Notes under the pieces: generated by a model | Databases searched by the model: none | What the model was told of the DNA's origin: nothing | Seen by the model: the letters and a program-made list of their open reading frames with translations, nothing else | In this document: positions 1 to 64,000 of the stretch, one piece after another | Position numbering within the stretch: the stretch's first letter is position 1 | Layout of the letters: each line of letters opens with the position of its first letter | Assembly (NCBI GenBank): GCA_020638455.1 | Contig: JACKIK010000003.1 | Span: forward strand, 504,154-568,153 | Direction of reading: 5' to 3' | DNA: 64,000 nt | Source of the DNA: Hyphomonas sp. | GTDB lineage: Bacteria > Pseudomonadota > Alphaproteobacteria > Caulobacterales > Hyphomonadaceae | Made by a program: the position numbers and the translations under genes

Positions 1-1
1 T

Positions 2-187
2 AACAATGTTGAGCAGGCCCTGCGTGCTCTGAAGAAGAAGATGCAGCGCGAAGGCCTCTTCCGCGAAATGAAGGCCCGCCAGCACTTCGAGAAGCCCTCC
101 GAAAAGAAAGCCCGCCAGCGCGCCGAGGCCGTCCGCCGCGCCCGCAAGCTGGCCCGCAAGCGCGCCCAGCGCGAAGGCATCGTGTAA
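2..187 (+). CDS. rpsU: 30S ribosomal protein S21 (5'-truncated by window edge)
   Basis: Manual translation [49 protein letters not shown]...GIV*, a typical alphaproteobacterial S21. Confidence 0.96.
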
Positions 188-211
188 GCGCTTCTTATCG
201 CAAGATCTTCG

Positions 212-249
212 AAAGCCCCGTCAGAGCGATCTGGCGGGGCTTTTGCTTT
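212..249. terminator. Intrinsic terminator hairpin after rpsU, probably bidirectional
   Basis: aaagccccgtcaga-gcga-tctggcggggcttt stem followed by T-rich tail, between convergent genes. Confidence 0.75.
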
Positions 250-1636
250 GCGCGGGCCGCTTCCGGAACATGCCTTTCAGCATCTTGCCGAGGTCGCCGA
301 TGCTGGCGCCGTTGACGGCCCCTGCCCGGTAGACGCGGACCGCTACCCAGAGCACGGCCAGCATGGTCACCGCCATCAGGCCCATCTGGGCGAGGACTTC
401 CCACAGCGGCGGATCATGCGGCATGCGCAGGATCAGCAGGAAGGGCGTGAACACCGGCACCCAGGAGGCGATCTCAACAATGCGGGAGCCCGGATCCTGG
501 AACGCGATGAAGATCGCAAACATGGGCAGCATGAGCAGGATCATCATCGGGCTGAGCAGGGTCTGCGCTTCCTGGATCGTGTCGCAGAGAGATCCCAGCG
601 CCATGAAGATGACGCCGTACATGATGTAGCCGAGCACAAAGCTGATCAGGCCGGGAAGCAGGATCTTCGGGCTCATCGCCGCCGCCATGAACGGTGACAG
701 TACGCTCCCTGCTCCCGGCACCCGTGATGCCAGCACGGCAGAGCCGCCGAGCGCGAACATGCCCCACACCAGCATCATGGTGGAGGTAACGGCGAACACA
801 GCCAGCAGCTTGCCTGCCAGCAATTCCCGCATCCGCACCGAGGTCAGCAGCGTGTCGAAGATCTTGTTCGAGCGCTCCTCGATCGTGCCCATCAGCAGGT
901 ACTGGATGATCGAGAAGATCATCAGCCACAGGAAATAGGCGAGGCCGCCGGCAACAAAGACCGGCGCGCGGTCCGCCAGCGTCACTTCGGCGCCGGCCGA
1001 TTCCTGTTCCTCCGCAGAACGGATGCGGCGCGCAGGCACTTTCACTGCGCCGGCTTCAGCCGTATCGATGAAGTCCGTACTGAGCCCCGCGCCCGCCAGC
1101 GCCGTATCGCGGGCCAGTTGGCGCATGGCGTCCCGCGCGACATAGCGCAGCGTCTGGATGTTGACATCGTCGCTCCAGTATTCGAGCTCGCCGCCTTCGG
1201 ATGACAGCACGAAGGCCGCGAACAGGGGCTTGTCGCCATCGGGGCCGGCAACCGTACGCTCGCCCAGCAGGTAGGGCCGCAGCCCATCGAGATCCGTCGC
1301 CGGCGCCGGCACTTCCACGAACTTCCGTTCCCGGATGGCCTTGATATTGCCGGGTGCGCCCGCCTGCGCGGGAAGTTGCATGGTGTCGCTGAGCGCTTCG
1401 GCCTGGTCCTGCTCCTCAGCCTCGTCATGACGGAACTGCGCATTGATTGCATCGGCATAGACATGGCCGGGTTCGATCACGGCATAGTAGCGCACAGGTG
1501 AGGATTGCGCCGCAAAGGCGGCGAACAGCGCTCCGACCCCCATGAACATCGGCACCGCCGCAAGGCTGAGCCAGAACCCCCAGGCTTTCACATAACCGAG
1601 GTAGTCGCGCCGGAAGATGAGAAAGATATTCCTCAC
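221..1636 (-). CDS. ABC-2 type transporter permease (NatB/YhaP-like)
   Basis: N-terminal TM, large periplasmic loop, EERSNKIFDTLL motif, LLAGKLL, C-terminal TMs; overlaps the ATPase gene by 4 nt. Confidence 0.88.
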   Translation of the reverse strand: MRNIFLIFRRDYLGYVKAWGFWLSLAAVPMFMGVGALFAAFAAQSSPVRYYAVIEPGHVYADAINAQFRHDEAEEQDQAEALSDTMQLPAQAGAPGNIKAIRERKFVEVPAPATDLDGLRPYLLGERTVAGPDGDKPLFAAFVLSSEGGELEYWSDDVNIQTLRYVARDAMRQLARDTALAGAGLSTDFIDTAEAGAVKVPARRIRSAEEQESAGAEVTLADRAPVFVAGGLAYFLWLMIFSIIQYLLMGTIEERSNKIFDTLLTSVRMRELLAGKLLAVFAVTSTMMLVWGMFALGGSAVLASRVPGAGSVLSPFMAAAMSPKILLPGLISFVLGYIMYGVIFMALGSLCDTIQEAQTLLSPMMILLMLPMFAIFIAFQDPGSRIVEIASWVPVFTPFLLILRMPHDPPLWEVLAQMGLMAVTMLAVLWVAVRVYRAGAVNGASIGDLGKMLKGMFRKRPAQSKSPARSL

Positions 1637-2628
1637 GATGCCAGCGCCCCTTCCCGCAAAGCATGTTCCGTTTCGGCCGCGTCCAGCCTTGCGGCTTCGG
1701 CATCGCCGACCAGGGCGACGAACACATCGCGCAGGCGCGCTTCGTCCGGCGCGAAACCGGTAATCGGCGCCCCCGCCTCAATGGCCGCCCGCAGGGCGTC
1801 CTGCGGCCCCTGCCCCGGCTTCAGCGCAATCCGCCAGGCATCGCCATGGCCGCGCGCGGCACTGCGGTGTGCCTCGAAGCCTTTTGGCAGGAGGGCTGCG
1901 GCGAGGTCGAACCCTTCTTCCACATCAAGACTGGCACCGCGATCGAGCTTGCCGAAGGCATCGGCCAGCGTGCCGTCGAACACCTTCCGTCCACGTGCCA
2001 TCATCACGATACGGTCACACAGGCGCTCGGCATGTTCCATCACATGCGTCGAGAACAGGATCGTCGCGCCGCGGGCATGCTCGGTGCGGATAAGGTCTTC
2101 CAGACCCTGCTGGTTCACCGGATCGAGCCCGGAGAACGGCTCGTCGAGGATCAGGAAGTCCGGCCGGTGGGCGAGGGTCGCGAGGATCTGCACCTTCTGG
2201 GCCATGCCCTTGGAGAGTTTCGATACGCGGGTGGACCGGAACTCACCGAGCCCCGTCGTCTCCAGGAGTTCGTCCGCGCGGCCTCGGGCCTCGCGCGCCG
2301 ACAACCCCTTGAGGCGGGCAAAATGGGTGATCGTGTCGCGCGCCGTCATCTTCTTGTAGAGGCCACGCTCTTCCGGCAGGAAGCCGACACGCTTCAGCGA
2401 CGCGATGTCGGGCGCGCGTCCGAACAGCCGCACCTCGCCCTCATCGGGCGGCACGACGCCCAGCGCCATCCGCAGGCTCGTCGACTTGCCCGCTCCGTTC
2501 GGTCCAAGGAAGCCGATGATCCGCCCGTCCGGCACGTCCAGCGACAGGCGGTCAACAGCCGTGAAGCTGCCATAGCGTTTGGTCACCTCAGTCAGGACGA
2601 GAGGAGATTCTGCCAATCGCTTCTCCAT
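1633..2628 (-). CDS. ABC transporter ATP-binding protein (YhaQ-like)
   Basis: Walker A GPNGAGKST, signature LSKGMAQK, Walker B LILDEPFSGLD, H-loop STH; start chosen at MEKRL. Confidence 0.92.
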   Translation of the reverse strand: MEKRLAESPLVLTEVTKRYGSFTAVDRLSLDVPDGRIIGFLGPNGAGKSTSLRMALGVVPPDEGEVRLFGRAPDIASLKRVGFLPEERGLYKKMTARDTITHFARLKGLSAREARGRADELLETTGLGEFRSTRVSKLSKGMAQKVQILATLAHRPDFLILDEPFSGLDPVNQQGLEDLIRTEHARGATILFSTHVMEHAERLCDRIVMMARGRKVFDGTLADAFGKLDRGASLDVEEGFDLAAALLPKGFEAHRSAARGHGDAWRIALKPGQGPQDALRAAIEAGAPITGFAPDEARLRDVFVALVGDAEAARLDAAETEHALREGALAS

Positions 2629-2733
2629 GGCACGGGTTTTCGTGCATGCCTTTTGCGTTTGTCGATAAGGCTTCGTTTTCTTTGCCCTGATGTGCCTTGC
2701 CAACCCCTTAAAGGCGTCGCAGCATCAAATCCG

Positions 2734-2985
2734 ATGAAGACGAATATTGGTTCCCACGCACCCGCCTGCCTCGGGCTCAGTGGCGCACCGCGATCCGGTC
2801 GGCCGCATGCGGAGACGGACGCAAGGCTGCTGGTCTTGGCGCGGATCGAAGCGGCGCTGGCCCGGATGGATGCGGGCCGCTACGGGCTGTGCGTTACGTG
2901 CGACGGGCGCATAGGGCTCGACCGCCTCGAAGCCGATCCGGCCGAGGCGGTGTGCGCATCCTGTATGCAGGAAAAGCCGGCCTGA
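2734..2985 (+). CDS. Short DksA/TraR-family C4 zinc-finger protein
   Basis: IEAALARMDAGRYGLCVTC-x-IGLDRLEADP-x-CASC; this is the tail of the 1663..2985 ORF, with ATG at 2734. Confidence 0.75.
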   Translation: MKTNIGSHAPACLGLSGAPRSGRPHAETDARLLVLARIEAALARMDAGRYGLCVTCDGRIGLDRLEADPAEAVCASCMQEKPA

Positions 2986-2992
2986 ACCGTCC

Positions 2993-3295
2993 TCAGATCA
3001 GGACGCCGAACAGCCAGATCATGAACTGGACGAACAGGCCGAGGATCAGCAGCAGCACCAGCGTTGCGAACCACCGCCCGCCCATCTTCAGCAAAAGGCC
3101 GGCACCGATGCCGACCACTGCCATGATGCCCAGCGACACGGCCCAGTGCAGGCCCAGCGGGATCGTCAGGATGGCATGGCCAAGGATGAGGAACAGCATA
3201 AGGCTGCCCCAGAGGGAAAACCTGATGAAGCCGTGCCAGGTGTCTTCCTGCGCATGGATGTCCATTTCGCCGTGATGGTATTCGCCAGCCGTCAT
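2993..3295 (-). CDS. aa3-type cytochrome c oxidase subunit IV family protein
   Basis: EYHHGEMDIHAQEDTWHGFIRF motif followed by TM helices. Confidence 0.8.
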   Translation of the reverse strand: MTAGEYHHGEMDIHAQEDTWHGFIRFSLWGSLMLFLILGHAILTIPLGLHWAVSLGIMAVVGIGAGLLLKMGGRWFATLVLLLILGLFVQFMIWLFGVLI

Positions 3296-3390
3296 GAAAG
3301 GCCTCTCCCCGTAAACCGCAAAATCAGTCGCTGTTGCCGTAATATCGAAGGTGCTGCAGGGGTCAAGCGCGGCAATACGCCGTCGCTGCC

Positions 3391-3831
3391 TCAGTTTACC
3401 GGTCCCTTGGGCTTCGGAACGGGCGGCGTGAAGGCCGGCGGCAGCGGTGCGGCAGGCACGCCTTCCTCCTTCAGCGCCTCGCGCTCCTCAGCCGTTGTTT
3501 CGCCCCAGATCGGCCGGTCGTCCTGCTCGCCATAGTACATCGAGCGGGCCTCGTCGGCGAAACTGTCGCCGACATAGTCGAAATTCTCGGCAACGTGCTG
3601 ACGGGCCCTGGCCGCGAATTCCTGCATCAGCTTTTCCGGGACCGGCGGCTCATTACTGGCCCTTGTGCCCTTCACGGCCGGCGCCATGATCTGCTTTTCC
3701 ACGCGCGACGATCCGCAATCCACACAACGCACGAGGCGCTTTGCCTTCTGCCCGTCATACGCGGTGGACGAGGCAAACCAGGCCTCGAATTCCGCCTCGC
3801 AGGCCTTGCAGTGGAGGGCATAGCGGATCAC
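3391..3831 (-). CDS. DUF1178 family protein
   Basis: MIRYALHC..C..EFEAWFASS, CxxCGS, VEKQIMAP, FDYVGDSFADEAR, IWGE. Confidence 0.88.
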   Translation of the reverse strand: MIRYALHCKACEAEFEAWFASSTAYDGQKAKRLVRCVDCGSSRVEKQIMAPAVKGTRASNEPPVPEKLMQEFAARARQHVAENFDYVGDSFADEARSMYYGEQDDRPIWGETTAEEREALKEEGVPAAPLPPAFTPPVPKPKGPVN

Positions 3832-3843
3832 AGGCTGTCTCCG

Positions 3844-4104
3844 TCAGTGCGCCGCCAGCAGCGCGTCGAGTTTTCCGGCCCGCTCCAGCGCCATCATGTC
3901 ATCGCAGCCGCCAATATGCGTGTCGCCGATGAAGATCTGCGGGAAGGTACGCCCGCCGTGCGCACGCTGAACCATTTCGGCCTTTTTCGCAGCGTTCATG
4001 CCGGCGTCGATCTCTTCAAAGTCCACTTTCTTATTGCGCAGCAGGGCAACTGCCCGGGTGCAATAGGGACAGAATGCCCGCGTGTAGATCGTCACCTTCG
4101 CCAT
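3844..4104 (-). CDS. grxC: Glutaredoxin 3
   Basis: CPYC active site, TFPQIFI, GGCDD. Confidence 0.95.
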   Translation of the reverse strand: MAKVTIYTRAFCPYCTRAVALLRNKKVDFEEIDAGMNAAKKAEMVQRAHGGRTFPQIFIGDTHIGGCDDMMALERAGKLDALLAAH

Positions 4105-4134
4105 CCGGCGCTCCTTTGGAATCATTTCATGTGA

Positions 4135-4905
4135 CTATATGGTGACATCGATTTCCCGGACAACGCGGGCCAGCACCAATACGTCGACTTGCCGCGCCCC
4201 TGCCTGTTTCAGGGCACGTACGCACGCGGCAAGGGTCGCGCCGGTCGTAAGCACGTCGTCGACCAGCAGCACGCGCTTGCCGGACACCCTTGCAGCGGCG
4301 CTTTTGCGGACGGCAAAGGCCCCGGCGACATTCCGCCGGCGGGCCCGCGCCGAAAGGCCGCCCTGCGTCGGTGTACGGCGCGTACGCTTCAGCGCATCCA
4401 CCAGGACGGGCGTGCCGGACTGCCGGCCCACGGCGGTTGCCAGCCAGGCCGACTGGTTGAAGCCACGGCTGGCCAGCCGGACATAGTGCAGCGGCACCGG
4501 CACGATCACGTCCGCTTCTTCCAGCAGCGCAGCGCCAGACCGCGCCATCCACGTGGCAAAGGTCTCGAGCCCGTCGCGCCGGCCCGACCGCTTCAGGTCC
4601 AGCACAAGACGGCGGGAGTCTGCGTCATAGACGAACGCCGCGCGCGCACGCTGCCAGCGGGGCGGCCGGGCGATACAGGCGGCGCAGACCGTTCCCTCGC
4701 CCATATCCACGCTGTGTGGAGCGCCGCAGCGGTCACAGACAGCGCTGTCGAGGAAGCGGATACGGGTAAATTCCGCAGGCGTCAGGGGTCCCTTGCCGGC
4801 GCCGCGCTCCCGGCTGACGAGTGAACGCGGCGGCCAGACGAAGTCCGCGGCCTGGCGCAGAAAGGCCTTTGCCACCCGGCCCGGCTGGTCCATATCGCGC
4901 GCCAT
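4135..4905 (-). CDS. comF: ComF family protein (double zinc ribbon + phosphoribosyltransferase domain)
   Basis: CDRCG...CAAC, VPVPLH, RGFNQS, LLVDDVLTTGATL; start uncertain (4905 or 4893). Confidence 0.88.
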   Translation of the reverse strand: MARDMDQPGRVAKAFLRQAADFVWPPRSLVSRERGAGKGPLTPAEFTRIRFLDSAVCDRCGAPHSVDMGEGTVCAACIARPPRWQRARAAFVYDADSRRLVLDLKRSGRRDGLETFATWMARSGAALLEEADVIVPVPLHYVRLASRGFNQSAWLATAVGRQSGTPVLVDALKRTRRTPTQGGLSARARRRNVAGAFAVRKSAAARVSGKRVLLVDDVLTTGATLAACVRALKQAGARQVDVLVLARVVREIDVTI

Positions 4906-5827
4906 GACGCCGCCTGGCTCTCCCCCTGCTCCGCCGCGCCTGTTCGACCGTGCGCGTATTGCGCGCAACCGTGATCGTGCGGCCGCCACCTATGACGACT
5001 ATGCGTTCCTGAAGGACCGTGTGTCGAGCGATCTCTGCGAGCGTCTTCTGGACACGGCCCATACGTTCGAACGCGGCCTGGACCTTGGCTGCCATGACGG
5101 CCGGCTGGCGCGATCGATCGCAGCGACCGGCCGGGCTGCCACGATGGAGGCAACCGACCTCTCCTCCGGCATGGTGGCACAGGCCGCCGCCGCGGGTCTC
5201 GCGGCCCGCGTGCTGAACGAAGAAGCTCCGGACCTGCCGCCCGCCGTCTACGACCTTGTCGTTTCCGCACTGTCCCTGCACTGGGTGAACGACCTGCCGG
5301 GCACGTTGGCGCGCCTGCGCGCAGCCATGAGGCCGGACGGCCTGTTCCTTGCCGCGATGTTCGGCGCGGGCACGCTGTCCGAACTGCGCAGCTGCCTGCT
5401 GGAAGCCGAAACCGAGTTGACCGGGGGGGCTGCGCCGCGCCTGTCGCCGCTGCCGGGCCTCCGCGACATGGCGAGCCTGATGCAGCGCGCCGGCTTTGCC
5501 CTGCCGGTCGCCGACCGGGACAGCGTTGTGGTGCGCTATCGCGACCCGGAGCGCCTGTTGTCGGACCTGAAAGGCATGGGCGAGCGGTCCGCCTTCATGC
5601 CCGGCGCGATCCGGCCCCTGCCCCGCCGCGTGCTGGAGCGCGCCAAGACGCTGTATCGTGACCGGTTCGCCGATGCTGACGGCCGCGTGTGCGCAACGTT
5701 TGAAATCGTGCATGTGTCCGGCTGGGCGCCGGCGCCGGGGCAGCCGAAGCCTCTGAAGCCCGGCAGCGCGAAAGTCAGCCTCGCCAACGCAATTGGCAGG
5801 CCGAAGCCACCGGAAACATCCGGTTAG
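4904..5827 (+). CDS. SAM-dependent methyltransferase (BioC/NDUFAF5-like)
   Basis: LDLGCHDG motif I, LSLHWVNDLPG, GTLSELR, AGFALPVAD, QPKPLKPGSA. Confidence 0.88.
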   Translation: MTPPGSPPAPPRLFDRARIARNRDRAAATYDDYAFLKDRVSSDLCERLLDTAHTFERGLDLGCHDGRLARSIAATGRAATMEATDLSSGMVAQAAAAGLAARVLNEEAPDLPPAVYDLVVSALSLHWVNDLPGTLARLRAAMRPDGLFLAAMFGAGTLSELRSCLLEAETELTGGAAPRLSPLPGLRDMASLMQRAGFALPVADRDSVVVRYRDPERLLSDLKGMGERSAFMPGAIRPLPRRVLERAKTLYRDRFADADGRVCATFEIVHVSGWAPAPGQPKPLKPGSAKVSLANAIGRPKPPETSG

Positions 5828-5835
5828 GCGATGCC

Positions 5836-6021
5836 TCAGCCGTTGATGCTGCTGGCGACCGTATTCATGTGATTGTTGATGTTGACGCCGATCGAGGTGA
5901 TCGAGCCGACGATGGCAATGGCGATCAGGCCAATCACGAGGGCGTATTCAACTGCCGTCGCACCCCGCTCATCGGCGAGGAAACGCAACAGGTACTGGTC
6001 CTTGTGGGCGCGCATGCTCAC
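5836..6021 (-). CDS. Flp/Fap type IVb pilin
   Basis: RFLADERG|ATAVEYALVIGLIAIAIV prepilin cleavage and Flp motif; overlaps mutT stop. Confidence 0.9.
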   Translation of the reverse strand: MSMRAHKDQYLLRFLADERGATAVEYALVIGLIAIAIVGSITSIGVNINNHMNTVASSING

Positions 6022-6431
6022 TCCATCATGGGCTTACCCGACAGCACTTCGAACAGAGGCAGGTCTGCCGGAGGTGCCGGATAGTCAGACAGACGCGACG
6101 CAGGCACCCAGGCAATCGCTTGCCCCTCACGCGGATGCACGTCGCCACGCCATGCATGACACTCGTATAATGGCATCAGCAGGTGAAAGTCCGGATAAGC
6201 GAAACTGGCGAATGTAACCGGCCTGAGATCGGATTCGTTAACCGTGATCGCCAGTTCCTCAGCCAGTTCGCGCACCAGGGCCGCTTCCGGCGACTCGCCG
6301 GCCTCGACCTTGCCGCCCGGAAACTCCCACAATCCCGCGAGTTGCTTGCCTTCCGGCCGCCGGGCCAGGAGGATTTCGCCTTTGTCGTTGTACAGCGCGG
6401 CGGCAACCACCAGGACGAGCCGGCGGCTCAT
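6018..6431 (-). CDS. mutT: 8-oxo-dGTP diphosphatase (Nudix)
   Basis: WEFPGGKVEAGESPEAALVRELAEEL Nudix box; ATGA overlap with argJ. Confidence 0.9.
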   Translation of the reverse strand: MSRRLVLVVAAALYNDKGEILLARRPEGKQLAGLWEFPGGKVEAGESPEAALVRELAEELAITVNESDLRPVTFASFAYPDFHLLMPLYECHAWRGDVHPREGQAIAWVPASRLSDYPAPPADLPLFEVLSGKPMME

Positions 6432-7678
6432 GTCCGGTAGGCCCCGTTTATGTCGACATAGCCGTGCGTGAGGTCGCAGGTCCACATGGTCGCGGACTCG
6501 ATCCCGGCGCCGACATCGACGCGGATCGTGAACTCGCGCCTGGCGAAGACCGCGCTTGCGGCCTCTTCGCTGTAGCCCGGCATGCGCGCGCCATCCCTGG
6601 CCACCTGCACATCGTCGAACCAGATGGCGAGCGCCTCGTCATCGATCGGCTCCATCGACTTGCCGACCGCCATGACGATCCGGCCCCAGTTCGCATCGCC
6701 TGCCGCCATCGCCGTCTTGATCAGTGGCGAATTGGCGATCTCGCGGGCGATGACGCGGGCGGAAAAATGCGAGAACGCCCCGGTCACTTCGATGGTCACG
6801 AATTTCTGCGCGCCTTCGCCATCCTTCACGACCAGCTGGGCGAGTTCGAGACAGACCGAGTGAAGGGCCATCGCAACGGCGTCGAGGCGCGGGTCGTCGC
6901 GGGAGACGATCGGCGCCATGCCGCTTGCTCCGGTCGCGAACACCATCAGCGTGTCGGATGTGGACGTGTCGCCATCGACCGTGATGCAGTTGAAGGTTTC
7001 GTCCGTGACTTCGGTCAGCACTTCCTGAAGCACGTCCGGCGCAATCGCGGCATCGGTGAACACATAGGCCAGCATGGTTGCCATGTTCGGCGCGATCATG
7101 CCGGACCCTTTGACAATCCCGGCGAAACTCACGGCCGTGCCGTCGAGGTCGAGCGTCGTGCCCGATGCCTTGGCGAAGGTGTCGGTGGTCATGAAGGCGC
7201 GGGTGGCGGCTTCCCAGTCGGGCGGGCCAAGGCGTGCGGCAAGTTCCGGAACGATCGAGCCGACGAAGTTCGGGTCCGCCAGCGGCTCGCCGATGACCCC
7301 GGTTGCAGCCAGGAAGCATTGCTGCTTCGGCACGCCGAGCGTTTCGCTCATGGCCTTCAGCGTCGCTTCGTTCTTCTCCCGCCCCTTCGGGCCGGTGAAG
7401 GCGTTGGAATTGCCGGAATTGGCAACCAGCGCGCGGGCCTGTCCCTTCCCTTCCTCCAGCGCTTCGCGGCACCACAGCACGTCGGCCGAGGCGGTGCGCG
7501 AGACGGTATAGACCCCGGCGCAGGTCGTGCCCGGATCGAAGACGAACAGGAAGACATCGTCGCGCGTGACACCGCGCTTTGCATAAAAGCCGCGCGAGCC
7601 GGTCGCGGCGCGAACGCCCTTCACTTCAGGCAGGACGGGAAAGGCGGCGGGCGCAAAGGGCGACGGTGTCAGCTTCAA
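6428..7678 (-). CDS. argJ: Bifunctional ornithine acetyltransferase/N-acetylglutamate synthase
   Basis: NSGNSNAFTG, MTTDT, KGSGMIAPNMATML, VDGDTSTSD, DANWGRI, CDLTHGYVDING. Confidence 0.96.
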   Translation of the reverse strand: MKLTPSPFAPAAFPVLPEVKGVRAATGSRGFYAKRGVTRDDVFLFVFDPGTTCAGVYTVSRTASADVLWCREALEEGKGQARALVANSGNSNAFTGPKGREKNEATLKAMSETLGVPKQQCFLAATGVIGEPLADPNFVGSIVPELAARLGPPDWEAATRAFMTTDTFAKASGTTLDLDGTAVSFAGIVKGSGMIAPNMATMLAYVFTDAAIAPDVLQEVLTEVTDETFNCITVDGDTSTSDTLMVFATGASGMAPIVSRDDPRLDAVAMALHSVCLELAQLVVKDGEGAQKFVTIEVTGAFSHFSARVIAREIANSPLIKTAMAAGDANWGRIVMAVGKSMEPIDDEALAIWFDDVQVARDGARMPGYSEEAASAVFARREFTIRVDVGAGIESATMWTCDLTHGYVDINGAYRT

Positions 7679-8631
7679 AGTTCGGTTCCTGGTGGCTTCG
7701 GGGCAGGCGTCTCGTCCGGCGGACCGCCATCGCCCGTGTCGGGAAGCCTGTAAGGGGTTGCCGGCACGGCGTCGAGAGCCGGTTCGCCTTTTGCGATATG
7801 CGCCTCTGCCTTCAGGCGCCGGATCAGCTTTGCCATCTGCTCGAAGGTGAGGAAGGTGACGATTTCCGGGCGCATCTGGTCGCGCGTCTGCGGCGGCTTG
7901 GAGCGGCGGTCCTTGACCTTCAGGATATGCCAGCCGTCATCCGCCTTGAACGGCGGCGAAACCTCCCCGACGCCGGTATTGGCGATCACTTCCGGGAACG
8001 GTTCCGGCTCGTCATTCGGCGAGACATAGCCAAGACTGCCCTTCTCCATGCGCGTGGCGCTGTCCTTGGAATGGCTGACCACGAGGCTCTCGAAATTCTC
8101 ACCCGCCTGGATCCGGTCGAACAGCTGCTGCGCCTCCTCCTGCGTGTCGACCAGGATGTGCGCAACCAGCACCTGGTCGTCATCCTGCTGCAGGGCGACC
8201 TGCTCCTTGTACATCTTCTCGATGTCATCCTCGGTGACCTGCTCGGCCACGACGCTTTCGACCAGCAGGTTGCCGAGGATACGGTCACGCGCCCGCGCCA
8301 GCCGCCGCTGCGACGCCGGGTCCTTGTCCAGGCCCCGGCGCAGGGCCTCCTGCGCCATCAGCTTTTCCTCGACCAGCTGGTTCAGCACGGAATCATAGTC
8401 GGCATTGCCGGGGCCGATCTGCTGGCCGGCCGATACCAGGCCGCGGGCAACCGCTTCCAGTTCCACATCGCTGACATAGATCTTGTCGCCATTCACGGTT
8501 GCGGCGACCGCGCCGTCGACCATGACCGGGGTTTCGTCGGGCGGCGGCGCATTGCAGGCGCAAATCGAGAGAATCAGGGACGCGGCGACGAGGTGGCGGA
8601 TTCCCGCCTTCTGGGCCATCAGATTCGGCAC
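7675..8631 (-). CDS. Parvulin/PpiC-type peptidylprolyl isomerase, probable lipoprotein
   Basis: VAHILV, SKDS...GSLGY, GEVSPPFK...GWHILKV; lipobox-like ICAC; divergent from secA. Confidence 0.88.
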   Translation of the reverse strand: MPNLMAQKAGIRHLVAASLILSICACNAPPPDETPVMVDGAVAATVNGDKIYVSDVELEAVARGLVSAGQQIGPGNADYDSVLNQLVEEKLMAQEALRRGLDKDPASQRRLARARDRILGNLLVESVVAEQVTEDDIEKMYKEQVALQQDDDQVLVAHILVDTQEEAQQLFDRIQAGENFESLVVSHSKDSATRMEKGSLGYVSPNDEPEPFPEVIANTGVGEVSPPFKADDGWHILKVKDRRSKPPQTRDQMRPEIVTFLTFEQMAKLIRRLKAEAHIAKGEPALDAVPATPYRLPDTGDGGPPDETPAPKPPGTEL

Positions 8632-8817
8632 GATTTACACTCCCGGCGGCTGAGGGCGCTGCATTGACACCCCTTTGCGGCGTTCTTAAGTCTCACCCGC
8701 GCGCCGGTCGAGAGGGTTCGGGCGGTGCAATCCGGTGGGAGACCCCGCGAATATCCTGTGGTGTAACCTGTCAGGATGAGTGTTTTCTCACCACAGACCT
8801 GATGGGTACTGCCTGAT

Positions 8818-11583
<2,766 letters not shown>

Positions 11584-11588
11584 ACGCA

Positions 11589-12101
11589 ATGGCCCGGCTG
11601 GTGATGCTGTCGGGCCTGCCGGGGTCCGGCAAATCCACACTGGGTCGGCTGCTCGCCGAGCGGACAGGCGCAGAATATTTGCGGATCGATGTCTTCGAAC
11701 AGGCGCTGCGCGATCAGAACGGCCCCGACTTCGATGTCGGGACAGGCGGCTACCAGCAAGGCTATGAGCTGGCCAGGCATCACCTCCGGGCTGGACGCGA
11801 TGTGATCGCCGACGCGGTCAACGCTGTCGAAGCGGCAAGACAAGGCTGGCGCAAGGTCGCCGGATTGGCTGCGGCAGAAATCATCGAGATCGAGATTGTC
11901 TGTTCGGATGCAGATGAAGTCCGCGACCGGCTACGGACGCGTGAGACAGGTATCGCAGGGCTCGCACCCGTGACGATCGAGGCCGTGCAGGCCCGTCTCT
12001 GGGATGCCAATCCCCATTGCGGCCACAGGCTCGATACAGCCGCCCGAGACGTGCCCGACTGTCTGGCAGACCTTCTGCAGATGGCAGGACTTGCCGCCTG
12101 A
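11589..12101 (+). CDS. P-loop kinase (AAA_33 family)
   Basis: SGLPGSGKSTL Walker A, YLRID, DVIADAVN. Confidence 0.8.
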   Translation: MARLVMLSGLPGSGKSTLGRLLAERTGAEYLRIDVFEQALRDQNGPDFDVGTGGYQQGYELARHHLRAGRDVIADAVNAVEAARQGWRKVAGLAAAEIIEIEIVCSDADEVRDRLRTRETGIAGLAPVTIEAVQARLWDANPHCGHRLDTAARDVPDCLADLLQMAGLAA

Positions 12102-12212
12102 ACGTTGCCCTGAACATTCCGTAATCTTTCCTTCCCGGCGCCGCCTGAACGCCCTGACCCTGCCGTGCGCGGCCTGCATCTCGGCAGCCTCCACAAGCCT
12201 GGAGGACAGACC

Positions 12213-13616
12213 ATGACAGATACACCCCCGGCCGCGCCGCCGGCCAATCCCTTCACCCAGTTCATCCCACAGCGATCGGCGGGCCTGAAGCTCCTGCTCG
12301 TCTGCGGGCTTGCCCTGCTGATGGCCATTCCGGCGCTGTTCGTGTTCGGCATCGTGCAGGACCGGCGCATGGGCGCCGATCGCGCCCTCGACGAAGTCAG
12401 CCAGGCAATCGGCGGCGCGCAAAGCCTGCTCGGCCCGGTCCTTGTCCTGCCCTATTCGCGCGCGCCGAACCCATCGCGGCCGAATGACGTCGTCTACGGC
12501 ACCGTCATCGCCTTTGCCGAGACGGGCACGGCCGATGCCGACGTTCAGGTGACGGAGCGAAAGCGGGGTATCCACACCATTCCCGTATTCGATGCGCAGG
12601 TGACCTTCGAGGCGACATTTGACCCCGGCGCGCTGCACGCCGCCCTGCCCGAAGGGGCGGACCCGATCTGGGCCGATGCACGCCTTTATCTTGGCGTTTC
12701 CGACACGCGCGGCATTCGCGAAGCCTTCCGCGTCACGGCAAACGGCAAACCGGTCTCCATGGAGCCAGCCCCCTATCGGTACAGCATGGACCAGAGCTAC
12801 CAGCCAGTCCCCTCATCAGGCGTGAAACTGGCCGGTGGCATGATCAAGGACCTTGATTCGCTGGAGGCTCCGCTTCGCGTCAGCGCGGCGCTCCGCCTCT
12901 CGGGCGCCGAACGCTTCGCCGTGGGTCCCTTTGCCAAGGACACGAGCTTCACCCTGAAAAGCAATTGGGATGATCCGAGCTTCCAGGGTGGCAAGCTGCC
13001 CGACACCCACACGGCCAGCGTGAAGGGTGTCGACGGCTTCACCGCCAGCTGGCGCGTGCCGTACCTTGCCCGCGACATTCCGGGCGCCGGCAGCAATATC
13101 GACCTGGCGGACGTGACCGAATGGAACCGCCGTGACATGGCTGTCCGGTTCATGAAGGAAGTGAGCCCCTATCAGAGCGTCGAGCGCGCCCTGAAATATG
13201 CGGCCATGTTCATCGGCTTCGTCTTCCTCGCCTGGTTCCTGTTCGAGGTGACGAGCGGCGCACGGGCCCACCCGGCGCAATATGTGCTGGTCGGACTTGC
13301 CCAGTCGATCTTCTACATCCTGCTGCTCGCATTCGCGGAGCGGATGGGATTTGACGGCGCTTTCCTGATTGCGGCGGTGATGACGATCGGACTGATCTCC
13401 GCCTATGCGATGAGCGTCTTCCGGTCGCGCGCCTACGGTCTCCGCGCGCTCGGCATCCTGACAGGCATTTACGGGCTCATCTACGTCCTGATGCGGGCGG
13501 AGAGCCACGCGCTGCTCGCGGGCGCGCTGGCGAGCTTCGCAGCGATTGCCCTGACCATGTACATGACCCGCAATGTCGACTGGTATGGCGGGCGCAAGGC
13601 CGGGGCGGCCGCTTGA
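12213..13616 (+). CDS. creD: Inner membrane protein CreD
   Basis: [55 protein letters not shown]; RBS ggagg before ATG 12213. Confidence 0.9.
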
Positions 13617-13647
13617 CAGAGGCCCCAAGTCAGGGGAACGCCAGCAC

Positions 13648-14598
13648 ATGACGGCGTTCCCCCTTCCCCCCGTGCGCGGCAAGCTGATCGAGAATGCACC
13701 GCTGGCCCCCTACACCTGGTTCCGGGTGGGCGGACCGGCGGACGCCCTTTTCCTGCCGGCAGATGAAGACGACCTGCAGGACTTCCTGCAGGCGCTCGAT
13801 CCCGCCGTTCCGGTCACCGTGCTCGGTGTCGGCTCGAACCTCATCGTGCGCGACGGCGGCATTGAAGGCGTCGTGATCCGCCTGATGGGCAAGTACTGGG
13901 GCGCGGTGGACGCGCTGGACGGCATCACCGTCGAGGCCCGCGCGGGCGCGCTGGACCTGGCCGTCGCAAAAACGGCCGCCGCCAACGGCATCACCGGGCT
14001 CGAATTCCTCTCCGGCATTCCGGGCTCGATCGGCGGGGCAACGCGCACCAATGCCGGCTGCTATGGCCGCGAACTGAGGGACGCGCTGGTCGCCCTGCAC
14101 GGCTTCCGCCGCGACGGAACGAAGGCCGCCTATCGCGGCCCCGGCAAGCCCGGCGCCCAGCCCGAAGCACATTTCTCCTACCGGCACACAGACCTGCCGC
14201 ACGATCTCATCGTCACCCGCCTCATCCTCGAAGGAACGGGCACGGACGATCCGGAAACGATCACGGACGCCATCGAAGCGCTCCAGGCCCGGCGCGCGGA
14301 TACGCAGCCGATCAGGGAGAAGACGTCCGGCTCCACTTTCGCCAATCCCGACCCGCCCGGCACACCGGACCAGCGTTCGGCCTGGAAGCTGATCGATGCC
14401 GCCGGCTGCCGCGGCCTGAAAGTCGGCGGGGCGCAGGTCTCGCCGCTCCACTGCAACTTCCTGATCAACACCGGCGATGCAACGGCGGCAGACCTCGAAG
14501 CCCTCGGCGAACTCGTCCGCGCGCGAGTCCTGGCGACGCAGGGTGTCGACCTCCGCTGGGAAGTCCGCCGCATCGGACGCCTCACCGGCCCGGTCTAG
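13648..14598 (+). CDS. murB: UDP-N-acetylenolpyruvoylglucosamine reductase
   Basis: [48 protein letters not shown]. Confidence 0.96.
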
Positions 14599-16679
14599 AA
14601 GGTTCCCTTCAGCTCGAAGACCGCAATCGGGCCGAAACGGCGCGTACGGTCCTCGATGCGCGCGACCGGACCCAGGCGGTTCACGTCGTAGATCTCCCGC
14701 CGGAAGCTGTCGGCCTGGTTCAGGAGGTTGCCGACCGCCAGTGTCGCCGTCATGCCGCGAAGATTCTTGCGCTCGATGAACATGTAGGAATAGCCCGGCG
14801 GGTGGCTTTCACGTCCCGTTTCATTGAAGCGCCAGTATTTGTAAGGGCCATTGTTCTCGTACAGGCCGCCCCAGGCCCAATCCGTTCCCGGAATATCCTG
14901 GCGGAATTCGAGATTGAAGTAGTAAAGCTGGCTGTCATTGATCGGGCGCGTCTCGCCCGTCAGCGGGTCCGTCACTTCGGATATGTACCGTTCGGCAAAA
15001 CTGCTCAGCTCCCCGCCCGGCACGCCGAGCCTGCCGAGCTTCAGGGTGCCGTCGAACGTCACGCCGACCTCCCAGGCCGAGTCGAGGTTGCCGGGCCCAT
15101 CGCCATTGCCGATCGGGACGCGGTCCACGATGTCCTCGATATCGGAATAGTAGACTTTCACTGTCGCGGCGCCCCAGGACTTGTAGTCCTTTTCCGTCTG
15201 GATACTGAGCGTCCAGGCCTGCCGCGGCACGAGTTCGGCATTGCCTTCGTCGCTATTGTCGGCGCTCAGGTTAACCGAGGAAATGAAGTCGAAGAAGTCA
15301 AGCTGTCCGACTTCCCGCTCAAGACGCGTCGTCACCTTGAGCGTCGGATCCGCCTGCCAGGACAGGCTCGCAAAGCCCTTCGGCCGGGTGAATTTGCGCG
15401 CATTCGCATTGTCGCCCGACTGTGTCAGTTCGGAATATTCGGCGCCGAGAGAAACCTGCAGGCGCAGCCTCGGCGTCAGGGCGCGGCCATGCGTGACATT
15501 CGCTTCCCAGCGCACTTCCTCCACGCGGGAATTCGCGCCCGGCAGCGGGACGACCATCAGCGGCGCGCCATTGCTGGCAAGGCTGAGCTCAGCTTCCCCG
15601 TCGAGGAAGTTGAAGGCGTTCTCCAGCGAAACCTGCCAGTCGCGACCATCGCCGGCGGAAAGGGCATACTCGCCCCGCGCGATGTACTCGCCTTCGTCCA
15701 CGGTCTGCAGGAAGCGCGACTGATCCAAGGCGGTGCCATCGAGGGTGCCCGCCGTGAAATTGCTGACAGTCGGGCTGTGCTCGCGCCGGATGAGCGCGAT
15801 GCCTTTCAGCCGCCCGGGCCCGAGCCCGAATTCATAGTCGCCGCCGAACTCCGCGTTCCATTCGTCTTCGCCGCCGAGGTAGAGGCGCCGGCCTTCCGGC
15901 CTGTTCACGAGGAATGTTCTCGAGGTCTCTTTCTGGTCCCACTGCGAGATCCCGACCTTGCCGTTGAGGTTCGCCACCACGCCGCTCGCCGGCTTCCATG
16001 CCAGAGATCCGGACACGGACGCCTTGTCGGCAATGTAGGTGAAATCCTCCTTGCGGCGCTCCAGCAGGAGCCCTGTCCCGTCCGTGATGGACTCCCAGCC
16101 GGCATTGGCACCGCGCTCAGGCAGGCTGTTGGCTTCGACGCTCCAGCTCAGTGCTCCGCGCCCGCCGGACAGGGTGACGGCCCCTTCATGGAAATAAGGT
16201 GTCAGGTTCTCCCTCACGCGCGACTTCCAGCGCCAGGTTCCGGAAACCCCGCCTTCCCCATCCGTGATGACATTCACGACCTGTCCGGACAGGCCCGGAA
16301 TATCCAGCGTCGTGCCGTCGGCGAGGTCGATCCGCGTCACCTTGCTGGCGGGGATCCGGCCGAGCGCCGCCTCGGCGCCATTGGACTTGCCGGACACACG
16401 CTGTCCGTTGATCAGCACGTTGCCGTTGGCCTGGCCGAAGCCCCGCTGGCCGTCATCGTCACTCTGGATCGAGAAGCCCGGAATCCGGGCCACCATGTCG
16501 TAGGCGGTGCGCGGGCTGTACTGGGCGAAATCTTCCGGCACATAGCTCGTCGCCGAACTGGGCGGTGAGCCTGTGTCAGGCTCCGCGACCTCTACGTTAG
16601 CGCTAACTATCGCCATGGCGAGAACGGCGATGCTGGGCAATAGTCTACGGCTCGACGCCACGGGCGCTTCCTCCCTCAT
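14595..16679 (-). CDS. TonB-dependent outer-membrane receptor
   Basis: Signal peptide, plug ([35 protein letters not shown]), beta-barrel composition, terminal ELKGTF. Confidence 0.88.
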
Positions 16680-16742
16680 TCCATTTGTTGCGTGGAAAGA
16701 GCGGCGCCCCCGCCCGACTTCCCCTCGTCGTTATTCGATAAT

Positions 16743-16758
16743 GACTACTGTTGTAGTC
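16743..16758. promoter_or_regulatory. Palindromic operator upstream of the TonB-dependent receptor, BlaI/CopY-box-like
   Basis: GACTAC-TGTT-GTAGTC inverted repeat; core TACTGTTGTA is one mismatch from TACAnnTGTA. Confidence 0.55.
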
Positions 16759-16829
16759 CAAAGCCGGCAAGAGCCTGCTTCCTAACATTTTCGTTATCCG
16801 GCCCGCCGACGGCCGCGCCGCGGCCTCGC

Positions 16830-16845
16830 TTAAGCCCGTATTCAC
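16830..16845 (+). promoter_or_regulatory. Putative CtrA site upstream of ddl-ftsQA
   Basis: TTAA-gcccgta-TTCAC versus consensus TTAA-N7-TTAAC (one mismatch). Confidence 0.5.
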
Positions 16846-16909
16846 TGGCAGGACGGAGAAAATCCGGGAATTCAACGTGATTCCCGTCCGGCAGAAGGAG
16901 GACAGGCTG

Positions 16910-17818
16910 ATGAAACGCGTCGCAGTGATCTATGGCGGCTGGTCGTCCGAGCGGGACGTGTCGATTTCGTCCGGCACGCAGATGCTGCGCGCCGCGGAGG
17001 CAGCCGGGTACGACGCCGTCGGCATCGATGCGGGGCGGAACCTGCCGGCCCAGCTGTCAGAGGTGAAGCCCGACGTGGTCCTGAACGGACTGCATGGTCC
17101 CTGGGGCGAAGATGGCTGCGTCCAGGGCCTGCTGGAGATCATGGACATCCCCTACTCCCATTCCGGCGTACTCGCTTCGGCGCTGGCCATGGACAAGTTG
17201 AAATCGAAAGCCGTCTACCGTTCGGCGGGGCTGCCTGTCGCGGAGGACAAGCGCGTCACCCGCGAGGAGGCCGCCGCCGCCCATGCCCTGAAGCCGCCTT
17301 ATGTGGTCAAACCCGTCGCCGAAGGGTCCAGTTTCGGGGTCCTGATCGTCCGCGAAGGAGCTAACTCGCCGCCTAAGGAGCTGGATGCCGCGAACTGGCG
17401 CTATGGCGACTATCTCATGGCCGAGGAATTCATCCCCGGCCGGGAGCTCACAGTGGCCGTTCTGGGCGACCGGGCCCTCGCTGTCACCGAGATCACGACC
17501 TTAAGGGACTATTACGACTTTGATGCAAAATATTCTGCTGGAGGGTCGCATCATGTGATCCCGGCAGACCTGCCTGAACACGTTACCCGGTCGGCGATGG
17601 ATTTCGCGCTCCGGGCCCATCAGGCACTCGGCTGCAGGGGCGCGACGCGATCCGATTTTCGCTATGACGACAAGAGAGACCGGCTCGTGATCCTTGAGAC
17701 CAATACACAACCCGGAATGACACCGACCTCGCTTGTCCCCGAGCAGGCCGCCTTCGTGGGCATGTCCTTCGAAGCGCTGGTCGCCTGGATGATCGAGGAC
17801 GCTTCATGCCGAAGATAA
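16910..17818 (+). CDS. ddl: D-alanine--D-alanine ligase
   Basis: [43 protein letters not shown]. Confidence 0.96.
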
Positions 17819-18672
17819 ACCGCAACCAGACCGTTCCGAAGCGCAGGCGCGAACCGATCACCTTCGTCGACGAGGTGACGGGCGAGGAAGTGCGCGCCTC
17901 TTCCGTCCTGTTCGGCCTCGTGATGCTGATCGCCATCGTGGTCGCCACGGCGGCCTGGATGGGCGGGTCGATGTCGCAGATCGAGAACCGGTTCGCCGGC
18001 TTCATGGACGACAGCGCCCGCATGATGGGCGTCTCGGTCAACGAAGTTTCCGTGCTCGGCCTCGAACAGGACCCTGCCCTGCAGAACGAGATCCGCGCCG
18101 CCGCCATGATCGAGCCCGGCGAAAACATGTTCCGCGCCGACCCTTACGTCATCCGCCGCCGCGTCGAGGCCACCCGCAAGGTGCTGAACGTGCGCGTGCA
18201 CCGCCTGTGGCCCGACCAGGTCGTGATCCTCGCCGATGCGGCCGAGCCGGTCGCCTTGTGGCATGACGGCGAGCGGTGGACCGTGGTCGACGGTCTCGGC
18301 CGCGTCATTCCGGACGAGCGCGCCGAAGATCATCCGAAGCTGGTCCGCGTCGCGGGCCGCGGCGCCCCGGAAGCCGTTCCCGGTCTCGTGAAGGCGCTTG
18401 CAGAAGCGCCGGATGTCTCCCCCGGCGTCGCCATCGCGACCCGGATCAACGACCGGCGCTGGGACATGCGCCTGATCTCCGGCGCCACGGTGCGCATGCC
18501 GGAAGACGCAAAGCTTCCCGGCGCGCTCGAGCGGCTCGCGAAGCTGCAGGTGCGCACGGCGCTGATGTATCGCCCGCTGAAGACGATCGACCTGCGCAAT
18601 GCCGGCCGCGTGTACCTCGCGCCGCTGGTCGCGCCGGACTTCCAGGCACGCGATGAGGCCGTGCGCAGCTGA
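17806..18672 (+). CDS. ftsQ: Cell division protein FtsQ
   Basis: Single TM, POTRA-like region (VHRLWPDQV), RRWD, IDLR; position between ddl and ftsA. Confidence 0.92.
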
Positions 18673-19967
18673 TGGCCACGGTCCAGTCCCGTCGTGTTCC
18701 CCGCATCGGGAAGTCCCCGGCCGGCACGGTCGCGGCGCTGGACATCGGCTGTTCGAAGATCACCTGCCTGATCGGCCGCAATGACGGGCGCAGCCCACGC
18801 GGCTTCCGCATCCTCGGCGCCGGACGCCAGCAGTCGCGCGGCTTCACCGGCGGTACGATCACCGACATGGAAGGCCTTGAACGCGCGATCCGCCTCGCCG
18901 TCGAGGATGCCGAACGCGAAGCGGGCGAGCAGATCTCCAATGTGGTGCTTGGCATCACCGGGCAGAAGCTTTCCTGCACACTGGTCACCGCCGCGATCGA
19001 AATCGGAAGCCGCGAGATCACCGCCAAGGACGTGAAGAAGGTCCAGGCCCAGGCGCTTGCCCAGGTGTCGACCAAGGGCGCAGAGCTGTTGGCTGCCTGG
19101 CCGGTGGCCTATCGTACCGAAGCCGAAGACGGCATCCGCGAGCCGCAGGGCATGTACGCACACGAGCTGGGCGTGCTGCTCTCCGTCGTGACTGCGCCGA
19201 AATCGGTGGTGAAGAACCTCGTCGAATGCGTCGGCCGGGCCCATCTCGGCGTTTCGGCGCTGGTCCCCTCCTCGATTGCGAGCGGCGCCGGCACGCTGAT
19301 CGACGATGAAATCGAGAATGGCGCCATCTGCATCGACATGGGCGCCGGCGTCACCGCCGTTTCGGTCTATCTCAATGGATCGCCGGCCTGGCTGGGGCTC
19401 GTTCCCGTGGGCGGCGCGCATGTCACGGCCGACCTTGCCCAGGGCATCGGCACCACCTTCGCCGCTGCCGAGCGCCTGAAGAGCGTCTACGGCACCGCCA
19501 ATCTCGAAGGCCCCGGCCTTGCGGAGCGGATCGAGGTGCCGCGCCTTGGCGATGATGGCCGCCTGCAGGCAGCACGCATGGAGCGAGGCCAGCTGGCCGG
19601 GATCATCGCGCCGCGCGTCGAGGAGATTTTCGAGTTCGTGCAGAAAACGCTCGATTCGAGTGGTGTACGCCGCGTACTCCCTCGTCGTATCGTGCTGACG
19701 GGCGGCGCATCCCTGCTGCCCGGTGCGCGTGAGGTCGCCGCACGTATCCTCAACGCCCCTGTTCGTCTCGGTAAGCCCACCAACGCAGAGTTTCTTGGAG
19801 AAACACTGGCAACGCCCGCTTTTTCCACAGCCGCTGGTCTGCTAATGTATTCGGAGTTGGGGTTTGCTGATGCGGCAAGGGCTGCCGCCGCATCGCGCAA
19901 GGACGGACCGGAGTCGAGAAGCGGCGTGGTGAACAAAGTGTTCCATTGGCTCGAAGAAAATTTCTGA
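18672..19967 (+). CDS. ftsA: Cell division protein FtsA
   Basis: ALDIGCSKI, IDMGAGVT, VLTGGAS, C-terminal amphipathic WLEENF. Confidence 0.97.
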   Translation: MATVQSRRVPRIGKSPAGTVAALDIGCSKITCLIGRNDGRSPRGFRILGAGRQQSRGFTGGTITDMEGLERAIRLAVEDAEREAGEQISNVVLGITGQKLSCTLVTAAIEIGSREITAKDVKKVQAQALAQVSTKGAELLAAWPVAYRTEAEDGIREPQGMYAHELGVLLSVVTAPKSVVKNLVECVGRAHLGVSALVPSSIASGAGTLIDDEIENGAICIDMGAGVTAVSVYLNGSPAWLGLVPVGGAHVTADLAQGIGTTFAAAERLKSVYGTANLEGPGLAERIEVPRLGDDGRLQAARMERGQLAGIIAPRVEEIFEFVQKTLDSSGVRRVLPRRIVLTGGASLLPGAREVAARILNAPVRLGKPTNAEFLGETLATPAFSTAAGLLMYSELGFADAARAAAASRKDGPESRSGVVNKVFHWLEENF

Positions 19968-19983
19968 GCCGATTTCACTCCAC

Positions 19984-19998
19984 TTTACTGCTTATTAG
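19984..19998. promoter_or_regulatory. Possible degenerate CtrA site upstream of ftsZ
   Basis: TTTA-ctgctta-TTAG, two mismatches to TTAA-N7-TTAA. Confidence 0.3.
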
Positions 19999-20049
19999 CC
20001 GCAAGACGCCATGTTCCCCTCTCAGCGGGGGCCGTCTGTAGAGTGAGGG

Positions 20050-21549
20050 ATGTCGATGACGTATGAACTGAAGCCCAGGATCCTGGTCTTTGGCGTCGGC
20101 GGTGCCGGTGGCAACGCCGTCGACAACATGATCGAGGCGAACCTGCAGGGCGTCGAGTTCATCGTCGCCAATACGGACGCGCAGGCGCTCGAACGCTCGC
20201 GAGCCGACATCAGGATCCAGCTCGGCCCTGTCACCACGTCCGGCCTCGGCGCGGGCGCGCGCCCCGAAATCGGTGAGAAGGCTGCGGAAGAGAGCTATCA
20301 GGACATTCTGGGCCGCCTCGAAGGCGCCCATATGGTGTTTATCGCTGCCGGCATGGGCGGCGGCACCGGCACCGGCGCAGCGCCCGTGATCGCCCGCGCG
20401 GCGCACGAGCTCGGCATCCTCACCGTCGCCGTCGTGACCAAGCCGTTCGGCTTCGAAGGCAACCGCCGCATGAATGTCGCGGAGTCCGGGCTTGAGGCGA
20501 TCCGCGCACATGTCGACACCATGATCGTGGTGCCGAACCAGAACCTGTTCCGCATCGCCAATGACCGCACCACCTTCGCCGACGCGTTCCGCATGGCCGA
20601 TGACGTGCTGTATGCCGGCGTGCGCGGCATCACGGACCTGATGGTCATGCCGGGCCTCATCAACCTCGATTTCGCCGATGTCAGCGCCATCATGCGCGGC
20701 ATGGGCACCGCCATGATGGGCATGGGTGAAGCCAGCGGCGACACCCGCGCGCTCGACGCGGCACGCCAGGCCATCGACAATCCGCTGCTGGACGAAGTGT
20801 CGATGAAGGGCGCCCGCGGCGTGCTGATCAACATCACCGGCGGCTATGACATGACCCTGTTCGAGCTGGACGAAGCCGCCAACGAGATCCGCCGCGAAGT
20901 CGACTCCGACGCCAATATCATTCTGGGCTCAGCCTTCGATCCGGAACTGGAAGGCCGTATCCGCGTGTCGGTCGTCGCTGCCGGCGTGCAGGCCGGCTTT
21001 GCCATGGGCGCCGGCGAGCGGCCGCAGGAGGCCGCGCCGGCAACGGTGCGCCAGCCCATCGCGGCCCCGGTGGAAGAGCCGGAACCGGAAGCCGAGCCGG
21101 AACCCCAATTCGAAGCCGAAGCGGAACAGGATGTCGCCGCCTTGGCTGAAACTGCTGACGACGCGAACGAAGATTATGTGGACGAGGCCGGTGCGCTGCA
21201 GGACGAGCGCCCCGCCATCATCACCCACGGCCGCGCCGCAGCTTCTGCCACTCCCCTCCCCGAAGAGGAGGCCGTGAGTGAAGAAGGAGACAAAGACGTG
21301 AGCGCAGATTCCGTATTCTCCGCCCATCGCGACATTCCCGTGGAAGACAAACCGAGACAGGATGGCCGCAGCGCCGGCTTCGCCAACCTGTTTGGCTGGC
21401 GCCGCGCACCGCAGGGCGAAAACGACGACACGCCCGAACAGGCACGCGCGCCGATCGTGTCCTCGCCCGACGACCATCCGGAGCCGGCTCCGTTCGACGA
21501 TGCGGACCTCGAAATTCCGGCATTCCTGCGCCGCTCGGCCAATCACTGA
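20050..21549 (+). CDS. ftsZ: Cell division protein FtsZ
   Basis: [16 protein letters not shown] tubulin motif, INLDFAD, long acidic linker, C-terminal LEIPAFLRR. Confidence 0.99.
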
Positions 21550-21731
21550 CCGGGGCAGCAAAAAGCAGCGCCGCCCTGCGGATCTGTTACAAGAATAGTC
21601 AAACAAAATCAGGGCCATACCGCAAGGTACGGCCCATTCTGTAACACGGCGAAACAAGCCGTGTTTTGATAAGCGCGGGGCCTGCGGTCAGATAGGCTGC
21701 AACTGATTGTGTCGTAGAAAGTTTTCCCGCC

Positions 21732-22643
21732 ATGGACATGCAGCAGACCATCGAGCGGCCCGCCATGTGCGCCGGCATCGGCGTTCACAGCGGCGAAAAG
21801 TCCCGCCTGGTCCTGAAGCCCGCCACGGCCGGCACAGGCGTCGTATTCCGCCGGACGGACCTCACCGGCCGTGACGCGCTGATCCGCGCGCATGCCGAAA
21901 ACGTCTCCGACACGCGGATGAACACCACCCTGTCGAACGAGGACGGTGTGTCGGTCGCCGTGGTGGAACACCTGATGGCGGCCGTCTCGGGCCTCGGCAT
22001 CGACAACCTCCTTGTCGAGATCGACGGGCCGGAAGTGCCGATCATGGACGGATCGTCGGCGGTCTTCTGCGAGCTGCTGCTGCAGGCCGGGATCCGCACC
22101 CAGTCGGCATCGCGCCGGCGCATCCGCATCCTCGAAACCGTCGAGATCGTCGACGGGGAGAAGCGCGCCTCGCTCTCCCCTTCCCCGGACCAGCACCTGA
22201 CCATGCGGGCCCGCATCGAATACGACAACAATGTCATCGGCATTCAGCAGATGGCCCTGCGCCTCGCGCCCGGCATGTTTGCCCGCAACCTCGCCTTTGC
22301 GCGGACCTACGGCTTCGCCCGCGACGTCGACATGCTGCGCAGCATGGGCCTCGCGCGTGGCGGCTCGCTCGACAATGCGGTCGTGGTCGACGGCGAAGAG
22401 ATCATGAACCCGGAAGGCCTGCGCACGGAGGACGAATTCGTGCGCCACAAGATGCTTGACGCCGTCGGCGACCTGATGCTGGCCGGCGCGCCGATTGCCG
22501 GCGCGTACGATGCCGTGCGTCCCGGCCACGCACTGAACAACCAGCTGGTGCGCAAGCTGCTGGCCACCCCTTCAGCCTGGTGCTGGGAGAGCGACGAGGC
22601 CGAAGCCGAGGCGAGCGGAGCCCGCGCCCGCGCTGCCCTCTAG
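21732..22643 (+). CDS. lpxC: UDP-3-O-acyl-N-acetylglucosamine deacetylase
   Basis: GIGVHSG, VEHLMAA, EVPIMDGS, ARTYGF, RHKMLDAVGDL, GHALN. Confidence 0.97.
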   Translation: MDMQQTIERPAMCAGIGVHSGEKSRLVLKPATAGTGVVFRRTDLTGRDALIRAHAENVSDTRMNTTLSNEDGVSVAVVEHLMAAVSGLGIDNLLVEIDGPEVPIMDGSSAVFCELLLQAGIRTQSASRRRIRILETVEIVDGEKRASLSPSPDQHLTMRARIEYDNNVIGIQQMALRLAPGMFARNLAFARTYGFARDVDMLRSMGLARGGSLDNAVVVDGEEIMNPEGLRTEDEFVRHKMLDAVGDLMLAGAPIAGAYDAVRPGHALNNQLVRKLLATPSAWCWESDEAEAEASGARARAAL

Positions 22644-22776
22644 GCTGCCCTGCACATTACAGTTCGGAAAACGTCGGGCCGGCGCCCCATCCTGCCTGTG
22701 AAAGGTCCTTGGAAAAGCCTGTCAGTTCGGGCTAATCAGGTCCGGACGAAAATTGCAGTAGAGCGCGCCTGAGCCC

Positions 22777-23610
22777 ATGAAGCCTGCCAAGCCCATCGCC
22801 ATCGCCCTGATTGCGGCCACTGTCGGTCTCACCGCGTGCCAGAGCCGGGCCAAGCGCCACGAAGAACTCGCTTATGTCGAGCGGCCAGTGGAACAGCTCT
22901 ACAACCAGGCCGCGGAGAAGCTAGACAAGCGCAGCTATGCCGACGCCATCCTCCTGTTCAACGAGGTCGAGCGCCAGCACCCCTATTCCGAATGGGCACG
23001 CCGTTCGATGGTGATGACGGCCTACGCCAACTACAAACAGCACAATTACGATGAGGCGATCTCCGCCGCGCAGCGCTATATCAGCCTGCACCCCGGCGGG
23101 TCGGAAGCGGCCTATGCCTACTACCTCGTCGCCATCAGCCAGTTCGAGCAGATCGTCGACGTTGGCCGCGACCAGGGCACCACCGAACAGGCCAAGACGG
23201 CCCTGCAGGATATCCTGCGCCGTTTCCCCGACAGCGAATATTCGCGCGATGCCCAGATCAAGCTGGACATGGTCAATGACCAACTCGCCGGCAAGGAAAT
23301 GACGATCGGCCGCTGGTACCTGCGCTCGAACCAGACCCTTGCCGCCATCAACCGCTTCCGCACCGTTGTCGAGACTTATGACCGCACCTCTCACACGGAA
23401 GAAGCGCTCTATCGCCTTGTCGAGGCCTACCTCTCGCTCGGCATGCGCCCGCAGGCCACCGAAGCGGCCGCCGCGCTGGGCTATAACTATCCGGACTCGG
23501 ACTGGTATCGCATGGCCTACACGCTGATGACGTCTGAAGGCGTGCCGCTGGAGCAGGCCTCTGCACCGAAGCGCACCCTGCTGCAGAAGATCATTCCCGG
23601 CGGCAAGTAA
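22777..23610 (+). CDS. bamD: Outer membrane protein assembly factor BamD
   Basis: Lipobox LTAC, TPR repeats, EVERQHPYSEWA, LAGKEMTIGRWY. Confidence 0.95.
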   Translation: MKPAKPIAIALIAATVGLTACQSRAKRHEELAYVERPVEQLYNQAAEKLDKRSYADAILLFNEVERQHPYSEWARRSMVMTAYANYKQHNYDEAISAAQRYISLHPGGSEAAYAYYLVAISQFEQIVDVGRDQGTTEQAKTALQDILRRFPDSEYSRDAQIKLDMVNDQLAGKEMTIGRWYLRSNQTLAAINRFRTVVETYDRTSHTEEALYRLVEAYLSLGMRPQATEAAAALGYNYPDSDWYRMAYTLMTSEGVPLEQASAPKRTLLQKIIPGGK

Positions 23611-23620
23611 GCGGCGCGCG

Positions 23621-27411
<3,791 letters not shown>

Positions 27412-27451
27412 CTGCGTTCTCCCAACTCTACAGAAGCGCTTCATACCATTG

Positions 27452-27466
27452 GAACAAAAGCGGAAC
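27452..27466 (-). promoter_or_regulatory. LexA (SOS) box upstream of recN
   Basis: GAAC-aaaagcg-GAAC, the alphaproteobacterial GTTC-N7-GTTC motif, about 40 bp upstream of the start. Confidence 0.88.
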
Positions 27467-27554
27467 AAATAGAATCTTCATGCGGGTTCGGCGCGCGCGG
27501 GATCTGCGCTAGGCTGGCCGGAACGCCGGGCAACAGGCGCAAGGAGGATTTCCC

Positions 27555-28340
27555 ATGATCGACTACACGGACAAGGTTGCGCTGGTGACCGGCGGCGCCT
27601 CCGGCATTGGCGCGGCGCTTGCCGCTGCACTCAGCGAGCGCGGCGCCGACGTGATCGTCGCGGATATCCAGGAGGACCTCGCCCGCGAGGTCGCTGCGGG
27701 CCTCGCCCGGCCCGGTCTCGCCATCGCCTGCGACCTGTCCGGCCCGGAAGCACCGGCAAAACTCGTCAGGGAGGCCCACACGTGGAAGGGCCGGCTGGAC
27801 CTTGTCTGCGCCAATGCCGGCATCGACCGGCACAAGCGCATGACAAAGGAAGATTTCGGGCCGGAGACGATGCGCATGTTCGAAGTGAACATGTTCTCCC
27901 CTTTCCGTCTCGCGCAGGCCTATGCCGCTCTGCTGGCGGGGTCAGGGGCCCGCGGGCGCCTGATGATCACAGGCTCGGAGAATTCGCTCAGCCTGCCGCA
28001 CGCCGTCCGGCGCAGCCGTATCGGTGCGTATGGCGCGACCAAGCACGGCGTGCTGATCATGGCCGAATGGCTGCGCGAAGACCTCGAGGGCGAGCTGATG
28101 GATGTGCATGTGCTGATGCCGGGCGGGGTCTACACGCCGCTGATCGCCGCCGGCATTCCGGATCCCGCGATGATCCCGCCCGAATTCAACGTCATCATGC
28201 CGGAGGAATGCGCCCGGATCGCCCTGAAAGGGCTCGACCTCGGCCTGTTCTACATCCCGACCCACAAGCACATCGGCGAGGACATCCGTCCGCGCTTCGA
28301 CGGCGTGCGGGCCGCGATCCGGGCGCTGGGTCTCAGCTAG
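27555..28340 (+). CDS. Short-chain dehydrogenase/reductase
   Basis: TGGASGIG, CANAG, YGATK catalytic motif; RBS aaggagg. Confidence 0.92.
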   Translation: MIDYTDKVALVTGGASGIGAALAAALSERGADVIVADIQEDLAREVAAGLARPGLAIACDLSGPEAPAKLVREAHTWKGRLDLVCANAGIDRHKRMTKEDFGPETMRMFEVNMFSPFRLAQAYAALLAGSGARGRLMITGSENSLSLPHAVRRSRIGAYGATKHGVLIMAEWLREDLEGELMDVHVLMPGGVYTPLIAAGIPDPAMIPPEFNVIMPEECARIALKGLDLGLFYIPTHKHIGEDIRPRFDGVRAAIRALGLS

Positions 28341-28744
28341 GCGGCGCCAATCCGCGCGTCCGTTCCCGTATCCTTGTCGACACGGCGCCCGTGAGCCCAC
28401 CAGTTCTCGAAAGTCGTCTCGACGATCGACATGCCGAGATCTTCCCGGCGCAAACCGGGGGATTTCACCAGATTGTCCGCGATCGCCTCGAACAGGGCCT
28501 GTTTCATGGCGGCCGGACGGGCATTAAATGACAGGCGGATCATCAGGAAGTCCGGGCTGCGCGCCATACCGAAATAGTTCGGATCGAAGATGTAGTTCTC
28601 CTCCTCCAGTTCGCACGTCACCTGGAAGTAGTCGTCTTCCGGCAGCTTCATCACGTCCATCATGGCTTTGTGGATGCCTTTCGACATCGCGGCCTTGTAG
28701 GCATTGTCCTTGCCGGACCGCATCCAGACCTGAATCAGTGGCAT
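28337..28744 (-). CDS. Tautomerase family protein
   Basis: N-terminal (M)P catalytic proline, PEDDYFQ, DPNYFGMARS, LVKSPGLRREDL. Confidence 0.85.
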   Translation of the reverse strand: MPLIQVWMRSGKDNAYKAAMSKGIHKAMMDVMKLPEDDYFQVTCELEEENYIFDPNYFGMARSPDFLMIRLSFNARPAAMKQALFEAIADNLVKSPGLRREDLGMSIVETTFENWWAHGRRVDKDTGTDARIGAA

Positions 28745-28822
28745 GTCGTTTCTCCTCCTGTGCCGATCCGCCGTTGACGGATCATTTCAGGAGAATACGG
28801 TCAGCTTTCAGGCTCAAACAGG

Positions 28823-28839
28823 CCTAGGATTATCCTAGG
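28823..28839. promoter_or_regulatory. Perfect palindrome, probable operator of the adjacent XRE/MmyB regulator
   Basis: CCTAGGAT-T-ATCCTAGG in the divergent intergenic region. Confidence 0.65.
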
Positions 28840-28866
28840 ATTCATCAATCCCACACAGGCTCCACC

Positions 28867-29661
28867 ATGTCCGCAGCCATGCCCTCCGCCACCCGCCATG
28901 ACGGTAACGCACTCGGCAAGTTCCTCCGCTCGCGCCGCGAGGCGATCCGCCCGGAAAGCCTCGGCCTGCCCCCCAACGGGCGGCGCCGCACACCGGGCCT
29001 CCGCCGCGACGAAGTGGCGGAACTCGCCGATATCAGCGTCGACTGGTACATCCGCCTCGAACAGGGCCGGCCGGTCAGCCCCTCGCGCAAGACGGTAGAC
29101 GCCATCGCCGCCGCCCTCCGCCTCGACCCGGTGGAGACCGCTCACCTCTACGCACTCACGGGCATCGCCCCGCTTCGGAAAGCGGCGGAGGACGCCGCGC
29201 CGCCCGCCGTGCAACGCATGATCGGACGCCTTGCCCAACCCGCCTATATCACCAACCGCCTCGGAGACGTGATTTACTGGAATGAAGGGGCAGACCGCTT
29301 CTTCGGCTTCAGCGAACATTCTGGCGAGGACCGGAACGTCTACGCGGGCATGTTCCTTCGCCCCGCCTCGCGCAGCCTGTTCGGCACGGGGTGGGCAGCG
29401 GAAGCAAAACGCATGCTGGCGGAGTTCCGCCCCGTCTATGATGTCAACGCGTCCGACCCACGCTTCGTGCGCCTCGTCGGGCGGCTGCAGGCAGGTAGCG
29501 CCGACTTTGCGAAATGGTGGGACGCACACGACATCAAGGCGGGCGGTGCCGGCCGCAAGACGCTCTACCCGTCACAAGGCAGCCCAGTGAAATACGAGTA
29601 CGTCGCCCTTCAGGTTCGCGAAAACCCGGACCTGAAAGTGGTCATCTATTCCGAGGCCTGA
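28867..29661 (+). CDS. XRE-family HTH regulator with MmyB-like ligand-binding domain
   Basis: LGKFLRSRR, RRRTPGLRRDEVAELADISVDWYIRLEQGR, PAYITN, FAKWW. Confidence 0.92.
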   Translation: MSAAMPSATRHDGNALGKFLRSRREAIRPESLGLPPNGRRRTPGLRRDEVAELADISVDWYIRLEQGRPVSPSRKTVDAIAAALRLDPVETAHLYALTGIAPLRKAAEDAAPPAVQRMIGRLAQPAYITNRLGDVIYWNEGADRFFGFSEHSGEDRNVYAGMFLRPASRSLFGTGWAAEAKRMLAEFRPVYDVNASDPRFVRLVGRLQAGSADFAKWWDAHDIKAGGAGRKTLYPSQGSPVKYEYVALQVRENPDLKVVIYSEA

Positions 29662-30290
29662 TCGGGGCGACAACTGAACGTGTACGCCTCGGCATAGGGT
29701 CGATCGAAGCAATTGATGAACCCCTCGACCACATCCAGATTCAAAGGCCATCTGGGCTGCGGATAGTCCGGATATTTCTCTTTGAATTTGGCGACACCTT
29801 CCCGGAAGCTATCCGGTTCAGGCTCCGCAGCAAGGCGGTCTCGGGCAACTTCGAGCGCTTCAAGATCGTGTAACATGAAAGCGAGTTCCGCCTCGTGGTA
29901 GGTGCGCATCGGTGGGTCATCCGTGCGAAATTCGATCAGCCTGCGGGCAATCGCAATCGCTGCGTCCGCTTCCCCTGAAGACGCCCGCAACTGGAATTCA
30001 TGATGCAACAGGCCGGCTTCTTCGTCCGCCGACAGGCCGTCCTTGCTCGTTCGATAAAGGGCCAGCAGGTCTGCCCCTGCCAACTCGCAACCCGGAACGT
30101 TGCCGATCAGGCGCCAACCAGCATCCGGGGTCGAGTTGAAAGTCTCGACGTCCAACGCCAGCATGGCGTCGCGGTCATAAGCGCAACGAGGAACAGGCGC
30201 TTCCGACACCCGGTCCTCCCGCCCGACCTCCGGCACCTGCTGGCACGCGGCGGTGCCAAGCAAGGTCAGCAAGATCAGGCCCCCGCGCAT
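29646..30290 (-). CDS. Hypothetical lipoprotein
   Basis: Signal peptide with TAAC lipobox; abuts the aminopeptidase P stop codon. Confidence 0.7.
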   Translation of the reverse strand: MRGGLILLTLLGTAACQQVPEVGREDRVSEAPVPRCAYDRDAMLALDVETFNSTPDAGWRLIGNVPGCELAGADLLALYRTSKDGLSADEEAGLLHHEFQLRASSGEADAAIAIARRLIEFRTDDPPMRTYHEAELAFMLHDLEALEVARDRLAAEPEPDSFREGVAKFKEKYPDYPQPRWPLNLDVVEGFINCFDRPYAEAYTFSCRPDQASE

Positions 30291-32101
30291 CAGATCCGCG
30301 CGGTCGCGTCTTTCAGCCAGGCTTTCACGTTGTCCGGCAGCTTGCGGTTCAAGAGCTTCCAGACGCGCTTGTGATATTCGTTGACATACTTTCGCTCGTC
30401 CTTCGACAGCAGCTTCACGTCGATCAGGTCGCGTGCGAGCGGGGCAAAGGTGAGGCACTCGAAGCCCAGCATGTCGATCTCACCGCCCTCGATCGGTGCG
30501 GGCGGCGTCACATATTGCAGGTTCTCGATGCGGATGCCGTACTGGCCTTCGCGATAGTAGCCGGGCTCGTTCGAGACGATCATGCCGGGCGCCAGCGGCA
30601 CAGCATTCCACGGCTTGGCAATCCGGTGCGGGCCTTCGTGCACGCCAAGGTACACGCCGACGCCATGGCCCGTGCCGTGCTGGTAGTCGAGCCCGGCCTG
30701 CCACAGCGGATGACGTGCCAGTACGTCGAGATGCGTGCCGGTCGTGCCGAGCGGGAAGCGCACGGTGGCAAGCGCGATATGGCCCTTCAGCACCAGCGTG
30801 TAGTGACGGCGCATGTCGGCCGTCGGCTCTCCGATCGGCACGGTGCGGGTCACATCTGTCGTCCCGTCCGGATACTGACCGCCGGAATCGATGAGGTACA
30901 GCGAGCCGCGCTCCAGCGTGCGGTCGGACGCTGTGGACACGCGGTAATGCGGCAGTGCGCCATGCTCCACCGCGCCCGAGATCGACGGGAAGGACAAGTC
31001 CGCAAGCCCATCGACCGCTTCGCGGAAGTTCTCGAGCTTGATCGCGGCTTCGATCTCCGTGACCTTGCCGCTCTGCGCTTCGGTGGCGAGCCAGTGGAGG
31101 AATTTGGTCAGCGCCACGCCGTCGCGGATGTGCGCGGCCGTCGTGCCCCTGATCTCCGCTTCGTTCTTGCAGGCGCGCGGCAGGGCGACCGGGTCGCGCT
31201 GGCGCACGATCTTCCCGCCGGCGGCTTCCACCTTGTCGAAGAACCAGGCCGAGGCCAGGTCCGGATCAAGGCTGACCGTCTTGCCGGCAAGCTCGCCCAG
31301 CCCCTGCTCCACTTCCGACAATGGACGGACGGTGACGGTATTGCCGAGGTGCTTGCGCAGTTTCGGCGAGACTTTCACCTCGTCGAGGAAGAGATCGGCC
31401 GTACCATCCCTGAAGAGGATCGCCCGGCCAAGCGGCAGCGGCGTGCAGGAAACGTCCCCGCCGCGGATGTTGAACGCCCAGGCGAGCGAAGCCGGCGAAG
31501 TCAGCACGGCGGCATCGACGCCCGCCGCCTCCAGCGCCTTGCCGATCTCGGCGCGCTTGTCGTCATGCGCGACGCCGGCATATTTCACGTTGTGCGGCAC
31601 GACCTCCGCCGTCGGCTGCGGCGGACGGCCCTGCCAGGCCTTGTCGATCGGGTTCTCTTCGACCGCGACCAGTTTCGCCCCGGCGGCATCGGCGGCCGAT
31701 TTCAGCGCCGTCACATCGTTCGGGCTCATCAGGCGCGGATCGTAGCCGACGGTCTTGCCCGAGAGCTTCTGCTTCGCCAGCCATCCGAAGGCGCCGGGAT
31801 CCGGAATGCCCTGACGCTCCCACAGTTCCGGCGCGGTCTGGTCGGCCGCCTGCAGCGTATAGCGCCCGTCCGCGAAGATCACCGCCCTGTCTGCAAACAC
31901 GAAGGCCGAACCGAACGAACCGGTAAAGCCCGACACCCAGGCAAGTCGCTCATTCGCATCCGGCAGGTATTCGTTCTGGTACTCGTCGTCATGCGGCACG
32001 TAGAAGCCGTCGAGACCCAGCTGGACAAGCTCCTTGCGGAGCAGCGGAAGGTGCGCGCGGCCGTCCTGCGGACCGCCCTTGATATCGAATGTCTGTCTCA
32101 T
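30290..32101 (-). CDS. Xaa-Pro aminopeptidase (M24B, aminopeptidase P)
   Basis: SGFTGSFG, DGRY, LIDSGGQYPDGTTDVTRT, HGTGHGVG, HEGP, SNEPGYY, GIRIEN. Confidence 0.95.
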   Translation of the reverse strand: MRQTFDIKGGPQDGRAHLPLLRKELVQLGLDGFYVPHDDEYQNEYLPDANERLAWVSGFTGSFGSAFVFADRAVIFADGRYTLQAADQTAPELWERQGIPDPGAFGWLAKQKLSGKTVGYDPRLMSPNDVTALKSAADAAGAKLVAVEENPIDKAWQGRPPQPTAEVVPHNVKYAGVAHDDKRAEIGKALEAAGVDAAVLTSPASLAWAFNIRGGDVSCTPLPLGRAILFRDGTADLFLDEVKVSPKLRKHLGNTVTVRPLSEVEQGLGELAGKTVSLDPDLASAWFFDKVEAAGGKIVRQRDPVALPRACKNEAEIRGTTAAHIRDGVALTKFLHWLATEAQSGKVTEIEAAIKLENFREAVDGLADLSFPSISGAVEHGALPHYRVSTASDRTLERGSLYLIDSGGQYPDGTTDVTRTVPIGEPTADMRRHYTLVLKGHIALATVRFPLGTTGTHLDVLARHPLWQAGLDYQHGTGHGVGVYLGVHEGPHRIAKPWNAVPLAPGMIVSNEPGYYREGQYGIRIENLQYVTPPAPIEGGEIDMLGFECLTFAPLARDLIDVKLLSKDERKYVNEYHKRVWKLLNRKLPDNVKAWLKDATARI

Positions 32102-32231
32102 GTTCGACTCTTACCGCCCAGCCCCATGCGTGGAAAGCGTCTTTCAGCTATGCGAAAATGCATGAAAATTGCAGGTTTCTTCCCTCTTTTTTGTTTACCT
32201 CTCTGCCCCATATAGCGCGTCCACGAACAAA

Positions 32232-32246
32232 TTGTGCGCCGCACAA
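32232..32246. promoter_or_regulatory. Palindrome resembling a PhaR/AniA site
   Basis: TTGTGCG-C-CGCACAA (contains TGC-N3-GCA) immediately before the RBS of a small ORF. Confidence 0.55.
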
Positions 32247-32259
32247 GAGGGACAAGAAA

Positions 32260-32448
32260 ATGAACACCGAAACCATCACCGCCGTCCGCAGCGAAAGCCA
32301 GACCGCCGCCACTGCCGAACGCCAGCCGGAAGTCAACGAAATCACCCGTGCCATCATCGCTGGCGAGCCAGTGCAGATGTCTGTCGGGCGTCCGAACATC
32401 CTCGCTCGCCGCAAGGCTCGCTGGGCCCGCCGCGCAGCCCACGGCTGA
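32260..32448 (+). CDS. Small hypothetical protein (62 aa)
   Basis: RBS gaggga, ATG 32260, host-like codon usage, fills the gap between two minus-strand genes. Confidence 0.65.
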   Translation: MNTETITAVRSESQTAATAERQPEVNEITRAIIAGEPVQMSVGRPNILARRKARWARRAAHG

Positions 32449-32454
32449 GACGGA

Positions 32455-33519
32455 TCAGTCCAGTTCCGCAGCGCAGGCGTTGAACCGGTCCTGGCCCCCA
32501 AACCGTTCGAGCGCGGCCTTCCCGGCCGCCTCGATCCGCTCCGGCGTGTAGGGTGGCTTCATCGGCGCGCCGGTGAACACCAGTGTCAGGACGTTCCGGG
32601 CGCCGTATCCGTAGACCTCCTTGCGGGTCTTCGGATTTGTGGCTTTCCCGGTCAGGGCGCGGGAAACGTAGACCGAGCCTTCGCCGAGGCCCCAACTCGG
32701 ACCGATGTCACCGACAATCGCAAATGTCTGCCGCCCGGACGCCGGGTCCATGACCAGGGCGAGGTCGCCGACATCCACGCCATTGCCGCTGAAATTCGCC
32801 CCGCGGGGTCGGATAATGAACGGCAGATCCAGCGAATTGAGGTAGCGGCCCTGGTCGCACCGGCCGCGTGACGGGTCTGCCAGCTGCGACGTGGTCGAAA
32901 CGAAATAGCCCTTGTAGGCCGGATCGTCATTAATGCACGGCTGGTGGCGTCCCTCTCCCGTATCCGATTTCGTCGCGATGCCGTAGAAATTGACGATCGG
33001 GCTGTCCGCGCCTGTCCAGCCAGCGTCGCGGGCCTGCGCGAAATAATCGATCAGCTTCTTGCACTGCGAATAATCGACTTCTTCGGGCGCCGCGATGTCC
33101 ACGCCATTGCACACTGTATTGATCGCAAGGCCACTGCTGCCCCACGGGTCGTCTGGATGGTATGAGGTCGGCGCGCCATCCGTATTGACGGCGTAGTCCG
33201 ACCGGAACATCAGGCCGTCTTCGCCAAAGATCACCCGGCGCGTCCCGTCATTCCGCGTCACATGGTCGAATGACCCATTAAGGGCGCAAGAAGCGGGTTC
33301 GGGGTCCGCCGCAGTCGCCGGTGCGGCCGGCTGGGCCGGCGCATCCATCGCGGCAGCTGGTTCTGCCGCACTTGCCGAAGCTGGTTCAGGCACTGCGTCT
33401 GCGGCGGCCTGGGGTGCCGGCTCCGGCGCAATTGCTCCATCCTGTACGCAAGCGGCGAGCAGGATGGCAGCCACCGTGACTGCGGCAGAACCTGTCCTGA
33501 ACATGCTCTCCTCTCCCAC
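32455..33519 (-). CDS. Glycoside hydrolase family 75 (chitosanase-like) lipoprotein
   Basis: Lipobox LAAC, Ala/Pro linker, VNTDGAP..Y, LPFII.P, GDLALV, FAIVGDIGP...GEGS; start may be 33504. Confidence 0.7.
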   Translation of the reverse strand: MGEESMFRTGSAAVTVAAILLAACVQDGAIAPEPAPQAAADAVPEPASASAAEPAAAMDAPAQPAAPATAADPEPASCALNGSFDHVTRNDGTRRVIFGEDGLMFRSDYAVNTDGAPTSYHPDDPWGSSGLAINTVCNGVDIAAPEEVDYSQCKKLIDYFAQARDAGWTGADSPIVNFYGIATKSDTGEGRHQPCINDDPAYKGYFVSTTSQLADPSRGRCDQGRYLNSLDLPFIIRPRGANFSGNGVDVGDLALVMDPASGRQTFAIVGDIGPSWGLGEGSVYVSRALTGKATNPKTRKEVYGYGARNVLTLVFTGAPMKPPYTPERIEAAGKAALERFGGQDRFNACAAELD

Positions 33520-33602
33520 TCCCGTTTGACGGGAATGGATATCATGGATTGCTGTCGCTGTGTCGGAAATGATCCGGTTTCCCGGCCGCTTGCGTGCGCG
33601 GA

Positions 33603-34460
33603 TCAGCCCGGCTGCCGCATCACCAGCGTCGACCAGCCATCCTTGCGGATGCGACGCTGGAACAGGAGGCCGTGGCCCTCGAAGGCTTGCCTCACCTGTC
33701 CCGCCTGATGATGCAGCAGGCCCGACAGGATCACCGTGCCGCCCGGCGCGGTGAGCCTGGCAATTTCCGGCGCAAGCCCGATCAGCGGCTTCATCAGGAT
33801 GTTGGCGAACACCGTGTCATAGGGCGCCGAACGGCGGATGCGCGGAGCGTTCGCCCCGGTGACATGCAGCGCGGTGAAACCCGAGACATCGTTCTTCTTC
33901 GCATTCTCGTTCGCCACGACGACGCTGTCGAAATCTATGTCCGTGCCAAGCGCCATGGTCGCACCGGCCTTCAGCGCCGCGATCGCCAGTACGCCTGACC
34001 CTGTGCCAAGGTCCAGTACCCGGCCGATGGCGCGCCGGCGGCGTACCTCGTCCAGCGCCAGCAGGCAGCCCAGCGTCGTGCCGTGATGCCCTGTACCGAA
34101 AGCGGGCCCCGCCTCGATCAGCACGGCGATCTTCCCCGGCGCATGTTTCGCGATGGCATGGCTGCCTGCCACGAAGAACGGCCCGGCCGAAACCGGCGGC
34201 AGGCCCTCCAGCGACAGAGTCACCCAGTCGCGCTCTGCCACCTTTTCGATTCGGGGATTGAGGCCAGGGCTGGTCCCTTCAACGATGGCGACACAGGCGT
34301 CCGCATCTTCCTGCGTCTCCGCAAAGGCATCGAGCCGCCAGACCCCCCGTCCGTCTTCCTTGCAGTCAACCGCGCCCGCCGGCGACGGATCCGCCCAGGC
34401 GAGCGCATCCCATGCCGCTTCCACCGGCGCCCGCGCGCCCTTTGCCGAAATCTGGTACAT
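33603..34460 (-). CDS. prmA: Ribosomal protein L11 methyltransferase
   Basis: IEAGPAFGTGHHGTT, LDLGTGSGVLAIA, ANIL, ILSGLL. Confidence 0.93.
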   Translation of the reverse strand: MYQISAKGARAPVEAAWDALAWADPSPAGAVDCKEDGRGVWRLDAFAETQEDADACVAIVEGTSPGLNPRIEKVAERDWVTLSLEGLPPVSAGPFFVAGSHAIAKHAPGKIAVLIEAGPAFGTGHHGTTLGCLLALDEVRRRRAIGRVLDLGTGSGVLAIAALKAGATMALGTDIDFDSVVVANENAKKNDVSGFTALHVTGANAPRIRRSAPYDTVFANILMKPLIGLAPEIARLTAPGGTVILSGLLHHQAGQVRQAFEGHGLLFQRRIRKDGWSTLVMRQPG

Positions 34461-34665
34461 GGCCGCGGCGCTTAGCAGGTCACTGCCGCGAAAGAAAGCC
34501 ACCCCGGCCACGCCGCTCCTGCTTCGGGTCCGTCCCTGTCAACGCATGCCATGCCCGCCATTCAGAAAGGAAAAAACAACGGCGATTCCCCGCCGAAGAC
34601 TGACAGCCGGCAAAATCCGGTGCAAAACCTCACGGCAGACCCGCAATGCGCGTGAAGGAAAGACC

Positions 34666-35502
34666 GTGCAACCTGACAGCATCGTCAAACGCTACAGGCG
34701 CCCCTGGCTGTTCTTCGGAATATCGCTCGTCGTTCCGTGGGCTTTCTGGTTCGTCGCCGGCGCGGTCAGCTATCAGGACTGGAGCGGTGGGAAGCAGGTC
34801 ATCGCCGCCAGCCTGCTCGCCCTGCTGGGATTGCTCGCGCCGCTGGCAACGGCGCTCGCCCTCACGGCGGGCCAGCCGGATCTGCGCCGTGATGTGGCGC
34901 GGCGGCTCTTCACGCTTCGCGGCGTTACGCCCTTCTATGCGGCCGTTGCCGCATTTCTCATGCTTGCAAGCATCCTTGCTGCTCAGGCCGTATCGGTCCT
35001 GTTCGGCTACAGCACCGACCAGTTCCGGCTTGCAGGCCATTTCTCATTCACCTCCGGCGTCCTGCCGGTCTGGTTCCTGCTGGTGGCGGCGCCGGTCATC
35101 GAGGAACTTGCCTGGCACGCCTACGGCACAGACGCGCTCCGGAGCCGCTTCAGCCTTTTCAGCACCTGCATGATGTTCAGCGCATATTGGGCGATCTGGC
35201 ATATGCCGCTGGCGTCGATAAAGGACTACTATCACAGCCATCTTGTGCAGGGCGGCCTGCTGTATACGGCCAATTTTCTCATCAGCGTCTTTCCATTCGT
35301 GATCCTGATGAACTGGCTCTACTACAAGACACACCGCAACATCCTCATCGCATGCGTGTTCCATGTGACTGCGGGCTACTTCAACGAGATTTTCGCCACA
35401 CATCCGGACAGCAAGGTCATTCAGACCGGCTTGCTGGTTCTTCTCTCGGCATTCGTCGTGTTGCGTGAGCGGCGGTTCTTCTTTGACCGGACGATCGAGT
35501 AG
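34666..35502 (+). CDS. CPBP (CAAX/Abi) intramembrane metalloprotease
   Basis: IEELAWH, WAIWHMP, ACVFH motifs with multiple TMs; GTG start after aagga. Confidence 0.85.
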   Translation: MQPDSIVKRYRRPWLFFGISLVVPWAFWFVAGAVSYQDWSGGKQVIAASLLALLGLLAPLATALALTAGQPDLRRDVARRLFTLRGVTPFYAAVAAFLMLASILAAQAVSVLFGYSTDQFRLAGHFSFTSGVLPVWFLLVAAPVIEELAWHAYGTDALRSRFSLFSTCMMFSAYWAIWHMPLASIKDYYHSHLVQGGLLYTANFLISVFPFVILMNWLYYKTHRNILIACVFHVTAGYFNEIFATHPDSKVIQTGLLVLLSAFVVLRERRFFFDRTIE

Positions 35503-35593
35503 AGCGGCCCGCGCCGGGCCAGCCAGCCCCTTGAATCAGAAGGGCGGCCGCCTTCGCCGCCGCCCCGCCGTTTGGATCACATCATAGCTGGTC

Positions 35594-37327
35594 TCAGAGC
35601 TTGTCCTTGTAGACCGGCTGGATGTCCACCGGGATATCGGTCATCGTGCCGATCACGTGCTCGGCCGCCGCGTCGACCTGGCCGTACTGGTCGAGGAAGG
35701 CCTTGGCGGTGTCATAGTCGCCGTCGCCCTCGATGGTAACGAATTTCGCCGTCAGCGAGCGGATGGCCTCCTCCAGCTTCGCAAAGTCGACGCGGTATTT
35801 CCCGGTCGCCTTATCCACAGTGAAGGCGCCCTGTTCCTTGTACCAGCTGTACTGGATCGCGGCGCCCTTTCCGTGTGCCTCGCCCGTACCGAAGCGGATC
35901 GCGCGGAAGATGCCGGTGAAATAGGTGGCGAGGAAATTCTCCTTCTCCGCCGCAGGCAGTTCATTGCGCTGCATCATGTAGAGGATGTTCCAGGCCCCCA
36001 TCACGTCGGCCTTGCCTTCCTCGATGCTGGAATACAGCTCCTTCAGCTCGGCATTGACGGTCGTCTCCTCGCCATTCTTCGTGATCGTTCCCGGCCCGAG
36101 GCTGTGCGAGAGTTCGTGGAACAGTGTCTCGGCGCCCATGTATTTCTGCATCAGCATCGGCGCCTGGTCGTCCACCAGCACATGCTCCGCCATCGGCTGC
36201 AGGATGCGCTCGAACTTCGCGCCCATCACATTGTTCAGCAGCACCTTCTTGGCGCCCTTTGCCTCGCGCACCCGCTCGTCGTTCGGCAGGTTGAAGGCGA
36301 TGGTCTGCACGCCCGGCACGTTATCGCCGCCGCCATGCACCTGGTTCACCACGGCAATCGGCGATTCAAAACCGCGCTTGAAATTCTTGTAGCTGTCCGG
36401 AACCGGAAGGTTGCCTTCCATGTCGCGCAGCATGCCCTTGTATTTGTCGAGCGCCGCACTCTCGGCCGGGTCCTTGATCGTGACGAAGGCCTCGAACGCC
36501 GTCTTGTAGCCATAGAGACCATCCGTATACACCTCATACGGGCCGATCGCGACCTCGATGGGCCCGTCGAGGTCCATCCATGCCATCTCGGACTCGAAAT
36601 AGTCATCCGACAGGAAAGCGTCGGCACGCAGGGTGAGGAATGTCTTCAGGCTCTCATTGGTCGTGATCGCCGCCGCTTGACGCAGCAGGCCGGCAGCTGG
36701 CACCAGCCATTCGGCATAGGCCTCATGGTACGGCACAGCCTTCAGGCCGCCATCATCGGTGCGCTCGATCACAGTGTAGCCGCTGATGAAGGCTTCCTTG
36801 TCCTCCGGATGCGCCGCGATCCAGCCCTCGAATTCCTCCTTCGACATGTCGGCAGGATAGAAGGCCGCCCCGGCCGGGCGATCTTCCGAACCGTAGAAGG
36901 GTTTGTCATGGTCCAGCATGTCCCAGGGGCCATAGTAGAGATCATACAGGTTGAGCAGGAGGTCCTTGTCCGGCGATGAGGTCGCGGCGATTTCGGCGCG
37001 CAGTTCGTCCGTGCCGGCGTTAACCTGGTGCTTGTAGATCTCGCTCATCAGGTTCGCGGCCTGGTTCAGCAGGTCCACCACCTGCACTTCTTCCGGCGTC
37101 AGGAAAGAGGTGTCCGGCGCCATGTCGATCTTCGCGATCTGCGCACGCATGGCGACGAGGTGATCATGGCTCGCCACGGGAATGGCCTTCTGCTCCGGCG
37201 CCGGGCCGGCATCCGGTATGATCTGAGGCTCGTTCAGGTCGACCGGATAATCGGTCGCCGGGCTGGTGCAGGCCGCCAGCAGCGCTGCAAGGCAGGCCGA
37301 AGCGAAGAGAGATCTGGAACGGGTCAT
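35594..37327 (-). CDS. Peptidase M49 (dipeptidyl-peptidase III-like) lipoprotein
   Basis: Lipobox LAAC, IGPYEVY.D, AFNLPNDERVR..KG.K, HELSH, EEGKAD. Confidence 0.88.
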   Translation of the reverse strand: MTRSRSLFASACLAALLAACTSPATDYPVDLNEPQIIPDAGPAPEQKAIPVASHDHLVAMRAQIAKIDMAPDTSFLTPEEVQVVDLLNQAANLMSEIYKHQVNAGTDELRAEIAATSSPDKDLLLNLYDLYYGPWDMLDHDKPFYGSEDRPAGAAFYPADMSKEEFEGWIAAHPEDKEAFISGYTVIERTDDGGLKAVPYHEAYAEWLVPAAGLLRQAAAITTNESLKTFLTLRADAFLSDDYFESEMAWMDLDGPIEVAIGPYEVYTDGLYGYKTAFEAFVTIKDPAESAALDKYKGMLRDMEGNLPVPDSYKNFKRGFESPIAVVNQVHGGGDNVPGVQTIAFNLPNDERVREAKGAKKVLLNNVMGAKFERILQPMAEHVLVDDQAPMLMQKYMGAETLFHELSHSLGPGTITKNGEETTVNAELKELYSSIEEGKADVMGAWNILYMMQRNELPAAEKENFLATYFTGIFRAIRFGTGEAHGKGAAIQYSWYKEQGAFTVDKATGKYRVDFAKLEEAIRSLTAKFVTIEGDGDYDTAKAFLDQYGQVDAAAEHVIGTMTDIPVDIQPVYKDKL

Positions 37328-37562
37328 GTCGGGAGTCCTCCTGTCGGGGCGCACCGTCCCTGGGCGCTGCCCCAAATGAATTTGGCCGCAACCTACGCCA
37401 GCCTCACCCGGCAATGAAAGCCCCCAAGTCAGCCCGCCCGGCGGGCAAATGGCCCCAACCTTTCCGCCGCCCGATCAAAAAAAATGCCTTCCGGCCTCTC
37501 CGCCTCTGGAAATCACCGCAAAACTGCATATATTGTTTTTCGATAAGAAGGAGTATCGGGCC

Positions 37563-37856
37563 ATGAGCCTTTCGACGAATGACATGATCTATATCGAGCA
37601 GCGCGTCGCAAACGAGAAGAAAAGCGCCGGCGCCGCCTATCTGCTCTGGTTCTTCCTCGGCTTCGTCTCGGCGCACCGCTTCTATCTCGGCAAGTGGGGC
37701 ACCGCGATCCTGCAGATCATCTCCTATTTCTTCCTCATCGGCTTTGTCTGGTGGTTCCTCGACTTCTTCCTGATCCCCTCGATCATCGAGGACGATCTCG
37801 ACGACAAGCGCGCCCGCCTTGGCAGCTATCTCAGCCACCGCGACTACGCCTGGTAA
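37563..37856 (+). CDS. TM2 domain membrane protein
   Basis: KKSAGAAYLLWFFLG...AHRFYLGK, WWFLDFFLIP; RBS aaggag. Confidence 0.88.
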   Translation: MSLSTNDMIYIEQRVANEKKSAGAAYLLWFFLGFVSAHRFYLGKWGTAILQIISYFFLIGFVWWFLDFFLIPSIIEDDLDDKRARLGSYLSHRDYAW

Positions 37857-37976
37857 GGTCGCCAATCCGCAATTCCTCAGGCAGGCAGGAAGGCACGCCC
37901 TTCCCTGCCTGCTTTTCGTTTGACCAGTTATTTTCGATATTGTATAAATATTCCACGATATAGAAAGGAACAGAAC

Positions 37977-38444
37977 ATGGCTGAGCTTTACCGCCCGAGG
38001 GGCCTCTCCAGCGCGGTCTGTTATGTCGACGCCAAGGCCGCCTTCAAATGGCTGGAAGCCGCCTTCGGTTTCGAGCCTCTGTTCATCCTGCTCGACGAGA
38101 ACGATAACCTCGCCCACTCCGAAATGACCTTCGGCAACAGCTATGTGATGATCGGCAACGAATGGTCGGAGGATCACCGCAGTCCGAAGAGTCTCGGCGG
38201 CAAGAATACCCAGACCGTGCATGTTCAGCTCGAAAAGGGCGACGACATCGACGCCCACTGCGAACGCGCCCGCGCAGCCGGCGCAGAGATCATGACCGAA
38301 TGCGAAACCCAGTTCTATGGCGACCGCACCTATCGCGCCCGCGATCCGGAGGGCCACATCTGGACCTTCGCTGTCACCGTCGTGGAAATGATGCCCGACG
38401 ACTGGGACAAGGCATCCGGCCTGCGCACGGTGACCAGCCTGTGA
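37977..38444 (+). CDS. VOC/glyoxalase (PhnB-like) protein
   Basis: WLEAAFGF, HSEM.FG, QFYGDRTYRARDPEGHIW. Confidence 0.88.
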   Translation: MAELYRPRGLSSAVCYVDAKAAFKWLEAAFGFEPLFILLDENDNLAHSEMTFGNSYVMIGNEWSEDHRSPKSLGGKNTQTVHVQLEKGDDIDAHCERARAAGAEIMTECETQFYGDRTYRARDPEGHIWTFAVTVVEMMPDDWDKASGLRTVTSL

Positions 38445-38764
38445 GTCTCGACGCAGCCCTTGCCGCGCTCGCCGATCCGGTGCGCCGTCACGCGGTGGAG
38501 CTGCTCGGCCAGAAGCCCCGCCGCGCCGGAGAGCTGGCCGAAGCGCTGGGACTTCCCGCCCCCGCCATGAGCCGGCATTTGCGCATCCTCAAGCAGGGCG
38601 GCCTGGTCGAGGAGACCCATCCCGAATTCGACGCGCGCGTCCGCATCTACACGCTGAAATCCGGCGCCATGGACGAGCTGAAAAGCTGGCTCGCCGCAAC
38701 CGAGGCGATGTGGACCGAACAGCTCGCCGCCTTCAAGGCACATGTCGAGGGCCGGACGGGGTGA
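38441..38764 (+). CDS. ArsR/SmtB family transcriptional regulator
   Basis: ALADPVRR, AGELAE, PAMSRHLRILK..GLV; GTGA overlap. Confidence 0.9.
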   Translation: MSLDAALAALADPVRRHAVELLGQKPRRAGELAEALGLPAPAMSRHLRILKQGGLVEETHPEFDARVRIYTLKSGAMDELKSWLAATEAMWTEQLAAFKAHVEGRTG

Positions 38765-39231
38765 GTGCCGTCATCGTGTCGCTGCGGGTCGCCGCCGCAC
38801 CGGAAGAGGCTTTCGATGTGTTCACCGGCGAAATCGGCGTCTGGTGGCGGCCGAACATGCTCTTCCAGCTCACCCCGCGCGGCGACGGCACGCTGAGCTT
38901 TCAGGACCGCGAACGCCTCGTCACGACACTGCCCAACGGCAAGGTGTTCGAGATCGGCCTCGTCCATGTCTGGCTGCGCGGCGAGCGGCTCGCCTTCTCC
39001 TGGCGCCAGGCAGGCTTCACGGCCGATCAGGTCACCGAAGTCGATATCCGCTTCGAACGCATCGGTGAGGGAACCCGCGTCACCGTGGAGCATCGCGGCT
39101 GGGATTCGATCCCGCAGGAACATGTCGCGCGCCATGGCTTCCCGCTCGCCGCCACGCAGATGCGCCTTGCCGAGCACTGGCGCAGCCTGCTCGCCGGCTT
39201 CGCGAGCCGGATCGCCCGGCCCGGAGGATGA
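38761..39231 (+). CDS. SRPBCC/AHSA1 domain protein
   Basis: PEEAFDVFT..IG.WW, RLAFSW, TEVDIRF, GTRVTVEHRGW; GTGA overlap. Confidence 0.85.
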   Translation: MSAVIVSLRVAAAPEEAFDVFTGEIGVWWRPNMLFQLTPRGDGTLSFQDRERLVTTLPNGKVFEIGLVHVWLRGERLAFSWRQAGFTADQVTEVDIRFERIGEGTRVTVEHRGWDSIPQEHVARHGFPLAATQMRLAEHWRSLLAGFASRIARPGG

Positions 39232-39269
39232 CGGACACACGGAATTGGATGTAGTCTCCCCGAAAAAGA

Positions 39270-40898
39270 ATGGGGAAACGCATGTACGAGGTATCGCTCA
39301 CGGAGTCCTGGTTCCCGGCCCATGGCGGGCCCGAACCAGCCCCGCAGACCATCGGCGCCATGCTCCGCGCGTCGACCGCCCGCCATCCCGGCCAGCCAGC
39401 CATGAAGGCGCTGGACTATGACGGCACCGTCCTTCGCACCTGGACCTATGCCGAACTCCTGGAGGACAGCGAACGGCTCGCCCGCGCGCTGGCCTCGCGC
39501 CATGCCGAGGGCGCCCGCATCGCCGCCTACGCCAACAACGTGCCCGAATGGGTGCTGCTGGAACTCGCCTGTGGCCTCGCCGGGGTCACGCTCGTCACGG
39601 TCAATCCCGCCTACCAGAAGCGCGAGCTCAAATACGTGCTCGAACAGTCCCGCTCGGAGGCGATCTATTATGTCGCCGATTTCCGCGGCAATCCGATGCA
39701 GGACATCGCCGACGCCGTCTGCGACGAGATCCCCGCCATCCGCCACCGCATCCTGCTGACCGACCATGCCGCCCTGTTCGATGGCGAGGACAGCGGCGGC
39801 CTCCGCGATCCGGGCCCGCTCGACCCGACGCAGATACAGTACACATCCGGCACGACCGGTTTCCCGAAAGGCGCCCTGCTCCACCACAACGGCCTTGTCC
39901 TCAACGGGATCGAGAGCATGACGCGCGCCGGCGTCCGCCAGGGCGACAGTTTCGTGCACAACATGCCGCTCTTCCACACCACGGGCTGCGCGATCCTTGT
40001 GCTCGGCGGGCTCGGCGTCGGCGCCACCATGCTGCTCGCCCCGATGTTCGATCCGGAGATGATCGTGCGCGTGATCGAACGGGAACGGACGAATTTCATT
40101 CTTGGCGTGCCGACCATGCTGGTCGCCCTGATCGAGGAGGTCGAACGGTCCGGACGCGACGTCTCGTCCACCCGGCGCATCATGTCCGGCGGCTCGATGG
40201 TGCCGCCGGAACTCTGCCGCAAGGCGCGCAAGGTGTTCGGGGCGCCGATCCAGATCGTCTACGGCCAGACCGAAACCTCCCCCGTCCTCACCCAGACCTG
40301 GTATGAGGACAGCGAGGAAGACCTGACCCAGACGATCGGCCAGCCCTCTGCACATACCGAGATCTCGATCCGCGATCCCGCCACCAACCAGGTCGTGCCG
40401 ATCGGCGAGCAGGGCGAGATCTGCGCCCGCGGCTATGAAGTCATGCTCGGTTACAACGACAATCCCGAAGCGAACGCCGCCACGATCGACCCCGAAAACT
40501 GGCTGCACACCGGGGACCTCGGCCGCATGGATTCGCGCGGCTATGTGAAGATCACCGGCCGCGTGAAGGAGATGATCATCCGCGGCGGGGAAAACCTCTT
40601 CCCGGCCGAGATCGAAAACGCCCTGCTGGAACATGTGGCGATCTCCGAAATCGCCATTGTCGGCATCCCGGACGAGAAATGGGGCGAGCAGGTCGCCTGC
40701 TTCATGCGCGGCAATGCCCATGCCCGGCCGGACAATACCGAACTGAAGGCCTTCATCCGCGAGCGCCTGTCGCCGCAGAAGACGCCGGCTTACTGGATCT
40801 GGGTCGACGAATGGCCGCTCACGGGCTCCGGCAAGATTCAGCGCTTCAGACTGGCGGAGGCGTTCGGACAGGGCGCCTATGACGATCAGCTGCCATAG
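39270..40898 (+). CDS. AMP-dependent acyl-CoA synthetase
   Basis: YTSGTTGFPKG, YGQTE, WLHTGD, GRVKEMIIRGGEN, TGSGKIQR; start may be 39282. Confidence 0.93.
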   Translation: MGKRMYEVSLTESWFPAHGGPEPAPQTIGAMLRASTARHPGQPAMKALDYDGTVLRTWTYAELLEDSERLARALASRHAEGARIAAYANNVPEWVLLELACGLAGVTLVTVNPAYQKRELKYVLEQSRSEAIYYVADFRGNPMQDIADAVCDEIPAIRHRILLTDHAALFDGEDSGGLRDPGPLDPTQIQYTSGTTGFPKGALLHHNGLVLNGIESMTRAGVRQGDSFVHNMPLFHTTGCAILVLGGLGVGATMLLAPMFDPEMIVRVIERERTNFILGVPTMLVALIEEVERSGRDVSSTRRIMSGGSMVPPELCRKARKVFGAPIQIVYGQTETSPVLTQTWYEDSEEDLTQTIGQPSAHTEISIRDPATNQVVPIGEQGEICARGYEVMLGYNDNPEANAATIDPENWLHTGDLGRMDSRGYVKITGRVKEMIIRGGENLFPAEIENALLEHVAISEIAIVGIPDEKWGEQVACFMRGNAHARPDNTELKAFIRERLSPQKTPAYWIWVDEWPLTGSGKIQRFRLAEAFGQGAYDDQLP

Positions 40899-41377
40899 AT
40901 ATCGGTGAAGCGCTGCCACAGGGCAGGCCGCGTCGAGTTGAACGATTCAACCACCAGTGCGTCCGAGGCGGCGGTCGCCCCCGCAATCGCTTCCTCGACG
41001 AAGATATGCGAGGTCGCGACCGCCCAGCTCGCATCGTCCAGCGTCCCGGCACACAGGATCACCAGCTCGGGAGACGCCTCCGGCAGATGCCACATCCGCG
41101 AGCCACATTCGGTGCAGCGTTCGATATTGATCCGGTTGCCGCTGCCGCCGGTGCGCCGGAACACGTCGTAGCTTCCGGACAGCCGTTCCATGTCCACCGC
41201 CGGCACGTGCAGGAACAGGCCATGCGACGAGCCCGTCAGGCGCTGGCAATCCGTGCAATGGCAGGCATTCACGCATTTCGGCGGCGCGATCACACGATAG
41301 CGCACAGCGCCGCAATGGCACCCGCCCTCAATCGGGAAGGCCGGCAGGGGCGGCCGGGAAATGTCGATCCGGATCAT
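40886..41377 (-). CDS. GFA (glutathione-dependent formaldehyde-activating) family protein
   Basis: EGGCHCGAVRY, CHCTDCQR, CTECGS. Confidence 0.9.
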   Translation of the reverse strand: MIRIDISRPPLPAFPIEGGCHCGAVRYRVIAPPKCVNACHCTDCQRLTGSSHGLFLHVPAVDMERLSGSYDVFRRTGGSGNRINIERCTECGSRMWHLPEASPELVILCAGTLDDASWAVATSHIFVEEAIAGATAASDALVVESFNSTRPALWQRFTDIYGS

Positions 41378-41487
41378 GGCGGCAACTGTCTCCCGCCTGC
41401 CCCCTTCCCGCAAGCATGTTCGTGCAAGCCTGCCATGATTTTGCCGCTGCCCGCCGGCATCGTTTCCGGCCTGAAAAGGGAGCGGCG

Positions 41488-41841
41488 ATGAGTGACGGCG
41501 AACATGTCAGGCGGCTGCTGGAACAGCGCAAACAAGGCAGCTCGTCCGCCTCCCGCCCGCCTGTCCGGCGCAGCCATCTCGACAGCGAAATCGCCCGCAG
41601 CGGACACCTTGTCCACAAGCTCAAGGCAAAGGACACGACCGGGCGCTGGGCTTTCTATTTCGTCTACGTGCCCGCCCTTCGCGAACAGCAATTCCTCGAT
41701 GCCCTGCACGGCAACGGCACGATCGACCTCGAAACCTACGGCAAGGTCATCGCTTCCTGCTATGGCGAGGGGCCATCCGAAGAAGTGTGCGCATTCCTGA
41801 AGGAGAAATACGGCTTCGATGTAGCCCCGAAAGGCGGTTGA
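41488..41841 (+). CDS. Hypothetical protein
   Basis: RBS gggag, coding-like codon usage; GRWAFYFVYV...IDLETYGKVIASCYGEGP...LKEKYG. Confidence 0.7.
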   Translation: MSDGEHVRRLLEQRKQGSSSASRPPVRRSHLDSEIARSGHLVHKLKAKDTTGRWAFYFVYVPALREQQFLDALHGNGTIDLETYGKVIASCYGEGPSEEVCAFLKEKYGFDVAPKGG

Positions 41842-41871
41842 CGCAGCCCCCGGCGGCGCGATCATGGCCGC

Positions 41872-42780
41872 ATGAAACGCCTGATCCCTGCCCTCGCCCT
41901 TCTCGCCGCCTGCCAGAACGCACCTGCCGGAACGCCGCCAGCGGACGCCCCTTCCTGGCGCGCGGTCGACCCCGAAAATGTCATCCTGTTCGACATGGGA
42001 GACCACGGCACCATCGCCATCGAACTCTTCCCCGAAGCAGCCCCCGCCAATGCCGCAGCGCTGCGCGCGGCTGCCCGCAGCGGCTTTTTTGACGGGGAAT
42101 ATTTCTACCGGGTCGTCGAAACCCATGTGGCGCAGGCGGGCCGGGAATTCGACCAGCGCCTTGAAGGCATGCCCCGCGTGCCGCTGGAGGCGGAGCGCAC
42201 GGTCAGCGCGGACGGTTTCGACCCGCTCGGCAATGATGACCTGTTCGCTCCCCTCGTCGGCCACCGGGACGGCTTCGCCGTTGGCCGCAAGGGCAATCGG
42301 GAATGGCTGCTCAACTGCCCCGGCGCCGTTGCCATGGCGCGCGACGACGATCCGGACACGGGCGTTGCCGAAGTCTACATCCCCCTGCTCCCGCGCCGCT
42401 ATCTTGACCGCAACTACACCGTCTTCGGCCGCGTCATCTCCGGCATGGACGTGGTGAACCGCCTGGCTCGCGTGGAGCCCGCAACACCGGAGGAAACAGC
42501 GGCCCTGTTCGGCGACGATGCCGCCCTCGCCGGTGAGACAGCGGCGGCACGCGCCACCCGCCTCGCCTCCAACCGGATCGTCTCGGCAAGGGTCGCAGCC
42601 GACCTGCCAGCGGCCGGACGTCCGGCATTCGAGGTGATGGCAACGCCCGGCCCCCACTGGGAGGCGCTCAAGGCATCGAAGCAGGACTATTCCGGCATCT
42701 CCGCCTTTGTCGTCACCCCGCCGCACAAGGTCGACATCTGCACCCTGCCCGTCCCGGCCCGACCCTCGGTCAGCCCTTGA
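41872..42780 (+). CDS. Cyclophilin-type peptidylprolyl isomerase, lipoprotein
   Basis: Lipobox LAAC, FYRVVE.HVAQAG, CPGAVAMAR, YLDRNYTVFGRVISGM. Confidence 0.85.
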   Translation: MKRLIPALALLAACQNAPAGTPPADAPSWRAVDPENVILFDMGDHGTIAIELFPEAAPANAAALRAAARSGFFDGEYFYRVVETHVAQAGREFDQRLEGMPRVPLEAERTVSADGFDPLGNDDLFAPLVGHRDGFAVGRKGNREWLLNCPGAVAMARDDDPDTGVAEVYIPLLPRRYLDRNYTVFGRVISGMDVVNRLARVEPATPEETAALFGDDAALAGETAAARATRLASNRIVSARVAADLPAAGRPAFEVMATPGPHWEALKASKQDYSGISAFVVTPPHKVDICTLPVPARPSVSP

Positions 42781-42905
42781 CCCCGCTCCGTGGTTTCCGA
42801 ACTAATGCCATTGTGATGCGGAGAGGGAATCGATCCGCAATCGATCACGATCAGCGCGAGCGGAGGGCAAGTCCGTCGCGTGCGGACTGACAAAGGGAGC
42901 TGATT

Positions 42906-44189
42906 TTGGGGCCTCAAGGAACTGCAGCGCGCTTCGGCGCGCTCTCGCTGCTGTGCATGGCACTCAGTGCACCGGCGTTCGCGGACACAGGCGACACCGC
43001 CTGGATTCTCACCTCCACTGCACTCGTCCTGTTCATGACGTTGCCGGGCCTTGCGCTCTTCTACGGTGGACTCGTGCAGGCAAAGAACCTCCTCTCGATC
43101 TTCATGCAGTGCATGGCCGTCGCCGCCCTGATGAGCCTCCTGTGGCTGTTCTTCGGCTATTCCGTCGCCTTCGGGCCGGGTGAAGGCGGACTGATCGGCG
43201 GCTTTGCAAGATCCTTCGCCGCCGGAATGACCGGTGCGCCGCTGGAGGGGCAGACGATCCCGGAACCACTTTTCATGATGTTCCAGATGACCTTCGCCAT
43301 CATTACCCCCGCCCTCATCATCGGCGCCTTTGCGGAACGCGTGAACTTCGGCGCCATGCTGATCTTCTGCGCGCTGTGGCTGCTGCTCTGCTATGCGCCC
43401 GTCGTCCACTGGGTCTGGGGCGGCGGCTGGCTCGCCGGCATGGGCGTGATCGACTTTGCCGGCGGTATCGTGGTGCACACGACGGCCGGCGTGTCTGCGC
43501 TTGTCTTCGCTGTCATCCTCGGCCGGCGCGCGCACTTCCCGAACGACATGCGACCGCCGCACAGCCCCGGCTTCGTCATGCTGGGCGCGGCCATGCTCTG
43601 GGTCGGCTGGTTCGGCTTCAACGCCGGCTCCGCCCTCGGCGCAAATGCCGATGCGGCGCGGGCGATGCTTGTGACCCACACTTCGGCCGCAACCGCATCG
43701 CTGGTCTGGATGGGGATCGAATGGGTGAGCTTCCGGCGGCCGACACTGGTCGGCATCGCGACCGGCATGGTGGCGGGCCTCGCGACAATTACGCCTGCCG
43801 CCGGGTCCGTTGGCCCGATTGGAGCGGTGATCATTGGCGCGGCAAGCGCCATGGTCTGCTACTATGCCGTTGTCCACATCCGCCAGAAGCTGAAGATCGA
43901 CGACAGTCTCGACGTCTTCGCGGTGCACGGCGTCGGCGGGATGCTGGGCAGCCTGCTGATCCCCTTCCTCGCCGGGCTCGGTCCGCTCGCGCCGGGGATC
44001 GGGAAGCCCATCCTCGCCCAGTTCGGCGTCCAGCTCCTCGCCGTTGGTGTTGTCGCCGTCTTCTCGGCCGTGGTCACGGCTGGCCTGCTCTACGCCATTC
44101 GCACGATGATCCCCTTGCGGGTGTCACGCGAGGATGAGGACGCAGGCCTCGATTCCGCCTCGCATGGCGAGAGCGCCTATCACCAGTAG
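42906..44189 (+). CDS. amtB: Ammonium transporter (Amt family)
   Basis: PGLALFYGGL, FQMTFA, DFAGGIVVH, LWVGWFGFNAGS, AGLATITP, DDSLDVFAVHGVGG; start uncertain. Confidence 0.93.
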   Translation: MGPQGTAARFGALSLLCMALSAPAFADTGDTAWILTSTALVLFMTLPGLALFYGGLVQAKNLLSIFMQCMAVAALMSLLWLFFGYSVAFGPGEGGLIGGFARSFAAGMTGAPLEGQTIPEPLFMMFQMTFAIITPALIIGAFAERVNFGAMLIFCALWLLLCYAPVVHWVWGGGWLAGMGVIDFAGGIVVHTTAGVSALVFAVILGRRAHFPNDMRPPHSPGFVMLGAAMLWVGWFGFNAGSALGANADAARAMLVTHTSAATASLVWMGIEWVSFRRPTLVGIATGMVAGLATITPAAGSVGPIGAVIIGAASAMVCYYAVVHIRQKLKIDDSLDVFAVHGVGGMLGSLLIPFLAGLGPLAPGIGKPILAQFGVQLLAVGVVAVFSAVVTAGLLYAIRTMIPLRVSREDEDAGLDSASHGESAYHQ

Positions 44190-44243
44190 TGCGCCAACTG
44201 CGATCGCTTGACATCCTGCACCGCGGAGACCACGGCTTGGCGC

Positions 44244-45017
44244 ATGCGTGAGACCCCCCCGCCCTTTGAAACCTCTTCCGGCCTCGCCGCGCTCGCCGGT
44301 GTCGGGCACGGCTATTTTGGCCGGCCAGGCGGCGTGTCCACCGGCCTCTATGCCAGCCTCAATGCGGGGCCCGGCTCGAAGGACGACCCGGTCGCCGTCG
44401 CCCAGAACCGGGACCTGATCCGGCAGGCCATGGGCGCCACCGCCCTCCTCTCCTGCCACCAGGTCCACTCGCCCGACGTGATCCATGTCACCGAAGCCTG
44501 GGACAGGCGCCCCGAAGGCGACGCCATGGTCACCGCAACGCCTGGCCTGGCCCTCTGCATCCTCACCGCCGACTGCACACCCGTCCTCTTTGCGGACGCG
44601 GAGGCCGGCGTCGTCGGCGCGGCCCATGCCGGCTGGAAGGGCGCCCTTGGCGGCGTGCTGGAGGCCACCGTCGCCTCGATGACCGAGCTCGGGGCCGAGC
44701 CCGGCCGCATCCGCGCCGCCATCGGCCCGACGATTGCGCAGGCCAGCTACGAAGTCGGCCCGGAATTCCGCGACACCTTCCTCGAAGCCTCGCCGGCCAG
44801 CGAGGGCCTGTTCGTCCCCGGCAAGGGCGACCGCTTCCATTTCGACCTGCCCGGCTATTGCCACGCCAGCCTCGCGGCCATGGGCCTCGGCCACATCGCC
44901 GACCTTGCCCTCGACACCTGCGCCCTCGAAGACCGGTATTTCTCCAACCGGCGCCGCAATCATCGCGGCGAGCCGGACTATGGCCGAAATGCCTCAGTCA
45001 TCCTGCTCCAGCCGTAA
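44244..45017 (+). CDS. pgeF: Peptidoglycan editing factor / polyphenol oxidase-like YfiH
   Basis: [41 protein letters not shown]. Confidence 0.92.
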
Positions 45018-45109
45018 ATCTTTGCGGAGGGTGCCAGAGTCCGGTTGCGACTCGGCGCCGGCTGTTACAAAAGCGACGCGAACCGGGGCAAACGGGGTCG
45101 ACCATCGCC

Positions 45110-46045
<936 letters not shown>

Positions 46046-46063
46046 GCCCTTCCGGAAAGCACA

Positions 46064-46094
46064 GGAAAGCCCGCAGCCATGCTGCGGGCTTTCC
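46064..46094. terminator. Bidirectional intrinsic terminator
   Basis: ggaaagcccgcagc-cat-gctgcgggctttcc perfect 14-bp stem between convergent genes. Confidence 0.8.
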
Positions 46095-46113
46095 GCTTAT
46101 TCCAGGCTGTGCA

Positions 46114-48039
46114 TCAGCCGATGCAGTACTGCAGCGGATAGCGGACGCCCTTCACTTCGACCGCGTTGCCGCCGGCGTCGCGCACCGGTTCGAACCGCAA
46201 ACCCGGCAGTTCGGTCGCCGAGGCGTCGAACATGGAATCGGAGCAGCGCGCCACGGCGTTCTTCGGCAGGCCTTCCGTGCCCAGATCGAACAACACCTCG
46301 CACATCGCGCTGCGGCCTTCGCTGGCGGCACCGGCCGGATAGGAAGGATGCGGCGGCGAGAGCGGCTCGGGGGCGAAGCCCTCCTTGAGGCCTGCCGCCC
46401 TGTTGGCGGCGCGGGCCCCCGTCAGGCGCTCGGCCCAGTCAGCCGGCAGTGGCGTTTCCTCAATCCAGCCGACTTGCTTCATGCACGCCGCCGGCATCAC
46501 ATAGGCCGGTGCCTCGGGTGCTTCCGGCGGCGCAGGGGCCGCCGGTGCAGGAGGCGCTTCCAGAGGTTCCGGCGCGAGCGGCGCCACCGGTTCGGCGGGT
46601 GCGGCTGGCGCCAGCGGCGCTACGGGCGGCTTCGCCCCGGAACTTGCCATGATGGTGAGGTCGTCGGCCAGGATCAGGCCCGGCTCGTCCTGCGGATCGT
46701 TGGGCTTCGCACCATGCCAGACTTCAAAGTGCAGGTGCGGGCCCGTTGCTTCTCCGGTTTGGCCGACCTTGCCGATCACATCGCCGGCGTTTACGACGTC
46801 GCCCACTTCGACCGAAATGTCGGACAGCTTGGCGAAGCGCAGCTTCACGTCGTCCGAGACCTGCAAGACCACCAGCTTGCCATAGCCTTCCCGCTCTCCA
46901 GCAAGGGTGACAGTGCCAACGGTCGGGGCATAGACGGGCACGCCTTCGGGGGCCGCAAGGTCGGTCCCGTTGTGCCAGACGGGTTTTTCTGTGATCGGAT
47001 GCTTGCGCGCGCCATAGGCACTCGTCAGCGTCGCCTTGTCGAGCACGGCGTGGCCGTAGTGCACATCGCCGCCCGGCGCCGCACCGGCGCCCTTGATCAG
47101 CATGCCCTGGGCCAGCGCCAGCGGCGTTGCCAGGAGCAGCGCGGCCGCCGCCGCAAGGCCGAGCCGGCGAGGCCGCCGCGCCGGCTCTGTGAGAAGTTCG
47201 GTCAGTCGCATCTTGAGGGTTCCTTCCTTTCTGAGGGTGAAGGCTGCCACAGGCAGCATCGCCTCAAGGCGCGAAACGCGCGCAGCGGACGTCAGGGCAC
47301 GGGCATAGGCGATCCGGTCGCCTGTGATCTCCGCTGCCGCCTCATCGACGGCCGCCTCGCGCCAGTAGTCCAGCTGGTCGCGGATCCACCAGGCGAAGGG
47401 AGAGAACCAGAAGATGTCCGCCACCAGGCGTTCCAGCGGGCGGGCCACAAGATCCCCGCGCTTCAGGTGCACCAATTCGTGCACCAGGATCTGGTGCGTG
47501 TCGGTCCCCATCGCCAGCGCCGACGGCACGTAGATGGAGCGGCGGACGACGCCGGCGAGGAAGGCCGGCCCGGCCGGCACGATCCGCACATCCGGCGCCC
47601 GGCGGATGCCCAGCGCCTCGGCCCAGTGCCGCACATCGCGGCGAGAGCTGAAGGCGCGCCGCTTGAGACGCTGCAGGCGCACCTGGCTCACGATCCAGAG
47701 GACGAGACGCACCGTCCACCCGATAATCAGTATACAGATCACCAGCGTTGCCGGGTCCGGCAGACGGACAGGCGCAGCCTTCGTCGCCACCTCGCCGGCA
47801 ACCGGCGCGACCATCAGCGGCTCCAGCACCGGCAGATCCGGCAATGCGGCCCCGGCCGCCTGCGGCAGGCCCGGCACCACCAGCGAGGCTGCAAACGGGG
47901 CCAGCACCATCGCCGCCGCGACGCGCCAGATCGCCTGCGCCGCCCGCGGCGACGGCTTCAGCCGGCAGAGCAGTGTCGCCGCAAGCCACAGGATACCGCT
48001 CCAGACAAATGCGAGGCAGACCAGTCCGGGCAGGCTCAT
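46114..48039 (-). CDS. BlaR1/MecR1-type M56 metallopeptidase fused to M23 peptidase and TonB C-terminal-like domain
   Basis: HELVH + WFSPFAW + E..VD (M56); HNGTD and GPHLHFEV (M23); Pro-rich linker; P.YP...EGRSA.CEV.FD (TonB_C-like). Confidence 0.85.
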   Translation of the reverse strand: MSLPGLVCLAFVWSGILWLAATLLCRLKPSPRAAQAIWRVAAAMVLAPFAASLVVPGLPQAAGAALPDLPVLEPLMVAPVAGEVATKAAPVRLPDPATLVICILIIGWTVRLVLWIVSQVRLQRLKRRAFSSRRDVRHWAEALGIRRAPDVRIVPAGPAFLAGVVRRSIYVPSALAMGTDTHQILVHELVHLKRGDLVARPLERLVADIFWFSPFAWWIRDQLDYWREAAVDEAAAEITGDRIAYARALTSAARVSRLEAMLPVAAFTLRKEGTLKMRLTELLTEPARRPRRLGLAAAAALLLATPLALAQGMLIKGAGAAPGGDVHYGHAVLDKATLTSAYGARKHPITEKPVWHNGTDLAAPEGVPVYAPTVGTVTLAGEREGYGKLVVLQVSDDVKLRFAKLSDISVEVGDVVNAGDVIGKVGQTGEATGPHLHFEVWHGAKPNDPQDEPGLILADDLTIMASSGAKPPVAPLAPAAPAEPVAPLAPEPLEAPPAPAAPAPPEAPEAPAYVMPAACMKQVGWIEETPLPADWAERLTGARAANRAAGLKEGFAPEPLSPPHPSYPAGAASEGRSAMCEVLFDLGTEGLPKNAVARCSDSMFDASATELPGLRFEPVRDAGGNAVEVKGVRYPLQYCIG

Positions 48040-48431
48040 GACTTGCCTTCCTTCGTCTCTTTTGCGCCGTCCTCGGCAGCGTTGATGATGGCGTCGAGTT
48101 CGTCGAGTTCGGCATCCGAAAGGTGCGGGCTCTCGGCAAACAGCGCCGCCGGGATCGGCCCGTCCATGTCGAGGATCTGCCGGGCGAGGTGGCGCACCAG
48201 TCCGCCCAGCGTCGCCGTCCGGTCCAGCGCGGCGGTGAAGACGGCAATGCCATGCACGTCGGCACGCGTGACCCAGCCCTTCTCTTCCATCCGGGCGATC
48301 ACGGTGCGCGTCGTCGACGGCTTCCACCCCTGCCCCGGACCGACGGCGTCGTGCACTTCCCGCGCGCTCTGCGGCCCGGCGGACCAGAGACGCTTCAGCA
48401 CCGCAAGCTCGGATGAATTGGGTTGGGACAT
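48036..48431 (-). CDS. BlaI/MecI/CopY family repressor
   Basis: SELAVLKRLW, AREVH, WKPSTTRTVIARMEEKGWV, LSDAELDEL. Confidence 0.92.
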   Translation of the reverse strand: MSQPNSSELAVLKRLWSAGPQSAREVHDAVGPGQGWKPSTTRTVIARMEEKGWVTRADVHGIAVFTAALDRTATLGGLVRHLARQILDMDGPIPAALFAESPHLSDAELDELDAIINAAEDGAKETKEGKS

Positions 48432-48461
48432 GGCAACCTCACTATGTTGGTCGCCGACTCA

Positions 48462-48473
48462 CTACACTTGTAG
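48462..48473. promoter_or_regulatory. BlaI/CopY-type operator
   Basis: CTACA-CT-TGTAG, exact TACAnnTGTA, about 30 bp upstream of the repressor start. Confidence 0.85.
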
Positions 48474-48519
48474 CGCACATGCGTCAAGAGGCACGCCGAC
48501 AAGCGGCCTCGAAAACAAG

Positions 48520-48549
48520 AAAGGCCCGGACTCGTCCGGACCTTTTTTC
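48520..48549. terminator. Intrinsic terminator-like hairpin
   Basis: aaaggcccggac-tc-gtccggaccttt flanked by A-rich and T-rich runs. Confidence 0.6.
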
Positions 48550-48555
48550 TTCTTT

Positions 48556-48624
48556 TCCGGTCTGATTCCGGCCTATTTCCGGTCTGCTTACGGACCGCTG
48601 TCCGGACCATTTTCCGGACCGCGC
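48556..48624. repeat. Degenerate 11-12 bp tandem repeat, six units with core TCCGG
   Basis: tccggtctgat tccggcctatt tccggtctgct tacggaccgctg tccggaccattt tccggaccgcgc. Confidence 0.55.
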
Positions 48625-48650
48625 ACCGCCTGGCTATCCAACAGTTCTGT

Positions 48651-48929
48651 CTACTCGACGGTCCAGCCGCGCGGCGTGCGCCGGGCTTCCAGCGTCACCG
48701 TTTCGCCAGCGCCGACATCGTGGACCGGGCGCATCCGGCGTCCGCCCGCAAACCGCATCACCAGCGCTGCCGCGCCGAGCAGAAGCCCTGCCATCGCTGT
48801 CATCACGGCGACGATCCCGGCCGTCATCACGAGCATCATCCCGATCATCACCTGGACGATCAGCGCGATGCCACCGCGCAACGTGCCTGCGAAATCAAAT
48901 CCATGCGGGTGGGGGGCCGTTCTGGTCAT
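48651..48929 (-). CDS. Small hypothetical membrane protein
   Basis: Long hydrophobic stretch, C-terminal TLEARRTPRGWTVE; RBS aagga. Confidence 0.72.
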   Translation of the reverse strand: MTRTAPHPHGFDFAGTLRGGIALIVQVMIGMMLVMTAGIVAVMTAMAGLLLGAAALVMRFAGGRRMRPVHDVGAGETVTLEARRTPRGWTVE

Positions 48930-49021
48930 GTCAGTTCCTTGTGCCCCCTGAACATGGCTGCATCATGGCACCCCGTCAACGAATCCGGCACCGGCGATCA
49001 CAGAATCTTGTCCGGTGCCCG

Positions 49022-49732
49022 TTAATCGGGCTGGGTGATCAGTCCGCGTTCGCTGCGTATCTGCGCATAGGCTGCGGTAATCGCCGCGGCCTTGGCGTGC
49101 ACGGCATCCTCGAACTCGCGCGGAACGCCCATGCGGATCAGCCGGTCGGGATGGTTGTCCGCCATGAGGCGGCGGTAAGCGGCGCGGATATCGTCGAAAT
49201 CGGCATCATGCGCCACGCCGAGAATATGGTACGGGTCGTCCCGGTCGGGCCCGAGATGGCTCGCCTTGATGCGCCGGAAGGTCGCCTCGCTGAAGCCGAA
49301 CGCGTCGGAAACATTGCGCAGGTACTCAAGCTCGTCCTGCGTCACCACACCGTCGGCGCCGGCGATCTGGAACAGGCCGTCCATCACGCCTTCCAGCAGG
49401 CACGGGCGGTCATGGTAGCGCTTGGCGATGCGGCGGGCATAGTTGCGGTAGCCGCGAACCGTCTGGCGGGCGAGGTTGAACACCCGGCGCACATTCTCGG
49501 CTTCTTCCGGCGGGGCGCGGAAGACGCGGGAGAACACCATGATCTCCCGGTCCGACACGGTGCCATCCGCCTTGGCGAGCTTTGCGCCGAGGCCGACCAC
49601 AGCAGCTGTGAAGCCGACATCGTTCGGGTCCGGCGCGCACGATTCCGGCCCTGGCGCGGCGGCATCGTCCAGCGCCGGGTCAGAATCGAACAGACGTTTT
49701 CCGCTGTCGAGAAGGCGAGTCCACAGGCTCAT
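49022..49732 (-). CDS. djlA: DjlA-like TerB + J-domain co-chaperone
   Basis: AKLAKADG.VS..E, IAGADG, DPYHILGV, HPD motif. Confidence 0.85.
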   Translation of the reverse strand: MSLWTRLLDSGKRLFDSDPALDDAAAPGPESCAPDPNDVGFTAAVVGLGAKLAKADGTVSDREIMVFSRVFRAPPEEAENVRRVFNLARQTVRGYRNYARRIAKRYHDRPCLLEGVMDGLFQIAGADGVVTQDELEYLRNVSDAFGFSEATFRRIKASHLGPDRDDPYHILGVAHDADFDDIRAAYRRLMADNHPDRLIRMGVPREFEDAVHAKAAAITAAYAQIRSERGLITQPD

Positions 49733-49868
49733 TCCTGCGCCTTATAGCAGGAATCCGCGCGCAGGCGAGGCCAGCGAAGCTGACAACAACGTGAAGGAGC
49801 GCTCACTGAATTCGTGCGCTTTCTGTCGCGCCGCATTTCGTGTTTCATGCGCAATATTGAACGGGGTC

Positions 49869-50774
49869 TCAGGGCGCTGATGGCGGCGCGACTGCCGCCT
49901 TGAGTTCGGCGACCTCGCGCTGCAGTTCCCTCAACAGATCGAGGATTTCGCTGCGAGCCCCGCCCGCCTGTTCGCGCTCTTCCTCGATCTCCTCCTCGAT
50001 GTCCTCGATTTCCCCTTCCAGCTCGCCGAAGCCTTCCTTCAGCACGGCGCGTTGTTCTTCCGCCAGCGAGTCGACGACCAGGGCGATGAACAGGTTGAGG
50101 ATGGCGAAGCTGGCGACGAAGATGAAGATCAGGAAGAACATCCAGGACAGCGGATGGCCGTCATCGATGACCTTCTGCATGACCTCGAACCGCCAGCCGT
50201 CCATGGTCATCACCTGGAACAGCGACAGGGCCGAACTCGGCAGGTCGCCGAACAGCTGGCGCACTTCTTCGGTTTCGGTATCGCCGAACATGTTGGTGGC
50301 CATCACCGCGGCCACATAGGTCACCAGCGCCAGCACCGCGACGATCGCGCCCATTCCCGGCAGCGCCTTCAGCAGGGCTTCGGTGATGCGCTTCATCACC
50401 GGGACGACATGCAGGAGGCGCAGCACGCGCAGCACACGCAGCGCCCGCAGGACGCTGAACGCCCCTGCCCCCGGGATCATCGAGATGCCGACCACGATGA
50501 AGTCGAACCAGTTCCAGCCGGAACGGAAGAACAGCAGCCGGTAGACGACCAGCTTGAGCAGGATCTCTGCGGCGAACACATAGGTCACCGCCGCATCGAT
50601 CACTTCGAGACCCACCACCAGTTCATGCGGCAGCGACGCGCGATACGTCAGGACTCCCAGGATGACGGCATTGAAAATGATCAACACCATGATGAAGGTC
50701 CGGAACCAGGGCCGCTCTATCGCCCGCTCCAGATCGAAATTCGCCGTTTCAGTATCGAGTGTTGCACGCTTCAT
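49869..50774 (-). CDS. Voltage-gated ion channel (BacNav/NaChBac family)
   Basis: GWNWFDF, S4 LRALRVLRVLRLL, pore LFQVMTMDGW, ILNLFIALVV, C-terminal coiled coil. Confidence 0.92.
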   Translation of the reverse strand: MKRATLDTETANFDLERAIERPWFRTFIMVLIIFNAVILGVLTYRASLPHELVVGLEVIDAAVTYVFAAEILLKLVVYRLLFFRSGWNWFDFIVVGISMIPGAGAFSVLRALRVLRVLRLLHVVPVMKRITEALLKALPGMGAIVAVLALVTYVAAVMATNMFGDTETEEVRQLFGDLPSSALSLFQVMTMDGWRFEVMQKVIDDGHPLSWMFFLIFIFVASFAILNLFIALVVDSLAEEQRAVLKEGFGELEGEIEDIEEEIEEEREQAGGARSEILDLLRELQREVAELKAAVAPPSAP

Positions 50775-50871
50775 GACCGTCCCTCACGCTGCCCTGCCAG
50801 ACCTGCTCGCATGAGCGTTCTGCCGCCAAAGCGACAGCCTGCCAAGCGCCGGCGCGGGCGTGGCGCGACGG

Positions 50872-51345
50872 TCAGCCGGCCGAGGTCGTGGTGTCCGAGA
50901 TGATCTTCCAGTCGCCGCCGAACTTGCGCAGGATCAGCGTGTAGAGGCCGGAGGGCTCGTCCCCGTCCCGCTCCAGTTTCCAGCGCCCGTGCGCCACCGC
51001 CGCATCCGGCGCAAGCAGCACGATCTCATAGTCGGACGTGATCAGCTTTCCCATCTTCTCCGGCGTGCCATAGGTGGTGTGATAGCGCGCATTTGTGTCG
51101 TCCCAGCCGCGCGTGACCTTTCCGCCTGAGGCAAAGCGCAGCAGCGGCGACTTCCAGTAGCCGTCCATGAAGGCGTCGATATCGCCCCGGTTCCATGCCG
51201 CGTCCTGCGCTTCGAGCAACCCGGTGATGGCAGCCATCTCGGCTGCATCGTCGAGCGCGATATTATGGACGGGTGCGGGCGCTCCGGCCTGCGTGGCGCA
51301 GGCGGCAAGGGCGAATACGCTGACGGCGGCGGCAAGGGCTTTCAT
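50872..51345 (-). CDS. NTF2-like DUF4440 lipoprotein
   Basis: Lipobox LAAC, AWNRGDIDAFMDGYWKS, MGKL, WKIISD. Confidence 0.85.
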   Translation of the reverse strand: MKALAAAVSVFALAACATQAGAPAPVHNIALDDAAEMAAITGLLEAQDAAWNRGDIDAFMDGYWKSPLLRFASGGKVTRGWDDTNARYHTTYGTPEKMGKLITSDYEIVLLAPDAAVAHGRWKLERDGDEPSGLYTLILRKFGGDWKIISDTTTSAG

Positions 51346-51395
51346 GGCGGGGCTCCACTGATGGCTTTGCATCAGCCTAATGCCAGCCGCCCGCC

Positions 51396-53129
51396 CTAAC
51401 CAGCGCTTTCCGGCTTCATCCGTGCCTCGCGCGCGAGCCGCCACCATTCCAGCACGCTGAGCGCAACCGCGACGCCGCCCAGCCAGAAAGTGACGACAAA
51501 GACGTCGTGGAAGCCGTTCTTCTCGATCATCTCCCCCAGCCACGGGCGGCCGAGCGTTCCAATCAGCATGGTCAGCGACGCCATCAGCGCATACTGGACC
51601 GCCGCGAAGCGCGGGTTCACGACCGAAGTCAGGTACGCCGTCATGGCCACCAAGGCGAGGCCGCCGGCGATGTTCTCGGCGAAGATGGTGATCATCAGCC
51701 GCGCGAGGCGCCGGCTATGGTCCGGCGGCAGGTCTATCGCATGCGGCTGCAGCTTCGCTGCGAAATCGGCAAAGGCAATCAGCGGGCCGTCCAGGTGCGT
51801 GAAGGCGAGGAACGCGTCGACCGCATGGGCGCCGGCCGCAAGGTCGGCATAGAGCAGATTGGTCGCCGCCGCGACGATACCGCCGATGAAGAAGACGGGC
51901 ATCCGCCCGATTGTCGCGATCAGCGTCGCGCCCAGCAACGAACCCAGAATGGTGGCAATGACGCCGAAGAATTTGGAGGCGATCGCCACATCGTCGAGCG
52001 TATGCCCCAGCGCATCGAGATCGCTGCGCAGGTAGAAAGGATAGGCGAACGAGCCCCACACCGCATCAGTGAAACGATAGGTCAGCGCCAGCGCCAGGAC
52101 GAGTACCGTCCACCAGCGCAGCCGGTAGATCAGGTCCATCAGCGGGTCGAAGATCGCACGGAACAGCGTCGCGACCAGCTTGCCGGCGCGGCTCTGGCCG
52201 GCATGGAACAACGGCGCGTCCGCCGCCACTGCCCGGTTGCGGACCAGCAGAACGGCCGCCACCACCGCCGGGGCGATCACCGTCAGCATCACGATCAGGG
52301 GGCCCTGCTCCAAGACGAAAGCGCTGGAGGAAATGTCGGCATGGAAGCCGAGCCGCATGACCGCGAAATAGCCGATCATGCAGAAGGCGGCGGCCCAGCA
52401 CAGCGACACGAAGGCGACCGCGGGGGTTGCTTCGTGGACCGGTACGGACGGCAGGAAACTCGGCCGCGTCCTGTGCTCGTGCCTGTTGTATTCCGGCTCC
52501 GGCGCCAGCAGGCTGCCGAACACCGTCAGCCCGACAAAGCCTGCCATCATCACATAGGACACGACCCAGCCGCCGCGCGCCGCAACCAGCAGCGCCACGA
52601 AGCCGGAGATGAACCCGCCGGACTTGTAGCCGAACTGGTACAGCGCCGACATCAGGTCCTTGTCCTCGTCCGAACGCGCGACCTCGATGCGCCAGGCATC
52701 CAGGATGATGTCGTGCGTCGGGCCAAGCAGCAGGATCACGAAGCAGATCAGCGCAACCAGCCCGATATTATGCGGCGGGTTCGAGAAGGCCAGCACGACG
52801 AGCAGGATCGCAATCGAAGCCTGGCACAGGATCAGCCAGGAGCGCCGTCCGCCGACCGGGATGAACGGCACGCCGTGCGGCGTCTGGAAGACCGGCGCCC
52901 AGAGATATTTGAAGGAATAGCCGATCCCGACCAGCGAGAGCACGCCGATCGTGTCCGTATCGATCTTTTCTTCCGTCAGCCAGGCCGTCAGCACGCCGAC
53001 AATGGCGCCATAGGGAATGCTCGCAGCGAAGGCGAGGATCAGCATTGCCGCCATGCGGCGGTCTTTCAGGGCACGAAAGGCCCGCGCCATGCGCGAAGGC
53101 TGCTGCGCCGGCGCGCCTGCCTCGCTCAT
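51396..53129 (-). CDS. ampG: AmpG-family muropeptide MFS permease
   Basis: YSFKYLWAP, GGRRSW, HDIILDAWRIE, YRFTD, FAAVQYALMASL. Confidence 0.88.
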   Translation of the reverse strand: MSEAGAPAQQPSRMARAFRALKDRRMAAMLILAFAASIPYGAIVGVLTAWLTEEKIDTDTIGVLSLVGIGYSFKYLWAPVFQTPHGVPFIPVGGRRSWLILCQASIAILLVVLAFSNPPHNIGLVALICFVILLLGPTHDIILDAWRIEVARSDEDKDLMSALYQFGYKSGGFISGFVALLVAARGGWVVSYVMMAGFVGLTVFGSLLAPEPEYNRHEHRTRPSFLPSVPVHEATPAVAFVSLCWAAAFCMIGYFAVMRLGFHADISSSAFVLEQGPLIVMLTVIAPAVVAAVLLVRNRAVAADAPLFHAGQSRAGKLVATLFRAIFDPLMDLIYRLRWWTVLVLALALTYRFTDAVWGSFAYPFYLRSDLDALGHTLDDVAIASKFFGVIATILGSLLGATLIATIGRMPVFFIGGIVAAATNLLYADLAAGAHAVDAFLAFTHLDGPLIAFADFAAKLQPHAIDLPPDHSRRLARLMITIFAENIAGGLALVAMTAYLTSVVNPRFAAVQYALMASLTMLIGTLGRPWLGEMIEKNGFHDVFVVTFWLGGVAVALSVLEWWRLAREARMKPESAG

Positions 53130-54619
53130 GCGGCCCCGGCCTCATTGCGGCCGGCCCGGCCCGTCCAGTGCACCGCAATGCTGCGCAGCGCCTCCGGCTC
53201 GATCGGCTTGGCGACCACGCCATTCGCCCCGGCCGCGATCGCGCGGCGCTCGATCTCCGGATTCACCTCCGCCGACAGGGCAATCACCGGCACGCCGGAC
53301 CCGCCCGCGCGCAGGCGGCGTGTCGCCTCGAACCCGTCCATGACGGGCATACGCAGGTCCATCAGGATGAGCGCGGGCTGCATGCGTTCGGCGACCTCCA
53401 GGGCTTCGGCTCCGGTCGAGGCGACTGTGACGGTAAAACCGGCCGATTCCAAGGCACGCCGTGCAATCAGCGCGTTGACCGGATTGTCGTCTGCAATCAG
53501 CACGCGCCCGGCGCCGGTCAGTGCTTCCGGCTCGTCGGCGGCCCATTCGCCGGAATGCACCACGAAGATCCGCTCGGCCAGCGACGAGGCCCGCAGCGGC
53601 CGCACCAGCCAGCCGGCACAGCCCATCGCCCGGAATCGCGCAATCGCGCCGCGATCCTCCGGCCGCAGCACGATCAGCGACGGCGCCTGACGGGCCAGGG
53701 CCCGGACGGTCGCTTCGGGCAGGTCGGCCCCGATCAGCAGCACATCGACGTCTGCAGGCACATGCCCGGACGAGACGTCAACGCTGACAGGTTTCGCGGC
53801 CGCACCCACGAGCGCCGCCGCCGTCGACAGGCAGGTGGCCGGCGGCAGTCCCGCGAGGCCGACCGTGGCGTTCAGTTGCGGCAGGTCATGCGTCGGCGGA
53901 AGCTCTGCCCTTGGCAGGGGCAGAAAGACGGAAAAGCAGGTGCCGATCCCCGGCGCTCCGGTCACGTCGATGCGCCCGCCAAGCAGGTCGGTCAGGCGCT
54001 TGACGATGGCAAGGCCGAGGCCGACGCCGCCATCCTTGTAGGCGTCCTTGCGGCTCGACTGGCGGAACGCATCGAACAGGCGCTCCCGGTCCGGCGCCGC
54101 GATGCCCGGCCCCGTATCGATGACGCGGTATTCCAGCCCGTCATCATGCGCGTGAATGTCCAGCAGAACGGCGCCGGTCTGCGTGAATTTCAGCGCGTTG
54201 CCGATGAGGTTGAACAGGATCTGGCGGATACGGCCCGCATCGCCCGTGAAGGTCGGCATGGGCAGTTGCGACACCCGCGCCGCAAGATCCAGCCCGGCCG
54301 CATGAGCGCGCGGGCTCAAAAGCTCCACGACTTCCCGGGCGAGCCGGACCGGACAGAATGCCTCCGATTCCAGTTCCACCGCCGAAGCATCGAGCCGCGC
54401 ATAGTCGAGCACGTTGTTGAGGAGGTCGAGCAGCCGCGCCCCGCTCTGACGGATCGCTTCGGCATATTCCCGCTGGGCCGGCTCGAGCTCGGTTTCCAGC
54501 AGCAGCGACACCGTGCCGAGGATGCCGTTCAGCGGCGTGCGGATCTCGTGGCTGGCCGCTGCCAGGAAGGTATCCTCCGGGCTGGTCGTCACGGGCGGCA
54601 GGATGGGCGTCTCTTTCAT
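53126..54619 (-). CDS. shkA: Cytoplasmic hybrid histidine kinase with pseudo-receiver and receiver (ShkA-like)
   Basis: No sensor or TM; SHEIRTPLNG, NLIGNALKFT, DTGPGI, GVGLGL; degenerate REC ending GWLVRPLRASSLAERI; REC2 ADDNPVN...LMDLRMP...KP. Kinase call is firm; the orthology is inferred. Confidence 0.75.
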   Translation of the reverse strand: MKETPILPPVTTSPEDTFLAAASHEIRTPLNGILGTVSLLLETELEPAQREYAEAIRQSGARLLDLLNNVLDYARLDASAVELESEAFCPVRLAREVVELLSPRAHAAGLDLAARVSQLPMPTFTGDAGRIRQILFNLIGNALKFTQTGAVLLDIHAHDDGLEYRVIDTGPGIAAPDRERLFDAFRQSSRKDAYKDGGVGLGLAIVKRLTDLLGGRIDVTGAPGIGTCFSVFLPLPRAELPPTHDLPQLNATVGLAGLPPATCLSTAAALVGAAAKPVSVDVSSGHVPADVDVLLIGADLPEATVRALARQAPSLIVLRPEDRGAIARFRAMGCAGWLVRPLRASSLAERIFVVHSGEWAADEPEALTGAGRVLIADDNPVNALIARRALESAGFTVTVASTGAEALEVAERMQPALILMDLRMPVMDGFEATRRLRAGGSGVPVIALSAEVNPEIERRAIAAGANGVVAKPIEPEALRSIAVHWTGRAGRNEAGAA

Positions 54620-54643
54620 GCACCCAATCGTGCCCCGCACGCT

Positions 54644-54658
54644 TTAGGAATCCTTTAA
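54644..54658 (-). promoter_or_regulatory. Putative CtrA site upstream of the ShkA-like kinase
   Basis: Minus strand TTAA-aggattc-CTAA (one mismatch to TTAA-N7-TTAA). Confidence 0.6.
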
Positions 54659-54686
54659 GCCCGCAGCCAGTTTCCGACTGGAATTG

Positions 54687-56234
54687 CTAATGGGCGAGCG
54701 CTTCGGCGCTCACGCCCTCTCCCCTGCCCGGCGGACGTTGCCGGTAGGACAGCGCCTCGGCAATATGTACGCGGCGTACACTAGTTGCTCCATCGAGGTC
54801 AGCGATCGTGCGGGCCACTTTCAGCACGCGCGAATAACCCCGCGCGGTGAGCTGCAACCGGTCCGCTGCTCCGGCAAGCAGGGCCGCACCCGATTCGTCA
54901 GGCCGGGCGAAGCGTTCCAGCTCGTTAAGCGGCGCATCGGCATTGACCGGGCGGCGGGTATCGCTTGTCTCGTCCTCGTACCGCTCCAACTGGACGGCTA
55001 TGGCTGCTTCGACCCGCACCTTCGCTTCGGCGGTCCCTTCCGTCGGCGGCGGCAGGGCAAGGTCCACGGCGGTCACCGGAGGGGTATCGTAGTAGAGATC
55101 GATGCGGTCGAGGAACGGGCCGGACAGGCGCGCCTGGTAGGATTCGGCGCATTTCGGCCCGCGGCGGCAGGCAGCGGCGCCCGGCCCGCCTCCGCAGCGG
55201 CAGGGATTCATTGCCGCCACCAGCTGGAACCGGGCCGGATAGCGCACGTGCCGGTTTGCCCGCGCAACCACGGCCTCACCGGCCTCGAGTGGCTGGCGGA
55301 GACTGTCGAGCACCTGGGCGGAGAATTCCGGCAATTCATCAAGGAACAGCACGCCGTGGTGGGCGAGCGAAACCTCACCCGGCTTTGCCTTGATCCCGCC
55401 GCCGACCAGCGCCGCCATGGAGGCAGAGTGGTGCGGCGCCCGGAACGGCCGCGTCCGCGACAGGCGTCCACGCTCCAGCAGCCCGGCGATCGAATGGATC
55501 TGCGAGACTTCCAGCAATTCCCGCGCAGACAGCGGCGGCAGAAGTCCCGGCAAGCGCTGGGCGAGCATCGACTTGCCCGAGCCCGGCGGCCCGCAGAAAA
55601 GAAGGTTGTGCCCGCCCGCTGCGGCGATCTCCAGCACACGCTTGGCGCCTTCCTGGCCTTTGACATCGCGCAGGTCGGGCCCCGGCGGCGGTTCAGCCAG
55701 CATGCCGGCTTTTGGCGGGCCGATCAGGTCCCGTCCCGTGAAATGGTTGATCAATGCGATCAGGCTGCGCGCGCCGAGCACGCTGCCGCCCGCCCAGGCG
55801 GCCTCCGCCCCGCAGATTTCCGGGCAGATAAGGCTGAGATTCATCGCTTCCGCTGCCATCGCCGCGGGCAGCACACCCAGGGTCTCACCAAGGCTTCCAT
55901 CCAGCGACAATTCCCCGATCGCGGCATACTTCCCAAGCTCGTCCGGCGGGATCACGCCCATGATAGCCAGCATCGCAAGCGCAATCGCCAGATCGTAATG
56001 GCTGCCCTCCTTCGGCAGGTCGGCCGGCGCGAGGTTCACGATCACCCGTTTCGGCGGCAGGGCGAGGCCCAGCGATGCAAAGGCGGCCCGCACGCGCTCC
56101 CTGCTCTCCCCAACGGCCTTGTCCGGCAGACCGACGATATGGAAAGCCGGGTTGCCGCCTGTCAGCTGCACCTGCACGTCGACCGGCTGGGCATCGACCC
56201 CTTCGAACGCAAATGTCGTGACCCGGCAGACCAT
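54687..56234 (-). CDS. comM: ComM/YifB Mg-chelatase-like AAA+ ATPase
   Basis: VGLPDKAVGESRERVR, NLAPADLPKEGSHYDL, GPPGSGKSMLA, RAPHH, LFLDELPEF, AAMNPC. Confidence 0.95.
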   Translation of the reverse strand: MVCRVTTFAFEGVDAQPVDVQVQLTGGNPAFHIVGLPDKAVGESRERVRAAFASLGLALPPKRVIVNLAPADLPKEGSHYDLAIALAMLAIMGVIPPDELGKYAAIGELSLDGSLGETLGVLPAAMAAEAMNLSLICPEICGAEAAWAGGSVLGARSLIALINHFTGRDLIGPPKAGMLAEPPPGPDLRDVKGQEGAKRVLEIAAAGGHNLLFCGPPGSGKSMLAQRLPGLLPPLSARELLEVSQIHSIAGLLERGRLSRTRPFRAPHHSASMAALVGGGIKAKPGEVSLAHHGVLFLDELPEFSAQVLDSLRQPLEAGEAVVARANRHVRYPARFQLVAAMNPCRCGGGPGAAACRRGPKCAESYQARLSGPFLDRIDLYYDTPPVTAVDLALPPPTEGTAEAKVRVEAAIAVQLERYEDETSDTRRPVNADAPLNELERFARPDESGAALLAGAADRLQLTARGYSRVLKVARTIADLDGATSVRRVHIAEALSYRQRPPGRGEGVSAEALAH

Positions 56235-56278
56235 CGACCCTTTCCCCTTCAGCGGGAAAATGGTTAACACGGTTCCGC

Positions 56279-56293
56279 GAACAAATAAAGAAC
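56279..56293 (-). promoter_or_regulatory. LexA (SOS) box upstream of comM
   Basis: GAAC-aaataaa-GAAC about 45 bp upstream of the start. Confidence 0.85.
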
Positions 56294-56304
56294 AAAAATG
56301 CGGG

Positions 56305-57288
56305 TCAGGCGCTTGCCGCTTGCATAAGGGGCGCGTGCGCGGCGTTCAGGACTTCCAGCCCCGCCCCCGCGCGCGGTGCACGTTCGGAGAGCGTGCGGCG
56401 CCATTGCCGCGCGCCCGGCTGGCCATTGAACAGGCCGAGCATGTGGCGTGTCATCGCGTGCAACGGAACGCCTTCGGCCAGCCGCTCCGCGACATAGGGC
56501 CGGTAAGCCTCAAGCGCGGCGAAGGGGGAGACCGGCTCCCCTTCCCCGAACAGGACAGCATCGACCTCGCCGAGCAGGGCCGGGGTCTGATAGGCCGCAC
56601 GGCCCAGCATGACGCCATCGAATGTCGCCAGATGCTCCGTACACGCCTCGATCGTCTGGATACCGCCGTTCAGAACGACGGTCAGATCTGGCCGTGACGC
56701 CTTCAGCTCCGCCACCAGGCCATAATCTAACGGCGGCACGTCGCGGTTCTCCTTCGGCGACAGGCCCTTCAGCCACGCCTTGCGCGCATGCACCGTGAAC
56801 ACCAGGCACCCCGCTGCCGCCACCCTGTCCACGAAGGTGAACAATGTCTCGCGGGCCGGCAGGTCATCAATGGCGATGCGGCATTTCACGGTGACCGGGA
56901 TCTGCACCGCCGCGCCCATGGCCGCAACACAGTCCGCCACCAGATCCGGCTCCGCCATCAGGCAGGCCCCGAAAGACCCCGACTGCACCCGCGCCGACGG
57001 GCAACCGCAATTGAGATTCACTTCGTCATAGCCGAAGCCCTCCGCGATCCGCGCAGCTTCCGCGAGTTTTCCGGGCTCGCTGCCGCCGAGCTGCAGCACC
57101 ACCGGATGTTCCATGTCATTGAACCCGATCAGGCGCTCCCGATCCCCGTGGATCACGGCATCGGCCGTCACCATCTCGGTCCACAACAGCGCCCGCTTCG
57201 AGAGGCAACGATGGAAAGCCCGGCAATGCCGGTCCGTCCAGTCCATCATAGGGGCGACAGAAAATCTATAGTCTTGTTTTTTCGTCAT
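56305..57288 (-). CDS. dusA: tRNA-dihydrouridine(20/20a) synthase; 5' end probably supplied by the island
   Basis: FSVAPMMDWTDRHCR, QLGGS, NLNCGCPS..VQSGSFGACLM, VHARKAWLKGLSPKENR, GVMLGRAAY. Confidence 0.96.
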   Translation of the reverse strand: MTKKQDYRFSVAPMMDWTDRHCRAFHRCLSKRALLWTEMVTADAVIHGDRERLIGFNDMEHPVVLQLGGSEPGKLAEAARIAEGFGYDEVNLNCGCPSARVQSGSFGACLMAEPDLVADCVAAMGAAVQIPVTVKCRIAIDDLPARETLFTFVDRVAAAGCLVFTVHARKAWLKGLSPKENRDVPPLDYGLVAELKASRPDLTVVLNGGIQTIEACTEHLATFDGVMLGRAAYQTPALLGEVDAVLFGEGEPVSPFAALEAYRPYVAERLAEGVPLHAMTRHMLGLFNGQPGARQWRRTLSERAPRAGAGLEVLNAAHAPLMQAASA

Positions 57289-57319
57289 TTTTTTAGTAGT
57301 TTCAAGGGACTGAATCGAG

Positions 57320-57397
57320 AACGTGTGCAAGTCAAGTGCACGAATTTGCACACGTTTGTACCGCTTTTGATCTCTCTGTGCACACGGAGCGCACACG
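57320..57397. repeat. Inverted and direct GCACACG repeats, putative integrase arm-type sites
   Basis: AACGTGTGCAA (57320-57330) / TTGCACACGTT (57346-57356) perfect IR; further GCACACG at 57380 and 57391. Confidence 0.7.
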
Positions 57398-57399
57398 AA

Positions 57400-58461
57400 A
57401 TGTCGTCTTTCACGAAGCTTCCTTCCGGCAACTGGCGGGCTCAGGTCCGCCGCAAGGGGCGGTATGTCTCTCAGTCATTCCGGCGCCGCAAGGACGCCGA
57501 GGAATGGGCCCTCAAAATGGAGCGCCGGGTGGACCGCGGGGAGAGCGTCTCCGCGCGCCGCCCGGACGATATAAACACGATTGCTGACCTCGTCGATCTC
57601 CACATTGCCGACATGCTCGACATGCGCAAACGCCTCCGCCGGTCCAAAGCCTATTCGCTGAACAAGCTAAGAGACGACATCGGCCACCTGCGATTCAACC
57701 AGCTCGACCGCGAGCGCATTATCGAGTTCGCAAAGAGACGCCGTGACGAGGGCGCTGGCCCGGTCACCATCGCGATGGATGTCTCCTATTTGAAAACCAT
57801 CATGCTCCATGCCTCAGCCGTGCATGGCGTGCAGCTCGACATCGACCAGGTCAACCTCGCCCGCGTCGCCCTTTCCCGCCTGGGCATGATCGGCAAAGGC
57901 CGCGAGCGGAACCGTAGGCCGACACAGGAAGAGCTCGATCTGTTGATCGACTATTTCGAGGCCAATGATCGCCAGAAGTCGCCGATGGCCCGCATCGTCA
58001 AGTTTGCGGTCGCGACAGCCATGCGCCAGTCAGAGATCTGCTCGATCGAATGGTCCGATGTCGATGAGCGCAAGCACACTGTGCTCGTGAGGGACCGGAA
58101 AGATCCTCGCAACAAGGACGGCAACGACCAACGCGTGCCACTCGTCGACCTGACCGGCTACGATGCCTGGCAGCTCCTGCAGGAGCAGCGAACAAACCGC
58201 AAGTCCAAAGGCCGCATTTTCCCCTACAATTCCCGCTCGGTGGGAGCAGCCTTTCGCAGGGCCTGCCAGGAACTGGAGATTGAAGACCTGCACTTCCACG
58301 ATCTGCGCCACGAAGGCACAAGCCGCCTCTTCGAAGCTGGGCTGCAGATCGAGCAAGTCGCCCTAGTGACCGGCCACAAGGACTGGAAAATGCTGAAGCG
58401 CTACACTCACCTGAGTGCGGATATGATCGTGAACTTCGCGAGAATGAATCAAAGAGTGTGA
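57400..58461 (+). CDS. Tyrosine recombinase, dusA-associated integrase type
   Basis: N-terminal GNWRAQVRRKG arm-binding region; AMRQSEI, HFHDLRHEG.SRLFE.G, VTGHKDWKML.RY catalytic residues. Confidence 0.95.
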   Translation: MSSFTKLPSGNWRAQVRRKGRYVSQSFRRRKDAEEWALKMERRVDRGESVSARRPDDINTIADLVDLHIADMLDMRKRLRRSKAYSLNKLRDDIGHLRFNQLDRERIIEFAKRRRDEGAGPVTIAMDVSYLKTIMLHASAVHGVQLDIDQVNLARVALSRLGMIGKGRERNRRPTQEELDLLIDYFEANDRQKSPMARIVKFAVATAMRQSEICSIEWSDVDERKHTVLVRDRKDPRNKDGNDQRVPLVDLTGYDAWQLLQEQRTNRKSKGRIFPYNSRSVGAAFRRACQELEIEDLHFHDLRHEGTSRLFEAGLQIEQVALVTGHKDWKMLKRYTHLSADMIVNFARMNQRV

Positions 58462-58603
58462 ACGCCGAAGCTTGATGTGCGGCCTCAGCCAATCCGAATG
58501 TCCAACGGCAATACTCAGAATTGATGGAAGCTCCACTTCCCGTTCAACAGACCGGTGCAATCTAATCAATTGACCGATCGGCATTCCAAAAAGCCGGAAG
58601 GGG

Positions 58604-58632
58604 TTGACGATTGGATGAGATGCGTCTATTTC
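58604..58632 (+). promoter_or_regulatory. Putative sigma70 promoter of the cargo operon
   Basis: TTGACG, 17-bp spacer, TATTTC, about 30 bp before ATG 58662. Confidence 0.5.
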
Positions 58633-58661
58633 ACTTTTTATTCGTGAGAATGGTGAGCTTT

Positions 58662-59234
58662 ATGAAGATCGATATGAAAGCCCTTGGAAACGACACCGTG
58701 TTGGCCGGGGCCGTTACTGGCAAGGCAGTTTTCGTCAAAGTGATTGCGGAGACGGCGATCGAACCGACAGAGCCGACGGCGTTAATAATGGACTTCGACG
58801 ACGTCCAGATAGCGACTGCCAGCTTTCTTCGTGAAACCGTTTTCGCGGCTAAGACTTACATGCGGGCACGGCAATCTGCCTTTTATCCGGTGGTTGCCAA
58901 TCTGAACGCCGAGATTCGCGATGAACTCGCGGTGCTGACCGAGGCGCTGAATGACGCGATCATCTCGTGCGAGATTTCCTCCTCAGGAGTGCTTTCAAAC
59001 GTTCAACTCTTCGGCAAACTCGATCCGAAGCAGCAGATTACTTTCGACTACATCGTCGAAAATCGCGTCGCGGACGCGAACACGTTGAAAGAGCAGCTTG
59101 GCGATACTGACAAAGCCAAGAACACGAATGCCTGGAACAACAGACTTGCGAGTCTCGTCGCCCGCGGCGTGATCAAGGAGTTCTCACGCGGCCGAGCAAA
59201 ATTCTACAAGCCAATTCTCGATGAGGCGGTGTGA
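58662..59234 (+). CDS. STAS-like (DUF4325-type) domain fused to C-terminal winged HTH
   Basis: LIMDFDDVQIATASFLRE (STAS-like strand-loop-helix with Ser); NAWNNRLASLVARGVIKEFSRGRAKFY (wHTH-like). Confidence 0.65.
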   Translation: MKIDMKALGNDTVLAGAVTGKAVFVKVIAETAIEPTEPTALIMDFDDVQIATASFLRETVFAAKTYMRARQSAFYPVVANLNAEIRDELAVLTEALNDAIISCEISSSGVLSNVQLFGKLDPKQQITFDYIVENRVADANTLKEQLGDTDKAKNTNAWNNRLASLVARGVIKEFSRGRAKFYKPILDEAV

Positions 59235-59581
59235 TGGGTGCTGAGTTTCTGGATAAGCGGAACAAGGGTTACACAAAGCATATTGATCGCAAGCGCGCGG
59301 CGCTGGCAACTAGCGATTTGTTCACGCAAGAGCCGAACGATCAGCCTCGCCGCGTTATAGCCAAGATCAGGCGCGGCGCCAGCCTCGCTATAGGCGATAA
59401 ACTCATTATCGAGAAGAACGGCGCGGGTCTGATTGGATGCCAGGGTAACAGCGTGGTGGCCGAGATTGAGAACGCCTCCCCCACGATCTCTGACGCCGTT
59501 TCGAAATCGAGCGGCGTCGCCACCGGCACAGTCGAGAAGGTAAATGCAATTTCAGGAACGGCAGAGGTATCGATCAAATGA
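59231..59581 (+). CDS. Hypothetical protein (basic N-terminal helix + small beta domain)
   Basis: Overlaps both neighbours (GTGATG and ATGA junctions); no family recognised with confidence. Confidence 0.7.
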   Translation: MMGAEFLDKRNKGYTKHIDRKRAALATSDLFTQEPNDQPRRVIAKIRRGASLAIGDKLIIEKNGAGLIGCQGNSVVAEIENASPTISDAVSKSSGVATGTVEKVNAISGTAEVSIK

Positions 59582-60723
59582 GCCAGTTGCAGCCAGACCT
59601 GCGGAGCGACCGATTGATTGCGCGAAAACTGTCCGACAGCCCAGGAAGCTTTCCAATGGCGCTTGGTTGCCCGTCCTGCCGCCATTTCGATATCTGTGGC
59701 GGTCTCAGCATCGAGGAAGGCGTTCTCGATTGCCTCGCCTTCTGTTGCGGGAAACCGGAGTCCTGCTCGTTGGTTTGCCGGAAAAAGGCTGAATTGTTCG
59801 CACAACAAGTTCGTGAGATCGATGGCTTCGAATTCTGCAATGTCGCACGAACGCCAGCCATTGCGTTCAATTTCAACGACGATATTGTCCCTCTGATCTA
59901 CCATGGCAGCAGCCGGGCGACCGCGCTTTCACACGATGTCATGGCGCTACGCCTCCCTGACCTGATTGACTTCCGGACCAAATCACCTCGTTTCGAATCC
60001 AAGGCCGCGCTTTGCCAGGCGTTCCGCATCGACGAGGCGGCAACGCTCATTTTGACAGGCGTTGATCAGGATCACCGCATCGAGCCGTGGTGGGCACTTG
60101 GGGAAAAGCGCCTCGGCATCATTGAACGCCTACGCCAGATCGGCGTTGCACTGGTGACGGCACCCAATTTTAGCGTCTTTCTCGATCATCCCCGCACGGA
60201 TGACCTTCATGCGATGAAGCGGATTGCGCTGGTATTCGCCGAGTTCCAATTGGGCGGCATCGCCTGCGCGCTTCATGCCCATGGAAGGACGGAACGCGAC
60301 TTCAGCCGGTGGGCGTACTTCATTCACGAGCGGCCGGAGATTCAGATCCTGTCGTATGAATTCATCACTGGACCTGCCACGAAGACCCGACGCCAGTTTC
60401 ATCTCGAACAGCTGGCGATGATCGCGAAGATGGCTGACCGAGATCTGGACATTATCATCCGCGGCAAGCCCGATGTCATTCCATTTCTGAGGCAGCACTT
60501 TCGGCGAGTAATTTACATCGAATCCGGAACTTTCGTGAAAACCATCAATCGGCAGCGCGCAGAGCGGCTCGGAAACCGCGATCTCGCCTGGGCAACAATG
60601 CCGACTGATCCGGGCGCGCCCATCGATGCTTTGTTTCAACACAATGCGCGCGAGCGGATAGCCTATCTTCGCAACAGGTTCTACGCGGACCCCGAACCCG
60701 ACCCCGTGTCGAGAGCGGCGTGA
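59578..60723 (+). CDS. DUF4417-like protein with Cys-rich N-terminal metal-binding region
   Basis: Eight Cys between residues 31 and 67; D.RIE.WW and VTAPNFSVFLDHP...HAMKR resemble DUF4417 motifs. Confidence 0.62.
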   Translation: MSQLQPDLRSDRLIARKLSDSPGSFPMALGCPSCRHFDICGGLSIEEGVLDCLAFCCGKPESCSLVCRKKAELFAQQVREIDGFEFCNVARTPAIAFNFNDDIVPLIYHGSSRATALSHDVMALRLPDLIDFRTKSPRFESKAALCQAFRIDEAATLILTGVDQDHRIEPWWALGEKRLGIIERLRQIGVALVTAPNFSVFLDHPRTDDLHAMKRIALVFAEFQLGGIACALHAHGRTERDFSRWAYFIHERPEIQILSYEFITGPATKTRRQFHLEQLAMIAKMADRDLDIIIRGKPDVIPFLRQHFRRVIYIESGTFVKTINRQRAERLGNRDLAWATMPTDPGAPIDALFQHNARERIAYLRNRFYADPEPDPVSRAA

Positions 60724-61526
60724 GGTGCTTCATCGACGCGCTTACTTACGACATTGCGGACGATATTGCACTTGCGCTCGAAAGTGGCGCGGCTGCAATC
60801 GTCGATCTTCCCGAGTTCTATGTCTACGATGTGTCGCCGGCGTTGGAGCTGGTCCATTGCAGACCTGAGGTCGCATCATCGTTCAACGGGCCCCGCGGAT
60901 GGCTCGATATCCAGGCCGCAGAAGCGCTGCTCGTCGCCAGCATGGGCAATTTGAATGCCTTTGTCTCCACTGATGGTCGGCAAGGCATGATTTCTGTTGC
61001 GGAGATCAACCGAAACGCCACCGCATGGACCGATTTTGCTGTCAAGCTTAAGGCCGCCGCGGGAGAAGCTGGATTTTCCTCTGACCACGGCGGAAAGCTG
61101 CTTGCGGCAGTCAGAGAGTTCTCCAGCAACGTCATCGAGCACAGCGAGAAAATTGAAACCGGACAGGTGCTCTTCGCGGCGCAGCCGGGACGATTCGAGT
61201 TTGTGGTTCGCGATCGCGGTATTGGCGTGTTGGAGAGCCTGAGAAAGAATCCGAAATTCGCGAAACTGAATGATGCCGGTTCCGCGATTGAGCTTGCGCT
61301 TCAAGAAGGCGTTTCGCGCCACGTTGAAGAGCCAGGACATGGCTTTGGATTTCGGCCGGTTTTTGTCGGCCTCGCCAATGTCAGTGAATACATCCGGTTC
61401 CGCTCCGGCGATCATTGTCGGGAGTATTTTCAAAAGCCGGGCGGGTCAATTGACGCCCATACCAAGCAGTCGAGCCGGCTGAACGGCTTTTGTTGCACCG
61501 TCATCTGCACGCCAAACAGCGTTTAG
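60720..61526 (+). CDS. GHKL ATPase / RsbW-SpoIIAB-like Ser kinase
   Basis: N-box REFSSNVIEHS, G1 VRDRGIGV, ALQEGVSR, G2 GHGFG; no His-phosphoacceptor box; GTGA overlap. Confidence 0.78.
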   Translation: MRCFIDALTYDIADDIALALESGAAAIVDLPEFYVYDVSPALELVHCRPEVASSFNGPRGWLDIQAAEALLVASMGNLNAFVSTDGRQGMISVAEINRNATAWTDFAVKLKAAAGEAGFSSDHGGKLLAAVREFSSNVIEHSEKIETGQVLFAAQPGRFEFVVRDRGIGVLESLRKNPKFAKLNDAGSAIELALQEGVSRHVEEPGHGFGFRPVFVGLANVSEYIRFRSGDHCREYFQKPGGSIDAHTKQSSRLNGFCCTVICTPNSV

Positions 61527-61564
61527 AATTTGGCGTCACATTCAAAGAGAGGTGAATCGCAGGA

Positions 61565-62698
61565 ATGTTCATCGAACGAAAACTGAATAAGGCGACCGGC
61601 GCCGTCGAACTCTGGTACTGCGAATGGAAGAACGCATCAGGGAAAGACGCGCAAAAGGTTTGGGTCGAAAAAGTCTGTGATGAACAAGCGGCGAAGCAGG
61701 ACGCTGCAAAAGTCCGGACCGAGGCTGCGGCGATATGTTGGGCGTATGGACGAACGCTTGGAAACATCGCCGTAAACTCAACGGATATGCTGGGTCACTT
61801 TCCGGCCAAGAGCGGTGCTGACGCGGAGTTGCCGTGCGATTTCGTAGACGCCGGAAAGTTCCGCAATGGCCAACCGCGGGTCTGGTGTCGCACGCATCAG
61901 ACGCATTGGGGAACGAGGGCCGATTTTGCATCGAGGGAACAACTGAGTGTGATGCGGTGCGCAAATCACGGTCAGCGGATGAACTATGTCGTGTCACCTT
62001 ACTGTGTGAATGTCGATGAGCACGAAGAAGTTGGGGTCTGGTGTTCCATGCCGGCCGCGATCTCCACCGAAGAAATCGCCCCTCGACCTCCGAAAATCCA
62101 TGTGCATGTGCGGGAGAACGCCGGCGCCAAAAAGGTGATCGACAGGGACTTCCACGCCATTTCCATTCAATATGGATCAAGCATGGACCTGTTTGGTGCG
62201 AACGATATCAGCCTCGTGAACGTCACTCCGCCTGCGGCGTTTGATTTCGTCTGCGGGCTGGAACTTGAGAAAGACATGGACTGCATCAATTGCAGCCATT
62301 GCGGCTATCCGCATCTGGACCTAGGCGACTTCGCCCAGACGCCGCACCGAAAGCATTTCTGTGGGAATTGCGGTCGCGACAGCACTTGGAGCAAGAAGCC
62401 TATCGTCTCAACACCATTGAAGCCCTTGCATGACACTTTCGCGAAAACCCTGAAATACGTCACTCCGGACCGTTCGCTGAACCTCGACGACTATGCCGGC
62501 TGTTCCTACACAATTTGGGCCTCCACACCAGCGATTGTCTGGACCGCCGCTCGCGAACAGGAATTTGGAATTCATGTGCATATCCACAGCGGCACTCACA
62601 GGGTGGTCGACGATACCTTCGGCGAGGTGATACTCAACGGTAAAATATTGGATCGGTCTGAACTGGTCGCGTTGATGATGAAGCGGACGATTGTGTAA
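61565..62698 (+). CDS. Cys/His-rich hypothetical protein, probably zinc-binding
   Basis: 377-aa ORF with RBS; WCRTH, IHVH twice, CSHCGYPHLD...HRKHFCGNCG. Confidence 0.72.
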   Translation: MFIERKLNKATGAVELWYCEWKNASGKDAQKVWVEKVCDEQAAKQDAAKVRTEAAAICWAYGRTLGNIAVNSTDMLGHFPAKSGADAELPCDFVDAGKFRNGQPRVWCRTHQTHWGTRADFASREQLSVMRCANHGQRMNYVVSPYCVNVDEHEEVGVWCSMPAAISTEEIAPRPPKIHVHVRENAGAKKVIDRDFHAISIQYGSSMDLFGANDISLVNVTPPAAFDFVCGLELEKDMDCINCSHCGYPHLDLGDFAQTPHRKHFCGNCGRDSTWSKKPIVSTPLKPLHDTFAKTLKYVTPDRSLNLDDYAGCSYTIWASTPAIVWTAAREQEFGIHVHIHSGTHRVVDDTFGEVILNGKILDRSELVALMMKRTIV

Positions 62699-62866
62699 AG
62701 CAGCAGAAAGTCCTATGGGGGGCGTATGGTCTCTTGATCGACAACTCGCACGCTTTTGGCTTAGTTCGAAGGCGCATCCTGCGTCTCGGCGTCGCGAAAA
62801 TACCAAATGCCTCCAGCTTTGCGAGGAATATGGTTGTCTTGCCCAGAGCCCACCACGGTCGTGAGT

Positions 62867-63298
62867 TCAATTTGATCCGCGGCCATGCTTCTCGTCCGCA
62901 CCACATCTGAGGCGATCAACCGTAGTCCCCTCCCCTGAAACCCTTCTGGCTACTTGTGCAACGAAATAGTCAAACCTTCGCTGACCGAGCGCATGCGCCG
63001 CGTCCCGCTCTCCTTCAGGGATCGGATCTGTTCTCGTGAGCCAGTAAAAGACATACTGCGCGAGGGTCTCCATGATCAGCGCAATATCACGCTCGATCGC
63101 CCCCTGCCGCTCATCAAACGCATCCATGCGCGCCAACAAGCGCGCCTCAAGACCTTTGTCCTCCTGAGGCAACAAGAACTGCTGAAGGGCCGCCTCGAGA
63201 ATGGCCGTCTTGGTAACGCCCGGGCGCTCGGCCGCGGCACACAGCGCATCGTTCAGCTTCGGGGACAGCCGCAGATTGGCACGTGGTTTCACCATCAT
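62867..63298 (-). CDS. CopG/ribbon-helix-helix protein of conjugative elements
   Basis: RANLRL...GVTKTAILEAALQQFL; ETLAQYVFYWLT...A.ALGQRRF..F; directly downstream of traG. Confidence 0.85.
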   Translation of the reverse strand: MMVKPRANLRLSPKLNDALCAAAERPGVTKTAILEAALQQFLLPQEDKGLEARLLARMDAFDERQGAIERDIALIMETLAQYVFYWLTRTDPIPEGERDAAHALGQRRFDYFVAQVARRVSGEGTTVDRLRCGADEKHGRGSN

Positions 63299-64000
63299 CA
63301 GAAATCCGGCAACATGTCTTGGTCACCGCGATCCATGGCAACAGCACGTCGGATTACATCGAGTTGGTTCGCATCCGCTGGTTCCTGCCCGTCTTCGAGT
63401 TCCTGGTTGAGTTCTGGAACCTCCTCGGGAACTACGTCCAACAGAGGCGGCACCAATTCGGGCTGGACTTGCGGTCCGCCTGTATCACTCCCTTGTCCTT
63501 CCGACCGCGTAGGATCCATGGAACGCATCGCATTGCCTTCTGGCCAATTGTTCTGTCTGGATGTCAGTACGGCCTCAAGGGCTGCCGCCGGCAAAACCCG
63601 CTCCTTGAAATTCCGGTCTTTGTAGTAGCGAAGCTTCCTCGCCCGAACCGGCGGAGAACCCGACACCATGACGATTTCATCTTCCGGCGCCAGCTGCATC
63701 ACTTCGCCAGGTGTGATCAGCGGCCGGCTCGTCTCCTGCCGCGACACCATCATGTGCGCGAGCCATGGCGCGAGGCGGTGACCCGCATAGTTCTTCTGTG
63801 CCCGGAGTTCCGTCGCCGTGCCCAAAGCCTCCGAAATCCGTTTCGCGGTCCGTTCGTCATTCGTCGCGAACGCAACACGCACATGGCAATTGTCGAGAAT
63901 GGAATTGTTGGGCCCGTAGGCCTTTTCGATCTGATTGAGGGATTGGGCAATCAGATAAGCCCGCATCCCATAGCCGGCGATAAAGGCAAGCGATTGCTCG
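63298..64000 (-). CDS. traG: Type IV coupling protein TraG/VirD4 (5' part outside window)
   Basis: LAFIAGYG.RAYLIAQSLNQIEKAYG.NNSILDNCHVRV.FATNDERTAKRISEALGTATE, RPLITPGEVMQL. Confidence 0.93.
   Translation of the reverse strand, partial: EQSLAFIAGYGMRAYLIAQSLNQIEKAYGPNNSILDNCHVRVAFATNDERTAKRISEALGTATELRAQKNYAGHRLAPWLAHMMVSRQETSRPLITPGEVMQLAPEDEIVMVSGSPPVRARKLRYYKDRNFKERVLPAAALEAVLTSRQNNWPEGNAMRSMDPTRSEGQGSDTGGPQVQPELVPPLLDVVPEEVPELNQELEDGQEPADANQLDVIRRAVAMDRGDQDMLPDF

Follow-up and report, generated by a model that had tools for sequence, protein, structure and literature searches.

In the CapS/CapK system, a repressor is released by a kinase that single-stranded DNA turns on (Chambers et al., EMBO J 2026, PMC13373217). 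The 'wide palindrome' of CapS overlaps the -10 site, and in each of the 443 published cases capS comes directly after capK (PMC13373217). Enzymes of the tRNA-guanine transglycosylase (TGT) fold exchange bases in tRNA and DNA. Among them, DpdA of the Dpd system (PMC10164549) carries three invariant active-site aspartates (D95, D130 and D256). The domain DUF4417 (PF14386) is often fused to ParB in phages (bioRxiv 2025.10.10.680097). Within a stretch of 64,000 nucleotides from Hyphomonas sp. (the window), a cassette of four genes was analyzed (Table 1), in which the switch follows the 2026 CapK/CapS precedent and the controlled cargo represents the new, unstudied part. The cassette is predicted, with a probability of about 0.5, to be an autoregulated, DNA-damage-inducible defence module with an enzyme that removes or exchanges a nucleobase.

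Table 1. Features of the cassette and its direct context (coordinates of the window).
Feature	Position	Strand	Basis or remark
Tyrosine integrase	57400..58461	+	PF00589, E 6.5e-27; context, outside the cassette
Promoter-like element, GTTGAC - 17 bp - CTATTT	58603..58631	+	Sequence and conservation
Predicted operator, palindrome TCAC-N9-GTGA	58631..58647	.	Directly 3' of the -10 box
Gene 1 (190 aa), CapS-like STAS-wHTH predicted repressor	58662..59234	+	S54, CapS profile alignment
Gene 2 (115 aa), N-terminal arm and HIRAN-fold barrel	59234..59581	+	Predicted model, conservation
Gene 3 (381 aa), DUF4417-related TGT-fold TIM barrel with N-terminal 8-Cys cluster	59578..60723	+	Predicted output enzyme
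Gene 4 (268 aa), GHKL serine-kinase-like, CapK/VapK-like, no N-terminal HTH	60720..61526	+	HATPase_c_2
Gene 5 (377 aa)	61565..62698	+	Unrelated cargo, outside the cassette

As stated in a preliminary description of this DNA, the four co-oriented genes overlap, follow an integrase gene and are lower in GC than the host genes: GC content is 55.4% over positions 58600-62698 vs. 65.3% over 1-57000, and GC3 is 0.63–0.67 in the cassette region vs. 0.78–0.86 in four host genes. The described overlaps are real, but gene 2 most likely starts at the ATG at 59234 and not at 59231, since M-G is encoded there in all 50 aligned homologues. The integrase gene is divergent from a Dus-family gene (PF01207) and sits at the 5' end of the latter, which places the locus in a dusA-associated island; this integrase family is described in PMC4482086. 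In five genomes of the same family, no integrase match was present within 1.5 kb upstream of the Dus gene. Genes encoding a VirD4-type coupling protein, a relaxase and an S26 peptidase were observed 3' of the cassette region. The fifth co-oriented gene begins 38 bp downstream of gene 4, as described; its proposed membership was rejected, as 0 of 40 metagenome loci and only 2 of the 54 genome loci, both from the closest relatives, carry it. It was also found in a genome lacking gene 3.

Genes 1 to 4 were found together at 49 of 54 genome loci and at 44 of the 45 metagenome loci with enough flanking sequence, in phyla including records of Acidobacteria, Armatimonadota, Myxococcota, Bdellovibrionota, Bacillota and Planctomycetota, so that the gene order proposed as a unit does recur in other genomes. 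Strong matches came from only six out of 400 further genomes in the phylum and from none of five in the same family, and several copies are broken or partial; the cassette is mobile and patchily distributed. Furthermore, the suspected enrichment near defence genes was recovered: PADLOC matches with E<=1e-40 lie near 25 of 52 loci vs. 0 of 20 control regions, the controls representing chromosomal backbone and not mobile cargo, and the 25 positive loci including several related ones and four for which candidate (PDC) models are the sole basis. The four-gene cassette is not named by any PADLOC or NCBIfam model, and its output genes were not found described in the literature searched. As had been suggested, the combination as a whole thus matches no named system in these model sets, whereas a pair of STAS-wHTH and GHKL proteins is already described as CapS/CapK.

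Upstream of gene 1, the -35 box GTTGAC (58603-58608) keeps TTGAC at the same spacing over 49 aligned upstream regions, and a strict sigma-70 scan lists no site there; the sigma70-like promoter of the preliminary description is thus backed by conservation and not by a consensus scan. Directly after the -10 box, TCAY-N9-RTGA is present in 42 of 49 promoters (shuffle mean 0.81, maximum 4), compared with 0 in control stretches and 0–6 for other spacings in the 49 upstream regions. The palindrome was detected at 43 of 53 loci from genomes and at 57 of 59 from metagenomes, with 0 in controls. At some loci gene 4 lies on the opposite strand, and the operator precedes it in 0 of 3 such cases. A chance cluster of cargo genes without common function is extremely improbable considering the four-gene linkage across several phyla and the shared operator; it is excluded on these grounds for genes 1 to 4 and holds for gene 5. 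A dimer of the gene 1 product would very probably bind TCAC-N9-GTGA and block the promoter, as predicted from this arrangement.

The gene 1 product features an invariant serine, S54 (49 sequences), as predicted phosphorylation site, and a conserved C-terminal wHTH-like domain with invariant residues. Its profile matches the CapS crystal structures 9Z71 and 9Z72 weakly, with E-values of 0.19 and 0.24 that are below significance; in this alignment the motif S-F-x-R-E-S-V is in register with CapS, and S54 is aligned with CapS S54 / S58A, the conserved phospho-acceptor Ser of CapS being located on STAS helix 2. Support for the STAS domain is likewise weak (DUF4325, E 0.002–0.006 in 3 of 13 homologues). 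Regarding gene 4, HATPase_c_2 was matched with E 4.9e-6, just under the cut-off, and E133, N137, H141, D165, G167, G169, G208 and G210, representing the N-box, G1 and G2, are invariant in 37 sequences. Of the proposed STAS/GHKL pair, the GHKL partner is supported and STAS weakly so. The gene 4 profile matches RsbW 6m36 weakly (E 0.18), and no match to a His-phosphoacceptor domain was obtained. Within the N-terminal ~100 residues preceding GHKL, no STAS domain and no Pfam match were detected; this stretch is too short to hold an HTH as well as STAS. Conserved aromatic residues are located at positions 10, 61, 81 and 103, with uncertain equivalence to W68, the aromatic residue by which CapK binds ssDNA.

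By analogy to CapK and CapS, gene 4 would most probably phosphorylate gene 1 at S54 and break its dimer, and the release of gene 1 from the operator would switch on genes 3 and 2. By analogy only, the trigger would probably be single-stranded DNA originating from damage or phage replication, as for CapK. Induction would feed forward, since gene 4 lies inside the repressed operon at most loci. The earlier claim of a kinase switching the STAS-wHTH protein, with genes 2 and 3 as output, is most likely right, and the noted absence of a sigma factor is explained by CapS/CapK being a transcriptional switch. The gating of the enzyme at the protein level, also put forward previously, gives way to transcriptional repression, to which the conserved operator points instead. 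In such a VapKSC-like partner switch, gene 1 or gene 2 would bind and inhibit a toxic gene 3 product until phosphorylation frees it. VapS does inhibit VapC via its STAS domain, VapK lacks an HTH as gene 4 does (PMC13373217), and the conserved arm of gene 2 could act as an inhibitory peptide; however, a complete wHTH with invariant residues sets gene 1 apart from VapS, and a matching operator is likewise conserved, which makes this mechanism very unlikely. It is compatible with, and not exclusive of, transcriptional control.

For the gene 3 product, a model with pLDDT 83.5 was obtained, for which the top five VIA matches were QTRT2, ArcTGT, DpdA, bacterial TGT and Cap10 (Z 15.1–11.8), with the best unrelated barrel at Z 11.0. 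In a second listing, all 50 matches shown were TGT or DpdA. QTRT2, the top match, is a non-catalytic subunit and is tied with active ones. Profile-profile comparison with TGT and DpdA was not significant (probability 0.1–0.2%); the catalytic register was therefore derived by counting strands in the model. This register places Gly161 at the position of the general-acid Asp, Asn197 at that of the guanine-reading Asp and E315 at that of the nucleophile. The latter position varies (D 74%, E 11%, S 7%, N 3%), and 85% of 117 sequences carry an acid at the beta-8 position. D165, E169, N197, H233, E261 and R325 are near-invariant pocket residues. Based on the model, gene 3 is predicted to encode a TGT-fold barrel with an altered pocket, and its substrate is probably not plain guanine because of this alteration.

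The Cys-rich character attributed to gene 3 was corroborated by eight conserved cysteines at residues 31-67; no conserved Cys follows residue 67. Its DUF4417-like label stood only indirectly: gene 3 and 41 close homologues do not reach the Pfam gathering score of PF14386, whereas plasmid relatives match both PF14386 (E 2.8e-9, over the cut-off, and 1.2e-5) and the gene 3 profile (E 8e-31 and 5e-30). Many gene 3 homologues are labelled DUF4417 in databases. As judged from these sequence matches, gene 3 is related to DUF4417 through a transitive link and lies outside the Pfam model. A distant relative adjoins a ParB-like gene, as DpdA adjoins DpdB.

The model of the gene 2 product (pLDDT 74, pTM 0.53) has HIRAN-type structures as its top three VIA matches, namely the HIRAN domain 3k2y (Z 9.2), HLTF (Z 7.1) and Rad5 (Z 6.8), followed by the next match at Z 4.7; a Foldseek search of the model returned nothing significant. 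A HIRAN fold is therefore predicted for gene 2 from modelling. Its conservation sits in the arm and not in the barrel, which keeps only R39, G54, G94 and A96. The 3'-OH ssDNA pocket of HIRAN domains is marked by a N-x-Y-D-x-N-A loop, which is not visible in the gene 2 alignment. The N-terminus reads G-x-D/E-F, and its Gly2 is invariant, being present in all 66 complete metagenome copies.

For the defence module proposed here, it is slightly favoured that gene 3, with gene 2 docked via the conserved arm, would cleave an N-glycosidic bond, and that a base, probably other than plain guanine, would be removed or exchanged in invader DNA or host nucleic acid. As outcome, a phage or plasmid would be restricted, or the infected cell stalled. 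Under the same switch, the output could instead serve repair or tolerance of DNA damage for the element or the host, with a lesion glycosylase brought to single-stranded DNA or forks by the HIRAN-fold protein and without a defence role. HLTF and Rad5 are fork-rescue proteins, 27 of 52 loci have no strong PADLOC neighbour, and, according to the CapKS authors, some of the operons under such control may represent stress responses (PMC13373217). The patchy mobile distribution, frequent defence neighbours, poor conservation of the HIRAN barrel and the broken or partial copies, which suggest fast turnover, render this unlikely.

Moreover, a conjugation of protein and nucleobase resembling type IV CBASS was considered, in which the free N-terminal Gly of gene 2 would serve as carrier or acceptor of a nucleobase within the pocket of gene 3, and gene 3 would link gene 2 to a nucleic acid by a covalent bond. 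The QueC-like PP-loop motif is SGGxDS, and the long frames of 139 loci, covered by motif scan only, do not contain it. The gene 2 N-terminus differs from the Gly-rich CBASS motif, and the gene 3 pocket lacks the two deazaguanine-reading Asp residues according to the strand register, so that such conjugation appears quite unlikely despite the invariant Gly2, the rank of Cap10 among the top five folds and the precedent of CdnD, the N-terminal Gly of which carries deazaguanine bound in TGT-fold Cap10 (bioRxiv 2025.04.06.647259). A possible but doubtful reading is that genes 2 and 3 constitute a novel class of immune effector. Here, an enzyme derived from TGT, induced by DNA damage and equipped with an 8-Cys metal domain of its own, would strip invading DNA of a base that is modified or not guanine, or would tag nucleic acid covalently with the HIRAN-fold protein via the N-terminal Gly. 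If true, this would be the first function for the DUF4417 clan, and base exchange would join bacterial anti-phage attack chemistry.

The predicted TGT-fold enzyme, with a pocket that is rewired, points to base chemistry new to bacterial conflict. If the preferred defence reading were confirmed, relatives of DUF4417, which is enriched in ParB fusions of phages, would gain an assigned function, and control of the CapK/CapS type would reach a stand-alone layout that feeds forward and uses another operator. Being small and self-contained, with a predicted operator and defined residues for mutation (S54, N137, E315, H233, E261 and Gly2), the cassette lends itself to direct testing.

Compared with known systems, gene 3 is linked to DUF4417 transitively through plasmid relatives, but the cassette contains no ParB gene, and gene 3 with its 41 close homologues misses the Pfam model. 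With TGT and DpdA, the predicted gene 3 model shares a TIM barrel over ~255–265 residues (Z 14–15), an acid at beta-8 in most members and a His at the end of beta-5, as DpdA His181 may be in the inferred register. In contrast, identity is ~10% with no profile similarity, Gly and Asn occupy the two other Asp positions, an 8-Cys cluster at the N-terminus stands in place of the C-terminal CxCxxC zinc site, and DpdB/DpdC and restriction genes are absent from the cassette. Cap10 (bioRxiv 2025.04.06.647259) likewise represents reuse of the TGT fold in anti-phage defence beside a partner with a conserved N-terminal Gly, whereas the cassette has neither a CD-NTase nor a QueC-like Cap9, and the structural match is lower, its Z of 11.8 being level with the 11.0 of unrelated barrels. 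VapKSC, which protects against a phage (PMC13373217), resembles the cassette as an operon that stands alone and combines an HTH-less kinase with an effector of its own; VapS lacks a wHTH and inhibits its toxin directly, the effector is a PIN RNase and not a TGT-fold protein, and no PIN gene is among the cassette genes. CapK/CapS and the cassette have in common a STAS-wHTH protein of 184–190 aa that carries a serine at position 54, a GHKL kinase whose N-box reads E-x-x-x-N-x-x-x-H-S (compared by eye with the PMC13373217 Appendix) and which lacks a His-kinase dimerisation domain, an operator palindrome (predicted in the cassette) at the -10 box and a location among immune genes. They differ in gene order, which is S-cargo-cargo-K with the kinase last or convergent: none of the 54 genome loci and none of the 45 metagenome loci has the kinase upstream, and K-S order occurs only at one Planctomyces plasmid locus. 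CapK is composed of HTH-STAS-GHKL, whereas gene 4 lacks the N-terminal HTH and resembles VapK, and the operator half-sites are TCAC/GTGA separated by 9 bp vs. TTAA with 1 or 10 bp for CapS. Finally, capK-capS lies upstream of a separate operon with variable cargo such as Bub, CBASS or Thoeris, whereas the cassette carries its fixed cargo, the HIRAN-fold and TGT-fold proteins, between S and K.

Genes 1–4 of the window, predicted to encode a CapS-like STAS-wHTH protein, a HIRAN-fold small protein, a DUF4417-related TGT-fold enzyme and a GHKL kinase, represent a real and conserved cassette in which a switch of a known kind is combined with an uncharacterised effector pair. The open reading frames, start/stop overlaps, 38-bp gap before a fifth gene and low GC content (55.4% versus 65.3%) of the preliminary description were all borne out. 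ATG 59234 is the most likely start of gene 2, since homologues carry M-G at that point. The word-indexed search yielded 291 homologues of gene 3, and 1,165 cluster representatives were obtained at E≤0.001. Via gene 3 of the window's own subfamily, 59 genome loci were chosen and fetched, together with the 80 best out of 408 metagenome loci. The gene combination noted in the window recurred elsewhere: counting only loci whose flanks reached 1.1 kb or more upstream and 1 kb or more downstream, near-duplicates included, genes 1–4 occurred together in 49 of 54 genome and 44 of 45 metagenome loci, and the five incomplete genome loci featured broken or partial copies of gene 3. The kinase gene is located last and on the same strand in 51/57 genome and 54/54 metagenome loci, and is convergent in 3/57 genome loci and in five further loci. 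On a Planctomyces plasmid it lies upstream (K-S-gene 2-gene 3), which is the published capK-capS order and possibly a link between both layouts. In a Sphingomonas genome, a second GHKL gene was observed just 3' of the cassette.

Coordinates of the cassette, its surroundings and selected relative loci (L, fetched relative loci; G000:C3, contig region of the source genome)
Feature	Location	Strand	Description
ICE-like element	window 56305-58461 and G000:C3 to contig end		dusA-associated integrase at head; VirD4-type coupling protein, relaxase with DUF3363, S26 peptidase
Palindrome	window 58631-58647		conserved predicted operator
Gene 1	window 58662-59234	+	CapS-like STAS-wHTH
Gene 2	window 59234-59581	+	predicted HIRAN-fold small protein
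Gene 3	window 59578-60723	+	predicted TGT-fold enzyme
Gene 4	window 60720-61526	+	predicted GHKL kinase
Gene 5	window 61565-62698	+	neighbouring cargo
Planctomyces plasmid locus	L005:4072-7113		kinase gene upstream
Streptomyces plasmid locus	L006:4262-6696		ParB-like gene and gene 3 relative
Close relative	L009:4823-13544		genes 1-5
Gene 2 homologue	L011:7645-7992		C-terminal Cys
Sphingomonas locus	L058:10466-11488		second GHKL gene

The fifth co-oriented gene, initially noted beside the other four, is linked in only 2/54 genome and 0/40 metagenome loci; these counts and its occurrence elsewhere without gene 3 rule it out as a cassette member. Its family is large (985 homologues, the best 120 at 63–92% identity), length-constant (about 377 aa) and Cys/His-rich. 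No significant match was found in Pfam, NCBIfam, PHROGs or PADLOC, and all ESM Atlas matches were below threshold. Gene 5 is a candidate for a cargo or defence gene that functions on its own.

Strong matches were detected in six of 400 further genomes from the phylum and in none of five genomes of the same family. Since none of 50,697 phage records matched gene 3 and IMG/VR held a single gene 3 locus (with a complete cassette), the cassette is no typical phage gene. More distant gene 3 relatives, without genes 1, 2 and 4, reside on Streptomyces and Euzebya plasmids. On one Streptomyces plasmid, such a relative, featuring a Cys-rich N-terminus and Ser at the beta-8 position, is located directly 3' of a ParB-like gene, a pair echoing DpdB-DpdA; relatives of this sort were found in ten Streptomyces plasmid records.

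Within the window, the cassette is located directly downstream of a tyrosine integrase at the 5' end of a dus gene, the arrangement reported for dusA-associated islands in the accessible text of PMC4482086. In five same-family genomes, the 1.5 kb upstream of the dus gene lacked an integrase match. Because the opposite strand beyond the cassette carries coupling-protein, relaxase and S26 genes, the cassette probably resides in an integrative conjugative element; a second dus 5'-end copy (attR), and hence the far island boundary, was not found in this incomplete assembly. In a close relative (gene 3 89% identity), genes 1–5 occupy another site of a conjugative element and adjoin a Gabija pair.

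Proximity to defence genes was likewise observed. The neighbour scan took in 199 ORFs, picked no more than 4.5 kb from the cassette at 52 genome loci; the remaining seven of the 59 comprise two duplicates and five loci without a picked ORF. A PADLOC match at E≤1e-40 was detected beside 25 of 52 loci, some of which are related and four of which were matched solely by candidate PDC models, versus none (best 1.9e-26) in 20 control regions of 9 kb, which were drawn from seven genomes with ORFs picked alike (105) and do not represent mobile cargo. Gabija is found near the cassette in five loci; other neighbours include type I, II and IIG R-M, BREX, Hma-like, Kiwa, pAgo, AbiE, BstA, Lamassu, SoFic and dCTP deaminase. 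These neighbours represent a defence-island location, which is distinct from a defence function.

Regarding the switch, the accessible text of Chambers et al. 2026 (PMC13373217) describes CapS as a STAS-wHTH dimer exerting repression via palindromes at the promoter, and ssDNA-activated CapK as phosphorylating CapS Ser54, whereby the dimer is broken. In gene 1, S54 is invariant, and its profile matched the CapS structures 9Z71 and 9Z72 in the PDB nearly full length with S-F-x-R-E-S-V in register, at E-values of 0.19 and 0.24 mixed among chance matches. The GHKL motifs of gene 4 are also invariant. Unlike CapK, the gene 4 product is too short to hold an HTH, and it thereby resembles the HTH-less VapK. 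NCBIfam and PHROGs yielded kinase-domain matches for gene 4, a weak match for gene 1 and no others; PDB sequence searches with genes 3 and 4 returned nothing useful.

Conservation of the DNA upstream of gene 1 provides independent support for a CapS-like switch: TTGAC is followed after ~17 bp by a TAT box merging into TCAY-N9-RTGA. This palindrome is present in 42 of 49 upstream regions (the window and 48 GTDB loci whose gene 1 start was usable), versus a shuffle mean of 0.81 and 0–6 for other spacings, and furthermore in 57 of 59 metagenome loci, with 0 in controls. We infer that it is bound by the gene 1 protein. The right half-site could double as ribosome-binding site, which leaves the left half and the fixed spacing unexplained; a third TGA half-site nine bases past the operator was left uncounted because the ribosome-binding site or start codon overlaps it. 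That the pair acts at the protein level, as an antitoxin switch, is regarded as distinctly improbable.

The gene 3 model (pLDDT 83.5, built with 42 sequences) features a TIM barrel after a Cys-rich N-terminus. Among 48,161 chains compared, the best structural match was QTRT2 (Z 15.1, rmsd 3.8, 266 aligned), followed by archaeal TGT (15.0), DpdA (14.4), bacterial TGT (13.9) and Cap10 (11.8), with unrelated barrels starting at Z 11.0. Archaeal TGT was also on top in Foldseek, and all 50 rows displayed in a second structural listing were TGT or DpdA. The hhalign comparison with 26 bacterial TGTs and three DpdA proteins was not significant, leaving the TGT link unconfirmed by sequence profiles, and PF14386, matching neither in 401 genomes nor in 14 controls, was uninformative. 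Strand counting on the model, from which we infer the register, assigns G161, N197, H233 and E315 as counterparts of DpdA D95, D130, H181 and D256, which we take to lie on beta-3, 4, 5 and 8. The latter are given as active residues in the accessible text of PMC10164549. Across 117 diverse sequences, conservation at these positions amounts to 91% (G), 99% (N), 99% (H) and 85% (D/E); D165, E169, W172, R206, R215, E261, T264 and R325 are also near-invariant, and eight Cys are located at 31–67. As modelled, this pattern suits an enzyme whose pocket is conserved yet rewired, and the substrate is therefore probably other than plain guanine.

The barrel of the gene 2 model matched HIRAN domains in structural comparison; Foldseek returned nothing at E≤0.001. 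Conservation is mainly found at residues 1–36, where 11 positions reach ≥90% versus four in the barrel, and Gly2 occurs in 50/50 aligned and 66/66 complete metagenome copies, with 10 partial copies set aside. This residue recalls the N-terminal Gly of CdnD (type IV CBASS), which bears deazaguanine into the Cap10 pocket according to the accessible part of bioRxiv 2025.04.06.647259. Conjugation of a protein with a nucleobase, to which this likeness points, is nevertheless unlikely, as no QueC-like motif was found across 139 loci. Complex predictions for gene 3 with gene 2 were mutually discordant (runs 0.00, 0.63 and 0.02) and are given no weight for or against such a complex. Most gene 2 homologues carry a C-terminal Cys (76 of 76 metagenome copies scored), which might serve as metal ligand and is missing from the window's gene 2 and from divergent copies.

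A probability of roughly 0.5 is assigned to the reading in which the cassette would be kept off by its own repressor and induced when the kinase senses ssDNA. Induction would yield the TGT-fold enzyme and its gene 2 partner, which may remove or exchange a base and thereby restrict the invader or stall the cell. Glycosylases acting on deazaguanine-modified phage DNA are known and are not called TGT or TIM-barrel in the accessible text of bioRxiv 2025.10.29.685425. An output serving repair or tolerance is considered rather unlikely.

The accessible text of the CapKS paper (PMC13373217) contains no mention of TGT, DUF4417 or transglycosylase. In 12 of its 14 supplements, DUF4417, transglycosylase and queuine are absent and 'tgt' occurs only within DNA sequence; 49 'unknown' Dataset EV2 entries and the two remaining files could hide related loci. 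No description of the cassette was found among the literature matches listed for DUF4417, DUF4325, STAS/HIRAN/CapK-CapS with TGT or transglycosylase, TGT in defence and deazaguanine glycosylases, with subscription journals and bioRxiv supplements, where predicted systems may be catalogued, outside view. TGT genes in BREX-related systems (PMC12839542) and ParB-DUF4417 fusions (bioRxiv 2025.10.10.680097) represent different arrangements in the accessible texts. The earlier proposal of an unnamed system holds insofar as PADLOC matched none of the five proteins, but not for the switch, which is predicted to work like the published CapK/CapS. Since its gene order and kinase architecture differ from those of that family, the cassette is filed as a variant of the CapK/CapS kind and not as a member.
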